A DNA stretch of 64,000 nt from a virus. The notes beneath the pieces are model-generated. The model was not told the DNA's origin, did not search any database, and was given only the letters and a program-made list of their open reading frames with translations. This document shows, piece by piece, positions 1 through 64,000 of the stretch. How positions within the stretch are numbered: position 1 is the first letter of the stretch; each line of letters opens with the position of its first letter. Where the stretch lies: positions 64,001-128,000 of IMG/VR virus record IMGVR_UViG_3300048113_001121; one strand, written 5' to 3'. The position numbers were made by a program, and so were the translations under genes.

Positions 1-492
1 ATCATCATCATGTAACTCATCGGCAGGTTCAAACATTTTAACTAACATGTTAAAGTTATCAGTAAAGTAACTTCTTAAATAAGCTCTTTTACCATGTACT
101 ATTAATCCGTCTCTATCTGTTTCATACTCTTCCCAATCGTCCCAATAGAAATCAACTGCGTCTTCGACAGCGTCTTCTAATTCACGACTAAAAGGACTTG
201 GCATTTTTTCGGGTTCACCTAATTGTTTGTGAATTGATTGATTGAAGAAATGTTGGTCAGAACTACCCCACTCATTTAATTCTTCTTCACCTAATTCATT
301 GGATAGTTGTTGTGCCGACTGGTTGGCCATTGCAAGGTCATTTTTTATTTTTTCTGTCTTATCGCTAGTCGTGTCTTGTTCGTTAACTAGTTTCTTATGT
401 AAAACACTGATTTGTTTACCGTCTAATTTCTTAAGGGTATTTAATTTAAATCCCTCCCTTAATAAGTCCATTATTTTAAATTTACTTTTCAT
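1..492 (-). CDS. Hypothetical acidic protein, runs off the left window edge
   Basis: Not in ORF track; frame read by hand from ATG at 492 (MKSKFKIMDLLREGF...KKLVNEQ...) is open to position 1; overlaps the end of the upstream gene. Confidence 0.8.
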   Translation of the reverse strand, partial: MKSKFKIMDLLREGFKLNTLKKLDGKQISVLHKKLVNEQDTTSDKTEKIKNDLAMANQSAQQLSNELGEEELNEWGSSDQHFFNQSIHKQLGEPEKMPSPFSRELEDAVEDAVDFYWDDWEEYETDRDGLIVHGKRAYLRSYFTDNFNMLVKMFEPADELHDDD

Positions 493-892
493 CTTCAATA
501 AAACTTTTTTCGTAACTTAATACGATATCTCTTTCATATAGTTTATCTTCTACAGATTTAACACTATCTCCGTAACCGAAAACTAATCTTTTAAATTTAT
601 CATTTATAATCGAGTCACTATCTTCATTTTCCCACGCTAAAGATATAACTCCATCAATCGAATCATATACACCAAAAAAGTCAGAATCTTGTATTAAATG
701 TAAATCAATGTTTACGTTTCTTAAAACACCAACTTTCTTTATATATTGAATATGGGGTGGTGAAGGGTTACCATTAGCTGGTTGTGCGTCCCATTCATCA
801 CCCCATACATCGTCTACATCTGAAAAGATGAATTCGTATATATTATCCCCTTTATAATTGGGACCTAATTCATTTATATAAACTAATTTCAT
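482..892 (-). CDS. Hypothetical phage protein (136 aa)
   Basis: ORF track; coupled to both neighbours by short overlaps. Confidence 0.75.
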   Translation of the reverse strand: MKLVYINELGPNYKGDNIYEFIFSDVDDVWGDEWDAQPANGNPSPPHIQYIKKVGVLRNVNIDLHLIQDSDFFGVYDSIDGVISLAWENEDSDSIINDKFKRLVFGYGDSVKSVEDKLYERDIVLSYEKSFIEDEK

Positions 893-2103
893 AGTAACTC
901 ACCTTTAGAAGTTACTTTAAATTGTTTTTTACCAGATTCAAAAATTAAATTTCCTTTATTAGTTTTACCTAAAAATTTAATATTAGTATTTTCTTTAAGT
1001 ATAAACTCTGAAGTTAATTCCTGTTCAATACTCTCTGATAATCTTTTTATTTCTTTTTTAACTGATATATTGTTAACTTTCTCAGCTAAGAATTTCTTAA
1101 TTTTTTTAGATTCTGTAATCTTTTTTTCACCATCGGTAACTACAAAGTACTTTTCTAATACCTTATCAACTTTTGACTCACCAAATATTTCATCAACCAT
1201 AGATTTCATAGAATCACCTTCAGCCATTTCACCTTCAGGTTCTTCCATATCCATATCCATATCTAAGTCTAAATCTAAATCTAATTCATCATCACCAGAT
1301 TCAACATCAATATCAACTTCACCTTCCATATCATAATCAGTTTCATCTTCTTCAAAATTAGCTAAAATATCTTCTTTATCTTCTTCAGAAAGTTTGTCTA
1401 ATTCAACTGCAGATATAATTGAATTTAAAACGTACTTAATGTCTTCAGAGGATAATCCTTGATTTTTATCGTAAGTTCTTAGTTTCTGTCCTATTTTACC
1501 TGTTAATTTTTGAATTACCTTGAATGAGCTCTCTTCATCTTCAACCTCAACCTCAACTTCTTCTTCTTCAGTATCATCTAAATCTAAATCCATATCTAAA
1601 TCATCAACACTTTCTTCAGAATCCATATCCATATCAACATCCATATCAACATCCATATCTAAATCCGCTTCAGGTTCCATTGATGGTTCATCAACATCGA
1701 TATCAACGTCAACTTTAGGTTCTGGTGTTTTTAAAACAAATTTCTTTTGTTCACCTATAATGTTAACTCCTTCAGTATTTTCATGTATTCTATTAAGTTC
1801 ACCAGCAATAAGATTCACTTTTTTCATTGCTTGAGAAAATGATTTGTAATGTTTACGGTTCTGCATTGGTTCGTTATAATCAAGTTCTGATTCACTTATA
1901 CCAACTTTTACTACGTATCCTGTTTTTTCTTTTACAATTCCGTAGTACTTTCCATCGGCCATCTGAATTGAATAGTCGGCTTTGGAGTTTTTGTTTTCAC
2001 TTAAAGTAGTGGGTTTTGAACCATAATTAGAAATCTCAAGAATTCTACTAATTTGTTCTTGACCTTCTAATTTCTCACTACCTAGAGGTTTTAAATCTGC
2101 CAT
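889..2103 (-). CDS. Highly acidic low-complexity protein, possible head scaffold/core protein
   Basis: 404 aa, D/E-rich (MD/VD/LD)n tracts, several I/L-x-E sites (LSE, ITE, LSE). Confidence 0.6.
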   Translation of the reverse strand: MADLKPLGSEKLEGQEQISRILEISNYGSKPTTLSENKNSKADYSIQMADGKYYGIVKEKTGYVVKVGISESELDYNEPMQNRKHYKSFSQAMKKVNLIAGELNRIHENTEGVNIIGEQKKFVLKTPEPKVDVDIDVDEPSMEPEADLDMDVDMDVDMDMDSEESVDDLDMDLDLDDTEEEEVEVEVEDEESSFKVIQKLTGKIGQKLRTYDKNQGLSSEDIKYVLNSIISAVELDKLSEEDKEDILANFEEDETDYDMEGEVDIDVESGDDELDLDLDLDMDMDMEEPEGEMAEGDSMKSMVDEIFGESKVDKVLEKYFVVTDGEKKITESKKIKKFLAEKVNNISVKKEIKRLSESIEQELTSEFILKENTNIKFLGKTNKGNLIFESGKKQFKVTSKGELL

Positions 2104-2132
2104 ATCTCTATATTTTTAATATTTTTTAATTT

Positions 2133-2291
2133 TTAATTATATAAACCATTAACTCCACCCAATCTAACAGTGTCGCACTGAGTAATTGATTGATTTTTAT
2201 CGTTCACATATGTAGCATGCATTGGTGTAAATGAGGTTGTCCCACTCACAGGTATTGTGTATTCTGTCGATGTACATCCAGTTTGTGCCAT
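2133..2291 (-). CDS. Small hypothetical protein (52 aa, MAQTGCTSTEYTIP...GGVNGLYN)
   Basis: Hand-translated, below ORF-track cutoff; TATTTAT box at 2306-2312 upstream. Confidence 0.7.
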   Translation of the reverse strand: MAQTGCTSTEYTIPVSGTTSFTPMHATYVNDKNQSITQCDTVRLGGVNGLYN

Positions 2292-2364
2292 AATAGTTTT
2301 TTATAATAAATATACCGTAAGTTAAGAATTTCCATTTTTTCTTAGCCTACGTTATAATTATAGT

Positions 2365-3108
2365 TTATTTTTGCTCAGATAAAGAAAGACGATTATCAAT
2401 AACATCATTCTGAAAATCGAATAGTTTCTGTATATATCCATTCCTTCTTAGATATTTAAAAACTAAATTCTCATAAGAGTATTCACCCTCTTTTTCTAAA
2501 CCACAACCTCTATATTTTTTTAACTTATCTTTTACTTTTTGTATTTTCTCTAAAGAAGTCTCTAAATCATCATCCGATTCTTCAACATCATCAATCACTA
2601 AATCTATTATGTCTTCCCACTGCTCAACCTTATCAGTAATAATTTTTTTATTGATATTAACCTCCTCTTTAGTAGGTTCAACTAACCATTCATTAAATAA
2701 TACTGAATACACCCCTGTTGATATGTGTGGTTCATTTATATCTTGAACATATAGTTCAACTTCATAACCTTTAACGGTTATATCGTGTGTGGAGTTAAAT
2801 AATGTTTTTTTTAGTTTAAATAAGTCCTTATAAAGTTCCTTTTCATTTCCTGACTCATTAAAGTCATACATAATGTGTAAATCTATATCTGAAAATTCGG
2901 ACCAATTGTAATTAGATAGTGACCCGGTCATTGTTATATCTTGTATAAAAATGTCGTAATCTAAAAACTCAATGAATTTATTAGCGATTTCGATTAACTG
3001 TAAACGAATTTCTTCTTTCATCACGGCATTTGTAGGGTCATCAGGATTATCCCAAATAGTGGGATTTAACTCATCTTTTACATCAAAACTAGAAATTATA
3101 TTATCCAT
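2365..3108 (-). CDS. DNA polymerase beta-superfamily nucleotidyltransferase
   Basis: TGSLSNYNWSEFSDIDLHI (GS...DxD) and a downstream acidic strand (VELYVQD). Confidence 0.7.
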   Translation of the reverse strand: MDNIISSFDVKDELNPTIWDNPDDPTNAVMKEEIRLQLIEIANKFIEFLDYDIFIQDITMTGSLSNYNWSEFSDIDLHIMYDFNESGNEKELYKDLFKLKKTLFNSTHDITVKGYEVELYVQDINEPHISTGVYSVLFNEWLVEPTKEEVNINKKIITDKVEQWEDIIDLVIDDVEESDDDLETSLEKIQKVKDKLKKYRGCGLEKEGEYSYENLVFKYLRRNGYIQKLFDFQNDVIDNRLSLSEQK

Positions 3109-3129
3109 GTTTATAAATAGTGAGTTTTA

Positions 3130-3378
3130 TTACTTTGTTAATTTTTTATATTTGTATTTCCTTCCTATCTCTTTATTAAAGAATCCTCCTTGAGATTCTG
3201 CCATTCTAAATTTAGTATACATTGAGTGTGGTACTTTTTCGTATTCGTACTCCATACCATTTTTAAATGTTACCACTAACTTCTCATTAGAGGTATTATA
3301 AACTGTCTTTTTTAAGTTAGATGAGTCAATTTCATTTATGATTAATTTCCCTTCTATTTTTTCATTTTTAATTGCCAT
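3130..3378 (-). CDS. KTSC-domain protein
   Basis: SSN..K..YN....L.VTFKNG..YEY..VP...Y..F..AES.G.FFN pattern. Confidence 0.85.
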   Translation of the reverse strand: MAIKNEKIEGKLIINEIDSSNLKKTVYNTSNEKLVVTFKNGMEYEYEKVPHSMYTKFRMAESQGGFFNKEIGRKYKYKKLTK

Positions 3379-3421
3379 AATATATTTTTTTAATAAGTAT
3401 AGGAATAATATATAAATAAAA

Positions 3422-3441
3422 AACCCTCCGTATGGAGGGTT
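3422..3441. terminator. Intrinsic terminator hairpin (T-run on - strand)
   Basis: AACCCTCC-GTAT-GGAGGGTT. Confidence 0.75.
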
Positions 3442-3446
3442 CTTTA

Positions 3447-3800
3447 TTACTTTCTTAAGTTTTTAATTTTATCCCTAAGTTTAATCGATTCTTCAAAATT
3501 CTCTTCAGTAATAGAAATACCTAATTTTTCTTTTAAGTCTTTTATTTCTTTTCCATTTTTTTCCAAGTTTTTAATTTTGTCTCTAAGTTCAACCGCTAAT
3601 TCAAAATTTTCTTCTGATATAGCATTATCTAATTCTTTTTTTAATTGATTCGTATTATTATCGGTAGTACTCGTAGTCGATTTACTATCGTAATAAAAAA
3701 TGTATCCATTAGGTCCTACTTTATAGTAAGTTGGTTTTATTTCATTAAAGAATGAGTCAAACTCATCGAATAGTTCATTAAATTTTCTTTTTCCAAACAT
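3447..3800 (-). CDS. Protein with two UvrB/UvrC (UVR) coiled-coil motifs, putative Clp adaptor
   Basis: AISEENFELAVELRDKIK and SITEENFEESIKLRDKIK; start moved to MFGKRK (3800) because the sigma54-like box lies across the longer start. Confidence 0.7.
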   Translation of the reverse strand: MFGKRKFNELFDEFDSFFNEIKPTYYKVGPNGYIFYYDSKSTTSTTDNNTNQLKKELDNAISEENFELAVELRDKIKNLEKNGKEIKDLKEKLGISITEENFEESIKLRDKIKNLRK

Positions 3801-3848
3801 ATTATTAGTTTTTTTTATTTTATTGTTTATCTTTGTACTTAACAAATG

Positions 3849-3863
3849 GCAAAAAACGTACCA
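3849..3863 (-). promoter_or_regulatory. sigma54-like -24/-12 promoter
   Basis: Minus strand TGGTACG-TTTT-TTGC, exact spacing of TGGCACG-N4-TTGC. Confidence 0.6.
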
Positions 3864-3907
3864 TAAGTTATATAATGTCCATATGACTCATCATTATAGA
3901 GGAATAG

Positions 3908-3951
3908 TGACATAATGACAGTTAACCTAAATTTAATATGACAAAATGTCA
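3908..3951. promoter_or_regulatory. Paired TGACA-N3-TG(A/T)CA boxes in the divergent UVR/clpC intergenic region
   Basis: TGACA-TAA-TGACA (3908-3920) and perfect palindrome TGACA-AAA-TGTCA (3939-3951). Confidence 0.5.
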
Positions 3952-4010
3952 AGTAGTTGATAAACGAACAATTTTTGTTATATTAGTAATGATAAATTAA
4001 TTAATATAAT

Positions 4011-6029
4011 ATGATAGAAGAAGTAGACCCAAACGAAAAGGGTGGTCGTAACCCTAAAGAAGTGAGTAACTCTAAAACACCTGTGTTAGATAATTTTTCT
4101 CGTGACCTAATTAAACATGCTGAACAAGGTAAACTTGACCCTGTTGTTGGTCGTGAGAGAGAAATTAATCGTATCGCACAAATCCTTTCCCGTAGAAAGA
4201 AAAACAACCCAATTATCATTGGTGAACCAGGAGCGGGTAAAACTGCCATAGTAGAAGGTTTAGCTATGAAAATTTTTGAAGGTGATTGTCCTCAAAACTT
4301 ATGTGATAAAAGAATAGTATCATTAGATATGACATCTATTGTCGCTGGAACTAAATATCGTGGACAATTTGAAGAAAGATTAAAAGTTATCTTAGATGAG
4401 TTATATGAAAACCCTGAAATAATTGTCTTCATTGATGAGATACACACTATTATTGGTGCAGGTAACTCTTCAGGTTCGTTAGATGCGTCTAATATATTTA
4501 AACCGGCATTAGCAAGGGGTGAACTCCAATGTATTGGGGCAACAACTCTTGATGAGTATCGAGAGAATATTGAAAAGGATGGTGCACTTGAGCGTCGTTT
4601 TCAGAAAGTAGTAGTTGACGGTGCAACACCTAAAGAGACATTAATAATTTTACAGAATTTAAAATCAAGGTATGAATTTCATCATAAAGTAAGTTATAGT
4701 GATGAATCATTAGAGGCTTGTGTGACCTTAGCAGATAGATATATTACTGATAGAGAATTTCCTGATAAGGCAATTGATATTATGGATGAGGTAGGTGCCA
4801 GTGCGCAAATCAATGTTAAATTACCTGAAGTTATTGAAAAGTTGAAGGAACAAGCATCATCTATAAAAGATGAGAAAATACAAGTCGTGAAATCTCAACA
4901 ATATGAGAAAGCAGCAGAACTTAGGGATAAGGAGAAAAAGATTCTAAAGAAATTAGATTCGGAAAAGGTTAAGTTTGAAAAACAAAAGGATGTTACACGT
5001 AAACCAATAACTGAAGATATGGTTTATAATGTAGTTGCAACTATGACTAAAATTCCAGTTAGTCGTTTAAACAATGATGAAAAAGAATCTTTACTAAATC
5101 TTGAAGATAATCTCAATACCACAGTAATTGGTCAAGAATTGGCGGTTCAAAAGATTTCAAAGGCGATACGTAGAAATCGTGTAGGAATTAAAGACCCAAA
5201 TAGACCAATAGGTTCTTTTATCTTCTTAGGTTCTACCGGTATAGGTAAAACTCATTTAGCTAAACAATTAGCTAAAGAAATTTTTGGAGATGAGGATGCG
5301 TTAATAAGAATGGATATGTCTGAATATCAAGAAAAATATACGATGTCTAGACTTATTGGTTCACCTCCCGGATATGTCGGTCATGACCAAGGAGGACAAT
5401 TAACTGAAGCAGTTAAGAATAAACCATATTCCGTAGTTTTGTTTGATGAAATTGAAAAGGCTAATAAAGATATATTCTCACTACTCTTACAAATGATGGA
5501 TGATGGTCACCTTACAGATAGTTTCGGTCGTAAAATAAATTTCAAAAATTGTTTGATAATTATGACTTCTAACTTAGGAGTTAAAAAACTTCAAGATTTC
5601 GGTACAGGTGTTGGTTTTGAAACAACAAACAGAATGTCGAATAATGAAGAAATGAAAAAAGCTCTCCTTCAAAAAGAGTTAAAAAATCATTTTACTCCTG
5701 AATTTTTAAATCGTGTTGACGAAGTGGTGGTATTTAACCCACTAAAAGAAAAAGAAGTTTCACAAATAGTTGAGATTGAATTACTAAAATTAACAACACG
5801 TTTAGAAGATATGAACTACAATATCACTATTAGTGATACGGTTAAAGAATTTATTTCAAATGTTGGATTTGATGAAAAATATGGGGCACGTCCGATTAAA
5901 AGAGCAATTCAAGAAAAGATTGAAGACTTAATATCTGAAGAAGTTTTACGTGGTACAATCACTGAAGACAAACCATTTGTTCTTGATATGAAAGATGAAG
6001 AAGAACTTATTGTAAAGAAAGGGAATTAA
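4011..6029 (+). CDS. clpC: ClpC-like Hsp100 AAA+ ATPase lacking the Clp N-terminal domain
   Basis: Two Walker A motifs ([16 protein letters not shown]), Walker B IVFIDE and [11 protein letters not shown]-type middle segment ([13 protein letters not shown]), ClpP-docking-like GVGF loop. Confidence 0.85.
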
Positions 6030-6091
6030 TTTTCCCTTTTCTTTTTTATTTGAAGAATAAATTGTATATTTGTACTCTAAATAATAAACAA

Positions 6092-7204
6092 ATGGATAAT
6101 ACACGACTCAATAGACTAAAAGACGTACTATCAGTACCAACAAAAACGTATCAGGAAGAAAATATGGTACAATACCTACGCGACGTATTGGATGCAATGC
6201 CCGATGTTGAGTATTATACTGACGACATGAATAATGTCTACGCCACTAAAGGTACTTTAAATGAGGGTGAGTATTATCCAATGTTTATTGCCCACACAGA
6301 CACAGTACATAGTTTGGTCGATGAAATAGTTGTTCAAGAAGAATCACTTATCAAACCCAACACCTTTGGACATACTTACGGTGATGAAGAATTTCTATCC
6401 CTAAAGGGTTATACACCAAACGGTAGTCCAACAGGTATTGGTGGAGATGATAAGTGTGGTGTTTTTATCGCATTAGAGCTTTTAAGAGCCCTACCCAAAG
6501 TTAAAGTTGGACTATTTGTGTCCGAAGAAACGGGGTGTCACGGTTCGAGTAAATGTGATATTAACTTCTTGAACGATGTGGGTTATGCGGTTCAATTTGA
6601 TGCACCTGGAAATAACTTAATTACTGAGGTATGTTCAGGAACAAGATTGTACGAAAAGGATGGGGATTTTATTAATAAAGCTTTACCACTTTTTAATGAA
6701 ATTATGGGGGTTAATGCCGACCCACAATCTCACCCATATACTGATGTCTCTCAGATTAAACGTAAAGGGGATTTTAGTTGTATTAATTTCTCATGTGGTT
6801 ATTACAATATGCACACAGAGAATGAATTTGTAGTTGTAGATGATGTTAACAGAGCGGTAGAATTTTCTATTAAATTAGTTAATAGACTTGAAAATAAGAA
6901 ATATATCTATGAGTACGAAAAACCTAATTATAACGACTACGGGACTCTATTTGATGTTAATGATGACGTTTTAGGTGAGTGGGACGACTATGAAGAAGAG
7001 ACCTATGAATTAGAAAATATCACAGTAACCGATTACAAAGAAGGGTTATCAATTGAATCTAAGTTTACTGGTGACGTTATCTATATGGATGAAAGTGAAG
7101 TGGGGGAACTCTATGAAATTTTAAGAGAAAAATTACTGTCAATGAATTATCAAGACGAACTTGATGAGGCTTCGGCAGAAGGTTCTACAAGATTTTTTAA
7201 TTAA
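6092..7204 (+). CDS. M20/M28/M42-type zinc peptidase
   Basis: AHTDTVH, GGDDKCG, SEETG, YYNMHT metal-ligand motifs; TATATTTG box at 6065. Confidence 0.8.
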   Translation: MDNTRLNRLKDVLSVPTKTYQEENMVQYLRDVLDAMPDVEYYTDDMNNVYATKGTLNEGEYYPMFIAHTDTVHSLVDEIVVQEESLIKPNTFGHTYGDEEFLSLKGYTPNGSPTGIGGDDKCGVFIALELLRALPKVKVGLFVSEETGCHGSSKCDINFLNDVGYAVQFDAPGNNLITEVCSGTRLYEKDGDFINKALPLFNEIMGVNADPQSHPYTDVSQIKRKGDFSCINFSCGYYNMHTENEFVVVDDVNRAVEFSIKLVNRLENKKYIYEYEKPNYNDYGTLFDVNDDVLGEWDDYEEETYELENITVTDYKEGLSIESKFTGDVIYMDESEVGELYEILREKLLSMNYQDELDEASAEGSTRFFN

Positions 7205-9117
7205 TCCTCAAATGGGTCAAATAATTGATAATTAGAAATTAACTTCTCTATTGTCGATAATTTGGCCCTTCCTTTTTTAATTTTCCATTGTGGGTTATTT
7301 CTACGTAGTTCAAAATCTATTTTATTATCTTCAGGTTTTATCCCTTTTATTTCTATCGTAACATCACCATTAGGACCATTTAAAGTTTCAACTTCTATTT
7401 TTTCGTTAAAACCAAACTTTTTTTCTACCACATTAAAAATTCTTTTATATTCCTCAATATCTACATAGTCATCAGACTCCTCAATTTTTTCAAGTAACTT
7501 ATCTAAAGCAGAGTCCATAGGGCTATCAAAATAATACTTAAAGGTTTCGTCATCTACGTGTTCATACGCCATATTGTGAGGTTCTTCAACATTCATACTG
7601 ATATTTTCATCCATATACCACTCTAACATTTCTTTTAAACTCAAAGATTTACTGTACTCGATATTACTGTCATACATTTTTATTAAATCATCGATTGATA
7701 CTGAGTATTTATAGAAACATGTATCTTCTAGTTTAAACCCTTCAGGTTCATATAAGTTACACAACTCATCTGTAAGTGCCTTTTGGACACCTATTTTCAT
7801 AGATTCGTCTTGAGCGTTACCATACGCATCATCAAAACTTTCGTAGAAATCGTTATCAAAATTCATTAAAAAATCACCCATTTTGGATAAAGGGAAATTA
7901 TCATTATCAACTAATGATAAATCGTATAACTCATAATAATCCTTTAAATCTTTACCTAACTCTTTGAATTTTTTTAACTTTTCTCTTGATACGTTTGGAG
8001 AAGTTTTGAATGAACCTTTAAATTTATCACCAAGTAATTCAAGTATTTTTTTTAATGTTTTTAGGTGTGATGAATTAAGTGAGTACAAAGGGTACCCTTC
8101 TTTGATGTCTTCTTCAAAATTATAACGGTCATAATAATAATTATCCATACCGTAAGGTAGTTCAATAGCGTTTGAGTAACTACTAAGTTCATAGTCTTCT
8201 AACTGTTCGTTCATTATAGAAAGAAACTCTTCAGCACCTTCAAATCTAAGGTATACTTGTTCAGTATCCATATAATTAAAATATCGTGCGGTAAGTGTTT
8301 GTTTTGAGGCCTTTAATTTACCCTCTTTAACTTTAATTAATTTTTCGTAATCAGTATTACCTTTAAGTATTTTTTTAAGTACTTCAGAAATCGGCTCAAA
8401 CCTATCAAGTAAAAAATCTTCACTCCTTTGATTATCTTTTTGGTCGTAAATCCAAATATTACCATTTTCATTAATATTAATGGCCATTTTACCTAAAGTT
8501 TCGTCACTAGACTGTTTATCAATTACGTAAACTAATACTCCAGAATCACCATATCGATTAAAATAACTTCGATTATCTTTAGACGCCGTACACCATTTAG
8601 TATTTGCACCATAGTAACATGACGCATCATGACTATAAGGTCTTACCACTAAAAATCTACTATCCTCATAAAGTTTATCGGTATCTTTTATGGCCTCTCT
8701 TTCTAATTCTCTATCTTTTTTCTTTTTGTCCATTGCAGATAAGACCGTTTGTAACTCCCAATATGACTTATATCTGTGTATATCTTTAGGAGCACCTTTT
8801 ATATATGTGTCATTAATACCTGAATGTAATTTTTTAGCTAAATCAATATCTTTATCAGTAATTGTTAATGATAGGTCGTGGAAAGTATTAATTAAATCTG
8901 TAATTTGAGTGATAACATCGGGAAGTGACGCACCATCATTAATTTTCATGAATTCAATTACTTGTTTAATAGTCCACTCAGAATACTTCTTAGTGCTCGA
9001 TGGGTCACTATCAATAATCTTAGATATAAAATTATTATCTTTGTATATTGGCTCATCACCATACTTAGAAATAAGATTCTCTTTTTTACCTTCGTTTAAT
9101 AATGTACTGAATTTCAT
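7201..9117 (-). CDS. Hypothetical 638-aa protein with LLNE leader, putative virion internal protein
   Basis: ORF track; TATTTAT box at 9132-9138. Confidence 0.65.
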   Translation of the reverse strand: MKFSTLLNEGKKENLISKYGDEPIYKDNNFISKIIDSDPSSTKKYSEWTIKQVIEFMKINDGASLPDVITQITDLINTFHDLSLTITDKDIDLAKKLHSGINDTYIKGAPKDIHRYKSYWELQTVLSAMDKKKKDRELEREAIKDTDKLYEDSRFLVVRPYSHDASCYYGANTKWCTASKDNRSYFNRYGDSGVLVYVIDKQSSDETLGKMAININENGNIWIYDQKDNQRSEDFLLDRFEPISEVLKKILKGNTDYEKLIKVKEGKLKASKQTLTARYFNYMDTEQVYLRFEGAEEFLSIMNEQLEDYELSSYSNAIELPYGMDNYYYDRYNFEEDIKEGYPLYSLNSSHLKTLKKILELLGDKFKGSFKTSPNVSREKLKKFKELGKDLKDYYELYDLSLVDNDNFPLSKMGDFLMNFDNDFYESFDDAYGNAQDESMKIGVQKALTDELCNLYEPEGFKLEDTCFYKYSVSIDDLIKMYDSNIEYSKSLSLKEMLEWYMDENISMNVEEPHNMAYEHVDDETFKYYFDSPMDSALDKLLEKIEESDDYVDIEEYKRIFNVVEKKFGFNEKIEVETLNGPNGDVTIEIKGIKPEDNKIDFELRRNNPQWKIKKGRAKLSTIEKLISNYQLFDPFED

Positions 9118-9182
9118 TTAAAACTTTTATAATAAATAGTATATTAATAGGATAATTGGTTTTAAAGGCTTATATTTGTTAT

Positions 9183-9698
9183 ATGAAAAAGATACTACTA
9201 ATATTACTAACACTTATTTCTATCGTAAGTTACTCACAGGACTTAGGTGAAATACAAAGACATTTACTGAATTTAGTAAATGAAGAAAGAAGTAATAGAG
9301 GTTTAAGTACTTTTGTAACCGACACACTAATAAATAATGGGGCTAAAATACATACCGATTACTTAAGTACGATAAGAAGTTACAAACAAGTGTCCCACAC
9401 TAATCCTAACTTAAAATATAAATACCCATCTGATAGAATTAAAATTGCAAGTAATTCAAAATATACTAATTCATCAGAAAATGTAACCGCGTTTACCTAC
9501 GACTCATCTAAAACAGATTTAGAAATCGCTACACAAGCTCATAATAATTTTATGAATTCAAAATACCATAAAATGAATGTTTTAACTGAATATGGGGATT
9601 ATCTTAATGAAGGTTATATATTACCAAGTCACTATGGTCACCACGTTGTTTACAATAAAAAATTGAATGCAATTATTGTAGTTCAAATGTTTCCGTAA
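9183..9698 (+). CDS. Secreted CAP/SCP-domain protein
   Basis: Signal peptide MKKILLILLTLISIVSYSQ; LVNEER..RGL, AKIH, ENV, FMNSKYHKMN motifs; TATATTTG at 9171. Confidence 0.8.
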   Translation: MKKILLILLTLISIVSYSQDLGEIQRHLLNLVNEERSNRGLSTFVTDTLINNGAKIHTDYLSTIRSYKQVSHTNPNLKYKYPSDRIKIASNSKYTNSSENVTAFTYDSSKTDLEIATQAHNNFMNSKYHKMNVLTEYGDYLNEGYILPSHYGHHVVYNKKLNAIIVVQMFP

Positions 9699-9710
9699 AA
9701 TAAATTATAA

Positions 9711-10961
9711 TTAACCCCTTCTTTGATTAGAGAACGTAAAGATTATATCTTTTAAATAAGCTACTTTAATCTTCTCACCATCCACCACTGCAGTTCTAAC
9801 GGCAGATTTAGTAGTAATTTTTGGGGAATAGTAACTTATTGGACCATCAGTTGCCGGATTTGGATTTGTAGTCCCTATCATCGGTGGTCGAGTACCTAAC
9901 ATACCAACTAACTTTCCGTCAACTATGAAACCACTATCGGTAAGTTTAGCATCTAAGACTCCGTCAAACTCCCAATCAATACCTAACTCATCTGCACGTT
10001 CAACACTAAGTGCCAAGTGCCAAGTACCATTACCGTAACTGTCCCAAACTCTATAACCTTCTCTATATTTACCTACTCCGTCAGCATAAACAGGAACCAT
10101 CCACTTTGTTGACTCATTCTTAATCTTTTTACCAGGTGTTTTTTCTCCATCAATTTTTAATTCATTTTTTACTTCATATTGTTCAGCATTTGGTTCTAAA
10201 GTAATTTTTCTGAATTCCTCACCTCTTTTATCGTCGCCTTGTCCGTAGAAGTTATCTCCCTTTTTTACTTTGATTTTTAAATCGAATCCTGTTTCTTCTT
10301 TAATTGCGTTAATTAAAGCTTGTGCGTATTGATTAGCCCTCATATCAGCTAAATACTGATTCATTTCTTTAGGGTCAGTTTTACCGTTATATGGTTTTGC
10401 ACTTGGGTGGTCTAATTTAGAATAACCACTTGGTACCTTTAACGTAGGTGTACCTGAATCGGCACTACCCTTAATTGTTACATTAGTTAATTTATCCCCT
10501 CCACCAGCATTTATATATTTAATAAAATCGTTTACAATCTTCTTAAACTGTACATTAGCCTCAGGATACTTATCAAAGTAAGGCATAACCATATTATCCG
10601 CATATGGAAGACTACTTCCCTGTACGTTATATATTGGAATGGTAACTATAACGTTAGGTGGTGTTTCTTTACCTGGTATTTCCTTACCACCACCAACTAA
10701 CTTAGTTATGTATCTAATGTCATATCTACCTTCACCTACATTTACCGCTAATGGATTTGTTGGGTTAACATCAAAGTTAAGTGAACCAGAAACTTCCTGA
10801 TTCCAATTTTCAGACCTACCCTTCTGTTCATATTTTTTTCTGTCTCGTCTAGAAAACTTTGTTTTAACACCAGTTAAATCACCTCTTCTCTGTTCTTCAA
10901 TTACTTGTTTTACGATATTTTCAATATCACCTTCCGTTAACTTTATATGTCTTTTAACCAT
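9711..10961 (-). CDS. Protein with LTE...EEQ leader and OmpA-C-like peptidoglycan-binding domain
   Basis: VTIKGSADSG...MNQYLADMRANQYAQAL...FRKITLE resembles the OmpA_C pattern; TATTTATA box at 10979-10986. Confidence 0.6.
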   Translation of the reverse strand: MVKRHIKLTEGDIENIVKQVIEEQRRGDLTGVKTKFSRRDRKKYEQKGRSENWNQEVSGSLNFDVNPTNPLAVNVGEGRYDIRYITKLVGGGKEIPGKETPPNVIVTIPIYNVQGSSLPYADNMVMPYFDKYPEANVQFKKIVNDFIKYINAGGGDKLTNVTIKGSADSGTPTLKVPSGYSKLDHPSAKPYNGKTDPKEMNQYLADMRANQYAQALINAIKEETGFDLKIKVKKGDNFYGQGDDKRGEEFRKITLEPNAEQYEVKNELKIDGEKTPGKKIKNESTKWMVPVYADGVGKYREGYRVWDSYGNGTWHLALSVERADELGIDWEFDGVLDAKLTDSGFIVDGKLVGMLGTRPPMIGTTNPNPATDGPISYYSPKITTKSAVRTAVVDGEKIKVAYLKDIIFTFSNQRRG

Positions 10962-11006
10962 TTTTAATGTATTTTTATTATAAATAGTTTCTTATTAGAA
11001 AAAAAG

Positions 11007-11018
11007 TATTTATATTTG
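11007..11018 (+). promoter_or_regulatory. Overlapping TATTTATA box and Bacteroidota sigma70 -7 box upstream of tmRNA
   Basis: TATTTATA (11007-11014) overlapping TATATTTG (11011-11018). Confidence 0.6.
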
Positions 11019-11048
11019 TACCAAGAAACAAATGTTCTTTGAAAATAT

Positions 11049-11438
11049 GGGGGCGAATGGAATTGATTGGCAGGGTCAGTTATACGGGGCACGTAGTCAA
11101 ACTTCATCTATGACTTAAATCTATGATGGAAATTTTTTAGACGGCAACGTACTAAACAAAATGTCAGCTCTAGGTTTACTTAGAACTGAACAAGTAGCTG
11201 TAGCGTAAGACGTTAACAGTGAAGAGGGGTCGGTCAGGACATATACCTTTCAACAGAAGTCCGTTGTGTGGTGGAAAAACGATTAAACCCTAAATTGAAT
11301 CGTACATCTATTGTTAGTGGAGGATGTAAAAATTGAACTAAATATTACGGAACATTGTGAACTAATGTTGTCCTAAACGTGTAGTCCTTTATAGGTGGAC
11401 TGAACAAGACGCGGGTTCGAATCCCGCCGCCTCCACCA
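11049..11438 (+). ncRNA. ssrA: tmRNA with tag GNVLNKMSALGLLRTEQVAVA
   Basis: 5' GGGGGCG pairs with 3' CGCCTCC-ACCA; T-arm GCGGG-TTCGAAT-CCCGC; pk1 stems AGTCA/TGACT and TTCATC/GATGGA; UAGAC resume context, then GGC...GCG TAA (11143-11208). Confidence 0.92.
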
Positions 11439-11442
11439 ATAG

Positions 11443-11479
11443 ATGCCAATTAAATTAATTTTAGTTGGCATTTTTTTTT
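11443..11479 (+). terminator. Terminator after tmRNA
   Basis: ATGCCAA...TTGGCAT followed by a T-run. Confidence 0.75.
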
Positions 11480-11546
11480 GATATATGGTAAAAAGGCTTA
11501 TCTTTGTAGGGTAATCATCAGTAATCACCATAAAAAAAATATCATC

Positions 11547-12296
11547 ATGACAGTAACAGGAATCAACATCGAAGAAAAAGTAAGAAACTACCAAGGAGCA
11601 AACACATTCATTCAAAAATTACAACCATCACTTTTAAAGTGGGGTCGTCTAACACCAAAACAATACGCAGTGGCAGAAAAACTAATCATGAAAGAAGTAC
11701 GTTTAGGGGAAGTTAAAATTGAAGAACTACCTATGGAGTTAAAGGCTATCGTACAATACACAGGAGAATCTAACTTCGTTAATGACCTAAAAGTTAAATA
11801 CAAAAAATACCGTCAGTTGACTGAAAAACAAGTTTCTGCTGGTTACAAAGCGATTGACCGTGAGATTCAAAAAGACTCTCAAAAAGAGTTGAACATAAAA
11901 TTGGTTGGTAACACAATCAAACTCGGTCGCAAAATCGCTCTAAGTATCAAAGAGAACTACGATATGGATTTTCACCCAATCTTAGTTGATGTTACAGAAG
12001 TGATGACTATTTCTAACAAAGCCTTCAAATTGAAAGCTAAACTCACAAAGGACAACGCAGGTATCTGCAGATGTTGTGGACGAACTCTTACTGATGAGAT
12101 GTCCCAAGTTACAGGTATCGGTCCGGTATGTGCAGGGTACGTAGGTGTTAAACACCCAAAGAACTCTAACGATGTTGCCAAGTTCAAAGAGGACATGTCC
12201 AACAAAATCGATGAAATCGGAGAATTCGAGTTTTGGATTCCAAAACGAGCAATCATCGAATGGAAAGGGACGGCAGGAGTAATGTTGAGATGGTAG
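11547..12296 (+). CDS. DUF6011-like zinc-finger protein
   Basis: CRCCGRTLTD...GIGPVC motif; TATCTTTG at 11499. Confidence 0.7.
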   Translation: MTVTGINIEEKVRNYQGANTFIQKLQPSLLKWGRLTPKQYAVAEKLIMKEVRLGEVKIEELPMELKAIVQYTGESNFVNDLKVKYKKYRQLTEKQVSAGYKAIDREIQKDSQKELNIKLVGNTIKLGRKIALSIKENYDMDFHPILVDVTEVMTISNKAFKLKAKLTKDNAGICRCCGRTLTDEMSQVTGIGPVCAGYVGVKHPKNSNDVAKFKEDMSNKIDEIGEFEFWIPKRAIIEWKGTAGVMLRW

Positions 12297-12302
12297 AAAG
12301 AG

Positions 12303-12328
12303 TGGGGGGAGTGATGACCCCCCATTTT
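12303..12328 (+). terminator. Intrinsic terminator
   Basis: TGGGGGG-loop-CCCCCCA-TTTT. Confidence 0.75.
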
Positions 12329-13076
12329 ATTTTAAATCTTCTTCAGTGGGTTCTGTTAATGAATTACCCGCACTCATGTAACGAGTCTGATAAGTATAAT
12401 CTTCTTTAGTTGCAATAGCATTCAAATTAGACGTGTAGAGCTCTCTTAAATCTTTTCGGGGGTGAGTAGTCGTAACGGCAGATAAAAACTCGTCAGACAC
12501 TATTATATTCTTTTTTAAGGTATCTAAATGGTCCTCCACTAACTTCCTTAACCCCTCTTTATTTAATATGTAAGTATGTGTGTTATAAAAATAGGAAGGT
12601 CTTATAAAATGTTCTTTACCTATTTCGTAAGAACTATGTATGTTTGGGAAATTTACATGTAATGGATTATGTGACATTAAACATAAGTCCCATTGATAAT
12701 CGATAAGTTCTTCGAATATAGACCATTGTAATGTGCCGTCAGTGTCAAAATCATCCTCAAGTATCATTATATTTTCATACCCATTTAAATAAGCGTCTTC
12801 CCAACACATAGTATGTGAAATCATACCACCAGCTTCACCATACGTAGTGGGTCTCTCCCACCAATGCCAATTAGGGTTTAAATCTGAAATATTCCAATTA
12901 TGGTATAACTCATAACCTAAATCAGTTTCAGTTTTTAAACGAGTACCTAAAAATGCATCAATAATGAATACTGGAGTGTCGTAAGGTAAAGGTATTTTAC
13001 TCAACCTGTTGTATAGGTCTTGTATATATTCTTCACTATGGTCTAAAGAAATAACATATACTTGGTCTAATTTCAT
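12327..13076 (-). CDS. Glycosyltransferase family 25-like
   Basis: VYVISLD, SH..CW, ILEDD, THTYILN..G..KL motifs. Confidence 0.8.
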   Translation of the reverse strand: MKLDQVYVISLDHSEEYIQDLYNRLSKIPLPYDTPVFIIDAFLGTRLKTETDLGYELYHNWNISDLNPNWHWWERPTTYGEAGGMISHTMCWEDAYLNGYENIMILEDDFDTDGTLQWSIFEELIDYQWDLCLMSHNPLHVNFPNIHSSYEIGKEHFIRPSYFYNTHTYILNKEGLRKLVEDHLDTLKKNIIVSDEFLSAVTTTHPRKDLRELYTSNLNAIATKEDYTYQTRYMSAGNSLTEPTEEDLK

Positions 13077-13268
13077 GGAAGTACTTTTTATTATAAAATA
13101 TATTACTTACGAATAAATTAAAGGATTACCCATATAAAATTTAAAGCACCATCACAAAAATACATATAAAGTTTTTAACCACAAAATTATAACACCATTA
13201 AAATAAAAAAAGGTACCGTTTCCGATACCTTTTAATAGATTGAATTACCCCCTTTTTCTTAAAAAAGT

Positions 13269-13871
13269 TTATGAAAGCATATTATCTCTAATGTCTTTCA
13301 ACTTTAATTCCATTTTGGAATTAACGTCCCCTATAACAGGCTTCAACTTATCGACAAATGTGTCTTCAAGTTTTTTGACCATATCTGAGTTGTCTGTACT
13401 CACCATTGAATATTTACTACCCATATCTTCGGAGTATGCTTGAGATATTTTCTGAGCCAAAAATCTTGGGTCATTAAATAATTCCGATACTTCGTCCATT
13501 TCAGTGTTACCTATAGCACTAACTAATATTTCTTGTTCAATATCAGTAAGTTGTAACTTACTTTTTAAGTATTCAGCCAATTTTTCTTTAACTATGTCAA
13601 GAAAACGAGGACCTTCCTCATCAAACATTTGACTTAATACTTGAACCATATTTTCATTAATTACTTTCTGGTTAATACCATGAGACTTTAATGTTCTCAC
13701 TTCATTAAACAGTACATTAAACGTTTTATTATTTTGTATTGTGGAGTGTTTATTTATATTTTTAGGTACCATAGAGAATCTACCTTTAACTATTTTTTCT
13801 TCAGTTAATGATACCTTTTTTTCTTCTTGTAAAATTTGAATGTTTCTTCTTATTGAATCTTGTATACCCAT
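13269..13871 (-). CDS. Hypothetical protein (LQE/LTE leader)
   Basis: Likely start MGIQ at 13871; last gene of the 18897-13269 run. Confidence 0.65.
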   Translation of the reverse strand: MGIQDSIRRNIQILQEEKKVSLTEEKIVKGRFSMVPKNINKHSTIQNNKTFNVLFNEVRTLKSHGINQKVINENMVQVLSQMFDEEGPRFLDIVKEKLAEYLKSKLQLTDIEQEILVSAIGNTEMDEVSELFNDPRFLAQKISQAYSEDMGSKYSMVSTDNSDMVKKLEDTFVDKLKPVIGDVNSKMELKLKDIRDNMLS

Positions 13872-13875
13872 TTTA

Positions 13876-15288
13876 TTAATCTTGTTTTTTCCAAACATGA
13901 AACGATTCTGTAAATTCAGAGCTTTTCACTTTTGTCTTTTTATAGTTTGAGTCTTCAACAGGTCTCTTAAATAAATATCCCTGACCTTTAAGTTTTTCTA
14001 ATATCTCTTTTTGTTTTTTTGTAAAATCATTACCAACCTCATCAGAACTAACCAAAGATGCTAAACCTTTAAGTTCTTTTTGTTTCATAACCTCCTCATA
14101 AGGTTCTTCTTTAACTGGTTGATTAACCACTAATTTAGGTTCTTTGACCTCAACCTCTTTTTTAAATTCAATATCTTTATTGATATCTCCTTTAACTATT
14201 TCAAAATCCCTATCATCAGGTCCATCGTTATTTTTAATTGAGAAGTACTGTGTCCCTACAAGACCACCTAATCCTTTTTCCTCACCAAACCCTAAATTAA
14301 CATTAGAATCTTTTGGGTATGAACCCAATTTAATTAGTTGACCATCTTCTTTATCAGAACCCTTAGCTCTTACTACGGCCATAACAAAACCTCTATCACC
14401 AACAATATTTTGACTATGTAAGTCTTTTAAATGTTGTTCGATATCTCTTTTATCTTGTAAATCAAATATTACTCTTTCTTTACCTTTTTCTGAAACAGTA
14501 TAAAAATATATGTCTCTTAATTTTTCTTCTATTTTGTCTGATATTGATTTCATTTCTTTTTGTTCAAATATTTTATTTTCATGTAAAGATGTTGTGAAGT
14601 ATTCTGTTAGTTTAATCCATCCCGGTTGACCACCCGCTTTTTCGTCATCATAAAAAAACCATTCACCATTTTCTTTCTTTAATTTAAATGGTTTATATTT
14701 ACCATTTTCAACTCTACTTTCACCCTGAAAAAATAATTCACCATTATTATCAAATAACGAGTCTTTAATTATTTTAGGTTGAGTATCACCTGATATATTT
14801 TTCCATATTGGAAAATCATCTATAATGGCACTTTTTTTAAATCCAGTACATATACCACCACCTTCTATTACGGGTTTACACAATTTTAATGTCGCTTTGG
14901 TTGACGTTAAACTACCTTCACTGTCGGTACATCTAATACAAAAATTAGATTTCCAATTAGTAGTTGGGGAATTATCGTTACCACCATTATCATCATTATC
15001 ATCATTGTCATCATTATCGTTATTTGATTGTTCACCTACATTCTCAATTCCCGTACATGTAAAAGTCCTAACCTCTCCAGAGGTATTACTAGCAATGGTC
15101 ATGTTCGGATAAATAGTATAATCCTTATCACTTGCTGTTGTTACCTTAATTACATCTTCGGTCCCATCTTTTGTGATTTCAAACTTTTTAGCATTACCCT
15201 TTCTAAATATCTGTGGTAGACATTCTTTATCACGAATGTACTCTAATCTTTGAATGTTAATACTTTTTTCTTCGTTTAGTTGTTTCAT
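13876..15288 (-). CDS. Hypothetical 470-aa protein (LNE leader)
   Basis: ORF track; N/D-rich linker. Confidence 0.7.
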   Translation of the reverse strand: MKQLNEEKSINIQRLEYIRDKECLPQIFRKGNAKKFEITKDGTEDVIKVTTASDKDYTIYPNMTIASNTSGEVRTFTCTGIENVGEQSNNDNDDNDDNDDNGGNDNSPTTNWKSNFCIRCTDSEGSLTSTKATLKLCKPVIEGGGICTGFKKSAIIDDFPIWKNISGDTQPKIIKDSLFDNNGELFFQGESRVENGKYKPFKLKKENGEWFFYDDEKAGGQPGWIKLTEYFTTSLHENKIFEQKEMKSISDKIEEKLRDIYFYTVSEKGKERVIFDLQDKRDIEQHLKDLHSQNIVGDRGFVMAVVRAKGSDKEDGQLIKLGSYPKDSNVNLGFGEEKGLGGLVGTQYFSIKNNDGPDDRDFEIVKGDINKDIEFKKEVEVKEPKLVVNQPVKEEPYEEVMKQKELKGLASLVSSDEVGNDFTKKQKEILEKLKGQGYLFKRPVEDSNYKKTKVKSSEFTESFHVWKKQD

Positions 15289-15299
15289 AATATTATTTT

Positions 15300-17174
15300 T
15301 TAAAAGTCTTCATTCTCTAATGGTTTAACTATATTACCACCTTCTAACTCGTTTTCGATTTTTTCCATTTCTGCTTTCATTTCATCAAGTTCCCCCTCCA
15401 AACCACCAATAAAACTATCTTGTTTTGTTGGTGAACTTAAAACTTGTTCAGATTCAACAAGTAAATTAACTACATTCATTACAAAACCAGGGTCCAATGT
15501 TGCCAACTCCAAAAGAAACATACCCCCTTCGTCATCAGTATCTATTTTATTACCGGCAAAAGGTATAGCTTGTTTTATTATTTCTTCAAAAAGATTTTTA
15601 TCATCGTCAAGTTCTTCAATACCTCTATGCCACAATGCCCAATTAATTGCCCATTTGTTTATTCCAGTCGCATCCGTTAAAAATCTACACGCCTCAATTT
15701 TTTTAGCTATTTGATTTTTTCTACTTTCCATTTTTTGTCTTGTGGTATCCCCCTTAACCTCAAGATTTTTCGTACACGCTTTAAAGTCATCCCTTTTGAG
15801 CCAACTCATTGCTGCTCCGCCAAGGACAGGTACTATACTCAAGACTAAGTTAATTTTAAAAGAGTTTAATATCACATCTCTAACATACGCGACCTTTGCA
15901 GATTTAGGCCCATAGTTGTCTATTAATTTTTTGTAATTTTTTTTACTTTTTCCCCATGGGAAACCTCTTTTAGAACCTGAAAGAAACAAATTCGAAATAT
16001 TAGCTCTAATTTTCTGTCTGAGGACTTTATCAGATTCAGCTACTCCCTTTATGGCCTTAATAGGGTTAACACTTTCGTCGCCCCAAAACTTAAATACTGA
16101 AAAAAAGTCATCTGTAATACCTTTCCAAAATTGTTCCCAAGCGGGTACATGTTTTGCGGTCTTACCCCATAGTTTATAAAAATCCCAACCACCGTCTGTT
16201 TCTTTAGTTAATGACTTCCAAACTCTTTTGAATTCTGGGTCTTTTGATGCTACATCATCCAAATAGTTTTTAATCGACACAAATTCATTATTACTTTTCT
16301 TATAAAGTGTCTCCATCTCTTTTTTTAATTGAGTATCTAATTTACCATAAAGATTTGTATTGGTTGTCTTTGTTCTTGCCGCGGCTATCTTTTTAATTTT
16401 ATTAGCTCTCTCGTCAACAATACCGGCCAATTCTTTTAATCTTTTACTTATTTCAAGGTTAAAAGTCCTTTTAGGGTTAGCTAAAATTAATATTTCTTCG
16501 TCTGACAGAGATTCTTTGACTTTTTTCCATTTTGAACTATCAAATATATCGGATACCTTAGTTCCATCTTTCAAAGTCATTGAATTTTTTTCAGGTATTT
16601 TACTACTAGCCACTTTAAGTGTCTCATCTGCGGTTTTTACTAAATCGGCAACTTCCTTAGATATCTTAGACATTAACGAGTCAGGTACTATATTACTATT
16701 TTTAATCGTTACCATTACATCTTTCATGACCGTATCATAAGCGTCCTGAAGACTAAGACCCTTTTCTTTTATTAAGTTTTTTATTGCGGTATCGGCATCC
16801 GTAACTAATTTACCAAGACTCTCATATAATTTTTCAGAGTTAAATATTGAATCAACAAGTTTTTCATAGACCTTAGGGTCTGTTTTTTTAGAAAGTTCTA
16901 ATACATTATCAACACTCTGTTTTAATGTTGTTGTGTTATCAGTTAAATCTTTCATTTCTTTTTTAAGTAAAGTGGATAACTCATCTGAAACTTTAACTCC
17001 TCCAATAACTATTTCATCAGCAGCTGATTTTACTATTAAAGAAGGGTCTACATTCTTACCTGCCTTTACACCCATCATCAATAAATCATCCCAAAACGAT
17101 TCATTTATAATGAATTTTAAACCCATTATATCTTGTATTCTACTAACTTCAGTTATTATTTTTTTATTCTTCAT
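15300..17174 (-). CDS. Large helical protein with hydrophobic segments, putative ejected/internal virion protein
   Basis: IITEVSRIQDIMG leader; hydrophobic stretch INLVLSIVPVLGGAAM. Confidence 0.6.
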   Translation of the reverse strand: MKNKKIITEVSRIQDIMGLKFIINESFWDDLLMMGVKAGKNVDPSLIVKSAADEIVIGGVKVSDELSTLLKKEMKDLTDNTTTLKQSVDNVLELSKKTDPKVYEKLVDSIFNSEKLYESLGKLVTDADTAIKNLIKEKGLSLQDAYDTVMKDVMVTIKNSNIVPDSLMSKISKEVADLVKTADETLKVASSKIPEKNSMTLKDGTKVSDIFDSSKWKKVKESLSDEEILILANPKRTFNLEISKRLKELAGIVDERANKIKKIAAARTKTTNTNLYGKLDTQLKKEMETLYKKSNNEFVSIKNYLDDVASKDPEFKRVWKSLTKETDGGWDFYKLWGKTAKHVPAWEQFWKGITDDFFSVFKFWGDESVNPIKAIKGVAESDKVLRQKIRANISNLFLSGSKRGFPWGKSKKNYKKLIDNYGPKSAKVAYVRDVILNSFKINLVLSIVPVLGGAAMSWLKRDDFKACTKNLEVKGDTTRQKMESRKNQIAKKIEACRFLTDATGINKWAINWALWHRGIEELDDDKNLFEEIIKQAIPFAGNKIDTDDEGGMFLLELATLDPGFVMNVVNLLVESEQVLSSPTKQDSFIGGLEGELDEMKAEMEKIENELEGGNIVKPLENEDF

Positions 17175-18897
17175 TTTCTTGTTTTTTTAATATTTCTTCC
17201 ATTTTTGCTATGGTATCTTCACCAACCACACCATCAAATCCTTCACCACCAAGATAATCTAGTTGGAATTCATAAACGGCACTTGACGTATCTGGCCCAA
17301 AATCCGCGTCTGGTTTATCACTTAAATAAACTTTATTTTCGTTATCTTTAGTTTTTATTTTATTTAATAATGTTTGAACGTATTTCGTGGAGACCCCCTT
17401 GTCCCCTTCTTGGATGGTACCCGTTCCATTTCTCAACATTTTAACGGTTATGTTATGACCACTTCTAAATGAAATGGTATCCTTTAAACTACTTCCAAGT
17501 TTATCTAAATCTATTTTTTCTGCGTCGGTTGGACCCTTAGTATATGAAGCTATAAGCCCCCCACCTTCTTCAGTATTAGGAATTTCTTTTATTGATTTTT
17601 CAATCGCACCTTTAATTTTATCGATACCGTTTGTATTTTCAGTTCCGTCCTCATTCCAAACTAAACTCCAAAGACCTTTACCCATTAATTTAAGGACCTC
17701 ACCTATACCTTCATCATATGCCATATCCATTATTGCTCCATAATCTGAACCTATTTGTTTTGAAGTTCCGTCAGGTAGTTCTGCAATAAAATTTCTCATT
17801 CTTCTTCTCTTTTCCTCGCCAAGAGATTTACCGACACTGTAGGCCAACCAAATTTGGTCAAATGTATATGTAAGACCCACAGCTAAACCTAATCCTTTAG
17901 ATAACTTCGCTAACGCATATAATTGTTTACCAAGAGGTAACTTAAGTAACATTGACTTTGCTTTTAGTACCGAGTATTTAAGTGTTTCTTTAGACAATAA
18001 TGAAGCATTTTTTATACTCGCCTTTCTAAAAATTAGATATTTTTCTAAATCGGCTTTAGGTAAATTTTCTAAACCTTTTTCACTCACATTCTTTATTATT
18101 TTTACCATATCGTCAGGTGCACCTGCAACTTCTTGTAAAACCTTTAATTCGTACTTACCTAAACCTTTAAACATTTTAATTACCTTAAAAAATTCATCAC
18201 CTGGTATTACAGCTAAAGCTCCTGCCATTCCAGCTGAATAATAATCTCTTTCCTCTATGTAAAGATACGCGTCTGCAAGGGCTACACCACCTGCGGCTAC
18301 TAATGAAACAGTACTTACAGTACCTAAAGCTACTGCTACAGAACCTCCAGCGGTAAAAGGTGCCGCGGCAATCGCAGCAACAAAACCTAACCCAATAAGT
18401 CCCATTTCTAAATAACCTAACGTCTCATGAGTACCTCTATTTTCGGCTTTAGGTCCATAAAAAGAACTCCAATCATTCCAATCCATATCATAAATTTCAT
18501 CTAAGTACTTATCACTACTACAATAAACTGTTGTATTTGATGTACAATCACAAGATTTTACTTTACCACATAATTTTACAACGGCTCTTTCAGACTTGTA
18601 TGGTAAGTAGTATTTACCATTTTTACCACTTTTACGAGGTTCTTGAGGTTCTTCATTGGTAATATATAGTGACATTTCATCGTCAAGTTGTTCAGCTTCA
18701 GTTTTCTCTTTCGGTTTGGATTTTTTAGTCTTATTAGGGCCGGGAATCTTTGTTCCTGTTATCGATGTAGTACCTGGTTTACCAATATTACGTGTCCAAG
18801 CTGGGTCTTGTTCCATTAAAGTCTTAGACCTATCGTAGTTCATTAAAACAACAATTTGTTTTAATTCTTCCGTTATTATTTTATTATTGTTATCCAT
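17164..18897 (-). CDS. Protein with Gly/Ala-rich membrane segment and C-terminal PG_binding_1-like domain
   Basis: IITEE leader; GLIGLGFVAAIAAAPFTAGGSVAVALG; QEGDKGVSTKYVQTLL...DADFGPDTSSAVYEFQ...DGVVGEDT. Confidence 0.7.
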   Translation of the reverse strand: MDNNNKIITEELKQIVVLMNYDRSKTLMEQDPAWTRNIGKPGTTSITGTKIPGPNKTKKSKPKEKTEAEQLDDEMSLYITNEEPQEPRKSGKNGKYYLPYKSERAVVKLCGKVKSCDCTSNTTVYCSSDKYLDEIYDMDWNDWSSFYGPKAENRGTHETLGYLEMGLIGLGFVAAIAAAPFTAGGSVAVALGTVSTVSLVAAGGVALADAYLYIEERDYYSAGMAGALAVIPGDEFFKVIKMFKGLGKYELKVLQEVAGAPDDMVKIIKNVSEKGLENLPKADLEKYLIFRKASIKNASLLSKETLKYSVLKAKSMLLKLPLGKQLYALAKLSKGLGLAVGLTYTFDQIWLAYSVGKSLGEEKRRRMRNFIAELPDGTSKQIGSDYGAIMDMAYDEGIGEVLKLMGKGLWSLVWNEDGTENTNGIDKIKGAIEKSIKEIPNTEEGGGLIASYTKGPTDAEKIDLDKLGSSLKDTISFRSGHNITVKMLRNGTGTIQEGDKGVSTKYVQTLLNKIKTKDNENKVYLSDKPDADFGPDTSSAVYEFQLDYLGGEGFDGVVGEDTIAKMEEILKKQENEE

Positions 18898-18912
18898 TAC
18901 TTTATAAATATG

Positions 18913-19584
18913 TTAATTAAGGGGATTTGACTTACCTCTACTTATTCCTGTTTCCCACGTACCTGTGGAATCAATATGATTACCCTTACCTCTATTAACA
19001 CCACTGTTCCATACTGCTACAGTTAATGTGTTAGCGGGACCTCTACTTATTCCCGTTTCCCATGTTGTAACATTGGCATTTGTTGATGAGGAATCAGCCT
19101 CTCCACCACCGTCTTCTTGTTCTCCCATCTCTTCTTTGTCACCATAGATTTCAGGGTCTTTTAATCCGTATTTTTTAATCATCTCACCAGCAACTGAATT
19201 TGCCTCATCTTCAATAGGTCCACCAACGTTGGATACCTTACCTTCAAGGTCCCCTTTTTCATTTTGCATGTGATGTACTAACTCATGAGCGATAGAACGT
19301 AAAACGTCTACCAATGCCCTTCCTAAGGTAAAGACTCTTATTTCAGAATCCTCAAATTTCTCATCTTCACCGTCTTTGTACTTATAAACTGCGGTTGTCT
19401 TAATTCCGTCTTTATCATTTTGAAGTTTAACTTCAACGTCATTATTGATGTTAAGTTCTTTTTTTACGAAATCGACAAAATCATCAATGGTCTTTTTCTC
19501 TGAGGAATCAAATTGTGATTCGCCTTCAGATATGATACCCATGATTCCTTTTATTCGTGATATTTCATTTATTAAGTGACCCAT
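18913..19584 (-). CDS. HExxH (zincin-like) protein with C-terminal W-x-[ST]-G repeats
   Basis: SIAHELVHHMQ; LINEISRIKGIMG leader. Confidence 0.65.
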   Translation of the reverse strand: MGHLINEISRIKGIMGIISEGESQFDSSEKKTIDDFVDFVKKELNINNDVEVKLQNDKDGIKTTAVYKYKDGEDEKFEDSEIRVFTLGRALVDVLRSIAHELVHHMQNEKGDLEGKVSNVGGPIEDEANSVAGEMIKKYGLKDPEIYGDKEEMGEQEDGGGEADSSSTNANVTTWETGISRGPANTLTVAVWNSGVNRGKGNHIDSTGTWETGISRGKSNPLN

Positions 19585-19673
19585 AATTCAATAAATATTA
19601 TAAAAAAGCATTATCTTCCATTGCAGTTAAATAAAAAGGCTTATCTTTGTATTAAATAAAATACATAAACATT

Positions 19674-20153
19674 ATGAAAAATATACTATTCCTTTTATCT
19701 TTACTCATCACATTAGTTGGATGTGAGAAATACGAACTAGAAACTTACCCTACATTAGATGGTACATACCTTGTTAGTTTTATTAGACACGATGGTGTCA
19801 ATACCTATGAAGGGTACGATGAAAATAACACAACATATGATGGTATGGTATCTACAACTATTGGTGATTTAAATGTTGGTACTGAAAAGGTTTCATTTAG
19901 TGGTAGAACTTTCTACAAAGGTTATCAAGTAACTCAAGGAAGTGATGATTGGACCGAATCATATTACTGTGAAGTGATTCAAGGAATCGATGGTTATTGG
20001 GATGATTTATTGATTGATTATGACGGACTCCCAAGGAACTTTATAATTGAAGAAGATGGTTTAGAACATTTGGTACTAAAATTTCCTAATCAACACTTGA
20101 ATAATGGTGAAAATGTTAATATGTGGATTAGACTCTCAAGAGTAGGTCCTTAA
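19674..20153 (+). CDS. Predicted lipoprotein
   Basis: Signal peptide ending in lipobox LVGC; TATCTTTG at 19642. Confidence 0.7.
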   Translation: MKNILFLLSLLITLVGCEKYELETYPTLDGTYLVSFIRHDGVNTYEGYDENNTTYDGMVSTTIGDLNVGTEKVSFSGRTFYKGYQVTQGSDDWTESYYCEVIQGIDGYWDDLLIDYDGLPRNFIIEEDGLEHLVLKFPNQHLNNGENVNMWIRLSRVGP

Positions 20154-20158
20154 ATAGA

Positions 20159-20182
20159 AAAAGTGGTCAATCGACCACTTTT
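20159..20182. terminator. Bidirectional terminator hairpin
   Basis: AAAAGTGGTC-AATC-GACCACTTTT between convergent genes. Confidence 0.75.
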
Positions 20183-20681
20183 ACTTTTTTAATATGTTTT
20201 GAACGTGTCTTATATTTCTAATAAACTTTTCAGGGTTTTCTTTTGCCCATTCCTTAATAGATTCGGGTAGTTTGGATTTTTTTAATTCTTCCATCACGAC
20301 AACACTTAGATTCCTTTCTTTACCTCCATTAGACTCAACCATAACGTCACCTAACGACATTAATAAGTCTCTCTTAAGTTTAGGTGTCTCAGCGGAGAAA
20401 GTTATTGAGAACTCATTATTTTCGGCCCACGACCTTAAATCTTTTAAGTTTAAAAACTTTTTCTCTTCAAAAGGGAATTTTTTTAATAACCTGTCAGGTG
20501 AAGTGTAAATACCATATATTTTCATACTAGGACTAACTAATAAAGTTATTTTGTGTTCATCCATCCCAAAGAAAACGGGTTTCTTTAAGAAGATTTTACC
20601 TAATAATCTATTAATAAGTTCAACCATAGAAGAACCCTGAGATTTTTCATTATCGTTATGTGGTGTAAAATTTCCTGACAT
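20181..20681 (-). CDS. Hypothetical protein
   Basis: ORF track; TATTTATA box at 20685-20692. Confidence 0.65.
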   Translation of the reverse strand: MSGNFTPHNDNEKSQGSSMVELINRLLGKIFLKKPVFFGMDEHKITLLVSPSMKIYGIYTSPDRLLKKFPFEEKKFLNLKDLRSWAENNEFSITFSAETPKLKRDLLMSLGDVMVESNGGKERNLSVVVMEELKKSKLPESIKEWAKENPEKFIRNIRHVQNILKK

Positions 20682-20695
20682 AACTATAAATAGTC

Positions 20696-21013
20696 TTAAT
20701 TATATTCTTCTTCAGGTTTTCTATCAGGAAAAACAATATAATATTCATTTAAAAATGATAACAACTCATCTTCATCAATAAATTGTTCATCAACCTCTTC
20801 TACCTCATCATTCCATGTTTCCATACCATCAAAATCCATGTCATAGTCATCAAAAATATCTGTAGTCATATCAATATTATATCCAAACTCTTCAACATAA
20901 TGATATTCAATAGTATCGGATACAATATTATCATTGTTTAACACTTGAAACTCGACTTTTAGTATATTATTACTTTTATTTATATATGAACTTATAATTT
21001 CTATAATTTCCAT
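20696..21013 (-). CDS. Acidic hypothetical protein (105 aa)
   Basis: ORF track; resembles its divergent neighbour. Confidence 0.65.
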   Translation of the reverse strand: MEIIEIISSYINKSNNILKVEFQVLNNDNIVSDTIEYHYVEEFGYNIDMTTDIFDDYDMDFDGMETWNDEVEEVDEQFIDEDELLSFLNEYYIVFPDRKPEEEYN

Positions 21014-21060
21014 TTCCTTAATTAAATAAATCGTTTATTTTATATACAAATATCTAAAAA

Positions 21061-21378
21061 ATGACAAAACACCTAATAGAACTACTTGATTATGATTTTA
21101 TTGACGGAACATTAAACATAATGTTTTCACTAAATAATGAAGAAGGATACAGAGAAATAGAAATTTGTGAAGGAGACTTCTCAGATTATATTGAATCAAT
21201 AGGAAATTTAGAAGTATTTAGTGACGAATGGGATTACGCGACAGAAAGTCATTACACCAAAGATTGGGTCATATCATATGATGAGTATATTGAGGATTAT
21301 TTAGAGAAGAATGATTTACTAGAATTTATTATTGACTACTTTTCAGATAAGGATTATCCTGAACTAATAATAGAATAA
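21061..21378 (+). CDS. Acidic hypothetical protein (105 aa)
   Basis: ORF track. Confidence 0.65.
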   Translation: MTKHLIELLDYDFIDGTLNIMFSLNNEEGYREIEICEGDFSDYIESIGNLEVFSDEWDYATESHYTKDWVISYDEYIEDYLEKNDLLEFIIDYFSDKDYPELIIE

Positions 21379-21381
21379 TAC

Positions 21382-21960
21382 ATGAGAGTTAATACATTAA
21401 TAATTGATGATTTCTATATCAATCCTGATGAGGTAAGAGAATACGCCTTAACTCAAGATTTTGATGTAGATGGTAATTACCCTGGTCATCGTACAGTCTC
21501 ACATTTAGATGACGACTTAAAAGATAGTTTACAGAATTTAGTAGAACCATTTGCAGGTAAAATCACATATTGGGGAGGAGACTATTCAGGTAGTTTTCAA
21601 TACACAACATCAGAAGACCGTTCTTGGATACATTCAGATAGTACCACAGGATGGGCAGCAGTATTATACTTAACTCCAGACGCACCTGTAAGTTCAGGTA
21701 CTGGATTATATAAACATAAAGAAACAGGTCTTTGCGGTTGGGATAATAGTAAATATACTGAGGAAGAGACTTCGTTAGCCCCTCATATGTCAGAAGCCAG
21801 AGATTATACTAAATGGGACTTAGTCGATAGATTAGGTAATAAATTTAATCGTTTAGTAATGTATCGTTCAGATAACTATCACGTATCAATGGATTACTTT
21901 GGTAAAGATAAGTATGATGGTAGATTGTTTCAGGTATTCTTTTTTACAACTGAATACTAA
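21382..21960 (+). CDS. 2OG-Fe(II) oxygenase-like (DUF6445-type)
   Basis: IIDDFY.NPD.VR, WIHSD, YLTPDAP, FNRLVMY..H. Confidence 0.75.
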   Translation: MRVNTLIIDDFYINPDEVREYALTQDFDVDGNYPGHRTVSHLDDDLKDSLQNLVEPFAGKITYWGGDYSGSFQYTTSEDRSWIHSDSTTGWAAVLYLTPDAPVSSGTGLYKHKETGLCGWDNSKYTEEETSLAPHMSEARDYTKWDLVDRLGNKFNRLVMYRSDNYHVSMDYFGKDKYDGRLFQVFFFTTEY

Positions 21961-21974
21961 TTATAAATTAAAAT

Positions 21975-22691
21975 ATGAAAGATTTAATTAACCCTAATTT
22001 AGACTTAAAAAAAATACATAAATCCTTTAAAGAGAAGGGTTATGTTGTTATAGATAACTACTTAAAAGATGAAGTCGCTGAAAATTTAAATAATTTCTTT
22101 AGTTATGAAATGCCCACCGATTGGTGGTCAATAGCTACGTTTCCGTCTAAAAATATTAATGGAGTTAGTTATTTTAGAAATACACCTGAAGAATACAATA
22201 ACATACAGAAAGCAAGACAATACTCCACAGACTCTTTTGGTAGAAACGAATTTTCATATTCTTTTCATCGAACTTTAGATAATCATTTTGATGATTGTGA
22301 TTGTACCGAATGTCAGATTAGAAAGTTTTTGGATGGTAATGAATCTCACGACTTAGTCTCAAAAGTAACTGATTTAACAATTACGGGCTCTAATGAGGTT
22401 TTCGCTGCTTGTTATGTTCCTGGTGATTTTTTATCACCACATCAAGATAGTCCTAATGGCATTATCGGATTCGTTTTACAGTTAACTAAAGATTGGAAAC
22501 CTGAATATGGTGGATTACTACATTTTTTAAATGATGATGGGGATGTTGTTGAAAATGTTGAAACACCTAAATTTAATAGTTTAACACTATTCTTACTACC
22601 TGAAGATAAAGGTAAACTACATTATGTTTCCCACGTAAACCCAGGAACACCTGAGATACGATTATCCCTCACTGGTTGGTATAGGAATTAA
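21975..22691 (+). CDS. 2OG-Fe(II) oxygenase (prolyl-hydroxylase-like)
   Basis: HQD, distal H (LHYVSHV), RLSLTGW. Confidence 0.8.
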   Translation: MKDLINPNLDLKKIHKSFKEKGYVVIDNYLKDEVAENLNNFFSYEMPTDWWSIATFPSKNINGVSYFRNTPEEYNNIQKARQYSTDSFGRNEFSYSFHRTLDNHFDDCDCTECQIRKFLDGNESHDLVSKVTDLTITGSNEVFAACYVPGDFLSPHQDSPNGIIGFVLQLTKDWKPEYGGLLHFLNDDGDVVENVETPKFNSLTLFLLPEDKGKLHYVSHVNPGTPEIRLSLTGWYRN

Positions 22692-23069
22692 TTCGGGGTG
22701 TAAGTCAAAAACCATTTTTATTAATGTTTCTAAACAGTAACATTCCTTACCTGATTGGTCGTAAATTAATTGACCATCCACCACACTAATTATTCTAGGG
22801 TTAAATTGGTGATGTTTGTAATCCCATATTATACTATCGTTCAACCCAAAATATTCCATAATTTTTGGATTTTCATTTATAGTGGTTTGGAAAAATACTA
22901 CTTCAGGAAATTCGTCATTTAAATTTTTATTTACACTTTCTATTTTATCATTAAAAGGTTTAATACTTAAAGTGGAGTCTTCTTGACCTTCCTTAAATAA
23001 AAACCATATAATCTTATGGTGTTTAGTTATGTGTTCAAATAGATTATTATCGTTTACGTTATATACCAT
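22662..23069 (-). CDS. Thioredoxin-fold-like protein without CxxC
   Basis: Beta-alpha pattern only. Confidence 0.4.
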   Translation of the reverse strand: MVYNVNDNNLFEHITKHHKIIWFLFKEGQEDSTLSIKPFNDKIESVNKNLNDEFPEVVFFQTTINENPKIMEYFGLNDSIIWDYKHHQFNPRIISVVDGQLIYDQSGKECYCLETLIKMVFDLHPELIPIPTSEG

Positions 23070-23668
23070 TATCTAAAAGTTTTTCCCGTTACATTTAAAG
23101 TTATTGTACGTTTTACGCCTGAAAGTATAGGTGTGGTTCTTTGTAGTAAGTAAGATGGGAATATGACCACATCGCCGACACTAAACTTAGGTCGTAATAT
23201 TTCATAACCACAATTAAACTCAGTATCCCCACCATTATATTCTTCTTTAAGAGATAAATGTAGAGTTACTGATAATTTATTAGTATTTGAATTTACTATA
23301 TCAGAATACCATAAGTAATGACCACTATTATCTGTATAGGTGTTATACTCCATAAATTGATTAATACCATCCACATTAAAATTCCAACCCATTTCCTGAT
23401 TAGCACTAACAGATAAATCATAAATTTTATCATAAATCCATGAAGTCTCATCATTTATTGGTAAGTAACTAACGCTATTTCTTCTTTTCGTATCGACAGA
23501 AATATCGGAATAATCCAATTCGTTAATTTCTGAATCTAATTTTTCACATATTAATATTATATCATTAATTTCTTTATCATTAAATATTTCTTTATAATAG
23601 TAGTAATTTAACATATCGGGGATAGTATCAATAGTTTCGGTTTTGGCGGTAAAATTTGTTTTAGACAT
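23069..23668 (-). CDS. PKHD-type 2OG-Fe(II) oxygenase homolog with substituted iron ligands
   Basis: Y.GG..EF and FPSYLL...TP..SG..R motifs present; WYSD and LLQR replace WHxD and LLHR. Confidence 0.7.
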   Translation of the reverse strand: MSKTNFTAKTETIDTIPDMLNYYYYKEIFNDKEINDIILICEKLDSEINELDYSDISVDTKRRNSVSYLPINDETSWIYDKIYDLSVSANQEMGWNFNVDGINQFMEYNTYTDNSGHYLWYSDIVNSNTNKLSVTLHLSLKEEYNGGDTEFNCGYEILRPKFSVGDVVIFPSYLLQRTTPILSGVKRTITLNVTGKTFR

Positions 23669-23718
23669 AGATTTCTATTATATTATTATTATCTTTATAA
23701 AATAAAAGTAAGTGACCT

Positions 23719-23913
23719 ATGACAGATATCAATATAAGTAATTATTATTTTAAAGCCGAAAATGTTTTATTTTCATGTACTAACCTATCTCAAGTAAAAA
23801 ATTCATTAAACTATATTAAACTTTATTATAAGTTAACGGGAGATTATTGTGGGTACACAATTTTAGTTAGAAAGTATCATAAACTACTAAATGAGTTAAC
23901 TACGAATGATTAA
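23719..23913 (+). CDS. Small hypothetical protein
   Basis: ORF track; coupled to the GT17 gene. Confidence 0.55.
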   Translation: MTDINISNYYFKAENVLFSCTNLSQVKNSLNYIKLYYKLTGDYCGYTILVRKYHKLLNELTTND

Positions 23914-25591
23914 TCAAAAAATAATTGATAGTTTTTTATTTTATAATGAATTAGATTTACTAGAATTAAGACTTGAAGAGTTGTATGACCATGTTGACTT
24001 ATTTTTAATTGTAGAGTCAACTAAAACTTTTACGGGAAAGGATAAACCATTATATTTTAAAGAGAATATTAATCGTTTTTCAAAGTGGAAAGATAAGATA
24101 AAACATTATATTGTTAAAGATACTCCAACAATAGTTAGTGAAAATATAATACAATCCCACACCACTATTGATTCTCAAAAAACTATAGAGTTCTATCGAG
24201 AGTCACACCAAAGAAACTCTATAGGTTTAGCACTAAAAGAATTAAAACTTAATTTTGAAGACATTATCATAGTTTCCGATGTTGATGAATTTCCTAATCA
24301 TAAAATTTTTAACAAATTATCTGATGATTTACCATATGGTCCTGTAATTTTTAAACAAAAATGGTTAGTATGGAATACTAAATTAGAAAAAATGCATTAC
24401 TGGTTAGGTTCTACCGCTTTTTATTACTCTCATTATATATCAAATAATAAAATATTTCAAAAAATTAGAGATGATAGATGGTCAGAGTATGAAGACACCC
24501 GTTTCACAATTAAAGAGAATGGGGGGTTCCATTTCTCTTGGTTTGGGGATTTTAATTTTATAAGACAGAAATTAAATGCTTTCTCACACACCGAACTATT
24601 GACTGAATTTTGGGACGATGATAATAACATCACTAACTTAATTAAAGACATGTACGCGTCGAATGGTATAGATAAAGATGGTACTACCGGTAAACTAAAA
24701 CCTTTTACTCAAGATAATTATGATTTACCTAAAATATGGGATAAGATTAAAAACACAGAAATTAACATTAAACAACCAAAAATTTACGATTGTTTTTTAT
24801 TTGACCATGAATTAGATATGTTAAATTTGAGGTTACATGAGATGAATAACTATGTTGACCATTTCATATTAATCGAATCTAGAAATAGTCATACAGGTAA
24901 AGATAAAGAGTTATTTTTTCAAAAACATAAAGGTTTATTTTCTAAATTTTTACACAAAATTGAACATGTAGTGATTGATTTACCAAATGAAATTTTATAT
25001 GAACCTCACCCATTAGGTGTAAATGACGAGGATAATCTCAATAAATTTAGAGAAAACTATAATAGAAACGCAATAAAAGATACTTTAGAAAGAATAATAC
25101 CTAACGATGATGATGTAATATTAATCTCAGATGTGGATGAAATATGGGACAATGACATACTGAGTAGACTTAAAAATAATCAAGTAACTTTTGACACTTT
25201 TAAAACTATACTTCAAAGATGGCACTATTGGAATTTTAAATGGGATTTTGAAAATATGTTTTGGCCAGGACCCGCCTTTTGTAGATGGTCTTATTTAAAG
25301 AGTACAACACCACAAAAAATAAGAAATGTTAGGTATGAACAAGAAACACATCTTAATGATATTAATGGGTGGCATTTATCATGGTTTGGTAATGTTGAAT
25401 GTAATATGCATAAATTAAGAAATACCCATCACCAAGAATTAAATATACATGATAAAGAATCAGTACGTAATATGATTAATAATGGTTATCTATTTGATGG
25501 TGAAAAAATGGTTAGTTTAGAATGGGACTACTACCCAAAATATAGACATTTGATTGAAGATGGTAAGTTATATAAAAATATTCATGAATAA
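23906..25591 (+). CDS. Tandem double glycosyltransferase family 17 protein
   Basis: Two copies of D.FLF..ELD.L.LRL.E...SDVDE...G.H.SW. Confidence 0.85.
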   Translation: MINQKIIDSFLFYNELDLLELRLEELYDHVDLFLIVESTKTFTGKDKPLYFKENINRFSKWKDKIKHYIVKDTPTIVSENIIQSHTTIDSQKTIEFYRESHQRNSIGLALKELKLNFEDIIIVSDVDEFPNHKIFNKLSDDLPYGPVIFKQKWLVWNTKLEKMHYWLGSTAFYYSHYISNNKIFQKIRDDRWSEYEDTRFTIKENGGFHFSWFGDFNFIRQKLNAFSHTELLTEFWDDDNNITNLIKDMYASNGIDKDGTTGKLKPFTQDNYDLPKIWDKIKNTEINIKQPKIYDCFLFDHELDMLNLRLHEMNNYVDHFILIESRNSHTGKDKELFFQKHKGLFSKFLHKIEHVVIDLPNEILYEPHPLGVNDEDNLNKFRENYNRNAIKDTLERIIPNDDDVILISDVDEIWDNDILSRLKNNQVTFDTFKTILQRWHYWNFKWDFENMFWPGPAFCRWSYLKSTTPQKIRNVRYEQETHLNDINGWHLSWFGNVECNMHKLRNTHHQELNIHDKESVRNMINNGYLFDGEKMVSLEWDYYPKYRHLIEDGKLYKNIHE

Positions 25592-25593
25592 AA

Positions 25594-25617
25594 AAAGGAC
25601 GGTTAAAACCGTCCTTT
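25594..25617. terminator. Bidirectional terminator
   Basis: AAAGGACGG-TTAAAA-CCGTCCTTT. Confidence 0.8.
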
Positions 25618-25649
25618 AATAATTTTCGAATAGAACCGAAAGTTATTTA

Positions 25650-26486
25650 TTAATTAAATTTATTAAATCTATTAAACATTTCTCTTATTGTTTTTCTATC
25701 CTTATCAAACGACTCATGTAAGTCCTCATCAACTTCTTCGTACATAGAACCACATTCCACACATTCACCTTCATCAAGTTCAGAACCACACTGTTCACAA
25801 GTATCACACTCTTCACCCATCTCTTTTGATAATGAAAAAATCTTACCAATAGGTTTATCCATTTTAGCTACGGTTACTAAACTTTCGTCAGTCTCACCAC
25901 AACCCTCACACATTTCTTCATCTATTGTCTTTGAGTCTGTTTCAACAAAACCTATTGACATGTTGGTAACTTGTTCACCATATACATCAGCATCACCACC
26001 CTGTGAATCAAACTCATACGCGGAATCTTCATCATTAAATTTTTCTTTTCCGTCCATGTGAGTATCCATCATACTCTCCTCATCATGATATTCTGCGGGT
26101 GACATATCACCACCAAACATTTTCATTATGGAATCAATATCTAAACCATATGAATCATCAGAATAAGAACCATCAAATTGTTCAGGTCCACCTGAATCAT
26201 AATCGTAAGCTGAATCCACATTAGATAAATCCATGTCGTCAGCCTCCATTTCGTTAGTTTCTTTTTTTGATTTTACCTTCGATTCATTCACATTATGATT
26301 ACGATAAGTTTTTACGTTACCTTGATTATCAACAGTGATACCCCCATCGTCTTTAATACTATTATCAACCGTTAATGGTTGTAAATTACTTGGTACGTTA
26401 CCTGTGGCATAACCATTATAAAATGATGAATGATTTTGAAGAATAGAATTTCTTTCTTCGTCTGATATTGTCATATAATTTCTCAT
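25650..26486 (-). CDS. Acidic protein with C-terminal CxxC clusters, putative head protein
   Basis: TISDEERNSILQNH leader; CEGC, CDTCEQC, CVEC; TATTTATA box at 26502. Confidence 0.6.
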   Translation of the reverse strand: MRNYMTISDEERNSILQNHSSFYNGYATGNVPSNLQPLTVDNSIKDDGGITVDNQGNVKTYRNHNVNESKVKSKKETNEMEADDMDLSNVDSAYDYDSGGPEQFDGSYSDDSYGLDIDSIMKMFGGDMSPAEYHDEESMMDTHMDGKEKFNDEDSAYEFDSQGGDADVYGEQVTNMSIGFVETDSKTIDEEMCEGCGETDESLVTVAKMDKPIGKIFSLSKEMGEECDTCEQCGSELDEGECVECGSMYEEVDEDLHESFDKDRKTIREMFNRFNKFN

Positions 26487-26573
26487 AATCTTTGTTTTTA
26501 CTATAAATATGTTGATATATTCATTTCTCGTTTGACATAGTAAACGGATTAAGTTATATTTTAAATAAAAACT

Positions 26574-26831
26574 ATGAATAGAGAAGAAATAGATGAAATT
26601 GCTGAAGGAGCAATTGTTATGGATGGATTTGATGATTGTATCGTTGGAGTTAGCGAAGAATTTGGTCGTGGAACAAGAATTGTGTATTCAAAACAACGTA
26701 TAATTCAAAAAATGGTAAAAACTGACCTTATGACTGAGGAAGAGGCCGATGAATATTTTTATTTTAATATGGTAGGTGGTCATTTCGGTGAAAGAAACCC
26801 AATTTTCTTAACTACTTCTATGGCAGTTTAA
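26574..26831 (+). CDS. Hypothetical phage protein
   Basis: ORF track. Confidence 0.7.
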   Translation: MNREEIDEIAEGAIVMDGFDDCIVGVSEEFGRGTRIVYSKQRIIQKMVKTDLMTEEEADEYFYFNMVGGHFGERNPIFLTTSMAV

Positions 26832-26871
26832 TATTTTATCCGTATATTTGTTTTAACGAAAAAAACACAAT

Positions 26872-27264
26872 ATGTCAGATTTTATAGAACAATTTAAAGC
26901 AGATAAAGGGGTGAGGGACTTAATTAAGAGAAAAGTCTTAACCTCACAAGATTTAAGAGCATCTTGGAGATATGACTCCCACGACTTGAATTTCAGAATT
27001 ACTCACATTAAGAGACACAGTGAATGGAGTACCTCATTATTTGTTAATGTTGCGGTTTCTGGTGGATTGAAAGGTTGGGGTTGGAGAACTGATGAAAATG
27101 GTCTATGTAATATTAATAATACTCGTGACTTTCGTAGTGCCATCTCAAGAAATCGTGAGATTAGACGTTTTGTTGAAAAGTCGGTAGCACATGAACTTAA
27201 ACTTTTTGGGATTAAATCGTGGGAGGTTAATATTGGTAAATTAAATATTAAAGAATCTATTTAA
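26872..27264 (+). CDS. Hypothetical protein
   Basis: ORF track; TATATTTG at 26843. Confidence 0.7.
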   Translation: MSDFIEQFKADKGVRDLIKRKVLTSQDLRASWRYDSHDLNFRITHIKRHSEWSTSLFVNVAVSGGLKGWGWRTDENGLCNINNTRDFRSAISRNREIRRFVEKSVAHELKLFGIKSWEVNIGKLNIKESI

Positions 27265-27900
27265 TTATCTACCGAACATCATCATATAGTATTTAAGAGC
27301 CTTACTAGTTAGGGTTCTTATTTTTTTCTCTAAATTTCTATTCGAATAGTCATCGGTCCCTTCGTCTTCAACCATTTTCATAGCCATTCTAATAAATTCA
27401 TCTCTTGTTTGTTGAGACATCTTCATTAACTCCTCAACCATGTCTTCATCATATTCTCTACCTGACTTCATTTCTTCAAATTCAATAAATTTTTGAAGAT
27501 ATTTTGGTCCAGAGACTAAAAATTGACCTGATTCGAACATATTAACTAAACCTGACTCCCTAATCTTACTTAAAAAGTCAAAGAATATTTTTTCATTAGA
27601 ATACTTAAAAATTTCTTTAAGACTTATTAGGTTATCTAAATTTGGGTTATTATGAGCTTCTTTGATATTTGTTTTTAAATCTCTCTCCATCATCCATATG
27701 TCCTCTGAAGACACTAAAGATAATGATGAACCATTTTCCCATTTAACTGAAATTATCTCCTCACCCTCATCAAACGGGTCTTTAGTGACGTTATTTACCA
27801 CACCTTTAGTACCACCAGGAACTGGTGAATATGGGTCTTTCATATAAATTAAAATTATATTATCACCTTCCTTTACACTTGGGTTTACATCTTTAGCCAT
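27265..27900 (-). CDS. DUF4314-like plus DUF5049-like fusion protein
   Basis: GD.I.L..M.DPY.PVP.GT.G.V...V.W.NGSSL and IRESGLVNMF motifs. Confidence 0.6.
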   Translation of the reverse strand: MAKDVNPSVKEGDNIILIYMKDPYSPVPGGTKGVVNNVTKDPFDEGEEIISVKWENGSSLSLVSSEDIWMMERDLKTNIKEAHNNPNLDNLISLKEIFKYSNEKIFFDFLSKIRESGLVNMFESGQFLVSGPKYLQKFIEFEEMKSGREYDEDMVEELMKMSQQTRDEFIRMAMKMVEDEGTDDYSNRNLEKKIRTLTSKALKYYMMMFGR

Positions 27901-27973
27901 TTAAAGTCTTTTAAAATAAATATAACGTATAACAGTTTAGTATTAGTGACATATTTATAATAAAACATTACAA

Positions 27974-28603
27974 GTGAAAGTTTTAGTTACAGAAGAACAA
28001 TATCAAGTATTATTAAACGAGAGAATCGGAGAACAAGTAACGTCTACCTTAAAAAGGTTAGATAAATTACTTAAAAAAATAATTACAGACGTAAAACAAC
28101 AATTTGGTATTAGTACTAAATTCGCCCTGACTTACGGAGCAGGTATCGGTGCACTTATGGAGCCTGTTGAAAAATACCTTAATGGTCAGTTTACAGGTTT
28201 AGAATCTTGGCAGGTATCCTCATTGGTTATTGCCGCAATATCTATCGTTTATTTTGAAGGTAAAGAGTACGATAAACTCAGAAAAGATATTGAACAACAA
28301 GGTTTAGATGATGAATTAAAGTCTGCGGTTAGTAAAACTCAACAACTTAAAGATAAATTTAGTGCAATGTTAAGCGTTCTTGGTATTAGTGTGTATAGAG
28401 GTGGAGATATATTAGCATACACTTTTTTATTACCTATTTTAGGTATGATTATTAATGTCGCAAATACCTTTGGTTTTGATTCTGTAGAAATGGCAACATT
28501 AACAACATCATTAGTTCATTCAGGTCTTATAACTGTTTCGTCAGTAGTCTTTAGAGACGTAATGCAGAAAATTGCTAGTAAGTTATCTAGTCGACATCGA
28601 TAA
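27974..28603 (+). CDS. Membrane protein with VTEEQY...LLNE leader
   Basis: GTG start; hydrophobic segments; TATTTATA at 27952. Confidence 0.65.
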   Translation: MKVLVTEEQYQVLLNERIGEQVTSTLKRLDKLLKKIITDVKQQFGISTKFALTYGAGIGALMEPVEKYLNGQFTGLESWQVSSLVIAAISIVYFEGKEYDKLRKDIEQQGLDDELKSAVSKTQQLKDKFSAMLSVLGISVYRGGDILAYTFLLPILGMIINVANTFGFDSVEMATLTTSLVHSGLITVSSVVFRDVMQKIASKLSSRHR

Positions 28604-28919
28604 AATTAAAATCTTTATCGACCTCATAGTAGTGTACACTCATTGAGTAGTATAGGTCTTTAACTTTATTTTTTTCTCTTAGTTTACCAATCTGTTTTCT
28701 TTTGTCAGATTCACCCATCATTATACCGATAACTTTTTTACCTTTTGGTGGTTTATATTCAGTCGGTAAACTAACAGTGACTGGTACTGGTTTAATAAAA
28801 TCTAAAATACTATTAATTAATTTTGTTTTTGTACCTGTACGGTGAAGAGAGTACTCTTTACAGATTAGTTTAATTTCAACTAATGATAACTTCTTTAAAT
28901 TTTCTCGCGTGTGTTCCAT
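28587..28919 (-). CDS. SAP/HeH-like DNA-binding domain protein
   Basis: L..LSL.E.K..CK...L...G.K..LI..I; TATCTTTG on - strand at 28924. Confidence 0.6.
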   Translation of the reverse strand: MEHTRENLKKLSLVEIKLICKEYSLHRTGTKTKLINSILDFIKPVPVTVSLPTEYKPPKGKKVIGIMMGESDKRKQIGKLREKNKVKDLYYSMSVHYYEVDKDFNFIDVD

Positions 28920-28966
28920 ATAACAAAGATACGGATTTTATCTTAATAAAAAAAATGCAATATAAT

Positions 28967-29416
28967 TTAATCGGGAATATGTACTATATTTTTTACACTA
29001 AACCAATTATATTCGAAACCATATTTTGCTTTAGCATTATATTCATCATTGTGATTAGTCCAATCAAAACTACATGAACTTAAAAAACCAACCATATCAT
29101 CACCCTCATCATCGGAGGTTTTAGTTACAAATTCCATATTTTCATTTAAGTGATAATCACCAAATGTATTTATCACTGCGGATAAAATTTTATCTAATTC
29201 TTTACATAATGGTCCGTGGTCTGGGTCATCTACCATGAAAGGAATTTCAACTTCAAAATAAACTGTACCGTTTTGATTAGCACCATATATTTTAGTTATT
29301 AAATTTGTCGCTTTTAATTTCCTAAGTAGTGGGGATTTACTTTCAACTACGTACAATAGTATTTGTACGGCTCTTCTAGCTACACCTCTAAATTCTTCTT
29401 CACTTTTAAATTCCAT
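28967..29416 (-). CDS. Hypothetical protein
   Basis: ORF track; likely start MEFK. Confidence 0.6.
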   Translation of the reverse strand: MEFKSEEEFRGVARRAVQILLYVVESKSPLLRKLKATNLITKIYGANQNGTVYFEVEIPFMVDDPDHGPLCKELDKILSAVINTFGDYHLNENMEFVTKTSDDEGDDMVGFLSSCSFDWTNHNDEYNAKAKYGFEYNWFSVKNIVHIPD

Positions 29417-30263
29417 ATCTTTTTTCGTATTCATCAGATAAGAAAGAGATTAACTCTAACGAATCTTTATCATTTAGTTGATGTGCGTACTGACTTCTTT
29501 TAAACCAATCACCTATAACTTGTTTAATTGGTTGATTACGAAGTTTAGCGACTCTTATAATACCTTTAAGTTCTGCAGGTATTTCGTGACTTTGTTTATA
29601 ATACTCTTTACCTGTTGGGTCTTCATCCCCCTCTTCTTTAAAATGTATTTCATTATCAGGTCTCATATAATTTTCTTGAAATATATGTTCTATTTCGTGA
29701 GCAACTACGTCATTTATATCTGCAATTAAATCGTACATAAGTGAAGGGTAATGTTCAGGATTAATAATTATTAGTACTGAAATTGTATCTCCGTCAGACA
29801 TTAATGCCCCATTAATCATGTAGGGTTCTTTTATACTATAATCGGCATTGTAAGTTAATTCTATGGAGAATGACGGTATATTGTACGACCTACTTATGTT
29901 TAACTTTTTAAAGTCATTATCAAAGTCATATTCAATTTCATTCGTTTCAGTGATGTCTTCAGGTAAAAAGTATTCACCATAATTTTCACTTTTAACAATA
30001 TTTGTTATGTCTCTAACTATACGTCTAATTGGTTCATTAATACCCTTAGCCTCATTTATGATGTTAGACTCATTGATAGATTCTTTAACAGTTAATAGTA
30101 ACTCATTTGTAATAGTTTCGGGATTTTCGTCTTCATAAAACCCTGTTTTTATTCTAAAATAGTTGTTCTTACCTAAATTACGCGCATAAGACTCAGAACC
30201 TACACTATTAGTTATAGTTTCTATAATACCATCATAATAATCTTGAAATTCATTACTTATCAT
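29406..30263 (-). CDS. HExxH (zincin-like) protein
   Basis: VVAHEIEHIFQ...E; IINEA site; start MISNE follows TATTTAT at 30268-30274. Confidence 0.65.
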   Translation of the reverse strand: MISNEFQDYYDGIIETITNSVGSESYARNLGKNNYFRIKTGFYEDENPETITNELLLTVKESINESNIINEAKGINEPIRRIVRDITNIVKSENYGEYFLPEDITETNEIEYDFDNDFKKLNISRSYNIPSFSIELTYNADYSIKEPYMINGALMSDGDTISVLIIINPEHYPSLMYDLIADINDVVAHEIEHIFQENYMRPDNEIHFKEEGDEDPTGKEYYKQSHEIPAELKGIIRVAKLRNQPIKQVIGDWFKRSQYAHQLNDKDSLELISFLSDEYEKRYGI

Positions 30264-30276
30264 ACTAATAAATATA

Positions 30277-30759
30277 TCAGTATCTGTTAAGTAGAAAAGG
30301 AATTGATAAACCCGCACCGAATTCTATAGTATTAGAAACATTTAGAATCAAAGCGATGTCTATTGAACGTGAATTTTGAGTAATAAGTTTAATTGGGTGT
30401 AGTCTAATCATTACATCGGGGTAAAAATCCGCAGGTTCACTTGTATAAAGAACCATTTTACCCCCAACCCCTACATTGATACCGTTTCTTAAAAATCCAT
30501 AATTAATACCTAACCTATTTGGGTAGGCTCCCGTTTGATTTATAATCGGGACCCCTCCAGTGTTAATTATATTTAATTGGCCCGTAGTATATATTCCCCA
30601 TGGGGCATATGGGTTACGACTATTGATTACAGATGTGTTAATATTATCTGTGGAAAGAAATAAGTCTCCACTACCAAATAACACACCAACCGTAGATGAT
30701 TGTGAATAAACATTAGATATTGTCAGAAAAAATGTAATAATAATTGTAGTAAATCTCAT
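30277..30759 (-). CDS. Secreted, probable outer-membrane beta-barrel-like protein
   Basis: Signal peptide ending VYSQ; alternating hydrophobic strands; C-terminal FGAGLSIPF; TATATTTG on - strand at 30781. Confidence 0.5.
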   Translation of the reverse strand: MRFTTIIITFFLTISNVYSQSSTVGVLFGSGDLFLSTDNINTSVINSRNPYAPWGIYTTGQLNIINTGGVPIINQTGAYPNRLGINYGFLRNGINVGVGGKMVLYTSEPADFYPDVMIRLHPIKLITQNSRSIDIALILNVSNTIEFGAGLSIPFLLNRY

Positions 30760-30812
30760 AAATGTTTTTTTTTAATAAAACAAATATAACCACAAAATTT
30801 TAAATAAACAAA

Positions 30813-31664
30813 TTACAGACTCTTTAACATTTCAATTAAAGGTGGATAAGGGTAAACGTCAAATTTGTCCTTACGATAATTGGTATGACTCCATATCCCA
30901 ACACCCCCATGATTTGCTAACTTGTTAAATTCAAATGGTCCCCAATCACTTCTATCAGCATCATTGTATGTTCTTACAGCGTACTTGGTATTTCCTCCGT
31001 TAAGTCCATCTTCGGTTAAAACTTTACCATTTAATCCTAAGTAACCTTTTTCATTTAAAAATTGTTGTTTCTCCAAAACATTTAAACCTTTAAATGATTG
31101 TTTAGTATCAAACAGTTCAACCATACCTTTACAAACATCAATACCATATTCTAAACTATATTTATCTATCAAAAATTTAACAGACTCTATTTGTTTGTCG
31201 GTATATTTTTGATAGTATCGATATCCTCTCCAATTTTTACCTAAATCTACAACATCCTCTTCAGGTACTTTACTATTAACATATGTGAAATATTCCCCCT
31301 TAACTGATTTTACTAATGGACCATAGTTACAAATTTCTATACCTATAGATTGTTCATTTAACTCTCTATTATTAGAATTCTTAGTACCTAAATGATGTGC
31401 CCATTGTTCAACAGGTAATCCTTGTACTATAACACCATCCCAATCTGTATTACCATCTCTAGTAGATTTTCCTCCAACAACAAATTGAGTGGCAACTCTT
31501 AATGGTCTACCACCTTTAGTCCTGTCTCTATCCCATGAACTAAATACCCAATCTGGTCTGTGACTACCTGCCGTGTGGTGTAAAACTATAGTCTTTTTGT
31601 CTGTTTTATTTGAATAATACTCATCCCCCTCTAAATATTGTTTTTTTATATCAATTTTTTTCAT
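30813..31664 (-). CDS. N-acetylmuramoyl-L-alanine amidase (Amidase_2), putative endolysin
   Basis: IVLHHTAG, AHHLG, NEQSIGIEICN, WSH...DKFD; inserted PG-binding-like segment. Confidence 0.85.
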   Translation of the reverse strand: MKKIDIKKQYLEGDEYYSNKTDKKTIVLHHTAGSHRPDWVFSSWDRDRTKGGRPLRVATQFVVGGKSTRDGNTDWDGVIVQGLPVEQWAHHLGTKNSNNRELNEQSIGIEICNYGPLVKSVKGEYFTYVNSKVPEEDVVDLGKNWRGYRYYQKYTDKQIESVKFLIDKYSLEYGIDVCKGMVELFDTKQSFKGLNVLEKQQFLNEKGYLGLNGKVLTEDGLNGGNTKYAVRTYNDADRSDWGPFEFNKLANHGGVGIWSHTNYRKDKFDVYPYPPLIEMLKSL

Positions 31665-31696
31665 ATCTTTGTCTATGTATAATAATAAATATAACT

Positions 31697-32122
31697 ATGA
31701 ACAATATTAATTTTTTTGCAGATAGACTTAGAAAAATAGGTGACGAAGCACTAAAGGAAGCCTTGTACCTAAATTTGAATGTTAACGAAGTTTTATTATC
31801 CTATGAAATTGCGGGAATTCCTTCACCAATTATGATTAAGAGAAATACGTGGGCCGACATGGAAAGAGGATGGGGTAACGGTTACGTTAAAATTATTCCC
31901 TCACATAAAGACCACGGAAAGGGTTATGACGATATTGATGTAAGTGTACATGGAGGTTTAACATTTTCAGAAACCATACTATCAGGTGATGAATGGCCTG
32001 AAGGTCATTGGGTAGGTTTCGATACCGCACACTCAGGTGATGACATCAGATTGTGGCCTAAAGAATCTGTTTTAGATGAAACTAAAGATTTATTTAGTCA
32101 AATTTATAAAATTAAAAGATAG
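31697..32122 (+). CDS. Hypothetical phage protein
   Basis: HGGLTFS and WVGFDTAH motifs; likely start MNNINF. Confidence 0.65.
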   Translation: MNNINFFADRLRKIGDEALKEALYLNLNVNEVLLSYEIAGIPSPIMIKRNTWADMERGWGNGYVKIIPSHKDHGKGYDDIDVSVHGGLTFSETILSGDEWPEGHWVGFDTAHSGDDIRLWPKESVLDETKDLFSQIYKIKR

Positions 32123-32129
32123 TGAATTT

Positions 32130-32723
32130 ATGAAGATTTTATTTAAACTATTTTTAATATTTTTAAGTTTACCATTACATAGTCAAACATTAACTATTGA
32201 GAATGATACTATAAAAACTGATATATTTGATGTTGTATACTCTGAAGAATTGGAACAACCCTTATGGATATCATATAAAGTATTATGTCCGATGGGAACT
32301 CAAAGTAGAAGTGGTTTAAATTTCTATACAAACGATAGTATTCAAACCTCAGATATTGATGATTATAAAGACAATGTTTGGGATAGAGGCCATTTAGCTC
32401 CCGCGGCCGCGTTTAACTGCGATAGGGAAACACTTAAAAAAACATTTACATATTTAAATTGTGTTCTACAACATGAAGGATTAAATCGTGGACCGTGGAG
32501 AGAATTAGAAGAGTTTGAAAGAGGATTATCAAAAGTTTATGATAATGTTTGGGTAGAAATCATAGTAAAGTTCGAAGGTGAACTTGAAAAAGTATTAGGC
32601 GGAGCAACAATTCCTTCAGGGTTTTTAAAGACCATAAAATTTGACAATAAGGAAATAATGTTTTACTTTCCTAATATTGACGTTTCTGGTGAGGACTGGG
32701 GACACTTTAAAGTAATGAATTAA
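32130..32723 (+). CDS. Secreted DNA/RNA non-specific endonuclease (NucA/EndA type)
   Basis: DRGHLAPAA and QH..LNRGPW..LE; signal peptide. Confidence 0.88.
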   Translation: MKILFKLFLIFLSLPLHSQTLTIENDTIKTDIFDVVYSEELEQPLWISYKVLCPMGTQSRSGLNFYTNDSIQTSDIDDYKDNVWDRGHLAPAAAFNCDRETLKKTFTYLNCVLQHEGLNRGPWRELEEFERGLSKVYDNVWVEIIVKFEGELEKVLGGATIPSGFLKTIKFDNKEIMFYFPNIDVSGEDWGHFKVMN

Positions 32724-32724
32724 A

Positions 32725-33126
32725 ATGAGTAAAAAACCAATGGAATTATTAAATACACATCCAATAAAAAAATCTGATTTAGGATTCCACGGTAACTTAT
32801 TTGGGGGTAAATTATTAGCTTGGTTAGATGCAAGTGCCGCCGCGTTTGCTATGCAAGTTGCTGATACCCCACGAATGGTTACTGTCAAGATTGATGAATG
32901 TATTTTTAAAAAACCGGCTAAAGAGGGTCAACTAATAAAAATGTATGGTGAGGTAGAAAGTATTGGTACCACATCATTAACTCTTTACATGGAAGCACGT
33001 TCACATAATGTTTACTCAGGTAATCAAACAATTATATTATCAACTAAAATTAAATTCGTTAGAATTGATGAAACGGGGGACCCCATCCCAATATCTCAAA
33101 GGGTTAAAAATAAATACATTAAATAA
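32725..33126 (+). CDS. Hotdog-fold acyl-CoA thioesterase (YciA-like)
   Basis: GNLFGGKLLAWLD motif. Confidence 0.85.
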   Translation: MSKKPMELLNTHPIKKSDLGFHGNLFGGKLLAWLDASAAAFAMQVADTPRMVTVKIDECIFKKPAKEGQLIKMYGEVESIGTTSLTLYMEARSHNVYSGNQTIILSTKIKFVRIDETGDPIPISQRVKNKYIK

Positions 33127-33143
33127 ATTAAATAACAAAAAAA

Positions 33144-33575
33144 ATGAAAGTAGAAAAAGGTAACAATGTTAAAGTTCACTACACGGGAACTTTAGAAGAT
33201 GGTCAAGAATTTGACAGTTCACATAAACGTGGAGAAACCCTTAATTTTGCAGTTGGAACTGGACAAATGATAGCTGGTTTTGATGCCGCAGTTGAAGGTA
33301 TGGAAGTTGGTGAAGTAAAAGATGTGACTTTAGACCCAACACAAGCGTATGGTGAAAGAAAAGAGGAGGCAGTAATGCCAGTTAATCGTAAGAACTTCCC
33401 TGAAGATTTTAAAGTTGAAATAGGTGGTATGGTTCAAGGTCAGACTGAACAAGGTATGCCGATTCAAGCAACTATCGTAGGCGAAGATGAAGAAAATCTA
33501 ATTTTAGATATGAACCACCCACTCGCTGGTAAGTCACTAAACTTTAATATTGAATTAGTAGAAATAGGAGAATAA
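33144..33575 (+). CDS. slyD: FKBP-type peptidyl-prolyl isomerase, SlyD-like, without His-rich tail
   Basis: V.VHY.G.L.DG..FDSS, G.GQMI.GF, DMNHPLAGK.L.F. Confidence 0.9.
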   Translation: MKVEKGNNVKVHYTGTLEDGQEFDSSHKRGETLNFAVGTGQMIAGFDAAVEGMEVGEVKDVTLDPTQAYGERKEEAVMPVNRKNFPEDFKVEIGGMVQGQTEQGMPIQATIVGEDEENLILDMNHPLAGKSLNFNIELVEIGE

Positions 33576-34012
33576 TGGTTTATTGGTTTACAGGGCAGCC
33601 GTCACACGGTAAGACCGTATTGGCTAATATGTTTAAAGAATCTCATCTACCTACCGCATATAGAATTGATGGTGATGAGATGAGAGAATTGTTTACTAAT
33701 AAAGATTATTCGATTAAAGGTAGGGTAACTAATGTGGATGCTGCTCAAAAAATTTCACATTATTTACACAATCAAGGAGATGACGTAATAGTTTCTTTAG
33801 TTTCACCTTATATTGACCAAAGAGAAGAGTTTAAAAAACTATTAGGTAAAGATTTAGTTGAAATTTACATTCATACATCAGAACCTAGAGAAAGAGACCA
33901 CTTTAGGTCTGATGCGTATGTAGCACCTAAGGAAAACTTTATCGATATCGATACCACTGTAGATACACCTGAAGAATCTCTTCAAAAAATTATATCTAAA
34001 TTAGGATGGTAG
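33575..34012 (+). CDS. cysC: Adenylyl-sulfate kinase-like P-loop kinase
   Basis: WFTGQPSHGKT, IDGDEMR, VSLVSPY...RE. Confidence 0.75.
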   Translation: MVYWFTGQPSHGKTVLANMFKESHLPTAYRIDGDEMRELFTNKDYSIKGRVTNVDAAQKISHYLHNQGDDVIVSLVSPYIDQREEFKKLLGKDLVEIYIHTSEPRERDHFRSDAYVAPKENFIDIDTTVDTPEESLQKIISKLGW

Positions 34013-34374
34013 ATAAGAAATCGACAATATTTTGTGACATAGATGGAACGATATTCAAATATCGAAAGTTTGAAACGTATGAAACTTCATCTGTAGATGT
34101 TTTACCTGAAGTAAAAGAAAAGTTAGAGTCGTGGAGTAAAGAAGGTCATATGGTAATTTTAACTACCGCACGACCAGATTATCTCTACGACCATACTGTT
34201 AAAGAATTGAAAGAGAACGGTATAATCTATGACCGTTTAATTACAGGAATTGAGAGGGGTCCGAGAATCTTAATTAATGATATGGACCCTAATAAACCGG
34301 GTCAACGAGCGTTTGGAGTAAACCTTAATAGAAATGAGGGATTCAAAGGTATTGATTGGTCTAATTATATTTAA
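34006..34374 (+). CDS. HAD-superfamily phosphatase
   Basis: FCDIDGT, LTTAR, INDM. Confidence 0.75.
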   Translation: MVDKKSTIFCDIDGTIFKYRKFETYETSSVDVLPEVKEKLESWSKEGHMVILTTARPDYLYDHTVKELKENGIIYDRLITGIERGPRILINDMDPNKPGQRAFGVNLNRNEGFKGIDWSNYI

Positions 34375-34383
34375 ATTTAAATT

Positions 34384-34776
34384 ATGAGTGATTGGAGTAG
34401 TAAATTTCACGTAGAGTCATCAATGCCGGCTAGAGATGGTCAGTATGCGATGTTTGTAGGTAGATGGCAACCTTTACATAAAGGTCATCAAGAGTTATTT
34501 AAACAGGCAATGGATAAAGGTAAAAATGTTTTAATCTGTATTAGAGACGGAAAACCTAACGAAAAAAATCCATTTACCGCAACAGAAGTTAAAGAAAATA
34601 TTATGAATCATTATTCTTCTGAAGTCGAATCAGGTAAAGTCGCAGTGACTATTATTCCCGATATTTGTTCAATTGAATTCGGTAGAGGAGTTGGTTATGA
34701 TATAATTGAACACACACCCCCTTCTGAAATTGGAAATATCTCAGCAACTAAGATTCGTAAAGAAATGGGTCTTTAA
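34384..34776 (+). CDS. HIGH-family nucleotidyltransferase (cytidyltransferase-like)
   Basis: GRWQPLHKGH and ISATKIR. Confidence 0.8.
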   Translation: MSDWSSKFHVESSMPARDGQYAMFVGRWQPLHKGHQELFKQAMDKGKNVLICIRDGKPNEKNPFTATEVKENIMNHYSSEVESGKVAVTIIPDICSIEFGRGVGYDIIEHTPPSEIGNISATKIRKEMGL

Positions 34777-34854
34777 AGTCAAAAATCAATTTATTACGAC
34801 TCATTTTTTAATTTAAATGGGTCGTTTTTAACTAATTAATGAACCAAAAAAAAT

Positions 34855-35454
34855 ATGAAATTTAATAAGAAAGAATTGTTTTATTATTGTAATAATGAAT
34901 TACGTTATAAAAAGTTAAATAAGATAAAAATACTAATTCCTTCATTAATCCTATTAATCATATTTTTATCCATATTGTTAATACCCATTAATAAATCTTT
35001 AAGTCGTGATATTACAAATACTGATGATTTTGAATCTAATATCTCGGTAATTAATATTAACGATACTTTAAATGATTTCTCGGAAGATAAACTAATAGAA
35101 ATGTTAGTTTCTTTAAACGTTAAGTTCCCACATATAGTGTTGGCACAATCTAAGCTTGAGACAGGTAATTACTCTTCTAAAATATTTAAGGAAAACCATA
35201 ACCTTTTTGGTATGAAAGAGGCTAGAGTTAGAATACATACATCTAAGGGTACTCAATTTAATCATGCGTATTATAGTCACTGGAGAGAATCGGTTTATGA
35301 CTACGCCTTCTACCAATGTCGTTATTTATCTACATTACATACTGAAGATGAATATTACACTTACTTATCAAAGTCATACGCCGAGGCAACAAATTACGTA
35401 AACATATTAAAATCTATGGTTATAAAAGAAAAATTAAAAGATAAGTTTTTTTAA
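34855..35454 (+). CDS. Membrane-anchored glucosaminidase (GH73-like)
   Basis: N-terminal transmembrane helix; AQSKLETG, HNLFGMK, Y..Y motifs. Confidence 0.75.
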   Translation: MKFNKKELFYYCNNELRYKKLNKIKILIPSLILLIIFLSILLIPINKSLSRDITNTDDFESNISVININDTLNDFSEDKLIEMLVSLNVKFPHIVLAQSKLETGNYSSKIFKENHNLFGMKEARVRIHTSKGTQFNHAYYSHWRESVYDYAFYQCRYLSTLHTEDEYYTYLSKSYAEATNYVNILKSMVIKEKLKDKFF

Positions 35455-35491
35455 TCGAAATATTATGTTTATATTAGCCAAAAGAAATAAA

Positions 35492-36187
35492 ATGAAAATC
35501 ACATTCATATCTGACACACACACAAAACATCATCAGGTAACGTCACAGTTGCCAGGTGGTGATTTGTTGGTCCATGCCGGTGACTTTTCTTCACGAGGTT
35601 ATGAACATGAGGTGGATGGATTTTTTGATTGGTTCAATAAGTTGGATAACTACACCAATAAGATTGTCATCGCTGGTAACCACGACCTTATGTTTGAGGA
35701 CAACCCAATGTTAGCTAAAGACATCATGAGTTACTATCCTAACGTTACTTACCTTCAGGACAACATTGAAGTTATCGGTGAGGATTACCAATCTTCGGTA
35801 AAAGTTTATGGCTCTCCGTGGCAACCTGAATTTTATAATTGGGCATTTAACCTACCACGCAACGGTGAGGAGTTAAAGGAGAAGTGGAATGAGATTCCAC
35901 ATAACATGGACATCGTGGTCACTCACGGACCCGCATATGGTTATTTAGATACCGTTGTGGGGCAATATATAAACCTGGGGTGTCAGTTGTTGACTGAACG
36001 GTTAAAGGTCGTTAAACCGAAGATACACGTGTGTGGACACATCCACAGTGGGTATGGTTATAAGTTTGATAATGGTACACACTACATCAACGCATCAGTC
36101 TTAGGTGAAGATTACATTTTTAAAAATAAACCCTTAACTGTGGAGTGGGACCCAAATACAAATAAAATTGAATTTTTAGATTATTAA
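35492..36187 (+). CDS. Metallophosphoesterase
   Basis: SDTH, HAGD, AGNHD, VTHGP, CGHIH. Confidence 0.9.
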   Translation: MKITFISDTHTKHHQVTSQLPGGDLLVHAGDFSSRGYEHEVDGFFDWFNKLDNYTNKIVIAGNHDLMFEDNPMLAKDIMSYYPNVTYLQDNIEVIGEDYQSSVKVYGSPWQPEFYNWAFNLPRNGEELKEKWNEIPHNMDIVVTHGPAYGYLDTVVGQYINLGCQLLTERLKVVKPKIHVCGHIHSGYGYKFDNGTHYINASVLGEDYIFKNKPLTVEWDPNTNKIEFLDY

Positions 36188-36192
36188 TTAAA

Positions 36193-36804
36193 ATGAAATA
36201 CAAATTAGAAGTTTACGGATGGTCAATGGAGGCGATGGGACATTCATTAAATGACCAACAATTAGAGGATGTAGATATCCTTATGAAAGACAATAACTGT
36301 GATGAACTATGGCAGATTAGGTCTGAGTTAGAAGACGTTGTTGACGATATGTGGGGTCCCGATTTATTTCATATGAATGCACCCTTTTATAACGGTAGTA
36401 CGTTCTTTAGAGTTGTAGATGAAAATGAAAAAGTAATTTTAGAATTTGATGAGAAAGATTTGGGTGACTTATATGAAAATGTTGAAGATGTTGATGATTT
36501 ATACCCCTATGAATCCCATTTCGCATCACCTAATTACCGTAACGATGGTGTTAAACATATTATGTTAGTTGTTGATGAAAATAAAGGTGGATTTTGTGAA
36601 ATGTTATTTGAATCTGACGAGGAACTTAAACCTGAAGATTTTTCTGTAATGGGAGGCGGTATTGATACACCTTTAGGTGAATGGGATTTTATCTCACGTA
36701 TTTTCTTTAAAGATACCCTACTTGAGATTGACGATTGGTTAGATAATCGAGGTAAAGCGGCAACATTAGAGATTTATGCTGAAGATGGGAGAATCATACA
36801 TTAA
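36193..36804 (+). CDS. Acidic hypothetical protein
   Basis: ORF track. Confidence 0.7.
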   Translation: MKYKLEVYGWSMEAMGHSLNDQQLEDVDILMKDNNCDELWQIRSELEDVVDDMWGPDLFHMNAPFYNGSTFFRVVDENEKVILEFDEKDLGDLYENVEDVDDLYPYESHFASPNYRNDGVKHIMLVVDENKGGFCEMLFESDEELKPEDFSVMGGGIDTPLGEWDFISRIFFKDTLLEIDDWLDNRGKAATLEIYAEDGRIIH

Positions 36805-36926
36805 TGAAACTAACTAAAATTAAATTAAATAATCAGAATCGTATGTTACGTATTGGTTTTGGTTTAAATAAAGGAAATAAATTCTTTAGAATTGATTTAT
36901 GGTGGATAGGTTACAGATTATCCTAA
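36804..36926 (+). CDS. Small basic hypothetical protein (40 aa)
   Basis: TAATG overlap with the upstream stop; hand-translated MKLTKIKLNNQNRMLRIGFG...WWIGYRLS. Confidence 0.5.
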   Translation: MKLTKIKLNNQNRMLRIGFGLNKGNKFFRIDLWWIGYRLS

Positions 36927-36933
36927 AATAAAA

Positions 36934-36964
36934 TTTGACAATTGAAATAACTTAACTATATTTG
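36934..36964 (+). promoter_or_regulatory. Bacteroidota sigma70 promoter of the tRNA array
   Basis: TTTG (36934-36937) - 19 nt - TATATTTG (36957-36964), matching the -33/-7 consensus. Confidence 0.8.
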
Positions 36965-36997
36965 TAGAGTACAAACAAGTACAAAACTATTTTAAAA

Positions 36998-37069
36998 ATG
37001 AATAAACGAAACACACATAATATAATATTAAGAAACTTATCAAGGATAAGAATCTTTAGTGTTATGTGA
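36998..37069 (+). CDS. Putative attenuator leader peptide MNKRNTHNIILRNLSRIRIFSVM
   Basis: ATG after an A-rich tract, TGA TAG double stop, placed between promoter and terminator. Confidence 0.55.
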   Translation: MNKRNTHNIILRNLSRIRIFSVM

Positions 37070-37121
37070 TAGTTCGGTAAAACATAATGTAAAAAATAGA
37101 CTTAAAGCTATGAAAAAGAAG

Positions 37122-37155
37122 AAGCCCGAACAGAGATGTTCGGGTTTTTTGTTTT
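37122..37155 (+). terminator. Strong intrinsic terminator upstream of the first tRNA
   Basis: AAGCCCGAACA-GAGA-TGTTCGGGTTT followed by TTTGTTTT. Confidence 0.85.
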
Positions 37156-37165
37156 ATATTAGCAG

Positions 37166-37178
37166 TGTTCTTTGACAT
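37166..37178 (+). promoter_or_regulatory. boxA-like element
   Basis: TGTTCTTTGACAT; near-copies at 11033-11045 and 38369-38381. Confidence 0.6.
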
Positions 37179-37215
37179 CAAGATTAAGTAACGACACAGT
37201 ATTCGGTAAAATACT

Positions 37216-37288
37216 GACCTCTTAGCTCAGCTGGTAGAGCATCACACTTTTAATGTGAGGGTCCAGGGTTCGAACCCCTGAGGGGTCA
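37216..37288 (+). tRNA. tRNA-Lys(UUU)
   Basis: Full cloverleaf, loop CT-TTT-AA, no encoded CCA. Confidence 0.93.
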
Positions 37289-37348
37289 CTATCGCCAATA
37301 CTAAATCGAGTTTTGCACCTCTACATAAAATATGGGTGTTTTCAACAT

Positions 37349-37422
37349 GGGGATGTAGCTCAGTTGGTTAGAGCAGGACTCTTATATGGTCAAGGTCGTA
37401 GGTTCAATTCCTACCGTCCCTA
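37349..37422 (+). tRNA. tRNA-Ile(UAU)
   Basis: Cloverleaf GGGGATG/CGTCCCT, loop CT-TAT-AT. Confidence 0.82.
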
Positions 37423-37498
37423 CAATTAAATTAATTTAATAAAATAGTTGTTACTTAATCATTTGTACCGTACATTTACAGTATTGAAAGATATAGAT

Positions 37499-37584
37499 GC
37501 CGAAGTGGTGGAATTGGTAGACACGAGGGACTTAAAATCCCTTGGACAGTAATGTCCGTGACGGTTCGAGCCCGTCCTTCGGTA
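37499..37584 (+). tRNA. tRNA-Leu(UAA)
   Basis: Class II cloverleaf, loop CT-TAA-AA, variable arm GGACA/TGTCC. Confidence 0.93.
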
Positions 37585-37587
37585 CAC

Positions 37588-37646
37588 AGATAGGGAGTTA
37601 TCCAATACGCGTTGGAACTAGATAACTTTAAAATAGAACCCTATCT
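37588..37646 (+). ncRNA. Structured spacer RNA 1
   Basis: AGATAGGG/CCCTATCT enclosing AGTTATC/GATAACT and CAA/TTG stems. Confidence 0.5.
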
Positions 37647-37671
37647 TTTACATGTACCCAACATACAATTT

Positions 37672-37760
37672 AAGAGAGGTAGTGAAGCTACAATGATATA
37701 GAAAAAGGTAAGGGTTAACCTCTATATCGTAGTAACCCCGAAAGACCCGAAACCTCTCTT
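37672..37760 (+). ncRNA. Structured spacer RNA 2
   Basis: AAGAGAGGT/ACCTCTCTT enclosing CTAC..GATATAGA/TCTATATCGTAG and AGGT/ACCT. Confidence 0.5.
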
Positions 37761-37766
37761 TTACAT

Positions 37767-37840
37767 GCACCCATAGCTCAGCTGGATAGAGCATCTGCCT
37801 TCTAAGCAGACGGTCTCAGGTTCGAATCCTGATGGGTGTA
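37767..37840 (+). tRNA. tRNA-Arg(UCU)
   Basis: Full cloverleaf, loop CT-TCT-AA. Confidence 0.93.
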
Positions 37841-37848
37841 CTAAATAC

Positions 37849-37964
37849 GGGGAGTTAGTCAAAGTGGTACGACGCTCCAACCTTAAGACAGAAAGCATCA
37901 TACTAGTTACTCGATGTGATTAAGTTGGTTAGTAGAGGTAGGGGTTCGAATCCCCTACTCCCCC
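37849..37964 (+). tRNA. tRNA-like RNA with ~35-nt insertion in the anticodon loop (possible intron-containing tRNA, UAA)
   Basis: Acceptor GGGGAGT/ACTCCCC, D-arm GTC/GAC with GG, perfect T-arm AGGGG-TTCGAAT-CCCCT, stem CCAAC/GTTGG around a 42-nt loop. Confidence 0.65.
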
Positions 37965-37967
37965 GCT

Positions 37968-38039
37968 CTTAGATAGGTTTAACAACCGAACAACGAGGCG
38001 TCAAATCTCACGCCTACAAGTCGAAAGACGGAGTCTAAG
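37968..38039 (+). ncRNA. Structured spacer RNA 3 (four-way junction)
   Basis: CTTAGA/TCTAAG closing GGTT/AACC, AGGCGT/ACGCCT and GTC-GAAA-GAC hairpins. Confidence 0.5.
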
Positions 38040-38050
38040 TGGAGTAATTA

Positions 38051-38288
38051 TACCGAATGGTGGAATTGGAAGACACGAGTCACTGTTAATGACTAATGTA
38101 TCACACATGATGAGAAATGGGGTAACATCCATAGTGAAAAGAAGGAGGATGAATTGCCCCTAGATTAATCATCTACTCAAGAATAGGTAAGAGTTTGTAG
38201 TACCTTAAAGATTTATTCCTAACCAATATTGTTTATACTCTATTGGGACATCCGTGACAGTTGTAGTTGGATAAAATAGACTGTTAAC
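38051..38288 (+). ncRNA. tRNA 5' half (Leu/Ser-type D-arm, Asn GUU anticodon arm) fused to a ~190-nt structured domain
   Basis: GGTGGAATTGGAAGACACG then AGTCA-CTGTTAA-TGACT; no canonical T-arm; stems GGGGTAA/TTGCCCC, CATCC/GGATG, CCAATA/TATTGG, CCGT.ACAGT/ACTGT..ACGG. Confidence 0.5.
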
Positions 38289-38362
38289 GGACTTTTAGCT
38301 CAGTTGGTTAGAGCACCGCACTCATAATGCGTAGGTCGATGGTTCGAGTCCATCAAGGTCCA
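38289..38362 (+). tRNA. tRNA with CAU anticodon, probably Ile2 (lysidine type) rather than Met
   Basis: Loop CT-CAT-AA; GGAC.TT/AAGGTCC-A acceptor resembles known bacterial tRNA-Ile2. Confidence 0.85.
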
Positions 38363-38407
38363 CTAGTGAGTTCTTTGACATAAAAATTAAATTAAAAAAT
38401 AGAAATT

Positions 38408-38743
38408 ATGGAAATAACATCATTTATTTTAGGTGTATGTACAGTCATTGTATTAGTAATGGTTGTGGGTACGTTTGTGAACTATATGACAACAAAGTCC
38501 TTAAAAGAGGAAATAAACCGACTGAATCGAGAAAACGAAAATCAGTATAACGAATCTGAAAAGATTAAAAAAGAACTAATAGATTATGTGGATAGTCTAC
38601 ATAATATTAGTGAAAATAACATGAACGAAGTCTACCGTCATATTGACAGTAGAGTAGATAAAACTGTAAATGGTATGAGCGAACACGTTGCAGAAATTTA
38701 TAGACAAATAGATAGTAACAAAAAATCCGTTGTTAACGGATAA
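38408..38743 (+). CDS. Single-TM coiled-coil protein flanked by a 15-bp inverted repeat
   Basis: ORF track; repeat arms at 38365-38379 and 38754-38768. Confidence 0.7.
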   Translation: MEITSFILGVCTVIVLVMVVGTFVNYMTTKSLKEEINRLNRENENQYNESEKIKKELIDYVDSLHNISENNMNEVYRHIDSRVDKTVNGMSEHVAEIYRQIDSNKKSVVNG

Positions 38744-38872
38744 TAAATAAAACGTTAAAGAACTCACTTTTTAACTATGCACGAAAAAACCATCATTAGG
38801 TAACTTTTTTACACTTAATGTTGGTTTTTTCATGCATTTACCATATATTTGTACTCTAATAAAAAAACACTT

Positions 38873-39088
38873 ATGGGTAATATACTTAGTAAAATTGCAG
38901 ACATGGAAGAAGATGGTACACTACCAAAATTTAACCCTAACTATTATGTTGACGTTTTAAACTTAGCCAGAACGAAAGGACTAAGATTAGAGGTTATGTA
39001 TACAGCTATGGATATTGTTAGAGAGCAACCTAATTTAACTAATGAGGTCGCCATTATTCAATCGGCTAAAAAATGGAATTTAGTATAA
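38873..39088 (+). CDS. Hypothetical protein
   Basis: TATATTTG at 38844; long hairpin 38777-38837 upstream. Confidence 0.65.
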   Translation: MGNILSKIADMEEDGTLPKFNPNYYVDVLNLARTKGLRLEVMYTAMDIVREQPNLTNEVAIIQSAKKWNLV

Positions 39089-39091
39089 AAA

Positions 39092-39165
39092 GCTTCCTTA
39101 GCTCAGTTGGCTAGAGCAGCTGATTTGTAATCAGCAGGTCGTGGGTTCGAGTCCCTCAGGAAGCT
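39092..39165 (+). tRNA. tRNA-Thr(UGU)
   Basis: Full cloverleaf, loop TT-TGT-AA. Confidence 0.93.
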
Positions 39166-39180
39166 CAAAATTTATTTATT

Positions 39181-39480
39181 ATGAGTCTTAAAAAAATACA
39201 AGAGGAATATAGAGAAACACCAAACAAGGAGTTAGTTAGTGCTGTGTTCGATAATTTTATATTTGGTCTACTTGGGGCAATCTTAGTTGTCTTTATCGCA
39301 GAAAGAGTGGATATATTAGTACTTTTAGGGTATATGATTTACTACTTTTTCTTAGGGAGAGTTGTTAATAGACCTAAATACGTAACAAGTTTAGGTAAAT
39401 TTATTATATTTCCTGTACCAACCGCAATAGGGGCGTTTGTAGGATATAAATTGGCTTATTATTTAACACTTTTATTTTAA
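39181..39480 (+). CDS. Small multi-TM membrane protein
   Basis: Three hydrophobic segments. Confidence 0.65.
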   Translation: MSLKKIQEEYRETPNKELVSAVFDNFIFGLLGAILVVFIAERVDILVLLGYMIYYFFLGRVVNRPKYVTSLGKFIIFPVPTAIGAFVGYKLAYYLTLLF

Positions 39481-39709
39481 AATTATGAAATTTTCAATAT
39501 CAACTATAGTATCTCAAATTTATCTTATACCATATATGAAAATAACTTACGATAGATTTCTAAATGGTGATTTAGAACTGTGTATAGGTTGGATTAATAA
39601 AGAAATAGTTATATCAATTTAAAAAAAAATAATATTTTTAGTAAAACTTAAAGAAATATTACTTATATTTGTACCAACGAAATAATTAAACATTTAAAAA
39701 AATAAAAAC

Positions 39710-39889
39710 ATGGGTAAAGAAGAAACAATTGCACCTGAGGTGAAGTCAAAAGTAGAAGAGTACGCTTACAAGCACTACAAAATGTTCAAAAACAAAACAC
39801 TTTTAATTAGTGAGAAAGAGAATTGTTTTCTCGTGTCTTCACACAAAGACGGCTCACCATTAGTGTTAGGTAAATCAATTTTAAATTAA
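39710..39889 (+). CDS. Small hypothetical protein (59 aa)
   Basis: Hand-translated MGKEETIAPE...GKSILN; TATATTTG at 39664. Confidence 0.6.
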   Translation: MGKEETIAPEVKSKVEEYAYKHYKMFKNKTLLISEKENCFLVSSHKDGSPLVLGKSILN

Positions 39890-39898
39890 ATAATTAAT

Positions 39899-40186
39899 AT
39901 GGCTTATAAAAATCAAAAAGGTGAGAACCTTTATCTATTTGGTTGGTTGGAAGCTCCCGCAGGAACTGTGGGTACTAAAGACTTCCGACCAACCACAGGA
40001 GGGAATAGTGAATGGGCAATGACCAAACGTGAGGCAATCGCTAAAGTTAATCGACAACAAAAAGAGTCTCAAAAAAAGTATCCAACTCATGTTCGTTTAC
40101 GTGTGGACCCTAATACTGTTAGGAGAGCAAAGACTTATGAACAGTTCGCATCTTTTGATAGAGGTCTAATTATGATGACCATTTAA
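39899..40186 (+). CDS. Hypothetical protein
   Basis: ORF track. Confidence 0.65.
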   Translation: MAYKNQKGENLYLFGWLEAPAGTVGTKDFRPTTGGNSEWAMTKREAIAKVNRQQKESQKKYPTHVRLRVDPNTVRRAKTYEQFASFDRGLIMMTI

Positions 40187-40278
40187 CGTTTTTTGGGAAC
40201 CAATAATGTGATTATAAGAAGGTAAGTTTTGTATTTATAGTGTTAAACTAAACAATTCAAAACTTATCTCTCTTAATA

Positions 40279-41883
40279 ATGAAAAAAATACTATTTTTAT
40301 TAATCTTCCTAAACACATTTTTAGTAAAAGGTCAATGTGACATTTCAATTAATGACTTTAATTTTACCACAGGAGAATTAGTGGTGGAAGTCATTAACTC
40401 AGAAAACTGTGGATGTAATGACCTCACCGATATTGAAACCACCTGTAATACTTCAAGTAGTGGTTCTATTCAAAATAATGAAACAATAAGTCATATTGTT
40501 TTAGGTTTACACTTAGATGGTTTTGATTACCAATGGACTGATTGCGTCAGTGGTAATAACCATCCAGGGTGGACCTTTAAAAGTAAAAGTTTTTTTGGTA
40601 ATTCTGTTTTAGAAACAGGCGACACATGGAGTACTAACATCTATGATTTTTATGGCTCCACCAATGACTGCTGGTCCGATATTTTATCAAATAATGAAGA
40701 GTGTGTTGAATTAGTCATTTGGCAAATTAACCTATCTCAAACTTCTGAAGTTGCAGATGGAGGATGGGCAGTTAATCCTAATGTGGCTAATCAAACTCAA
40801 AATTATCCTGATTTTAATTTATTAGACAATGTGGTTACTATGTGTCCTGTGGTTTTCCCTGGTTGTACCGACCCTTTCGCACTAAACTATAATGAGGACG
40901 CAACAGAGGATGACGGTACTTGTGTTTTTTCAATAGGTCCCGACCCAATCATAATTGATGTTACTATTTCTGAAGAAGAATGTGAAGTATTTGATGCGGG
41001 TATTTTATCATCATTCGTTTATGAAGCAACTTTAGTAAACATAGGGACTGAAGCGGTTACAAATTTTTGCCTTAGTGATTTTTTAGGTACCACTTTTAAT
41101 TGTTTTAATGGGGTTTCTAATTTAGCAGTCTGGATTCAACCTGGAGATACGATTACCGTGAGTGGTACGATTAATGGAGCGGGTACATGGATATCAGGAC
41201 AAGGTAATTACTTTACAATTACGAGTGTACCTAATGAAATTATTACTGGTAATAATAACTTTGTATTTAATATGGTAACCGGTGTTGATTGTGAACTACC
41301 TCCACCCCCATGTGATACTATCTACGTAACTGAAACAGAATTCTTAACTGACACTATCTACGTAACTGAAACAGAATTCTTAACTGACACTATCTACGTA
41401 ACTGAAACAGAATTCTTAACTGACACCCTTTATATAACACAAACCCTTACGGATACAGTAGAAGTCTTGGTGGATAATTACATTTATGAAACTGATACAC
41501 TAACAGTTATTGAAACTCAGTTAATTGATTGTGAAACTGGAGAAGAATGTGTTGACCCACCAGGATTAAGTGAATGTTGGCCTTGGACAGTTTATATCCC
41601 AAATACGTTCACCCCAAATAATGACGGAATTAATGATATATGGCAAATTATATATGATTTAGATTGTTGGGTTGACGTGGAGTTTAAAATTTTTAATAGG
41701 TGGGGGTCTCAAATATATTATGGATTTGTTGAGGATTTTGAAACTTACCCGTATTGGGATGGGAGTATAAATGGTGGAGATTATTATGTTTCAGATGGGG
41801 TATATCTTTACACTTTTTATGGTCGTAAAAGTGATTCACCTGAGATTTTAGAGGAGTCTGGATATATAACAATATTTAGGTAA
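40279..41883 (+). CDS. Secreted protein with T9SS type-B (gliding-motility-associated) C-terminal domain
   Basis: Signal peptide; GCTDPFALNY..A..DDGTC repeat; C-terminal YIPNTFTPNNDGIND.W...IFNRWG...WDG...DGVY.Y...G.ITIFR. Confidence 0.88.
   Translation: MKKILFLLIFLNTFLVKGQCDISINDFNFTTGELVVEVINSENCGCNDLTDIETTCNTSSSGSIQNNETISHIVLGLHLDGFDYQWTDCVSGNNHPGWTFKSKSFFGNSVLETGDTWSTNIYDFYGSTNDCWSDILSNNEECVELVIWQINLSQTSEVADGGWAVNPNVANQTQNYPDFNLLDNVVTMCPVVFPGCTDPFALNYNEDATEDDGTCVFSIGPDPIIIDVTISEEECEVFDAGILSSFVYEATLVNIGTEAVTNFCLSDFLGTTFNCFNGVSNLAVWIQPGDTITVSGTINGAGTWISGQGNYFTITSVPNEIITGNNNFVFNMVTGVDCELPPPPCDTIYVTETEFLTDTIYVTETEFLTDTIYVTETEFLTDTLYITQTLTDTVEVLVDNYIYETDTLTVIETQLIDCETGEECVDPPGLSECWPWTVYIPNTFTPNNDGINDIWQIIYDLDCWVDVEFKIFNRWGSQIYYGFVEDFETYPYWDGSINGGDYYVSDGVYLYTFYGRKSDSPEILEESGYITIFR
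41317..41424 (+). repeat. Three perfect tandem 36-bp units encoding TIYVTETEFLTD
   Basis: (actatctacgtaactgaaacagaattcttaactgac)x3, in frame, no spacers. Confidence 0.95.
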
Positions 41884-41884
41884 T

Positions 41885-42304
41885 ATGAAAACATTACTAA
41901 TCCCATTACTTCTCTTTATACCATTTAACTCTATTTCCCAATGTCAACAATATGTGTTTTCAACTGTTCCTGCAACGGAATGGTCCACATGGACATATGT
42001 CAATTGTGAAACATTAGATACTAACACATTTAGTATACCATGTTGTCAATACACTTTACCTCGTTGTGCAATCATAGGTTCACCAACTTTAATCGAAGGT
42101 GACGGGTTCCATGCCCTAATGGTTAATCCTGTAGGGGAACCTTGGGAAGATTGTGAACAATACAATGAGGAACCATGTGTTGGTGACATTGATGGTGACG
42201 GAATCATCACTGTTTTGGATTTATTATTATACCTTTCAGAACCGTATGTAGGTATAGGTGATTTAGAAGGTATTATTCAGAATTTTGGAAATCAATGTGA
42301 TTAA
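41885..42304 (+). CDS. Secreted Cys-rich protein with dockerin/EF-hand-like motif
   Basis: Signal peptide; GDIDGDGIITVLDLLLYL. Confidence 0.65.
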   Translation: MKTLLIPLLLFIPFNSISQCQQYVFSTVPATEWSTWTYVNCETLDTNTFSIPCCQYTLPRCAIIGSPTLIEGDGFHALMVNPVGEPWEDCEQYNEEPCVGDIDGDGIITVLDLLLYLSEPYVGIGDLEGIIQNFGNQCD

Positions 42305-42362
42305 TTTAAAATATTAATTTACTGATAAGTTTTTTTATCTTATATTATTACAAATTAATAAT

Positions 42363-42749
42363 ATGAGATTAGCACTTATTGCCCATGACGGTAAAAAATC
42401 AGATATGGTAGCGTTTGTCATGAAACGTTTAAAATTCTTTAACAACAACAACGTATCATTAGTAACCACAGGTACAACAGGTAAAAAAATTACACACGCA
42501 GGTATCGATAAAGTTGAAGCAGTAAACAGTGGTCCTTTAGGTGGTGATGCTGAAATTGGGGCTATGGTTACTCGTGGAGAAATAGACGGTGTAATATTCT
42601 TTAGGGACCCGTTAGATAAACATCCACACGATGTAGATATTTCAATGTTAATGAGGTTATGTGATGTTCATAATATACCGTTAGCCACCAATTATAAGAG
42701 TGGACATATAATGGTTAAATATTTTGATTCTAAGTTGAATGTGAATTAA
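42363..42749 (+). CDS. mgsA: Methylglyoxal synthase
   Basis: ALIAHD.KK, TTGTTG, SGPLGGD.EIG, FFRDPL..HPHDVDI, IPLATN. Confidence 0.93.
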   Translation: MRLALIAHDGKKSDMVAFVMKRLKFFNNNNVSLVTTGTTGKKITHAGIDKVEAVNSGPLGGDAEIGAMVTRGEIDGVIFFRDPLDKHPHDVDISMLMRLCDVHNIPLATNYKSGHIMVKYFDSKLNVN

Positions 42750-42772
42750 ATTTTTATTATAATTAAAACGTT

Positions 42773-43363
42773 ATGAACACTAAAAACAAAAAACATCTTA
42801 TAGTTATTGGTCACCCCGACCACAAATCGTTTTGTTATAATGGTATCTTTAAGACTATTATTAACGAATTAGAAAATGGTGGTGAAACGTATAAAATAAT
42901 TGATGTCTATGAAGATAAATTACATAGAAACAAAGAAGAGCTGATTAAAGAATATCAAAGTTTAGTTACGTGGTCAACTCACATTTATTTTATATCTCCC
43001 GTTTGGTGGTTTAGAATGGTACCTAAAATGGAAACCTTTTTTGATGAGGTTTTTACACCTGGATTTGCCTATAAATTTGTACCTTTATTTGGTATGTACG
43101 CATACCCAAAACCATTTCTTAGTGATAAAAAAGTTAGAACATATATCACACATGGGGCACCGATGTTACCTGTTATTACATTGTATCTTAATTCAGTTAA
43201 GTTGAGATTAGTGATGGGAGTTTATACTTTTGTTTTTGGTTGGAGTCCATCAAGATGGCGTAAAACTAAACAGTTTTGGTCTGTTCCTTTTGTTAGTGAC
43301 AAAAAACGTAAGAAATATTTAGAAATAGTTAAAAAAGACATTAAAAGAGATTTAAGAAAATGA
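42773..43363 (+). CDS. Flavodoxin-like NAD(P)H:quinone oxidoreductase (MdaB/KefF family)
   Basis: GHPD..SF, SPVWWF..P...FFD.VF..GFAY, THG. Confidence 0.8.
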   Translation: MNTKNKKHLIVIGHPDHKSFCYNGIFKTIINELENGGETYKIIDVYEDKLHRNKEELIKEYQSLVTWSTHIYFISPVWWFRMVPKMETFFDEVFTPGFAYKFVPLFGMYAYPKPFLSDKKVRTYITHGAPMLPVITLYLNSVKLRLVMGVYTFVFGWSPSRWRKTKQFWSVPFVSDKKRKKYLEIVKKDIKRDLRK

Positions 43364-43502
43364 AAAATTTGAAAAAGGTATTTAACCGACAAGGTAAAAC
43401 TGAGTCACAGATGAAAGCAAGTTATCTTGGAGCGTTTGTAGGTTTTGTGGGTATGTTAGTATTGGGGGTAATTTATTTATTAATGAAATTATTAACTTAA
43501 GT

Positions 43503-44042
43503 ATGACAAAAATAATTAATTTGTTTGGTGGACCCTGTTCAGGAAAGTCTACGATATCATCTGGTTTATTTTACGAACTTAAACGAAGAGATATAAGTTG
43601 TGATAACCCTTATGAGTTTCCTAAGCAAGTTGCTTGGGAAAAAAATGATTCTCAAATAAATGACCAACTATTCATATTTGCTAATCAACATAGAGGTATA
43701 GTACGTTCTTACGGTAAAGTAGATTATATAATTGTGGACTCACCTATTTTACTTTCTTTAGCGTATAAAAATGGATATGAAAGTGGTTATCCATCAACAT
43801 TATATAATGACACTTTTGATAAAATGGTTTTAGACGTATTCAACAAGTATGAAAATATAAATATTTTTTTAGACCGACCTGATAATTTTCAAGATGAAGG
43901 TAGATTACAAAACCATAAAGAGTCTTTAGATTTTGACAATAAAATAAAATCAATAATGGATAAAAACGAAATAAGTTATAGAACATTAAAAGTTAATGAT
44001 AAAACTATAGAATATATACTAACATTTACATTAGGGTTATAA
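43503..44042 (+). CDS. NadR-like/AAA_28 P-loop kinase
   Basis: GGPCSGKST, E..K..AW, IIVDSP. Confidence 0.75.
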   Translation: MTKIINLFGGPCSGKSTISSGLFYELKRRDISCDNPYEFPKQVAWEKNDSQINDQLFIFANQHRGIVRSYGKVDYIIVDSPILLSLAYKNGYESGYPSTLYNDTFDKMVLDVFNKYENINIFLDRPDNFQDEGRLQNHKESLDFDNKIKSIMDKNEISYRTLKVNDKTIEYILTFTLGL

Positions 44043-44228
44043 TAATAAAATAATATTATGGAACATAGAAGATTATACGAAATTAAAATAGAAACTCTTG
44101 AAAAAGAAAATGAATCCTTAAAAAAAGAACTTGAAAAACAAGAATTAATTAAGGAGGGATATAAAGAAGAAATTTCTAAATGGAATAAAAAATATAAAGA
44201 TTTACGAAAACAAATAACAGGATAAGAT

Positions 44229-44471
44229 ATGGGATTTCACAAAAGATGGATTACTGAAGAGGTATTAGTTGATAGGTTTAGAAAAGGGGGTATCTCCGAG
44301 ATTGAGTCATATTTAGGACATGCTGACGCATTTGTAACAAACGATAAACTATCAAGTGAAGTTATCGATTTATTTAATACGCCACATTTAGATAATATTG
44401 AAAGATGGGATTTAATTTCTAATTTAATCTCAATTAGAACCATAGAAATTGATATGAAAGATTTTAAATAA
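44229..44471 (+). CDS. Hypothetical protein
   Basis: ORF track. Confidence 0.6.
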   Translation: MGFHKRWITEEVLVDRFRKGGISEIESYLGHADAFVTNDKLSSEVIDLFNTPHLDNIERWDLISNLISIRTIEIDMKDFK

Positions 44472-44523
44472 TGTTTTATTAATTAAACATTATTAACTAT
44501 ATTTGTTTAAATAAATAAACATT

Positions 44524-45027
44524 ATGAATATATTTGTATTAGATTGGGACGTAAAAAAATGTGCAGAATATCATAACGACAAACATGTTGTTAAAATGAT
44601 TTTAGAAACCGCTCAACTTCTTTGTGGGGTACACCATATTGTTAACAAAGACAATACTGACATCCCTTATAAATTATCACATAAAAACCATCCATGTTCT
44701 ATATGGGCACGTGAAAGTCTAACTAATTATCTATGGTTATGTGAGTTAGGTTTAGAACTTTGTAAGGAATATACCTACCGGTACGGTAAACGTCATAAGT
44801 CTTTAGATGTTATAGAATGGTGTGTTGTGAATAAACCTAATATTCTTGATAAAGATTTAACAGAACCCGCTAAGGCGATGCCTGAAAAATATAAAGTTAA
44901 ATCTGTTGTTGAATCTTATAGAAACTATTATCTTGGTGATAAAGCTTACTTTTCTAAATGGAAAAATAGAGAAACTCCTGAGTGGTTTAATCAGGGAGTA
45001 GAGAGTAAACTTTCCCTAGTTTCTTAA
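44524..45027 (+). CDS. denV: Pyrimidine-dimer DNA glycosylase (T4 endonuclease V-like)
   Basis: MNIF.LD......A..H.DKHVVKMILETAQLL, H.NHPC..W, YR.YY; TATATTTG at 44498. Confidence 0.8.
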   Translation: MNIFVLDWDVKKCAEYHNDKHVVKMILETAQLLCGVHHIVNKDNTDIPYKLSHKNHPCSIWARESLTNYLWLCELGLELCKEYTYRYGKRHKSLDVIEWCVVNKPNILDKDLTEPAKAMPEKYKVKSVVESYRNYYLGDKAYFSKWKNRETPEWFNQGVESKLSLVS

Positions 45028-46048
45028 TTAGTTTTTTTGATGTGGTTTTTAAATATTTTTCTATATCAGTATAGAATTTCATAACATTATTTTCATACTT
45101 ATCAAACCCTTTTTGGTATTTATCAAATTGTTTAGCCTTATCTCCCATAAAACCTATCTCAGCTTCTAAATCGTTATCAACTAATGAGTCACCATAATTT
45201 TGTCGTCTATTGTTAGAGGCACTTATGTACGCAATACGTAACACTAAATTAACTTTTTCATCGTCACTCAAATTATTTAAGTCTGTACCAATATCAACTT
45301 GACTTAATAGTTCATCTACAGAATCCATATTTGAGTATATTTCCTTTACCATTTCATCCACACTAAATCTCATTGATTCCATAACTATAAAGTATTCTTT
45401 TTTAAGGAAATCTAAAAATCCAGACTTACCAATACCTTTAGTTTTTAATTTGGCATAAAGTTCTGTTGGTCTTACAGAATTTTCTATCTCATCTAAATAA
45501 TATAAATCATAGAACATTCTTTGTATCGCACTTATTGGGAAGTCAAACATCTCAGTATTTGCTTGGTACTCTGAAACTTTTTCAACATTAGTATACGGTG
45601 TTTTTAAATCGTCAAACTCATGTTTTAATTCGTGAGATAGGGCACTTACTGTTTGTACTTTTGATTTATTTATTGAATCTATCACATCTTTTACCGACCA
45701 ATCTTCAGGTACTGGTTTATCTATAGATAATATAACCTTACCATTTTTATTAACTTTCATCAAAACATAATCACTACCTACCTTACCTATAGTATTTTTT
45801 CTATAAACCATCATATTAGCCTCACCATACTTATCACTATCAGGTCTGAGTGTTAAATCTATTTCCACATCATTTATTTCTTCATCTCCAATCATGTAAG
45901 GTTCAACGGGTTTAAAATTAACTTTATATTCGGTTTGACCGTCTTTTATCATATGGGTAACCTTTGACTTAAAATCGTTATATAATTTTTCGCCAGCATC
46001 TACAATACCTTTTGGAACCCCAACCGCTTCGTTTAATTTTATACTCAT
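44987..46048 (-). CDS. HExxH (zincin-like) protein with LNE leader
   Basis: ALSHELKH...E; TATTTATA box at 46086. Confidence 0.65.
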   Translation of the reverse strand: MSIKLNEAVGVPKGIVDAGEKLYNDFKSKVTHMIKDGQTEYKVNFKPVEPYMIGDEEINDVEIDLTLRPDSDKYGEANMMVYRKNTIGKVGSDYVLMKVNKNGKVILSIDKPVPEDWSVKDVIDSINKSKVQTVSALSHELKHEFDDLKTPYTNVEKVSEYQANTEMFDFPISAIQRMFYDLYYLDEIENSVRPTELYAKLKTKGIGKSGFLDFLKKEYFIVMESMRFSVDEMVKEIYSNMDSVDELLSQVDIGTDLNNLSDDEKVNLVLRIAYISASNNRRQNYGDSLVDNDLEAEIGFMGDKAKQFDKYQKGFDKYENNVMKFYTDIEKYLKTTSKKLIKKLGKVYSLLPD

Positions 46049-46120
46049 ACTTTTCTATTTGGCATTTTTTACTTACCTTTGTTACTATAAATATAACGTT
46101 AAAACTAAAATTAAAAAAAT

Positions 46121-46792
46121 ATGGATTACGGAAAAGATTTTCAAAAATACGCAATGAGCGACCATAACGTGTCGTCACTAACAATGCACCATTATCAAAA
46201 AGAACTACAAGGTTCAATGACCCCCTACATTTTAGAGGAGAGAGAGATGAGAGCAACTCAATTAGATATATTCTCAAGATTAATGAGAGACAGACTATTA
46301 TGGGTCGCAGGTACAGTAAATGATGCAATGTCAACAGTAGTACAAGCTCAACTAATGTATTTAGATTCTGTAGATAATATGGATATTACGATGCACATCG
46401 ATTCACCAGGTGGTTCAGTAAAATCAGGACTATCTATGGTAGATGTTATGCACTATATAAAATCAGATATCGTAACAGTTAACACGGGTATGGCAGCATC
46501 GATGGGTTCTATTCTTTTAGGTGCGGGAACTAAAGGTAAACGTTCATCTTTAAGATTCTCAAGAACTATGTTACACCAATCATCAGGAGGTGCGGTTGGT
46601 AATATACAAGATGCAGAAATCACTATGAGAGAATGGACTAAGTTAAATGACACTTTGTTTAACTTATTAGGTGAATTTTGCGATAAAGATGCCGAGGTAG
46701 TAAAACAAGACGCATCTCGTGATTTATGGTTATCTGCTGAAGATGCTTTAGAGTATGGAATTATAGATGAAATCATAAAGACTAAAAAATAA
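46121..46792 (+). CDS. clpP: ATP-dependent Clp protease proteolytic subunit
   Basis: DIFSRL, IDSPGGSV, GMAASMG, MLHQ, RD.W..A..A.EYGIID. Confidence 0.95.
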   Translation: MDYGKDFQKYAMSDHNVSSLTMHHYQKELQGSMTPYILEEREMRATQLDIFSRLMRDRLLWVAGTVNDAMSTVVQAQLMYLDSVDNMDITMHIDSPGGSVKSGLSMVDVMHYIKSDIVTVNTGMAASMGSILLGAGTKGKRSSLRFSRTMLHQSSGGAVGNIQDAEITMREWTKLNDTLFNLLGEFCDKDAEVVKQDASRDLWLSAEDALEYGIIDEIIKTKK

Positions 46793-46805
46793 CAATTTAG
46801 TGGTA

Positions 46806-46831
46806 AAAACCCTCACATTTGTGGGGGTTTT
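46806..46831 (+). terminator. Terminator after clpP
   Basis: AAAACCCTCAC-ATTT-GTGGGGGTTTT. Confidence 0.75.
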
Positions 46832-46870
46832 ATTTACTTTAGTATATTATACTTAGATATTTGTTATAAT

Positions 46871-47095
46871 ATGGGAAAAACTAAAGTAAATCTTAAAAGA
46901 CATCTACTTAAAACTATTACATGGAGAATAATCGGAACAATAGATACCGTTGTTATTGGTTGGGTTGTTTCAGGTGACCCCCTAATTGGTTTAACTATCG
47001 GTTCATTTGAAATAATAACCAAAATGATACTCTATTTTATACATGAACGTGTGTGGTACAAAATTAATTTTGGTACTAAAAGGGTTACCAAATAG
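46871..47095 (+). CDS. DUF2061-like small membrane protein
   Basis: RH..KT.TWR..GT.DT...YF.HER.W. Confidence 0.8.
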   Translation: MGKTKVNLKRHLLKTITWRIIGTIDTVVIGWVVSGDPLIGLTIGSFEIITKMILYFIHERVWYKINFGTKRVTK

Positions 47096-47143
47096 AAAAA
47101 ACTCCGTAAACACGGATATTTATTAGTTATAAAGAAAGATTTA

Positions 47144-47767
47144 ATGGATTGGATAAGAATATTAGAAGTATTAGTTACCTCGGTTAGCTCAATAATTGTA
47201 GCTTTAGTAGGTGCTGGTTTCTTTAGACAAATGAGAGACAAACAGGAGAAAAGTAGGTCTAAAGAGAAACTAATGGAACAAATCAAAAAAGACGAGATAG
47301 TACATCTCGCAATAAGAGACGTTAGACGAAGTTATAACGCCGATAGAGTATATATATGGCAATTTCATAATGGGGGTAGTTTTTATACGACCTCACCGAT
47401 GCAAAAATTATCAATTACTTATGAAAGATGTTCCGATGGATTAGAACGAAAAGCCGAAAAAAATCAAAATCATTTAATAACTAGTTTTACAAGTTACATC
47501 AAAGACACTATGGATGGTAAAATGTACTTCCCTAATGTCGAGGATATGAATGATATAGGTTTAAGGTCATTAGCTTATTCAAGTGGAACAAGAGGTCACT
47601 GTGCCGTACCTATATATGATAAAGACAAGCATTTAGTCGCTATACTTTGTTTAGATTGGGTTTTTAGTGAAATACCTAAACAATATTTAAAGAAGGATGG
47701 TCAATTTACCCAAGATTTTATAGACGAATTTAGTACTGATGCTGACACATTAGACCCATACTTATAA
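47144..47767 (+). CDS. Single-TM protein with GAF-like domain, T4 holin T-like
   Basis: One N-terminal TM; ADRVYIWQFHNG and AVPI...VAILCL; TATTTAT at 47117. Confidence 0.6.
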   Translation: MDWIRILEVLVTSVSSIIVALVGAGFFRQMRDKQEKSRSKEKLMEQIKKDEIVHLAIRDVRRSYNADRVYIWQFHNGGSFYTTSPMQKLSITYERCSDGLERKAEKNQNHLITSFTSYIKDTMDGKMYFPNVEDMNDIGLRSLAYSSGTRGHCAVPIYDKDKHLVAILCLDWVFSEIPKQYLKKDGQFTQDFIDEFSTDADTLDPYL

Positions 47768-47768
47768 T

Positions 47769-48020
47769 ATGTTTAATAAACATTTAAAACATTGTCTAAA
47801 ATATCAAAAAGTTATATTAATCTTTTTGAGTTTATCATTATTATCTGTGGTAGACACTATAAAAGGTTATATAATAAGTGAATGTGGATACACAAAAGAA
47901 TTCTGGATGGTAGAGTCAATTTCTTTACTATTATCTGTATTTTTACTATACTACTTATGGAACAATATCAATGATGGTTATTGTTACACTAAGAAAAAAG
48001 AAAGTAAAAATATAGATTAA
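47769..48020 (+). CDS. Small 2-TM membrane protein
   Basis: ORF track. Confidence 0.55.
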   Translation: MFNKHLKHCLKYQKVILIFLSLSLLSVVDTIKGYIISECGYTKEFWMVESISLLLSVFLLYYLWNNINDGYCYTKKKESKNID

Positions 48021-48022
48021 AC

Positions 48023-48271
48023 ATGAAATTCACTTTAGACACTACAGAAAAAACAATTACAATAGAGGGTAATTTTACAAAAGTAGAGATGACCCAACTA
48101 TTCGATATACTAGATATCGAAAATATAGAGGAGTATACAATTCAAACAAAATCTCCTGATTTTTGGTATCAAACCAACACGTATAATCCTGATATACAAC
48201 TATACTCAACAAATAACACATTCGATAATAACTTAAAAGTCGTATATAAAAATATAGTAGACTCAATATAG
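48023..48271 (+). CDS. Hypothetical protein
   Basis: ORF track. Confidence 0.55.
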   Translation: MKFTLDTTEKTITIEGNFTKVEMTQLFDILDIENIEEYTIQTKSPDFWYQTNTYNPDIQLYSTNNTFDNNLKVVYKNIVDSI

Positions 48272-48302
48272 TATAATTATATTTTAGTTTATATTTATTG
48301 TT

Positions 48303-48611
48303 ATGGGTACTTCAATGGAAAAATTCTTAGATAAAACTAAATCAGACAATAAAATTGTAGATATGTATACTGACGTAAGAAAATGGTTACAGTCAGAAGG
48401 TCATACCACAATAACATCACAATCTATAAGTAAAGCTCCACACGATATATGGAGATTAATGGAAAATCTTAGAGGTGAAGTTTCAGTCTTAAGAGACACA
48501 TTAAGAAGATACGGTATTTTAGAGTCTGACGATGTCTATGAGGAATGGTTGAAAAGTAGACTAAGTAAAATAGATAAACAGTACCCACTAATAGACGAAA
48601 GAAATGATTAA
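48303..48611 (+). CDS. Hypothetical protein
   Basis: TATTTAT at 48292. Confidence 0.65.
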   Translation: MGTSMEKFLDKTKSDNKIVDMYTDVRKWLQSEGHTTITSQSISKAPHDIWRLMENLRGEVSVLRDTLRRYGILESDDVYEEWLKSRLSKIDKQYPLIDERND

Positions 48612-48861
48612 TTTTATAAAAAACTTATTTAAACCTAAATTTGTCCCTCAGGATGAAATACAAGAGTTTCTTGTGAGTATTAATTTTAAACAATGTTCAG
48701 TAAATAAGAATGAATTAATAAAAGATAATAGTAACCATAAAATTATTTATAATATGGATAAGTTATCTGTTAGTATAACTAAAGATGGTGGTACTATTGT
48801 TTTAAAATCTTTCGGTAACATTACTAAAATTAAGAGATTTATATCTAAATACTCTATTTAA
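48604..48861 (+). CDS. Hypothetical protein
   Basis: ORF track. Confidence 0.55.
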   Translation: MINFIKNLFKPKFVPQDEIQEFLVSINFKQCSVNKNELIKDNSNHKIIYNMDKLSVSITKDGGTIVLKSFGNITKIKRFISKYSI

Positions 48862-49700
48862 ACACCAGTAAATTTTATTTTATTAACATCGTCTTTAAAG
48901 TAAAGTGGACTAATCTCACTAAAACTTTTAAGATATTCTATTCTAGACGAATCTTTTAAGTCCCAGTAAGGTCCGTGCTCATCTTCAAAGTCACCTATTA
49001 ATTCATGGTCCACTTCAGAATCACTCTTAAGTAATATTACAGCCCCTTTATTTGAATCTAAGACCTCCGTTATTTTATGAGTATAATCCTGATGATTTAA
49101 TTCGTTAAGTTTTTCTACCATATTAACGTCCCCAATAACCCATGTAGAACTACCGAAGTGAACTGATTCTTCATCTTCCTCAACCTCACCATCACTACAA
49201 TCTGGACAACTATATGTCCCCATACCGTCACACTGAGTACACTCTATTTCACCTGACCCATTACACATACCACATTCATCATCTTCATCACTATCCCCAT
49301 AAGGTTCACCCTCACCTGTACCTTCACATTCATGACACGTTTCTGAACCTGTATTTAAACACTCACGACAGTCTGCATCTCCAAGACCTGCACAATTTTC
49401 ACATGAGATATCTCTAGCAAATAATTCATCCACATCACTCAGAGATAACATATATACTTCGTTCTCACTTCTCCATATTGCCGTTTCAATATCGTCACCC
49501 TTAAACATAAAGAATATGATAAAAGATAATTTTACGATTTCTTTATTTGATAATGTAGTTTTTACTAATCTTTTTGTTGGCGGTAAGGACATGATTTGTC
49601 TTAATATATAACTCGCTCCAGGTGTTTCCTTAAATTTATTATTTGAAACTACCTTCTCGATATAAGTTTTAATTATTTTTGCTAGTTGAGCTAAATCCAT
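48858..49700 (-). CDS. Protein with DnaJ-type CxxCxGxG zinc-finger repeats
   Basis: CENCAGLG, CRECLNTG, CHECEGTG, CGMCNGSG, CTQCDGMG, CPDC; no J domain. Confidence 0.75.
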   Translation of the reverse strand: MDLAQLAKIIKTYIEKVVSNNKFKETPGASYILRQIMSLPPTKRLVKTTLSNKEIVKLSFIIFFMFKGDDIETAIWRSENEVYMLSLSDVDELFARDISCENCAGLGDADCRECLNTGSETCHECEGTGEGEPYGDSDEDDECGMCNGSGEIECTQCDGMGTYSCPDCSDGEVEEDEESVHFGSSTWVIGDVNMVEKLNELNHQDYTHKITEVLDSNKGAVILLKSDSEVDHELIGDFEDEHGPYWDLKDSSRIEYLKSFSEISPLYFKDDVNKIKFTGV

Positions 49701-49751
49701 TGTATTACGTTTTAATATAAATATTCAGATATTTATTTAAAAATACAAGAT

Positions 49752-50522
49752 ATGTCAAGCGTTTCAAGAATTAAGAACCTTATGAGAATAACAGAGCAAC
49801 AAAAAATTGTGGCACCTTCGGTTAACATAGATGCGTTAATTACTATGTTATTATTTATAAAGGATAAAAATCCTGAAGTAATTGAGGATATAGAAGACTT
49901 TGAGGATGTTGATTTTTCTGAATTTACTGGAGTAAGTCTAAGTAATTACATTAGTAAAAATTTACCTTTATTTGGTTTACCTAAATTTGATGGAGCAATT
50001 GAAGATTTTTATGGGAATTTTATATTAAATAATATTACGTTAATTCGTAATGGTGAAACTGACAAAACTAAGTATACCATACCAACTCTTAAAAAATTTG
50101 AAGTATTAGGTGAAGAAAGGTATAGTGGTAGAAAAGGTGATTATTATAAATTATTCCTTGAAGGTTACTCAGAAGAGTTTATCACTAGACAAATTGAAAC
50201 AGGAGAAATTGATGTATCAATGGGGGAATTCATTGAAGAAGAATGGGGTGATACATGGGATACTGAAAGGTTTGTAGATGATATTAAAGAAGTACCTATG
50301 AATACCGACACCTCATATAAGACTCCGTCAAATAATTCATTAAAAGAAGATGTAGAGATTCAACCTGAAATTAAATCGGAAGACTTCATGGATTTCGTTA
50401 ACGGTGAATACGATATTGAAACATTAGAATTAATGCAGTCAGTAATATCGGGTAGAGTTCGTAAACTAAAAAGTTTAATCGATATCGCCAATCGAAAAGA
50501 AATCAAAGGTTATAGAAAATAA
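49752..50522 (+). CDS. Hypothetical protein with SRIKNLMRITEQ leader
   Basis: TATTTAT at 49730. Confidence 0.65.
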   Translation: MSSVSRIKNLMRITEQQKIVAPSVNIDALITMLLFIKDKNPEVIEDIEDFEDVDFSEFTGVSLSNYISKNLPLFGLPKFDGAIEDFYGNFILNNITLIRNGETDKTKYTIPTLKKFEVLGEERYSGRKGDYYKLFLEGYSEEFITRQIETGEIDVSMGEFIEEEWGDTWDTERFVDDIKEVPMNTDTSYKTPSNNSLKEDVEIQPEIKSEDFMDFVNGEYDIETLELMQSVISGRVRKLKSLIDIANRKEIKGYRK

Positions 50523-50552
50523 AAAGGGAGATGGTAGCGAAACCTCTCCCCT
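50523..50552. terminator. Terminator hairpin between convergent genes
   Basis: AAGGGAGA...TCTCCCTT. Confidence 0.7.
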
Positions 50553-50598
50553 TAATCGCTCATAACTATAAGCGGTCCTAAACTCCTACAACAACAGA

Positions 50599-50730
50599 TT
50601 ACCTGTCATACGGAGCCATATGTTTACTCTCTTCAGAGTCATTACCTTTAAACTTACATGTACAGTTTTCACACGTACATCCTTCATTTAGACATTTTTC
50701 TTTTTTACAAGTACAATTTTCACAAGCCAT
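50599..50730 (-). CDS. Metallothionein-like peptide MACENCTCKKEKCLNEGCTCENCTCKFKGNDSEESKHMAPYDR
   Basis: Hand-translated, 43 aa, 8 Cys in the first 25 residues, CENCTC twice. Confidence 0.7.
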   Translation of the reverse strand: MACENCTCKKEKCLNEGCTCENCTCKFKGNDSEESKHMAPYDR

Positions 50731-50734
50731 AATT

Positions 50735-50950
50735 TTATTTTTTTACGTTTAGAAATTTTTCAACTTCTTTATTATTAGGGATACCCATTTCACGATTACA
50801 TTCACAACAATACACTCTCATGTTGTTGGTCCCATCTTTAAATTTAACACGAGTCTCTTTATGAGTACACTTTTCTTGTATACTCGTCATTTCAGTCTCT
50901 AAATGTTTAATTTGTTTTTCAATGTTATTAATTTTTTCTGCATTTCCCAT
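50735..50950 (-). CDS. Small coiled-coil plus Cys/His protein
   Basis: CTH...CCEC. Confidence 0.6.
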   Translation of the reverse strand: MGNAEKINNIEKQIKHLETEMTSIQEKCTHKETRVKFKDGTNNMRVYCCECNREMGIPNNKEVEKFLNVKK

Positions 50951-50978
50951 TCTTCCTATTTAAATTATTTATGGAATA

Positions 50979-51341
50979 CTATTTAAAATCAAATATAATA
51001 CTTATATTTTGTTTTTCAAAATAGTTGTCAATCTTTTTTTTAAAATCAGGTAAAGCTCTTAAAAACTCTATCAGATTCATAAACTTTTGATTAACCTCCC
51101 CCTCACTACTCATGTGAGATAATATCAAATTCTCTAAAGAACTGGCTTTTAATGGTAACATATTTTCTTTAATATTCAACTGTTCTTTCAATTCATCAGG
51201 TAACTCAAATGAAAGGGTATGTGAATGGTCACTTGAATCACTTAGAGGTATCACCTCGAAGTCAAAAAGACCACTTGGTCTCTTAGGTCCAAGCATAACG
51301 AAAAAGTCTCTCAATAGTTCTAATGCAACTTTGTTACTCAT
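50979..51341 (-). CDS. Hypothetical protein
   Basis: TATTTAT at 51346. Confidence 0.6.
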   Translation of the reverse strand: MSNKVALELLRDFFVMLGPKRPSGLFDFEVIPLSDSSDHSHTLSFELPDELKEQLNIKENMLPLKASSLENLILSHMSSEGEVNQKFMNLIEFLRALPDFKKKIDNYFEKQNISIIFDFK

Positions 51342-51389
51342 GTTAATAAATATTAGTACTTTGGTTAAATATAGTTTTTATAACTATTT

Positions 51390-52253
51390 ATGAATATGAG
51401 TATCGACACACAATATGGAATGTTATTTAAGTTTATGAACCAATCTAGGTCTAAATATATGGGATTAGATTTAACTTATGACTTCGAACTTTTACCTGAA
51501 AATAGAATTTCTGTAGATATCTTCGCTGAAGGTAATTTTGATTTACCCATTAGAACTAAACAAATGTTTCGTAATATGTTTATGGAATTCTTTTTAAAAG
51601 ATTCCAAATATTTTAACATACCGAGAAGTACTGTTGGGTTACTTGATTTCAATAATATATTATTAAACGGTGAGAGACTTGGAGATAGAATAACAATGGA
51701 TGATAACTTTAAAAAAGACTTAGTCAATGTTGAATCTAAATTAAAAAAATACTACTCAATTGATATTGCCGATTATCCACAGGGGTCATTTAGATTAGAG
51801 TCCTTCGATAATGATTTAAAAACCTATATTGAAATATTGGATGAAGATTCATTAATGTATACTGTTGATATTAAAGACTCTCAAAAAATAACACTAAATG
51901 GTAATGAGTTTAATCGAAATACTATAGTGGACTTTTTAGACTCAGTAGATATAGGTTCACCAGATACTGACCCCGATTCAATATTTGAATCTATTTCAAA
52001 TGCAGTTTGGGAAAACTCTGTTGAAGGGGATGGTACTTCTTTGGAATTATTTTGGGATAAATTAATGTCAAATGGTATGAACTACCAAAATTACTTTATG
52101 GAAAATGTGGGGATGTTGTCTGTTGTTAATTTAAATAGTTATGATGGTATGTTTAACGATAATATACATAACTATAATACTGAATCACAATCAGAGGTTC
52201 TATCAATATTTGTTGGTTGGTTAGAAACTAATAAGGGTAAGTATAAACTTTAA
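51390..52253 (+). CDS. Acidic hypothetical protein
   Basis: TATTTAT at 51385-51391 overlaps the first ATG; real start may be 51396. Confidence 0.65.
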   Translation: MNMSIDTQYGMLFKFMNQSRSKYMGLDLTYDFELLPENRISVDIFAEGNFDLPIRTKQMFRNMFMEFFLKDSKYFNIPRSTVGLLDFNNILLNGERLGDRITMDDNFKKDLVNVESKLKKYYSIDIADYPQGSFRLESFDNDLKTYIEILDEDSLMYTVDIKDSQKITLNGNEFNRNTIVDFLDSVDIGSPDTDPDSIFESISNAVWENSVEGDGTSLELFWDKLMSNGMNYQNYFMENVGMLSVVNLNSYDGMFNDNIHNYNTESQSEVLSIFVGWLETNKGKYKL

Positions 52254-52765
52254 GAAATCTTTTTCCAAACACTACTATTCTCTGAACCAATGAAAGTATC
52301 TAAATCTTCATCGTAATTTAGTATTGTCTCACCTCTATGATTAATGAGATTAAAATCAACATAAGGTACGTCCCCTAATGACAAACCCATTAACCTAAGG
52401 AATTTTTGTGAAATATATGGAAATATAACATTTTTAATAAATTCATACCCATTAAATTCTAAGAAACTATCGGCCTCAAGTTCAGGACGTAATTTATATA
52501 CCTTTTTTAATTCTGGCATACTATCAGATATTTCATAAAAACCTTCTGTATTTAAAATCACATTAATAACTAGAGTACCCGGTTGTATCATTTCATAACC
52601 ACCGTATTTAATTGGCTCTTTAGAAGGTACAAAGTCTAACTCGATATCCTTTATTTTACCATCTAATACCTCATGGTCCATAACCATATTAGAATATTTA
52701 GCAATATCATCATACGACTTAGGCATTATCTTATTAAACATGTTATTCATTAAATTAAAATCCAT
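52250..52765 (-). CDS. Hypothetical protein
   Basis: TATTTATA at 52769. Confidence 0.65.
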   Translation of the reverse strand: MDFNLMNNMFNKIMPKSYDDIAKYSNMVMDHEVLDGKIKDIELDFVPSKEPIKYGGYEMIQPGTLVINVILNTEGFYEISDSMPELKKVYKLRPELEADSFLEFNGYEFIKNVIFPYISQKFLRLMGLSLGDVPYVDFNLINHRGETILNYDEDLDTFIGSENSSVWKKIS

Positions 52766-53563
52766 ACATATAAATATATGTGACCACCTTATGTTTCAAG
52801 ACTTTCTTAAAATAGTGTTATTAATACGGGACGAAGGACCCGTTAAAAAAAATTTTTTAGAACAAAAGGACCGACCGAAGGTCGAGAAAAACGGTCCGAA
52901 ATATCCGATACCGGCATATGAATGATTAATTAAGTATATTAAATCATTATATTCACACCATCTAAAGGTATTTCCAAAGAGTTTATTCCGACAGATACCT
53001 AAAAAAAACCCTCTTTTCATCGGTGAAATCCCCATTTAGTTATACTTTTAGGTGATTTTATTCACTAATGGTCATAACCCCCTCCCTTACTGTCGGAATC
53101 CCCCATTTAGAAATAGTTATAAGGCACCATCCCTATATTACAGTTAATGGTGTTCTAAGTGGTGTTTTGTAGGACGTTTCGTAGATGAAACCGTGTTTTT
53201 AGGTGATTTGGTTATAAGAGGGTGGGTTTATATGAGTCTTTAACCACACTACACTTTGGTTTTCTTCTCCTTACGGAGAATTATAGGTAGTGTATTTTAT
53301 AATAGACTGTTTCTCCACCCTGTTCTATAGGGATTATATGTTTACCCATATAGATACCCCCCTTTCTTATCCTTTATATGTATATCCGTATAATACCCCT
53401 TTCTTTTACTGTGTGTATATAAAGGGTGGGTATTATCTTATGGACTCTATAAAGGAGAATGTCTTATATAATACGTTGAGGAAACTTTGGAGTTATAACC
53501 TTGAGGTTTATAATAGAAAGTTTTATAGAGACCCGCCGCCTGAGAAATGTAGAGACAAAAAAA
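52766..53563. other. ~800-bp apparently non-coding region with paired direct repeats
   Basis: AATCCCC(C)ATTTAG x2, TTTTAGGTGATTT x2, ATACCCC(CC)TTTCTT x2, GGGTGGGT x2. Confidence 0.55.
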
Positions 53564-53860
53564 TTATAGTTTTATTTCCTCCCCGTTAGAATCATACTCC
53601 CTTAATACGGTTTTATAGTTCCCTTTAAACTTATTACCTTTAATTAGAACTTCTTTAATGAAGTCTTCGGCTTCAAGTACACCACCTTTAAAGTGTAGGG
53701 GGAATTTCTTTAGATTCTTAATACCTATGGAATCGTGTGTGACATATGTCCACCATTTAAAGAATAGAAATGATTTTTGTTGTTGTACAAAGAAACATAC
53801 ATCGAAGGATATCCCCTTACCGTTATAGAACTCTTCTCGAATTACTCTGTACTTACTCAT
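53564..53860 (-). CDS. Hypothetical protein
   Basis: TATATTTG on - strand at 53883. Confidence 0.65.
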   Translation of the reverse strand: MSKYRVIREEFYNGKGISFDVCFFVQQQKSFLFFKWWTYVTHDSIGIKNLKKFPLHFKGGVLEAEDFIKEVLIKGNKFKGNYKTVLREYDSNGEEIKL

Positions 53861-53905
53861 ATAGTTATCTTTAAGTGTTCGACAAATATAGGATATAAAA
53901 TTTAC

Positions 53906-54982
53906 TTATACAAATGAATTCTTAACCATGTTCTCATAATGTGTTACGGTTTTACCGTCATTAGATACTTTATAGTTTTTGTTTGGGAATACTGCGATGT
54001 TTTTACCGTTAGAATATAATATGTAATCTATCTCTTTTTTTCTTTGGTACCAGTCTCTCATACCATATGTTTGAACTCTTACTCCTCCGTTCTTTAACCT
54101 CTCCATCTTGGACGCTGGTTTGGTTTGATACCCTTTACCATTAACTTTAAAGTCTACACCACTCACACGGTCCTCTATGGACCCTAAACAGTATTGTGAT
54201 ATATCTTCATCAGTTAGTGTTGGGTTCTCTCTCTTAACGATGTCTATGACCTCGGCCTCTGTCTTCCATCCTCTTTCGAATGACTGTAGGTTTCTTTTTA
54301 CTAACGATTGTAGTATTGGGCTATCTTTTCCGAATATCTCTTCTTTGTTTTCTTTTAGATAATCTTTAAACCCTTCTAAAGTTACCTCATCGTTTTCATC
54401 TTGGTATTTCTCTACTAATATTCTTATCACACCTGGATTGGTATCGAAGAAGTTTAGTATTGACCATCTCTCACCTTCCATCGCTGGAAAGATATCTATT
54501 ACACCTTCTAAGGTTTGACAATCAGGTTCAGAAATTTTTCCCCAATTATTTGGGTACACGTCTTTTAATATATCTAATATTAGTTGAGGTATTCCTGAGG
54601 CCTTTGTTTTCAGTGTATTAACTGATAAGTTTTCTGACTTTCTTTTATCAGACTTAACTAATAACGTTTCTAAAAATTTTGGATATAATTGTCTAAGGTC
54701 ATTAACACTAACCCACATTTTATCACCTTTAACTCTAATGTCTTCGGAATCGAAACTTAAATCTTCACCCGTTTTTTTATTGGTAAGTATAACATTAGTG
54801 GAATTGGCTATTTCAGAAGGACTTTTACTTAAGTCGTTAAAATAAACATTAATTGGTTTATCATATTTAGACCATACATTTGCCCTGCCGAATTCTATTT
54901 TTGCGATATCGGAAGAAACGTCTTGTGAATACATTTCCACAACATTTTCTTTTAATAAATTAACAAGTTTAATATCTTTCAT
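53906..54982 (-). CDS. Protein with LLKE leader and C-terminal PD-(D/E)xK-like nuclease motif
   Basis: G...E...EDRVSGVDFKV....YQTKP; TATTTATA at 54987. Confidence 0.55.
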   Translation of the reverse strand: MKDIKLVNLLKENVVEMYSQDVSSDIAKIEFGRANVWSKYDKPINVYFNDLSKSPSEIANSTNVILTNKKTGEDLSFDSEDIRVKGDKMWVSVNDLRQLYPKFLETLLVKSDKRKSENLSVNTLKTKASGIPQLILDILKDVYPNNWGKISEPDCQTLEGVIDIFPAMEGERWSILNFFDTNPGVIRILVEKYQDENDEVTLEGFKDYLKENKEEIFGKDSPILQSLVKRNLQSFERGWKTEAEVIDIVKRENPTLTDEDISQYCLGSIEDRVSGVDFKVNGKGYQTKPASKMERLKNGGVRVQTYGMRDWYQRKKEIDYILYSNGKNIAVFPNKNYKVSNDGKTVTHYENMVKNSFV

Positions 54983-55006
54983 ATTATATAAATATCTACG
55001 GTATTC

Positions 55007-55681
55007 TTATTGACAGGTGAAATTTTCCCCATCATAGGATATAGAAAGTGGTGACCTGTCAAAAAGGTCGGACATTATGTCATATAAGTCATCACAAGAA
55101 AAATATTCTCTTTCTTCAATAGTATCTGTAGATTGACGGTCTCCGTCCCTTAAGGGTGGTTGACCAACATACTCAACTCTCATATATGGATTATCTGTTT
55201 CCCCTTTATATAAATAGTAACCTATATCCGCCTCTCTAATACTGTCATAACTAAGTCCTTCATATTGAGACTGAAGATATAAAATTAATTTATTTTCCAA
55301 CCTATCTATTTCATTATCGACTAATTCGTCATTTACATATGTAAACATTGGCTCATCCATATAATCCTGTAAGTTAACATATCGTAAGGCCCTTCCAATA
55401 TGGTCACCTATTTCATATATGTATTCTCCATATTTTTTATCATATGTAGGTGATGGTTCAAATGTTTTATCAACATCAATATCAACATCAAATTCAAAAT
55501 AAAATGGGATAGTATCTGAAGCTGTGTTCTGCCAATTAGCTCTATTTTTACGTATCATCATTGAATACTCAATACCTCCAAATTTACTAAACACTAACGC
55601 ATCAAGAACTTTTACGGCCATTTTACCTTTTTCTTGTGCCTCAACCTTTAATTCACTATCTAAACTATTTTCTAACTCCAT
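55007..55681 (-). CDS. Acidic hypothetical protein
   Basis: TATTTATA box at 55686. Confidence 0.65.
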   Translation of the reverse strand: MELENSLDSELKVEAQEKGKMAVKVLDALVFSKFGGIEYSMMIRKNRANWQNTASDTIPFYFEFDVDIDVDKTFEPSPTYDKKYGEYIYEIGDHIGRALRYVNLQDYMDEPMFTYVNDELVDNEIDRLENKLILYLQSQYEGLSYDSIREADIGYYLYKGETDNPYMRVEYVGQPPLRDGDRQSTDTIEEREYFSCDDLYDIMSDLFDRSPLSISYDGENFTCQ

Positions 55682-55685
55682 TTAA

Positions 55686-55705
55686 TATAAATAGTTATAT
55701 TTATA
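55686..55705. promoter_or_regulatory. Back-to-back divergent TATTTATA boxes
   Basis: TATAAATA-GTTA-TATTTATA is nearly the whole 27-bp intergenic space between head-to-head genes. Confidence 0.7.
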
Positions 55706-55708
55706 GTT

Positions 55709-56158
55709 ATGGATAAAGATATAGATAAAATAGTTGAAATAGGTAAAGTACTTTTAAATACACCAACATTAAGGTCAATATATAAAGATAAATTTGAGAT
55801 TAACTCTATTGATTTTGAATTTGTAGAAAAAACATCTAATAGTCAATTTACGGCACAATACGAACACTATATTTTTAAGGTAACATTATACACAGATATT
55901 TCACTTAATTTTGATGAAGGGATTAGAAGTGGTGAAATCGAAGGTTATGATGAAATAGAAAATGAAATATGGGAATACGGTATTGACCCATTTTATTTGG
56001 CGGATGTTATAATACCTGAGCAAATACTAAATATTATTTTACCTAAGGGTAAGAATGGACCTAAAGTGGCCATTGAATTATCTATAATTGGAGATGAAGG
56101 TCAAGTTATTTGGAATGACCATATGTTTGGTAGACCCGCTAGTTCTCAATTTCACTAA
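55709..56158 (+). CDS. Acidic hypothetical protein
   Basis: ORF track. Confidence 0.65.
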   Translation: MDKDIDKIVEIGKVLLNTPTLRSIYKDKFEINSIDFEFVEKTSNSQFTAQYEHYIFKVTLYTDISLNFDEGIRSGEIEGYDEIENEIWEYGIDPFYLADVIIPEQILNIILPKGKNGPKVAIELSIIGDEGQVIWNDHMFGRPASSQFH

Positions 56159-56781
56159 CTAAAGTTATCGGTTAACCTTTCTTTATCTAAATCAGTTAAA
56201 GAACCCCACCACTCATCATCATCAACTCTAGCTATATTCCACATTTCAGTTTTATCGATTAACCCATTAAACATCAAAGGAAAACTATCTCCGGTTAACT
56301 TATCGACAACTGAACCATTATTTAGTTCTATCCACGCGTCAGGATTTGCCTTAAAATCATTCGCATCCCTATCTAAACTTCTACCCCATTTATCTTCGAA
56401 AGATTGTAAAGTTCTAAATGTGTTTTCGCCAGGTTTCCACTCAGGACCAACAAGTTGTATTGCTATTTGATTTGGTGATATATATTTAGTTAGATTTTCT
56501 AAATTAAATTGTAAGTCCATAGGTTGAGCGTACTTACCGTATCTAAATAGTGGTTCAATCTTCACATCAAATATTTCAGGAAGTATCTCTTTAGCCCTAA
56601 CAATAGCAGTATAATTTTCAGTGTCACCAAAATTAAAGTCCGTAACTTCTTCGCCAGTTTTCTCATCGATAATACTAACCACTTCATATTCACTATCGAA
56701 CCCATAATAGTTCATAGCTAAATTACGACCCACAGTATTGAGTAATTTTTCAAGACTCCACTTAAGTTTATTATCCTCCAT
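56155..56781 (-). CDS. Hypothetical protein
   Basis: ORF track. Confidence 0.65.
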   Translation of the reverse strand: MEDNKLKWSLEKLLNTVGRNLAMNYYGFDSEYEVVSIIDEKTGEEVTDFNFGDTENYTAIVRAKEILPEIFDVKIEPLFRYGKYAQPMDLQFNLENLTKYISPNQIAIQLVGPEWKPGENTFRTLQSFEDKWGRSLDRDANDFKANPDAWIELNNGSVVDKLTGDSFPLMFNGLIDKTEMWNIARVDDDEWWGSLTDLDKERLTDNFS

Positions 56782-56789
56782 AAAGATTT

Positions 56790-57209
56790 TTACTTATTTT
56801 TCTTTTCGGAACTTTGCATCATTTGTTGTAATGCCTCGATATCTCTCTTAAGTTCGTCATCTCTTTCTTGAGAATCTGCTTTATCTTCTATATCTCTCTC
56901 TAAATTACCTATGTCTTTTTTATTCTTTTCAGAATAATCTAAACCTGTTCCATATGCTTTTTGATGTGACCCTGCAGTATCTAAACCTTTTTCTAATCTC
57001 ATTACTCTTTTATGTAATTCTTTAATGGCGTTTCCAACATCACTCATTGACTCTAAATCCTTTAAAACTATTACATCCGATAGATATTCAGGTAAATCAT
57101 AATCGACAACATCTGAAGTGTTACCATATAATCCTTGCTCTTTAATTACGTCTTTGATAACTGTCTTTAGTTGTGATTCAGTTATCACATATTTTTTTTC
57201 TGTTTTCAT
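56790..57209 (-). CDS. Hypothetical protein with VITESQL...IKEQ leader
   Basis: TATTTATA at 57243. Confidence 0.65.
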   Translation of the reverse strand: MKTEKKYVITESQLKTVIKDVIKEQGLYGNTSDVVDYDLPEYLSDVIVLKDLESMSDVGNAIKELHKRVMRLEKGLDTAGSHQKAYGTGLDYSEKNKKDIGNLERDIEDKADSQERDDELKRDIEALQQMMQSSEKKNK

Positions 57210-57287
57210 TACTTAAATATTGATTTAAATTTATTTCTTTATTATAAATATCATAGTTAATTCAAATATTTTTTGTATCTTTGTAAT

Positions 57288-57791
57288 ATGAAAAGAAAAC
57301 TAATAACCATATTACTCAGTATACTAATGTTGAATGTGTATTCACAAACACCATTAGAGTCAAAAGTATTTCAAAAAATTAATGAGTACAGAGTAGAAAA
57401 TGGTCTTCATAAATTAAAATGGGATGATGCAACTTACAAATCCACTGTAGTTCACACTGAATATATGGTTAAGAATAATGAGTTATGTCATACCGAAGAT
57501 AGTGAAACACCTAGTTTTTGGAATCGATTAATGTTATTCCAAGATAACAGTTATATTGTTGGTAATGAAAATGTTTCCACCGTGTCAATAAATGGTATTG
57601 AAGACTCTATAGATAAAATTGCGGATAAAATAGTGTACTCATGGAAAACATCTAAAGGTCACAATCGTGCAATGTTAAATAAAGGTTCGACAGTAGGTGC
57701 TATAAGTTGTGGTGATGGTATTAAAATAAAAGATAACTATACCTTTAAAATAAAATACTCTACTTTTGTACTTTGGAATAATCTACTTTAG
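57288..57791 (+). CDS. Second secreted CAP/SCP-domain protein
   Basis: Signal peptide ending VYSQ; INEYR..NGL..L, H..YM, ENV, WKTS.GH..AML; TATCTTTG at 57276. Confidence 0.85.
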   Translation: MKRKLITILLSILMLNVYSQTPLESKVFQKINEYRVENGLHKLKWDDATYKSTVVHTEYMVKNNELCHTEDSETPSFWNRLMLFQDNSYIVGNENVSTVSINGIEDSIDKIADKIVYSWKTSKGHNRAMLNKGSTVGAISCGDGIKIKDNYTFKIKYSTFVLWNNLL

Positions 57792-57794
57792 TAA

Positions 57795-59108
57795 TTAAAC
57801 CTCTTTAATGGTAATACACGGGTTAAATGTACCCATTGATTTTGAAACTCCAGGTTTAACATCTCCTGACCCTTTACCAAATGGTTCTTTAGGTCCATAT
57901 ACGATTCTCTTCGTAGTTTCACCACTTACTTCTTCATCAATATAAGCACATACCATAGGTGCCTCTCCGTGATATGTCCCACCTGGTCGTTGTGAAGACC
58001 TAGGTCTTAATAAGGTACCTTCAGTTCCTTTAATAGTCATATACACCTTTCCGTTTTTACTTTTAGATACTATCTTTGCTAACTGTTCTTTACTCACTGA
58101 AATCAAACTATAAACTGTATCGCCTTCTTGTTCAGGTGCCCTACGTTCGACATTTTCTTGATTTAAACCAATCATCGCCCCTTTCTCATTTCTTCGCTCA
58201 CCATTATTCATGTTTGAAATACCCACAGGTATTCCATTACAAGAAACTGTAAATGTTGCGTAATCACATTTATGGTTAGTACTACTTCTTTTCATTGTAA
58301 TACCCGTATCCATGGCACTCATATCTTGTTTGAAATATCCAACAATAATTTTAAGTCCTGTGGCACATTCAGTTAATCTAACAATATCGTCTCTATCTAA
58401 TGGTTTTTGCTCTAATTTTATAAAACCGTTAACAATAACATATTGTCCGGGGCCTTTATACTTATTTGAATCTCTTTTCTCATCAGTACAACCACCCGTA
58501 TCAGTAATACGGTATTCTGTTTTCTTTGGAGCCTTCAAATCTTTACCAACACCAAAACCTAAACTTTTACCGTTTTTATTAATATATGAGACCATATTCC
58601 CCCATCTACTATCGGCATAACCTTTATTTTTATTCCAATTACTATCCCCTTCTTTTGGTAGATTCACATATAGTTCTGAAGATAATTTTGACGATTCTAT
58701 CGGTTTACCACGATAATGAGTAGGTTGTAAAGGTCCGTTAAGGTAATTACTTGCAGACCCAATAACGTTATCAACTCTAACAAGTACTAAATCATATTTG
58801 GCATTTAATTGTTTACTCGACAATTCATCCTCAACCTGTTGTTTTAGTTGTAATAGTGCGTCTTGATAAACTTCATCACTTGAACCTGCCGTTGGGAAAT
58901 AAGCTCTTAAATGAAATTTGACTACCGCTGGTACATCACCACCTGTACCAAATTTTCCGTTTTCGTCTTTATATCTTATCTCGGTCTTTATAAATGGGGG
59001 TTTAATTTCATTAGTGCCCGTACATTTATTTGATTCGGCCTGTTCTGAAATTACCTTTTTTACGATATTTTCAATATCTATTTCTGTTAATTTTATTATC
59101 TTTCCCAT
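57795..59108 (-). CDS. Protein with IKLTE...ISEQ leader and degenerate OmpA-C-like segment
   Basis: Leader near-identical to that of 9711-10961; VIGSAS...NKGYADSRW..MVSYI. Confidence 0.55.
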   Translation of the reverse strand: MGKIIKLTEIDIENIVKKVISEQAESNKCTGTNEIKPPFIKTEIRYKDENGKFGTGGDVPAVVKFHLRAYFPTAGSSDEVYQDALLQLKQQVEDELSSKQLNAKYDLVLVRVDNVIGSASNYLNGPLQPTHYRGKPIESSKLSSELYVNLPKEGDSNWNKNKGYADSRWGNMVSYINKNGKSLGFGVGKDLKAPKKTEYRITDTGGCTDEKRDSNKYKGPGQYVIVNGFIKLEQKPLDRDDIVRLTECATGLKIIVGYFKQDMSAMDTGITMKRSSTNHKCDYATFTVSCNGIPVGISNMNNGERRNEKGAMIGLNQENVERRAPEQEGDTVYSLISVSKEQLAKIVSKSKNGKVYMTIKGTEGTLLRPRSSQRPGGTYHGEAPMVCAYIDEEVSGETTKRIVYGPKEPFGKGSGDVKPGVSKSMGTFNPCITIKEV

Positions 59109-59293
59109 TACTTTTTTATTTCATTTGTATTATGTATAGTGACATTACCATAAACATCCTCCACTTCAAATTTATCTGAAACTTCTTCAATGTTAATAAC
59201 TTCTATTTCTCTAATATCTTTCTCTTCGTTTATATTAGTCTTGTTTTGACTCATTTTCTGATTTTTTAGCGAACGCTTTAACTGTTGATACAC
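59108..59293 (-). CDS. Small hypothetical protein
   Basis: ORF track; true start uncertain. Confidence 0.45.
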   Translation of the reverse strand: MYQQLKRSLKNQKMSQNKTNINEEKDIREIEVINIEEVSDKFEVEDVYGNVTIHNTNEIKK

Positions 59294-59477
59294 CTAACAT
59301 AGTCGCCGAAAATATTAACATAGAGTTAAATAAATCCTCATTTATTGTGAACCAATGAAAACCGTCACCAATAAAGGCAATACATACTAAAACACCTGAA
59401 ATAATTCCTAGTGTCTTTTTAGATGAGTATTTATTGTCTTTTTTATCTTCTGTAAAAATATCTTGTATAAATTTCAT
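59235..59477 (-). CDS. Small 2-TM holin-like protein
   Basis: Two TM segments, charged C-terminus; TATTTATA at 59495. Confidence 0.5.
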   Translation of the reverse strand: MKFIQDIFTEDKKDNKYSSKKTLGIISGVLVCIAFIGDGFHWFTINEDLFNSMLIFSATMLGVSTVKAFAKKSENESKQD

Positions 59478-59523
59478 AACTTATAGTGTTTTACTATAAA
59501 TATCCGTTTTTTCATTTAAATTC

Positions 59524-59868
59524 TTACTTCCAAAATAATTGTATACCTATTAGACTACACGCTAAGAATAAAGAAATGATAGTTTTAGTAGTAATACCTT
59601 CACCTAAGAAATACCAAGTTAAAAAAGTAAAAGAAATAATACCTGAACCAAAGGCGATGAACCTACCTGGCCATAACAGTCCGTCAAAGTGTTCAACCAT
59701 GAATCTTGTAGCGTAAATTAACACATAACTTATACTTGAACCCATAAAAATTGAAATTAAGAGTGGGTTTTTCTTAAACCAAGGCCAAACAAACTGACCG
59801 TTGGTCTGAAACCATATTGCCGCTTGTCCAATAAAGAAAAGAATGAAACCTATTAATAATTTATTCAT
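59524..59868 (-). CDS. 4-TM small membrane protein (DMT/SMR-like)
   Basis: Four hydrophobic helices in 114 aa. Confidence 0.6.
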   Translation of the reverse strand: MNKLLIGFILFFIGQAAIWFQTNGQFVWPWFKKNPLLISIFMGSSISYVLIYATRFMVEHFDGLLWPGRFIAFGSGIISFTFLTWYFLGEGITTKTIISLFLACSLIGIQLFWK

Positions 59869-59919
59869 AATTTTTAATTTTATGAGTAAAATAGGTGTTT
59901 TTAGGGTAAATTAAAGGTT

Positions 59920-60558
59920 CTATTTAGTTAATGTTGGTAATTTGCTTACAGCTATGTCTGAATATCGGTCAATTAACCTTTCTATTTCAGAATAATCCCT
60001 AAATCCACTTTCAATATTATTACCTAACCCGTATTTTTTACGAATATACTTAAGTGCCTTGTAAATTTTAGGAAATGTACAACTATCATCATAGGCATCA
60101 AAAATATATGTTGTCATCTCATCTTTAATAAATTTTATAGGGTCCTGATGGTCATCTACCTGTTCAAGAATTTCAATTATTGTTTGGTCCATCCAATCTT
60201 TGGGTACATCCCAATCTGAATTATAATCATATTTAAATTTCATAGTAGGTTTACCCCCATAACCACCGTATTCTATGGTTACTGGATAGTTTTCAAGATT
60301 CCAATCTATCAAATCAATCTTTATATCACATTTTTCTCCATTATATTCATGATATTTGTGTTCCGAATCTAAAATTTCTTGAACTTCCTTCATCATATGT
60401 TGTTTCATATCACTAATTCCGTAATATTTACCTAAAATATCCAAATATTCTTCCATATTTTGAAATTTCCACCCAAAAAATAAACTATCTTTTATTCTTG
60501 GGGTCTCTGTTCGTCCCCAAAATTTCATTAAAACATTAATCTTATCTTTATAATCCAT
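59920..60558 (-). CDS. Hypothetical protein
   Basis: ORF track. Confidence 0.65.
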   Translation of the reverse strand: MDYKDKINVLMKFWGRTETPRIKDSLFFGWKFQNMEEYLDILGKYYGISDMKQHMMKEVQEILDSEHKYHEYNGEKCDIKIDLIDWNLENYPVTIEYGGYGGKPTMKFKYDYNSDWDVPKDWMDQTIIEILEQVDDHQDPIKFIKDEMTTYIFDAYDDSCTFPKIYKALKYIRKKYGLGNNIESGFRDYSEIERLIDRYSDIAVSKLPTLTK

Positions 60559-60561
60559 ATC

Positions 60562-61551
60562 TTAGTCTCTATATGTTGATGTTTCATAATTTACACCTTT
60601 TACCCACCCATAATCAGATAAAATATCTTCAATCTTTTGTTCAAAAATATATGTATCTAACCTATTCCAACCTTGAGTACACTCAGACCTATAACGTGGA
60701 TGTATTTGAACTTCTATGTCTTCTAATTTTTTTCTATATCTAAATACGATAGAATGAACACACGATTTACCTCTAGGTAGATTTTTTATTTCAGGTTTAA
60801 TCTTCTTGTTAACTACATTTTTAACATAACTATCAAAATCTTCAAATAAAACATATGTGGTTTTAACACTTACAGACTTTTGTCTTGCATCATAATTACT
60901 ACTATTCGCATTAACTAATCTGTTCCATATTCTACTTACAAAATCTCTAGTATTCTTGGCTTTTTTTATATTATCACCAGATTCCAATAACTTTTCAAGA
61001 TTTATTATTGGTTGTACATATAAATCCCCCCATCTAATTTCCTTAAAATTTAATTTTAACCAATCGGGGTACATTTTAGGGTTACCTTTTTTATGTATTT
61101 CTAAAAATTTTTCTAATGTTGGTAATAATTCAGTCGCCCTTTCTTCTTTTTGTTTAGCCTTTATTTTGTATACAACAGAATTAACGTGATTTTTTAAATT
61201 TCTAAGATAAATTGCTGATGTTCTTGGTATTTTCTTATCATTATATTGATTTTTACGTCCTTTATAATAGGTGAACAATTCTGTACGGTCATCCTCATCA
61301 TATTCTCTAATAAGAGTTAACGCAGACGCGATAACTAATTCATCATAAATTTTTACTATTTCATCTAAACTTAAATCTTCAATAGTATTGATATTAAATG
61401 ATAAGTTATCAATATTAACAATAGGGTTATTCTCAATACCCGTTAAAGGGTGGTCGTATTCAAAATCACGAGTACTCAATTGAGGGTGGTCCTCATATGG
61501 TACCGCATAACCACTTAAACTATCTATTAACTTATCGTATATTGACATCAT
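60562..61551 (-). CDS. Hypothetical protein (329 aa)
   Basis: TATTTATA at 61555. Confidence 0.7.
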   Translation of the reverse strand: MMSIYDKLIDSLSGYAVPYEDHPQLSTRDFEYDHPLTGIENNPIVNIDNLSFNINTIEDLSLDEIVKIYDELVIASALTLIREYDEDDRTELFTYYKGRKNQYNDKKIPRTSAIYLRNLKNHVNSVVYKIKAKQKEERATELLPTLEKFLEIHKKGNPKMYPDWLKLNFKEIRWGDLYVQPIINLEKLLESGDNIKKAKNTRDFVSRIWNRLVNANSSNYDARQKSVSVKTTYVLFEDFDSYVKNVVNKKIKPEIKNLPRGKSCVHSIVFRYRKKLEDIEVQIHPRYRSECTQGWNRLDTYIFEQKIEDILSDYGWVKGVNYETSTYRD

Positions 61552-61757
61552 ACTTATAAATATTAGTAGTAAGTAAAAAAAAAATACAATAACTTTTTTA
61601 AATCGTTTTTATTTACTACTTTTATAAAAAGAAATTATATGTTAAAAAAAATAAGAGTGTTTTTGAATTACCTAAAATGGTTAGAGGAAAAAAGAATCGA
61701 AGCCGCAATTAAAACAGGTAGCCCGGGGGCTTTAATGTAAATCTAAAAGTAAAAAAG

Positions 61758-62000
61758 ATGAAAGAAATAATAAGAAAGGTTAAATCAATGTTTGTAAAAA
61801 CACCAACCAAACCATTTATATGGCACCCTGAAGATTGGGAAACAGCTAAAAAGTACGCGAAGAGTCAACCCCACCCTGAAAATGATAAAGAATCATTGTG
61901 GGAATATGCCCAAAAATCACCATTAGATGATAGTTCTTATGTCTTATCAAGAATTAATGAATATTTAGAAAAATTAAAAAACCAAAACAAAGATGAGTAA
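61758..62000 (+). CDS. Hypothetical protein
   Basis: ORF track. Confidence 0.6.
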   Translation: MKEIIRKVKSMFVKTPTKPFIWHPEDWETAKKYAKSQPHPENDKESLWEYAQKSPLDDSSYVLSRINEYLEKLKNQNKDE

Positions 62001-62159
62001 AATAGAAGATTTAGTTTATAGTGCACATGATTTAAATAAACGTAAAGAATTATTTAAAAATGTTTCCTTGATTAAAAGTGAAAAACCTAATATGTTATTA
62101 GAAGATGTTTATGAATTGGCGTATCAAAAAACTATTAAAGAAAATAACACCAAAGAGAG

Positions 62160-62414
62160 ATGACTGAAAAAGACTTAATTAGCTTAGATTTTACTCACAA
62201 TGATGAAACAGCTGAGAATAGTGGAGCACCAAATGACTTTCACTACTACACATATGACATAGGTAGTTTCAGTTTAATCTCTCCATCAAGTGACGAGGTT
62301 GAGGAAGATGGGTGGTATGTTGAGGTATTTGAAACTCCGGAGATTAGATTTACTAATCCTACAGAGTTGAGTATTCTATTGACGTTACTAACGAACAATT
62401 ATACAGAAAGATGA
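62160..62414 (+). CDS. Hypothetical protein
   Basis: ORF track. Confidence 0.6.
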   Translation: MTEKDLISLDFTHNDETAENSGAPNDFHYYTYDIGSFSLISPSSDEVEEDGWYVEVFETPEIRFTNPTELSILLTLLTNNYTER

Positions 62415-62490
62415 AAGAAGAAAGAATTTATACAATAATTAATATTCTTACAGTGATTGGATTTTTTACTCTAATGATACTCGGCTCAAA

Positions 62491-62730
62491 ATGACAGAAG
62501 AGCAAATTGATAGAATTATAGAAATGGCTTGGGAGGATAGGACCCCTTTTGAGGCAATAGAATTCCAATTCGGTATCAAAGAAAATGAGGTTCGTAAGAT
62601 AATGAGGAAAGAACTTAAAGAATCTTCATTTAAAATGTGGAGAGAACGAGTTAAAGGTAGAAAAACTAAACACTCCAAAAACAGTGATAGTGTTAGATTT
62701 AAAAGTAAGAACCAAAGAGCAAATAATTAA
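62491..62730 (+). CDS. TIGR03643/DUF2805 family protein
   Basis: DRIIEMAWEDRTPFEAI..QFG..E.EV..IMR..LK.SSF..WR.RV.GR.TKH. Confidence 0.85.
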   Translation: MTEEQIDRIIEMAWEDRTPFEAIEFQFGIKENEVRKIMRKELKESSFKMWRERVKGRKTKHSKNSDSVRFKSKNQRANN

Positions 62731-62735
62731 AAATT

Positions 62736-63017
62736 ATGATTAAAAAGAAATACAAAAAAGAGGATAGAGAACTACTCGACTCAATTAAAGAACTAAACAG
62801 AACTGCGGTTGTTTTAGAAATTAAATTGGTGGGGACATCAAAAGTTAAAGATAATTTAATTTATGAATGTACTTATCTTGATGGTAAAACAGAAAAGACG
62901 GTTTCAATCATCGCACAGGATGTAACTCAAGCGTTGGCTAAATTAGAACAATTTACTAATTCAGGAATCCCTCAATCAGTATTAAAATATATGTTAGGAA
63001 GTGAAAGATACACATAA
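62736..63017 (+). CDS. Hypothetical protein
   Basis: ORF track. Confidence 0.6.
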   Translation: MIKKKYKKEDRELLDSIKELNRTAVVLEIKLVGTSKVKDNLIYECTYLDGKTEKTVSIIAQDVTQALAKLEQFTNSGIPQSVLKYMLGSERYT

Positions 63018-63381
63018 TAAAATATTAGTTAAAGTAATAAGGTGGGGGTTAAGACTACACTCCATATTTCATGTAGTTGAGTTTTTCTCCGCACTTTATG
63101 AAACCGCATACCTCACTGCAGTTATCGCATTTATCGCAACCATAATTGAAATTTTAGCTAGTATATATCTACCTAAGGAGCACGTACACTTTAAAGGTGT
63201 AATTAATGAAGTTCACGAAAATTGTGAAGAAGATGAAAACGAATGGGACGAAGAACATGCATTAGATATGGTACTTAATGATATGATTAAAGATATTGAT
63301 GAGGATGAATTAGATATACCAAATAAGCGTATTCTAACATATAGAAGGAGAGATGTCGGTGAAAATTCAAAAACTGATTAA
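63001..63381 (+). CDS. Membrane protein with acidic tail
   Basis: Two hydrophobic segments. Confidence 0.6.
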   Translation: MKDTHNKILVKVIRWGLRLHSIFHVVEFFSALYETAYLTAVIAFIATIIEILASIYLPKEHVHFKGVINEVHENCEEDENEWDEEHALDMVLNDMIKDIDEDELDIPNKRILTYRRRDVGENSKTD

Positions 63382-63539
63382 ATAAAAAAAACCCAACATT
63401 TGTTGGGTTTTTTTATTCTACTTTTTCTTTATTATTTTACTGATGAGGTATTCACCTAAATGCCAACCTATACTTCCTCCGAGTGTAAGACCGAAACCTC
63501 CGATAAACACTCCAATAAATAATTCTATTAAAAACATAA

Positions 63540-63812
63540 TTATCTGATTTGTACTTTTTGAAATAATCCTTCCATTATTTCTTCAATTGCTCCCATAACA
63601 TTATATTGGTCATCACCCCAATTATGTTTATGATTTTCAATTATCTTATCCATACTTTTTCTTATGTCCATTTCTAATACTTGCCACTTATCTTTTGGTA
63701 GTTCTTCTTCCCACCAATTTTCAGACAAGTTTACTTTTTTAGTGGACACACTTTCATGTAACCCTAAGATTCTATTTTTTTCAGATTCATTTATGTTAAA
63801 TAAATCTTTCAT
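63540..63812 (-). CDS. Hypothetical protein with NINESEKNRILGLHE leader
   Basis: ORF track. Confidence 0.65.
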   Translation of the reverse strand: MKDLFNINESEKNRILGLHESVSTKKVNLSENWWEEELPKDKWQVLEMDIRKSMDKIIENHKHNWGDDQYNVMGAIEEIMEGLFQKVQIR

Positions 63813-63814
63813 AT

Positions 63815-64000
63815 TTACTCCTCGTCTTGATTAAGGTCCATATTCTGAAGTTCACCTTTAATATCTCTTTTGTATAAGTTAGAAATATCTCTAAGTTTTT
63901 GGATGTAACCACCGAAGTTGTCAGCAACTAACTCATCACGTTCTAGTCCACGTACAAAGTCGTTTATCTTTTTTACAAAATCATCGTTATATGAAAGTAC
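63815..64000 (-). CDS. Partial CDS entering from the right window edge
   Basis: Open frame ...VLSYNDDFVKKIND...DLNQDEE* hand-translated. Confidence 0.7.
   Translation of the reverse strand, partial: VLSYNDDFVKKINDFVRGLERDELVADNFGGYIQKLRDISNLYKRDIKGELQNMDLNQDEE

What the first reader, a model, noticed from the sequence alone, without database searches (positions are those of the whole stretch)
36934..37215. Putative ribosome-coupled attenuator controlling the phage tRNA array through the codons those tRNAs read
Seen in order: a consensus -33/-7 promoter; a 23-codon ORF (36998-37069); a strong terminator (37122-37155); boxA; then tRNAs. Nine of the 22 post-start codons are exact cognates of intact array tRNAs (AAA, ACA, ATA x3, TTA x2, AGA x2), and four Asn codons match the GUU tRNA-half. 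Seven consecutive codons (AAT ATA ATA TTA AGA AAC TTA, 37019-37039) all match. Just after the stop, GTTCGG (37072-37077) can pair with CCGAAC (37126-37131) in the terminator 5' arm (6 bp, with nested ATAG/CTAT hairpin); TTATGT/ACATAA is a third alternative helix. Known: amino-acid operon attenuation works by stalling on hungry codons. Inference: completed translation masks GTTCGG and terminates, while stalling on depleted or nuclease-cleaved host tRNAs allows readthrough, so tRNAs are made on demand. I know of no described attenuator for a phage tRNA array. Caveat: these codons are common in AT-rich DNA and the competing helix is short.
Basis: partly seen in the sequence, partly recalled or inferred. 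Interest (0 to 1): 0.85.

Follow-up and report, generated by a model that had tools for sequence, protein, structure and literature searches.

The report
Candidate translation-gated leader before phage tRNAs
An uncultured phage of Flavobacteria-type bacteria places a strong promoter, a tiny readable gene, a transcription stop and a copy of the host's ribosomal-RNA anti-stop signal in front of its tRNA genes; this may let it make tRNAs when their codons are read slowly, but a second promoter after the stop could bypass that control.

Summary
They are conserved in three diverged phage lineages.

- **What is there:** a consensus Bacteroidota -33/-7 promoter (P1), a 23-codon ORF, a strong intrinsic terminator, an rrn-type boxA and then six tRNAs.
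- **For attenuation:**
  - The ATG is invariant and the frame stays open in all lineages, while the other two frames carry 1-4 stops.
  - GTTCGG and CCGAAC are invariant.
  - One lineage (L017) has extra tRNA-Ser and tRNA-Tyr genes. Its ORF has 15-18 of 22 codons cognate to its array (P about 2e-4).
- **Against:**
  - The window's own enrichment (9-11 of 22) fades once base composition is controlled (P 0.11-0.16).
  - The antiterminator is only 6 bp and shows no covariation.
  - The "GUU tRNA-half" is a non-functional remnant.
  - An invariant TATATTA box sits between the terminator and boxA, where related phages have real promoters. The tRNAs may therefore have their own promoter.

I put translation-gated attenuation at about 0.45. 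No paper describing it for tRNA genes turned up.

This scan had already noted the same idea on other DNA, including homologous leaders (e1-5678298, e1-5678293, e1-5362947).

The parts
36934..36964 (+). P1, a host-type Bacteroidota promoter: -33 TTTG, a 19-nt spacer, then -7 TATATTTG. Inferred start near 36969.
   Evidence: Both boxes are invariant and the spacer sequence varies across three lineages. The -7 box spans -12 to -5 according to PMC9723704.
36998..37069 (+). 23-codon leader ORF (MNKRNTHNIILRNLSRIRIFSVM) with an A-rich start context.
   Evidence: The ATG is invariant. Frame 0 is open in all lineages while the other frames carry 1-4 stops. The peptide is not conserved: changes are spread evenly over the three codon positions, and L018 has a 13-nt deletion that shifts the frame.
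37014..37068 (+). Long hairpin inside the ORF: 37014-23 pairs with 37059-68, with inner helices 37030-33/37052-55 and 37036-41/37045-50.
   Evidence: It is predicted in all three lineages. The L018 deletion removes only the apex.
37061..37088 (+). Alternative hairpin H1: 37061-67 pairs with 37082-88. It presents the invariant AGTTCGGT in its 14-nt loop.
   Evidence: All cells are paired, with two one-sided changes (A-U to G-U and U-A to U-G).
37072..37077 (+). GTTCGG, the proposed 5' strand of the antiterminator. It pairs with CCGAAC at 37126-31.
   Evidence: It is invariant while the bases on both sides vary. Before the terminator's 3' arm exists, the pairing probability is 0.5-0.7.
37096..37111 (+). 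Small conserved hairpin ATAG...CTAT, with a largely conserved loop.
37119..37155 (+). Intrinsic terminator with a GC core (GCCCGAAC/GTTCGGGT) and a T-run. It is the first terminator downstream of both the upstream operon and P1.
   Evidence: 97.6% of cells are paired, with four one-sided changes.
37155..37162 (+). P2 candidate: the -7-like box TATATTAG, 4 nt before boxA, with no -33 TTG at the right spacing.
   Evidence: TTTTATATTA is invariant while the proximal U-tract varies. Relatives have TATATTT[GA] at the same spacing. In 29 of 42 boxA cassettes TAT[ACG]TTA lies upstream, and 28 of those have TTG 19-21 nt further up. ATATTAGC is not enriched upstream of this genome's genes.
37167..37178 (+). 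rrn-type boxA, GTTCTTTGACAT.
37179..37215 (+). Nearly invariant pre-tRNA leader.
37216..37289 (+). tRNA-Lys(UUU)
37349..37423 (+). tRNA-Ile(UAU)
37499..37585 (+). tRNA-Leu(UAA)
37767..37841 (+). tRNA-Arg(UCU)
38289..38363 (+). tRNA with a CAU anticodon (Met, or Ile2-like).
38370..38381 (+). Second boxA, between the CAU tRNA and the 111-aa gene.
   Evidence: It is conserved before this gene in about 70 phage loci.
39092..39166 (+). tRNA-Thr(UGU)

Best explanation
This is a composite leader of the phage tRNA operon.

**Inferred sequence of events**
1. Host RNA polymerase starts at the consensus promoter P1, near 36969.
2. It transcribes a short ORF embedded in a hairpin and then meets a strong terminator at 37119-37155.
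3. Polymerases that pass the terminator transcribe an rrn-type boxA at 37167-78. boxA probably recruits the host NusB/NusE antitermination machinery, which would carry them through the 2-kb untranslated tRNA array and into the 111-aa gene.

**Most likely control**
- Passage of the terminator is gated by translation of the ORF.
- A ribosome that reaches the stop codon at 37067-69 covers GTTCGG (37072-77), so the terminator folds.
- A ribosome held up on ATA, TTA, AGA, AAA or ACA codons leaves GTTCGG free to hold CCGAAC (37126-31). The flanking hairpin 37061-88 may help. Terminator folding is then delayed and tRNA transcription rises.
- A weak promoter relic (TATATTAG, 37155-62) may add a basal, ungated start at boxA.

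**Shown versus inferred**
- Shown: the elements themselves, their conservation, the identity of boxA, and the codon statistics.
- Inferred: translation of the ORF, the switch, the direction of regulation, and any promoter activity.
For: - **P1 looks selected as a promoter.** Both boxes are invariant and the spacer sequence is free to vary in three lineages that are 79-83% identical over the leader.
- **The homology block begins about 15 nt upstream of P1's -33 box.** L017 and L018 have an extra upstream gene, so P1 travels with the array.
- **The ORF is maintained.**
  - The ATG is invariant.
  - Frame 0 is open for 22-25 codons in all lineages, while the other frames have 1-4 stops.
  - Frame 0 also holds the most cognate codons: 10 vs 6 and 3 in the window, 15 vs 6 and 1 in L017, and 10 vs 7 and 3 in L018.
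- **The ORF tracks the array in L017.**
  - Its array adds tRNA-Ser(UGA) and tRNA-Tyr(GUA).
  - Its ORF has 15 strict or 18 wobble cognates of 22. P is 2.5e-4 and 1.5e-4 against own-composition shuffles.
  - With the strict set, none of 657 small ORFs and none of 53,642 gene windows reach this level.
- **The codons ATA TTA AGA are invariant** and follow the order of the Ile, Leu and Arg tRNAs in the array.
- **AGTTCGGT is invariant between variable flanks** and is complementary to the terminator core.
- **The folding model is compatible.** With the 3' arm not yet made, GTTCGG:CCGAAC is populated at 0.5-0.7 unless a ribosome sits at the stop codon.
- **The genome's other boxA unit has the same layout.** The one before GOLLD RNA also sits behind a host-type promoter.
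- **No phage-type ATATTTAT promoter lies before tRNA-Lys**.
- **Flavobacteria use leader-peptide attenuation** (PMC9723704).
Against: - **The window's codon enrichment is weak.** It is not significant against shuffles of its own bases (P 0.11-0.16), and L018's is not either (0.19-0.35). The strong signal rests on one lineage.
- **The antiterminator is short.** It is 6 bp, and once the 3' arm exists the terminator is 100% populated in every ribosome state. It could only work kinetically.
- **No helix shows compensatory changes**.
- **The L018 frameshift moves the stop codon** to beyond GTTCGG.
- **Some conserved elements are not needed by this model.** These include hairpin 37096-111 with its loop.
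- **TATATTA may be a separate promoter.** It is invariant at 37155-61, at the position where relatives have -7 boxes, so the tRNAs may start independently.
- **One mosaic metagenome contig lacks P1 and the ATG.** L232 keeps 37017-37289 at 99% identity but lacks P1 and the ATG. Its coverage is low, so it may be a chimera.
- **Other tRNA arrays in related phages have plain promoters** and no leader ORF.
Confidence: 0.45

Rival explanations
1. P1 to the terminator and the tRNA operon are two separate units. P1 to the terminator makes an autonomous early RNA of about 185 nt: a structured small RNA whose ORF is incidental, or a dispensable micropeptide. The terminator also closes the upstream operon and insulates what follows. 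The tRNA operon starts at its own promoter (TATATTAG, 37155-62), with boxA as the first transcribed bases.
For: - TTTTATATTA is invariant although the proximal U-tract of the terminator varies.
- L040-L043 and L096 have canonical TATATTT[GA] 4-5 nt before boxA in front of tRNA or tmRNA genes.
- A 22-nt stretch here matches L041's promoter-boxA junction at 17 positions (by eye on the output).
- Terminator-promoter-boxA cassettes recur in this phage group: 29 of 42 carry TAT[ACG]TTA, and 28 of those have TTG at 19-21 nt.
- The RNA has a small-RNA-like shape, with hairpins whose loops are conserved.
- The 13-nt deletion in L018 keeps the hairpin but not the peptide.
- L232 keeps the terminator-to-tRNA part without P1.
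Against: - P2 has no -33 TTG and differs from TAnnTTTG at a conserved T.
- ATATTAGC occurs upstream of genes in 0 of 11 cases in this genome.
- This reading does not explain the open frame, the frame-specific cognate codons or the L017 match.
- No trans target for the conserved loop was found in the phage genome.
Confidence: 0.3
2. The stop is constitutive and leaky, with no sensing. P1 is the array's promoter, and the terminator passes a fixed fraction of polymerases. This sets tRNA output and releases a by-product RNA. The ORF and the alternative helices have no regulatory role.
For: - The terminator is far more stable than any competing structure.
- The window's codon enrichment is compatible with its base composition.
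- There is no covariation for the alternative helices.
Against: - AGTTCGGT, the ATG and the open frame are conserved without any need for them in this model.
- The L017 codon match is unexplained.
- A perfect promoter followed by a strong stop is an odd way to fix an expression level.
Confidence: 0.13
3. Antitermination depends on a factor, as in lambda PR'-6S RNA-tR' with Q. P1 transcripts stop after about 185 nt until a phage or host factor modifies the polymerase, or binds the leader hairpins, and lets it read into boxA and the tRNAs. This would give temporal control.
For: - The layout is the same as in lambda: a strong promoter, a short terminated RNA of about 185 nt, then the operon.
- Conserved hairpin loops could be binding sites.
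Against: - No candidate factor or qut-like site was identified.
- boxA lies after the terminator, so it cannot help at this stop.
- This reading does not explain the ORF features.
Confidence: 0.07

Closest known systems
Leader-peptide (ribosome-mediated) transcription attenuators of amino-acid operons: trpL, hisL, thrL, the ilvGMEDA leader, and the Bacteroid-trp leader motif
   Same: It has a promoter, a short ORF with repeated 'test' codons, an intrinsic terminator before the operon, and an upstream segment that can pair with the terminator's 5' arm. The codons relate to what the operon supplies.
   Different: - The operon encodes tRNAs rather than biosynthetic enzymes, so the sensed quantity would be decoding capacity, not amino-acid supply.
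- The antiterminator is only 6 bp.
- With no translation the model predicts readthrough, whereas trp predicts termination.
- A boxA follows the terminator.
- A possible second promoter lies after the terminator.
- There is no Rfam match.
rrn operon antitermination (boxA with NusB/NusE)
   Same: GTTCTTTGACAT fits the boxA found in 86 of 99 Bacteroidota rRNA leaders. It sits at the head of a long untranslated stable-RNA operon. It occurs twice, in the leader and after the tRNAs, as in rrn leader and spacer.
   Different: - It lies in a phage, in front of tRNAs, a protein gene and (elsewhere in the genome) GOLLD RNA.
- No boxB or boxC was examined.
- Binding of Nus factors was not tested.
Lambda late control: PR', 6S RNA, tR' and Q
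   Same: A strong constitutive promoter is followed by a short terminated transcript of about 190 nt, directly upstream of the operon to be switched on.
   Different: No Q-like factor or binding site is known here. Lambda's leader has no conserved ORF.
T-box riboswitches
   Same: They are leaders that couple tRNA status to a terminator/antiterminator choice.
   Different: There is no specifier loop or T-box sequence. Sensing here would act through ribosomes, not through direct tRNA binding.

Membership tests
Ribosome-mediated leader-peptide attenuator | Short ORF with a usable start codon, located between the promoter and the terminator | tested here: met
   ORF 36998-37069 starts 29 nt after the inferred transcript start, in an A-rich context. 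The ATG is invariant in three lineages. Actual translation cannot be tested here.
Ribosome-mediated leader-peptide attenuator | Regulatory codons enriched beyond chance and related to the operon's product | tested here: inconclusive
   - Window: 9-11 of 22. P = 0.012-0.019 against gene usage, and 0.11-0.16 against own-composition shuffles.
- L017: 15-18 of 22, P about 2e-4.
- L018: not significant.
Ribosome-mediated leader-peptide attenuator | Intrinsic terminator between the leader ORF and the regulated genes | tested here: met
   37119-37155, with a 14-pair stem and a T-run. It is conserved, with only one-sided changes.
Ribosome-mediated leader-peptide attenuator | Antiterminator helix that excludes the terminator and whose availability depends on ribosome position | tested here: inconclusive
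   GTTCGG:CCGAAC is 6 bp and invariant, so covariation is uninformative. It is populated at 0.5-0.7 before the 3' arm exists and at 0 afterwards.
Ribosome-mediated leader-peptide attenuator | No independent promoter between the terminator and the regulated genes | tested here: inconclusive
   A conserved TATATTAG sits at 37155-62, where relatives have -7 boxes. It lacks a -33 element and is a poor match to this genome's promoter motifs.
Ribosome-mediated leader-peptide attenuator | Readthrough responds to translation of the leader | not testable with these tools
   This needs reporters, Term-seq or ribosome profiling.
rrn-type boxA antitermination site | Match to the boxA consensus of the host phylum's rRNA leaders | tested here: met
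   86 of 99 rRNA leaders carry G[ATC]TC[AT]T[TA][GA]A.. at a median of 135 nt before 16S, against 5% of shuffled leaders. Variants seen include GTTCTTTGAAA, GTTCATTGACA and GTTCTTTGACA.
rrn-type boxA antitermination site | Sense orientation in the leader of an untranslated stable-RNA operon | tested here: met
   - 39 nt before tRNA-Lys in the window.
- Before tRNA or tmRNA genes in relatives.
- About 28 nt after a host-type promoter before GOLLD RNA.
rrn-type boxA antitermination site | Binds NusB/NusE and makes the polymerase resistant to termination | not testable with these tools
   This is a biochemical property.

The most novel reading that the evidence does not exclude
Phages regulate their own tRNA genes by a decoding-speed sensor. 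The sensor is a leader ORF written in the codons of the array's tRNAs, and it co-evolves with array membership, as L017's Ser and Tyr codons track its extra tRNAs. It gates a terminator, and an rrn-type boxA then protects the readthrough transcript. tRNA supply would therefore rise when host tRNAs are scarce or cleaved by defence nucleases.
Probability: 0.4. Interest if true: 0.85.

Novelty: new variant of a known kind. Interest (0 to 1): 0.62.

Why it matters
Phage tRNA genes are usually explained by codon-usage matching or by escape from host tRNA-cleaving defences. How their expression is controlled is hardly studied.

A leader that measures how fast the phage's own critical codons are decoded would be a feedback loop on translation capacity. 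It would use trp-operon logic for a new purpose. It would also give a direct handle for testing when and why phages need their tRNAs.

Separately from the attenuator question, this phage group uses the host's ribosomal-RNA boxA in front of tRNA, tmRNA and GOLLD RNA genes and one conserved protein gene. This points to hijacking of the host antitermination machinery for untranslated phage RNAs.

Tried and rejected
- **Rfam:** no family covers the leader at E <= 1. The only hit there is a weak MicC match (29.5 bits, E 0.26), which I regard as spurious.
- **More lineages:** two further pattern scans found only the three known lineages plus close copies.
- **Covariation:** none is available because the key helices are invariant.
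- **Trans targets of the AGTTCGGT loop in the phage genome:** nothing beyond chance. There are 3 sites for the 8-mer against 3.5 expected.
- **Repeats of the leader module elsewhere in the genome:** none.
- **Leader ORF plus terminator before other tRNA arrays in related loci:** not found. Those arrays have plain promoters, some with boxA, or group I intron-like inserts.
- **Bacteroides phage DAC19 tRNA region:** no comparable layout seen by eye.
- **ORF 37059-37175 (38 aa, GTG start), which spans the terminator:** rejected as a gene, because indels in L017 and L018 break it.
- **Counting Asn codons as cognate:** rejected, because there is no functional GUU tRNA.
- **Phage-type ATATTTAT promoter as the array's promoter:** rejected, because none lies between 36900 and 39170.

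Full report
**Context.**
- The window is bases 64001-128000 of a 198.8-kb IMG/VR phage record with 32% G+C.
- Neighbouring genes are phage-like. One carries a type IX secretion signal domain, which points to a Bacteroidota host. The closest cultured relatives by DNA are Flavobacterium phages.
- All seven tRNA-model matches in the record (six tRNAs and one tRNA-like element) lie in one array at 37216-39166.

**The observation.**
  - P1 (TTTG, 19 nt, TATATTTG) at 36934-64;
  - the ORF at 36998-37069;
  - GTTCGG at 37072-77;
  - the small hairpin at 37096-111;
  - the terminator at 37119-55;
  - tRNA-Lys at 37216.
- Only 18 sites in the genome fit the full -33/-7 pattern.
- Most genes instead carry a phage-type ATATTTAT motif. 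Of its 81 copies, 43 lie within 60 nt upstream of a start codon. P1 is therefore one of the few host-type promoters and is probably early.

**boxA.**
- GTTCTTTGACAT occurs exactly twice in the genome, both times in the array: at 37167-78 and 38370-81.
- I fetched rRNA operons of 99 Bacteroidota. In 86 of them a motif of the form G[ATC]TC[AT]T[TA][GA]A lies a median of 135 nt before the 16S gene, against 5% of shuffled leaders. The phage motif is a member of that family.
- In related phages the same motif directly follows promoters of tRNA and tmRNA genes. It also precedes a conserved 111-aa gene in about 70 loci.
- In this genome a near copy follows a host-type promoter in front of a GOLLD RNA.
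- The boxA call is therefore well supported. It suggests rrn-style protection of long untranslated phage transcripts.

**Conservation.**
- Homologous leaders exist in three lineages:
  - the window group (L001, L229, L233, L235);
  - L017, 83% identical;
  - L018 and L234, 79% identical.
- Invariant features:
  - both P1 boxes;
  - AAAATG;
  - the block ATATTAAGAA;
  - TTATGT;
  - AGTTCGGT;
  - the small hairpin;
  - the terminator core;
  - TTTTATATTA;
  - boxA and the stretch up to the tRNA.
- The ORF body is the most variable part. Differences between the window and L017 fall evenly on codon positions 1, 2 and 3, so the peptide itself is not under selection.
- L018 has a 13-nt deletion at the apex of the hairpin that the ORF forms. 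The frame shifts but stays open, ending at a TAA beyond GTTCGG.
- Homology with L017 and L018 begins about 15 nt upstream of P1's -33 box, after a gene the window lacks.

**Codons.**
- The five strict cognate codons make up 19.8% of phage gene codons.
- Nine of 22 gives P = 0.019, and 10 of 22 with ATG counted gives P = 0.012. The ORF ranks first among 78 intergenic small ORFs.
- Against shuffles of the ORF's own bases the P value is only 0.11-0.16.
- The 'GUU tRNA-half' is a remnant anticodon arm, so the Asn codons should not be counted.
- The informative case is L017:
  - Its array also has tRNA-Ser(UGA) and tRNA-Tyr(GUA).
  - Its ORF has TAC x2, TAT, TCA x2 and TCG, which gives 15 strict or 18 wobble cognates of 22.
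  - P is about 2e-4 against shuffles. With the strict set, none of 657 small ORFs and none of 53,642 gene windows reach this level.
- In all three lineages frame 0 has no stops and the most cognate codons, while the other frames have 1-4 stops.
- This is one strong lineage and two weak ones, all related to each other. I treat it as suggestive rather than decisive.

**Structures.**
- The ORF region folds into a long hairpin (37014-23 with 37059-68). Its 3' arm can instead pair with 37082-88 and present AGTTCGGT in a loop.
- Before the terminator's 3' arm is made, GTTCGG:CCGAAC is populated at 0.5-0.7, unless a ribosome at the stop codon covers it. Once the 3' arm exists the terminator is 100% populated in every state.
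- The switch could therefore only be kinetic, as in classical attenuators, and it would rest on a 6-bp helix.
- No pair shows a compensatory change.

**The second promoter.**
- Between the T-run and boxA lies TATATTAG (37155-62).
- TTTTATATTA is invariant, although the proximal U-tract changes in L017.
- In L040-L043 and L096 a canonical TATATTT[GA] lies 4-5 nt before boxA.
- In 29 of 42 boxA cassettes in this phage group TAT[ACG]TTA lies 14-29 nt before boxA. In 28 of those, TTG lies 19-21 nt further upstream, often inside a terminator stem.
- Terminator-promoter-boxA is therefore a recurring cassette, and the window's version looks like one.
- Here, however, there is no -33 element. The box also departs from TAnnTTTG and from the genome's own promoter motifs.
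- A mosaic contig (L232) keeps 37017-37289 at 99% identity without P1 or the ATG, but its coverage is low.

**Verdict.**
- The anatomy is real, conserved and attenuator-like. The ORF looks maintained as an open frame whose codons track the array in at least one lineage.
- A conserved candidate promoter after the terminator, a weak antiterminator and composition-dependent statistics in the window keep the case open.
- My estimates are:
  - translation-gated attenuation 0.45;
  - separate short RNA plus own promoter 0.30;
  - ungated leaky stop 0.13;
  - factor-dependent antitermination 0.07.
- A full-text search for attenuators or leader peptides with phage tRNAs returned no paper on such control.
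- Other agents of this scan reported the same idea on homologous and unrelated phage DNA. I treat those notes as leads, not as evidence.

Noticed in passing
L238:2002-2407 (minus strand; G000:C1:150501-150906, outside the window): There is a GOLLD RNA here (Rfam RF02032, 293 bits). It is preceded by a host-type -33/-7 promoter (G000 151362-151393) and a boxA-like CGTTCTTTGAAAA (151322-151333). boxA may therefore serve long non-coding phage RNAs in general.
   Followed up: partly
window 37849-37964: This 116-nt tRNA-like element has good acceptor, D and T arms but a 57-nt insert in the anticodon region (tRNA model, 39 bits). ARAGORN with introns reads it as Ile(UAU) with a 35-nt intron at an unusual position. 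It is also present in the L017 phage.
   Followed up: partly
window 38040-38100: This is a remnant of the 5' half of a tRNA, with an intact-looking anticodon arm (loop CTGTTAA, so GUU) but no T arm.
   Followed up: partly
window 37586-37766: The spacer between tRNA-Leu and tRNA-Arg holds two hairpin-forming units flanked by the repeat CTTTTACATG[TC]ACCCA. The close relative L001 lacks the second unit, about 105 nt long, so it looks like an insertion or duplication of a structured spacer element.
   Followed up: no
window 38370-38743 and about 70 loci (L029-L104): A conserved 111-aa membrane-type protein (N-terminus MEITSFILG, weak Rz-like spanin match) is preceded by boxA 20-30 nt before its ATG in nearly every phage found. 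A boxA in front of a protein gene is unusual.
   Followed up: partly
whole genome G000, e.g. window 2306, 27952, 40232: The abundant phage-type promoter-like motif ATATTTAT(A/T) lies 5-40 nt before start codons. Of the 81 copies, 43 lie within 60 nt upstream of a gene. This agrees with another first-reader note (e1-5877658).
   Followed up: yes
L033:5400-5725, L036:4960-5210, L041:3440-3600: In related phages, large structured inserts sit next to or inside a tRNA-Leu(UAA)-like 3' half. They resemble a group I intron, and in L041 a homing-endonuclease-like ORF lies upstream. L040 carries a phage tmRNA behind a promoter and boxA.
   Followed up: no
L232 (ENA marine metagenome contig, 4531 nt): In this mosaic contig only window 37017-37289 (mid-ORF to the end of tRNA-Lys) is 99% identical, and both flanks are unrelated. 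It is either recent recombination of the terminator-boxA-tRNA module or an assembly chimera (coverage 1.7).
   Followed up: partly
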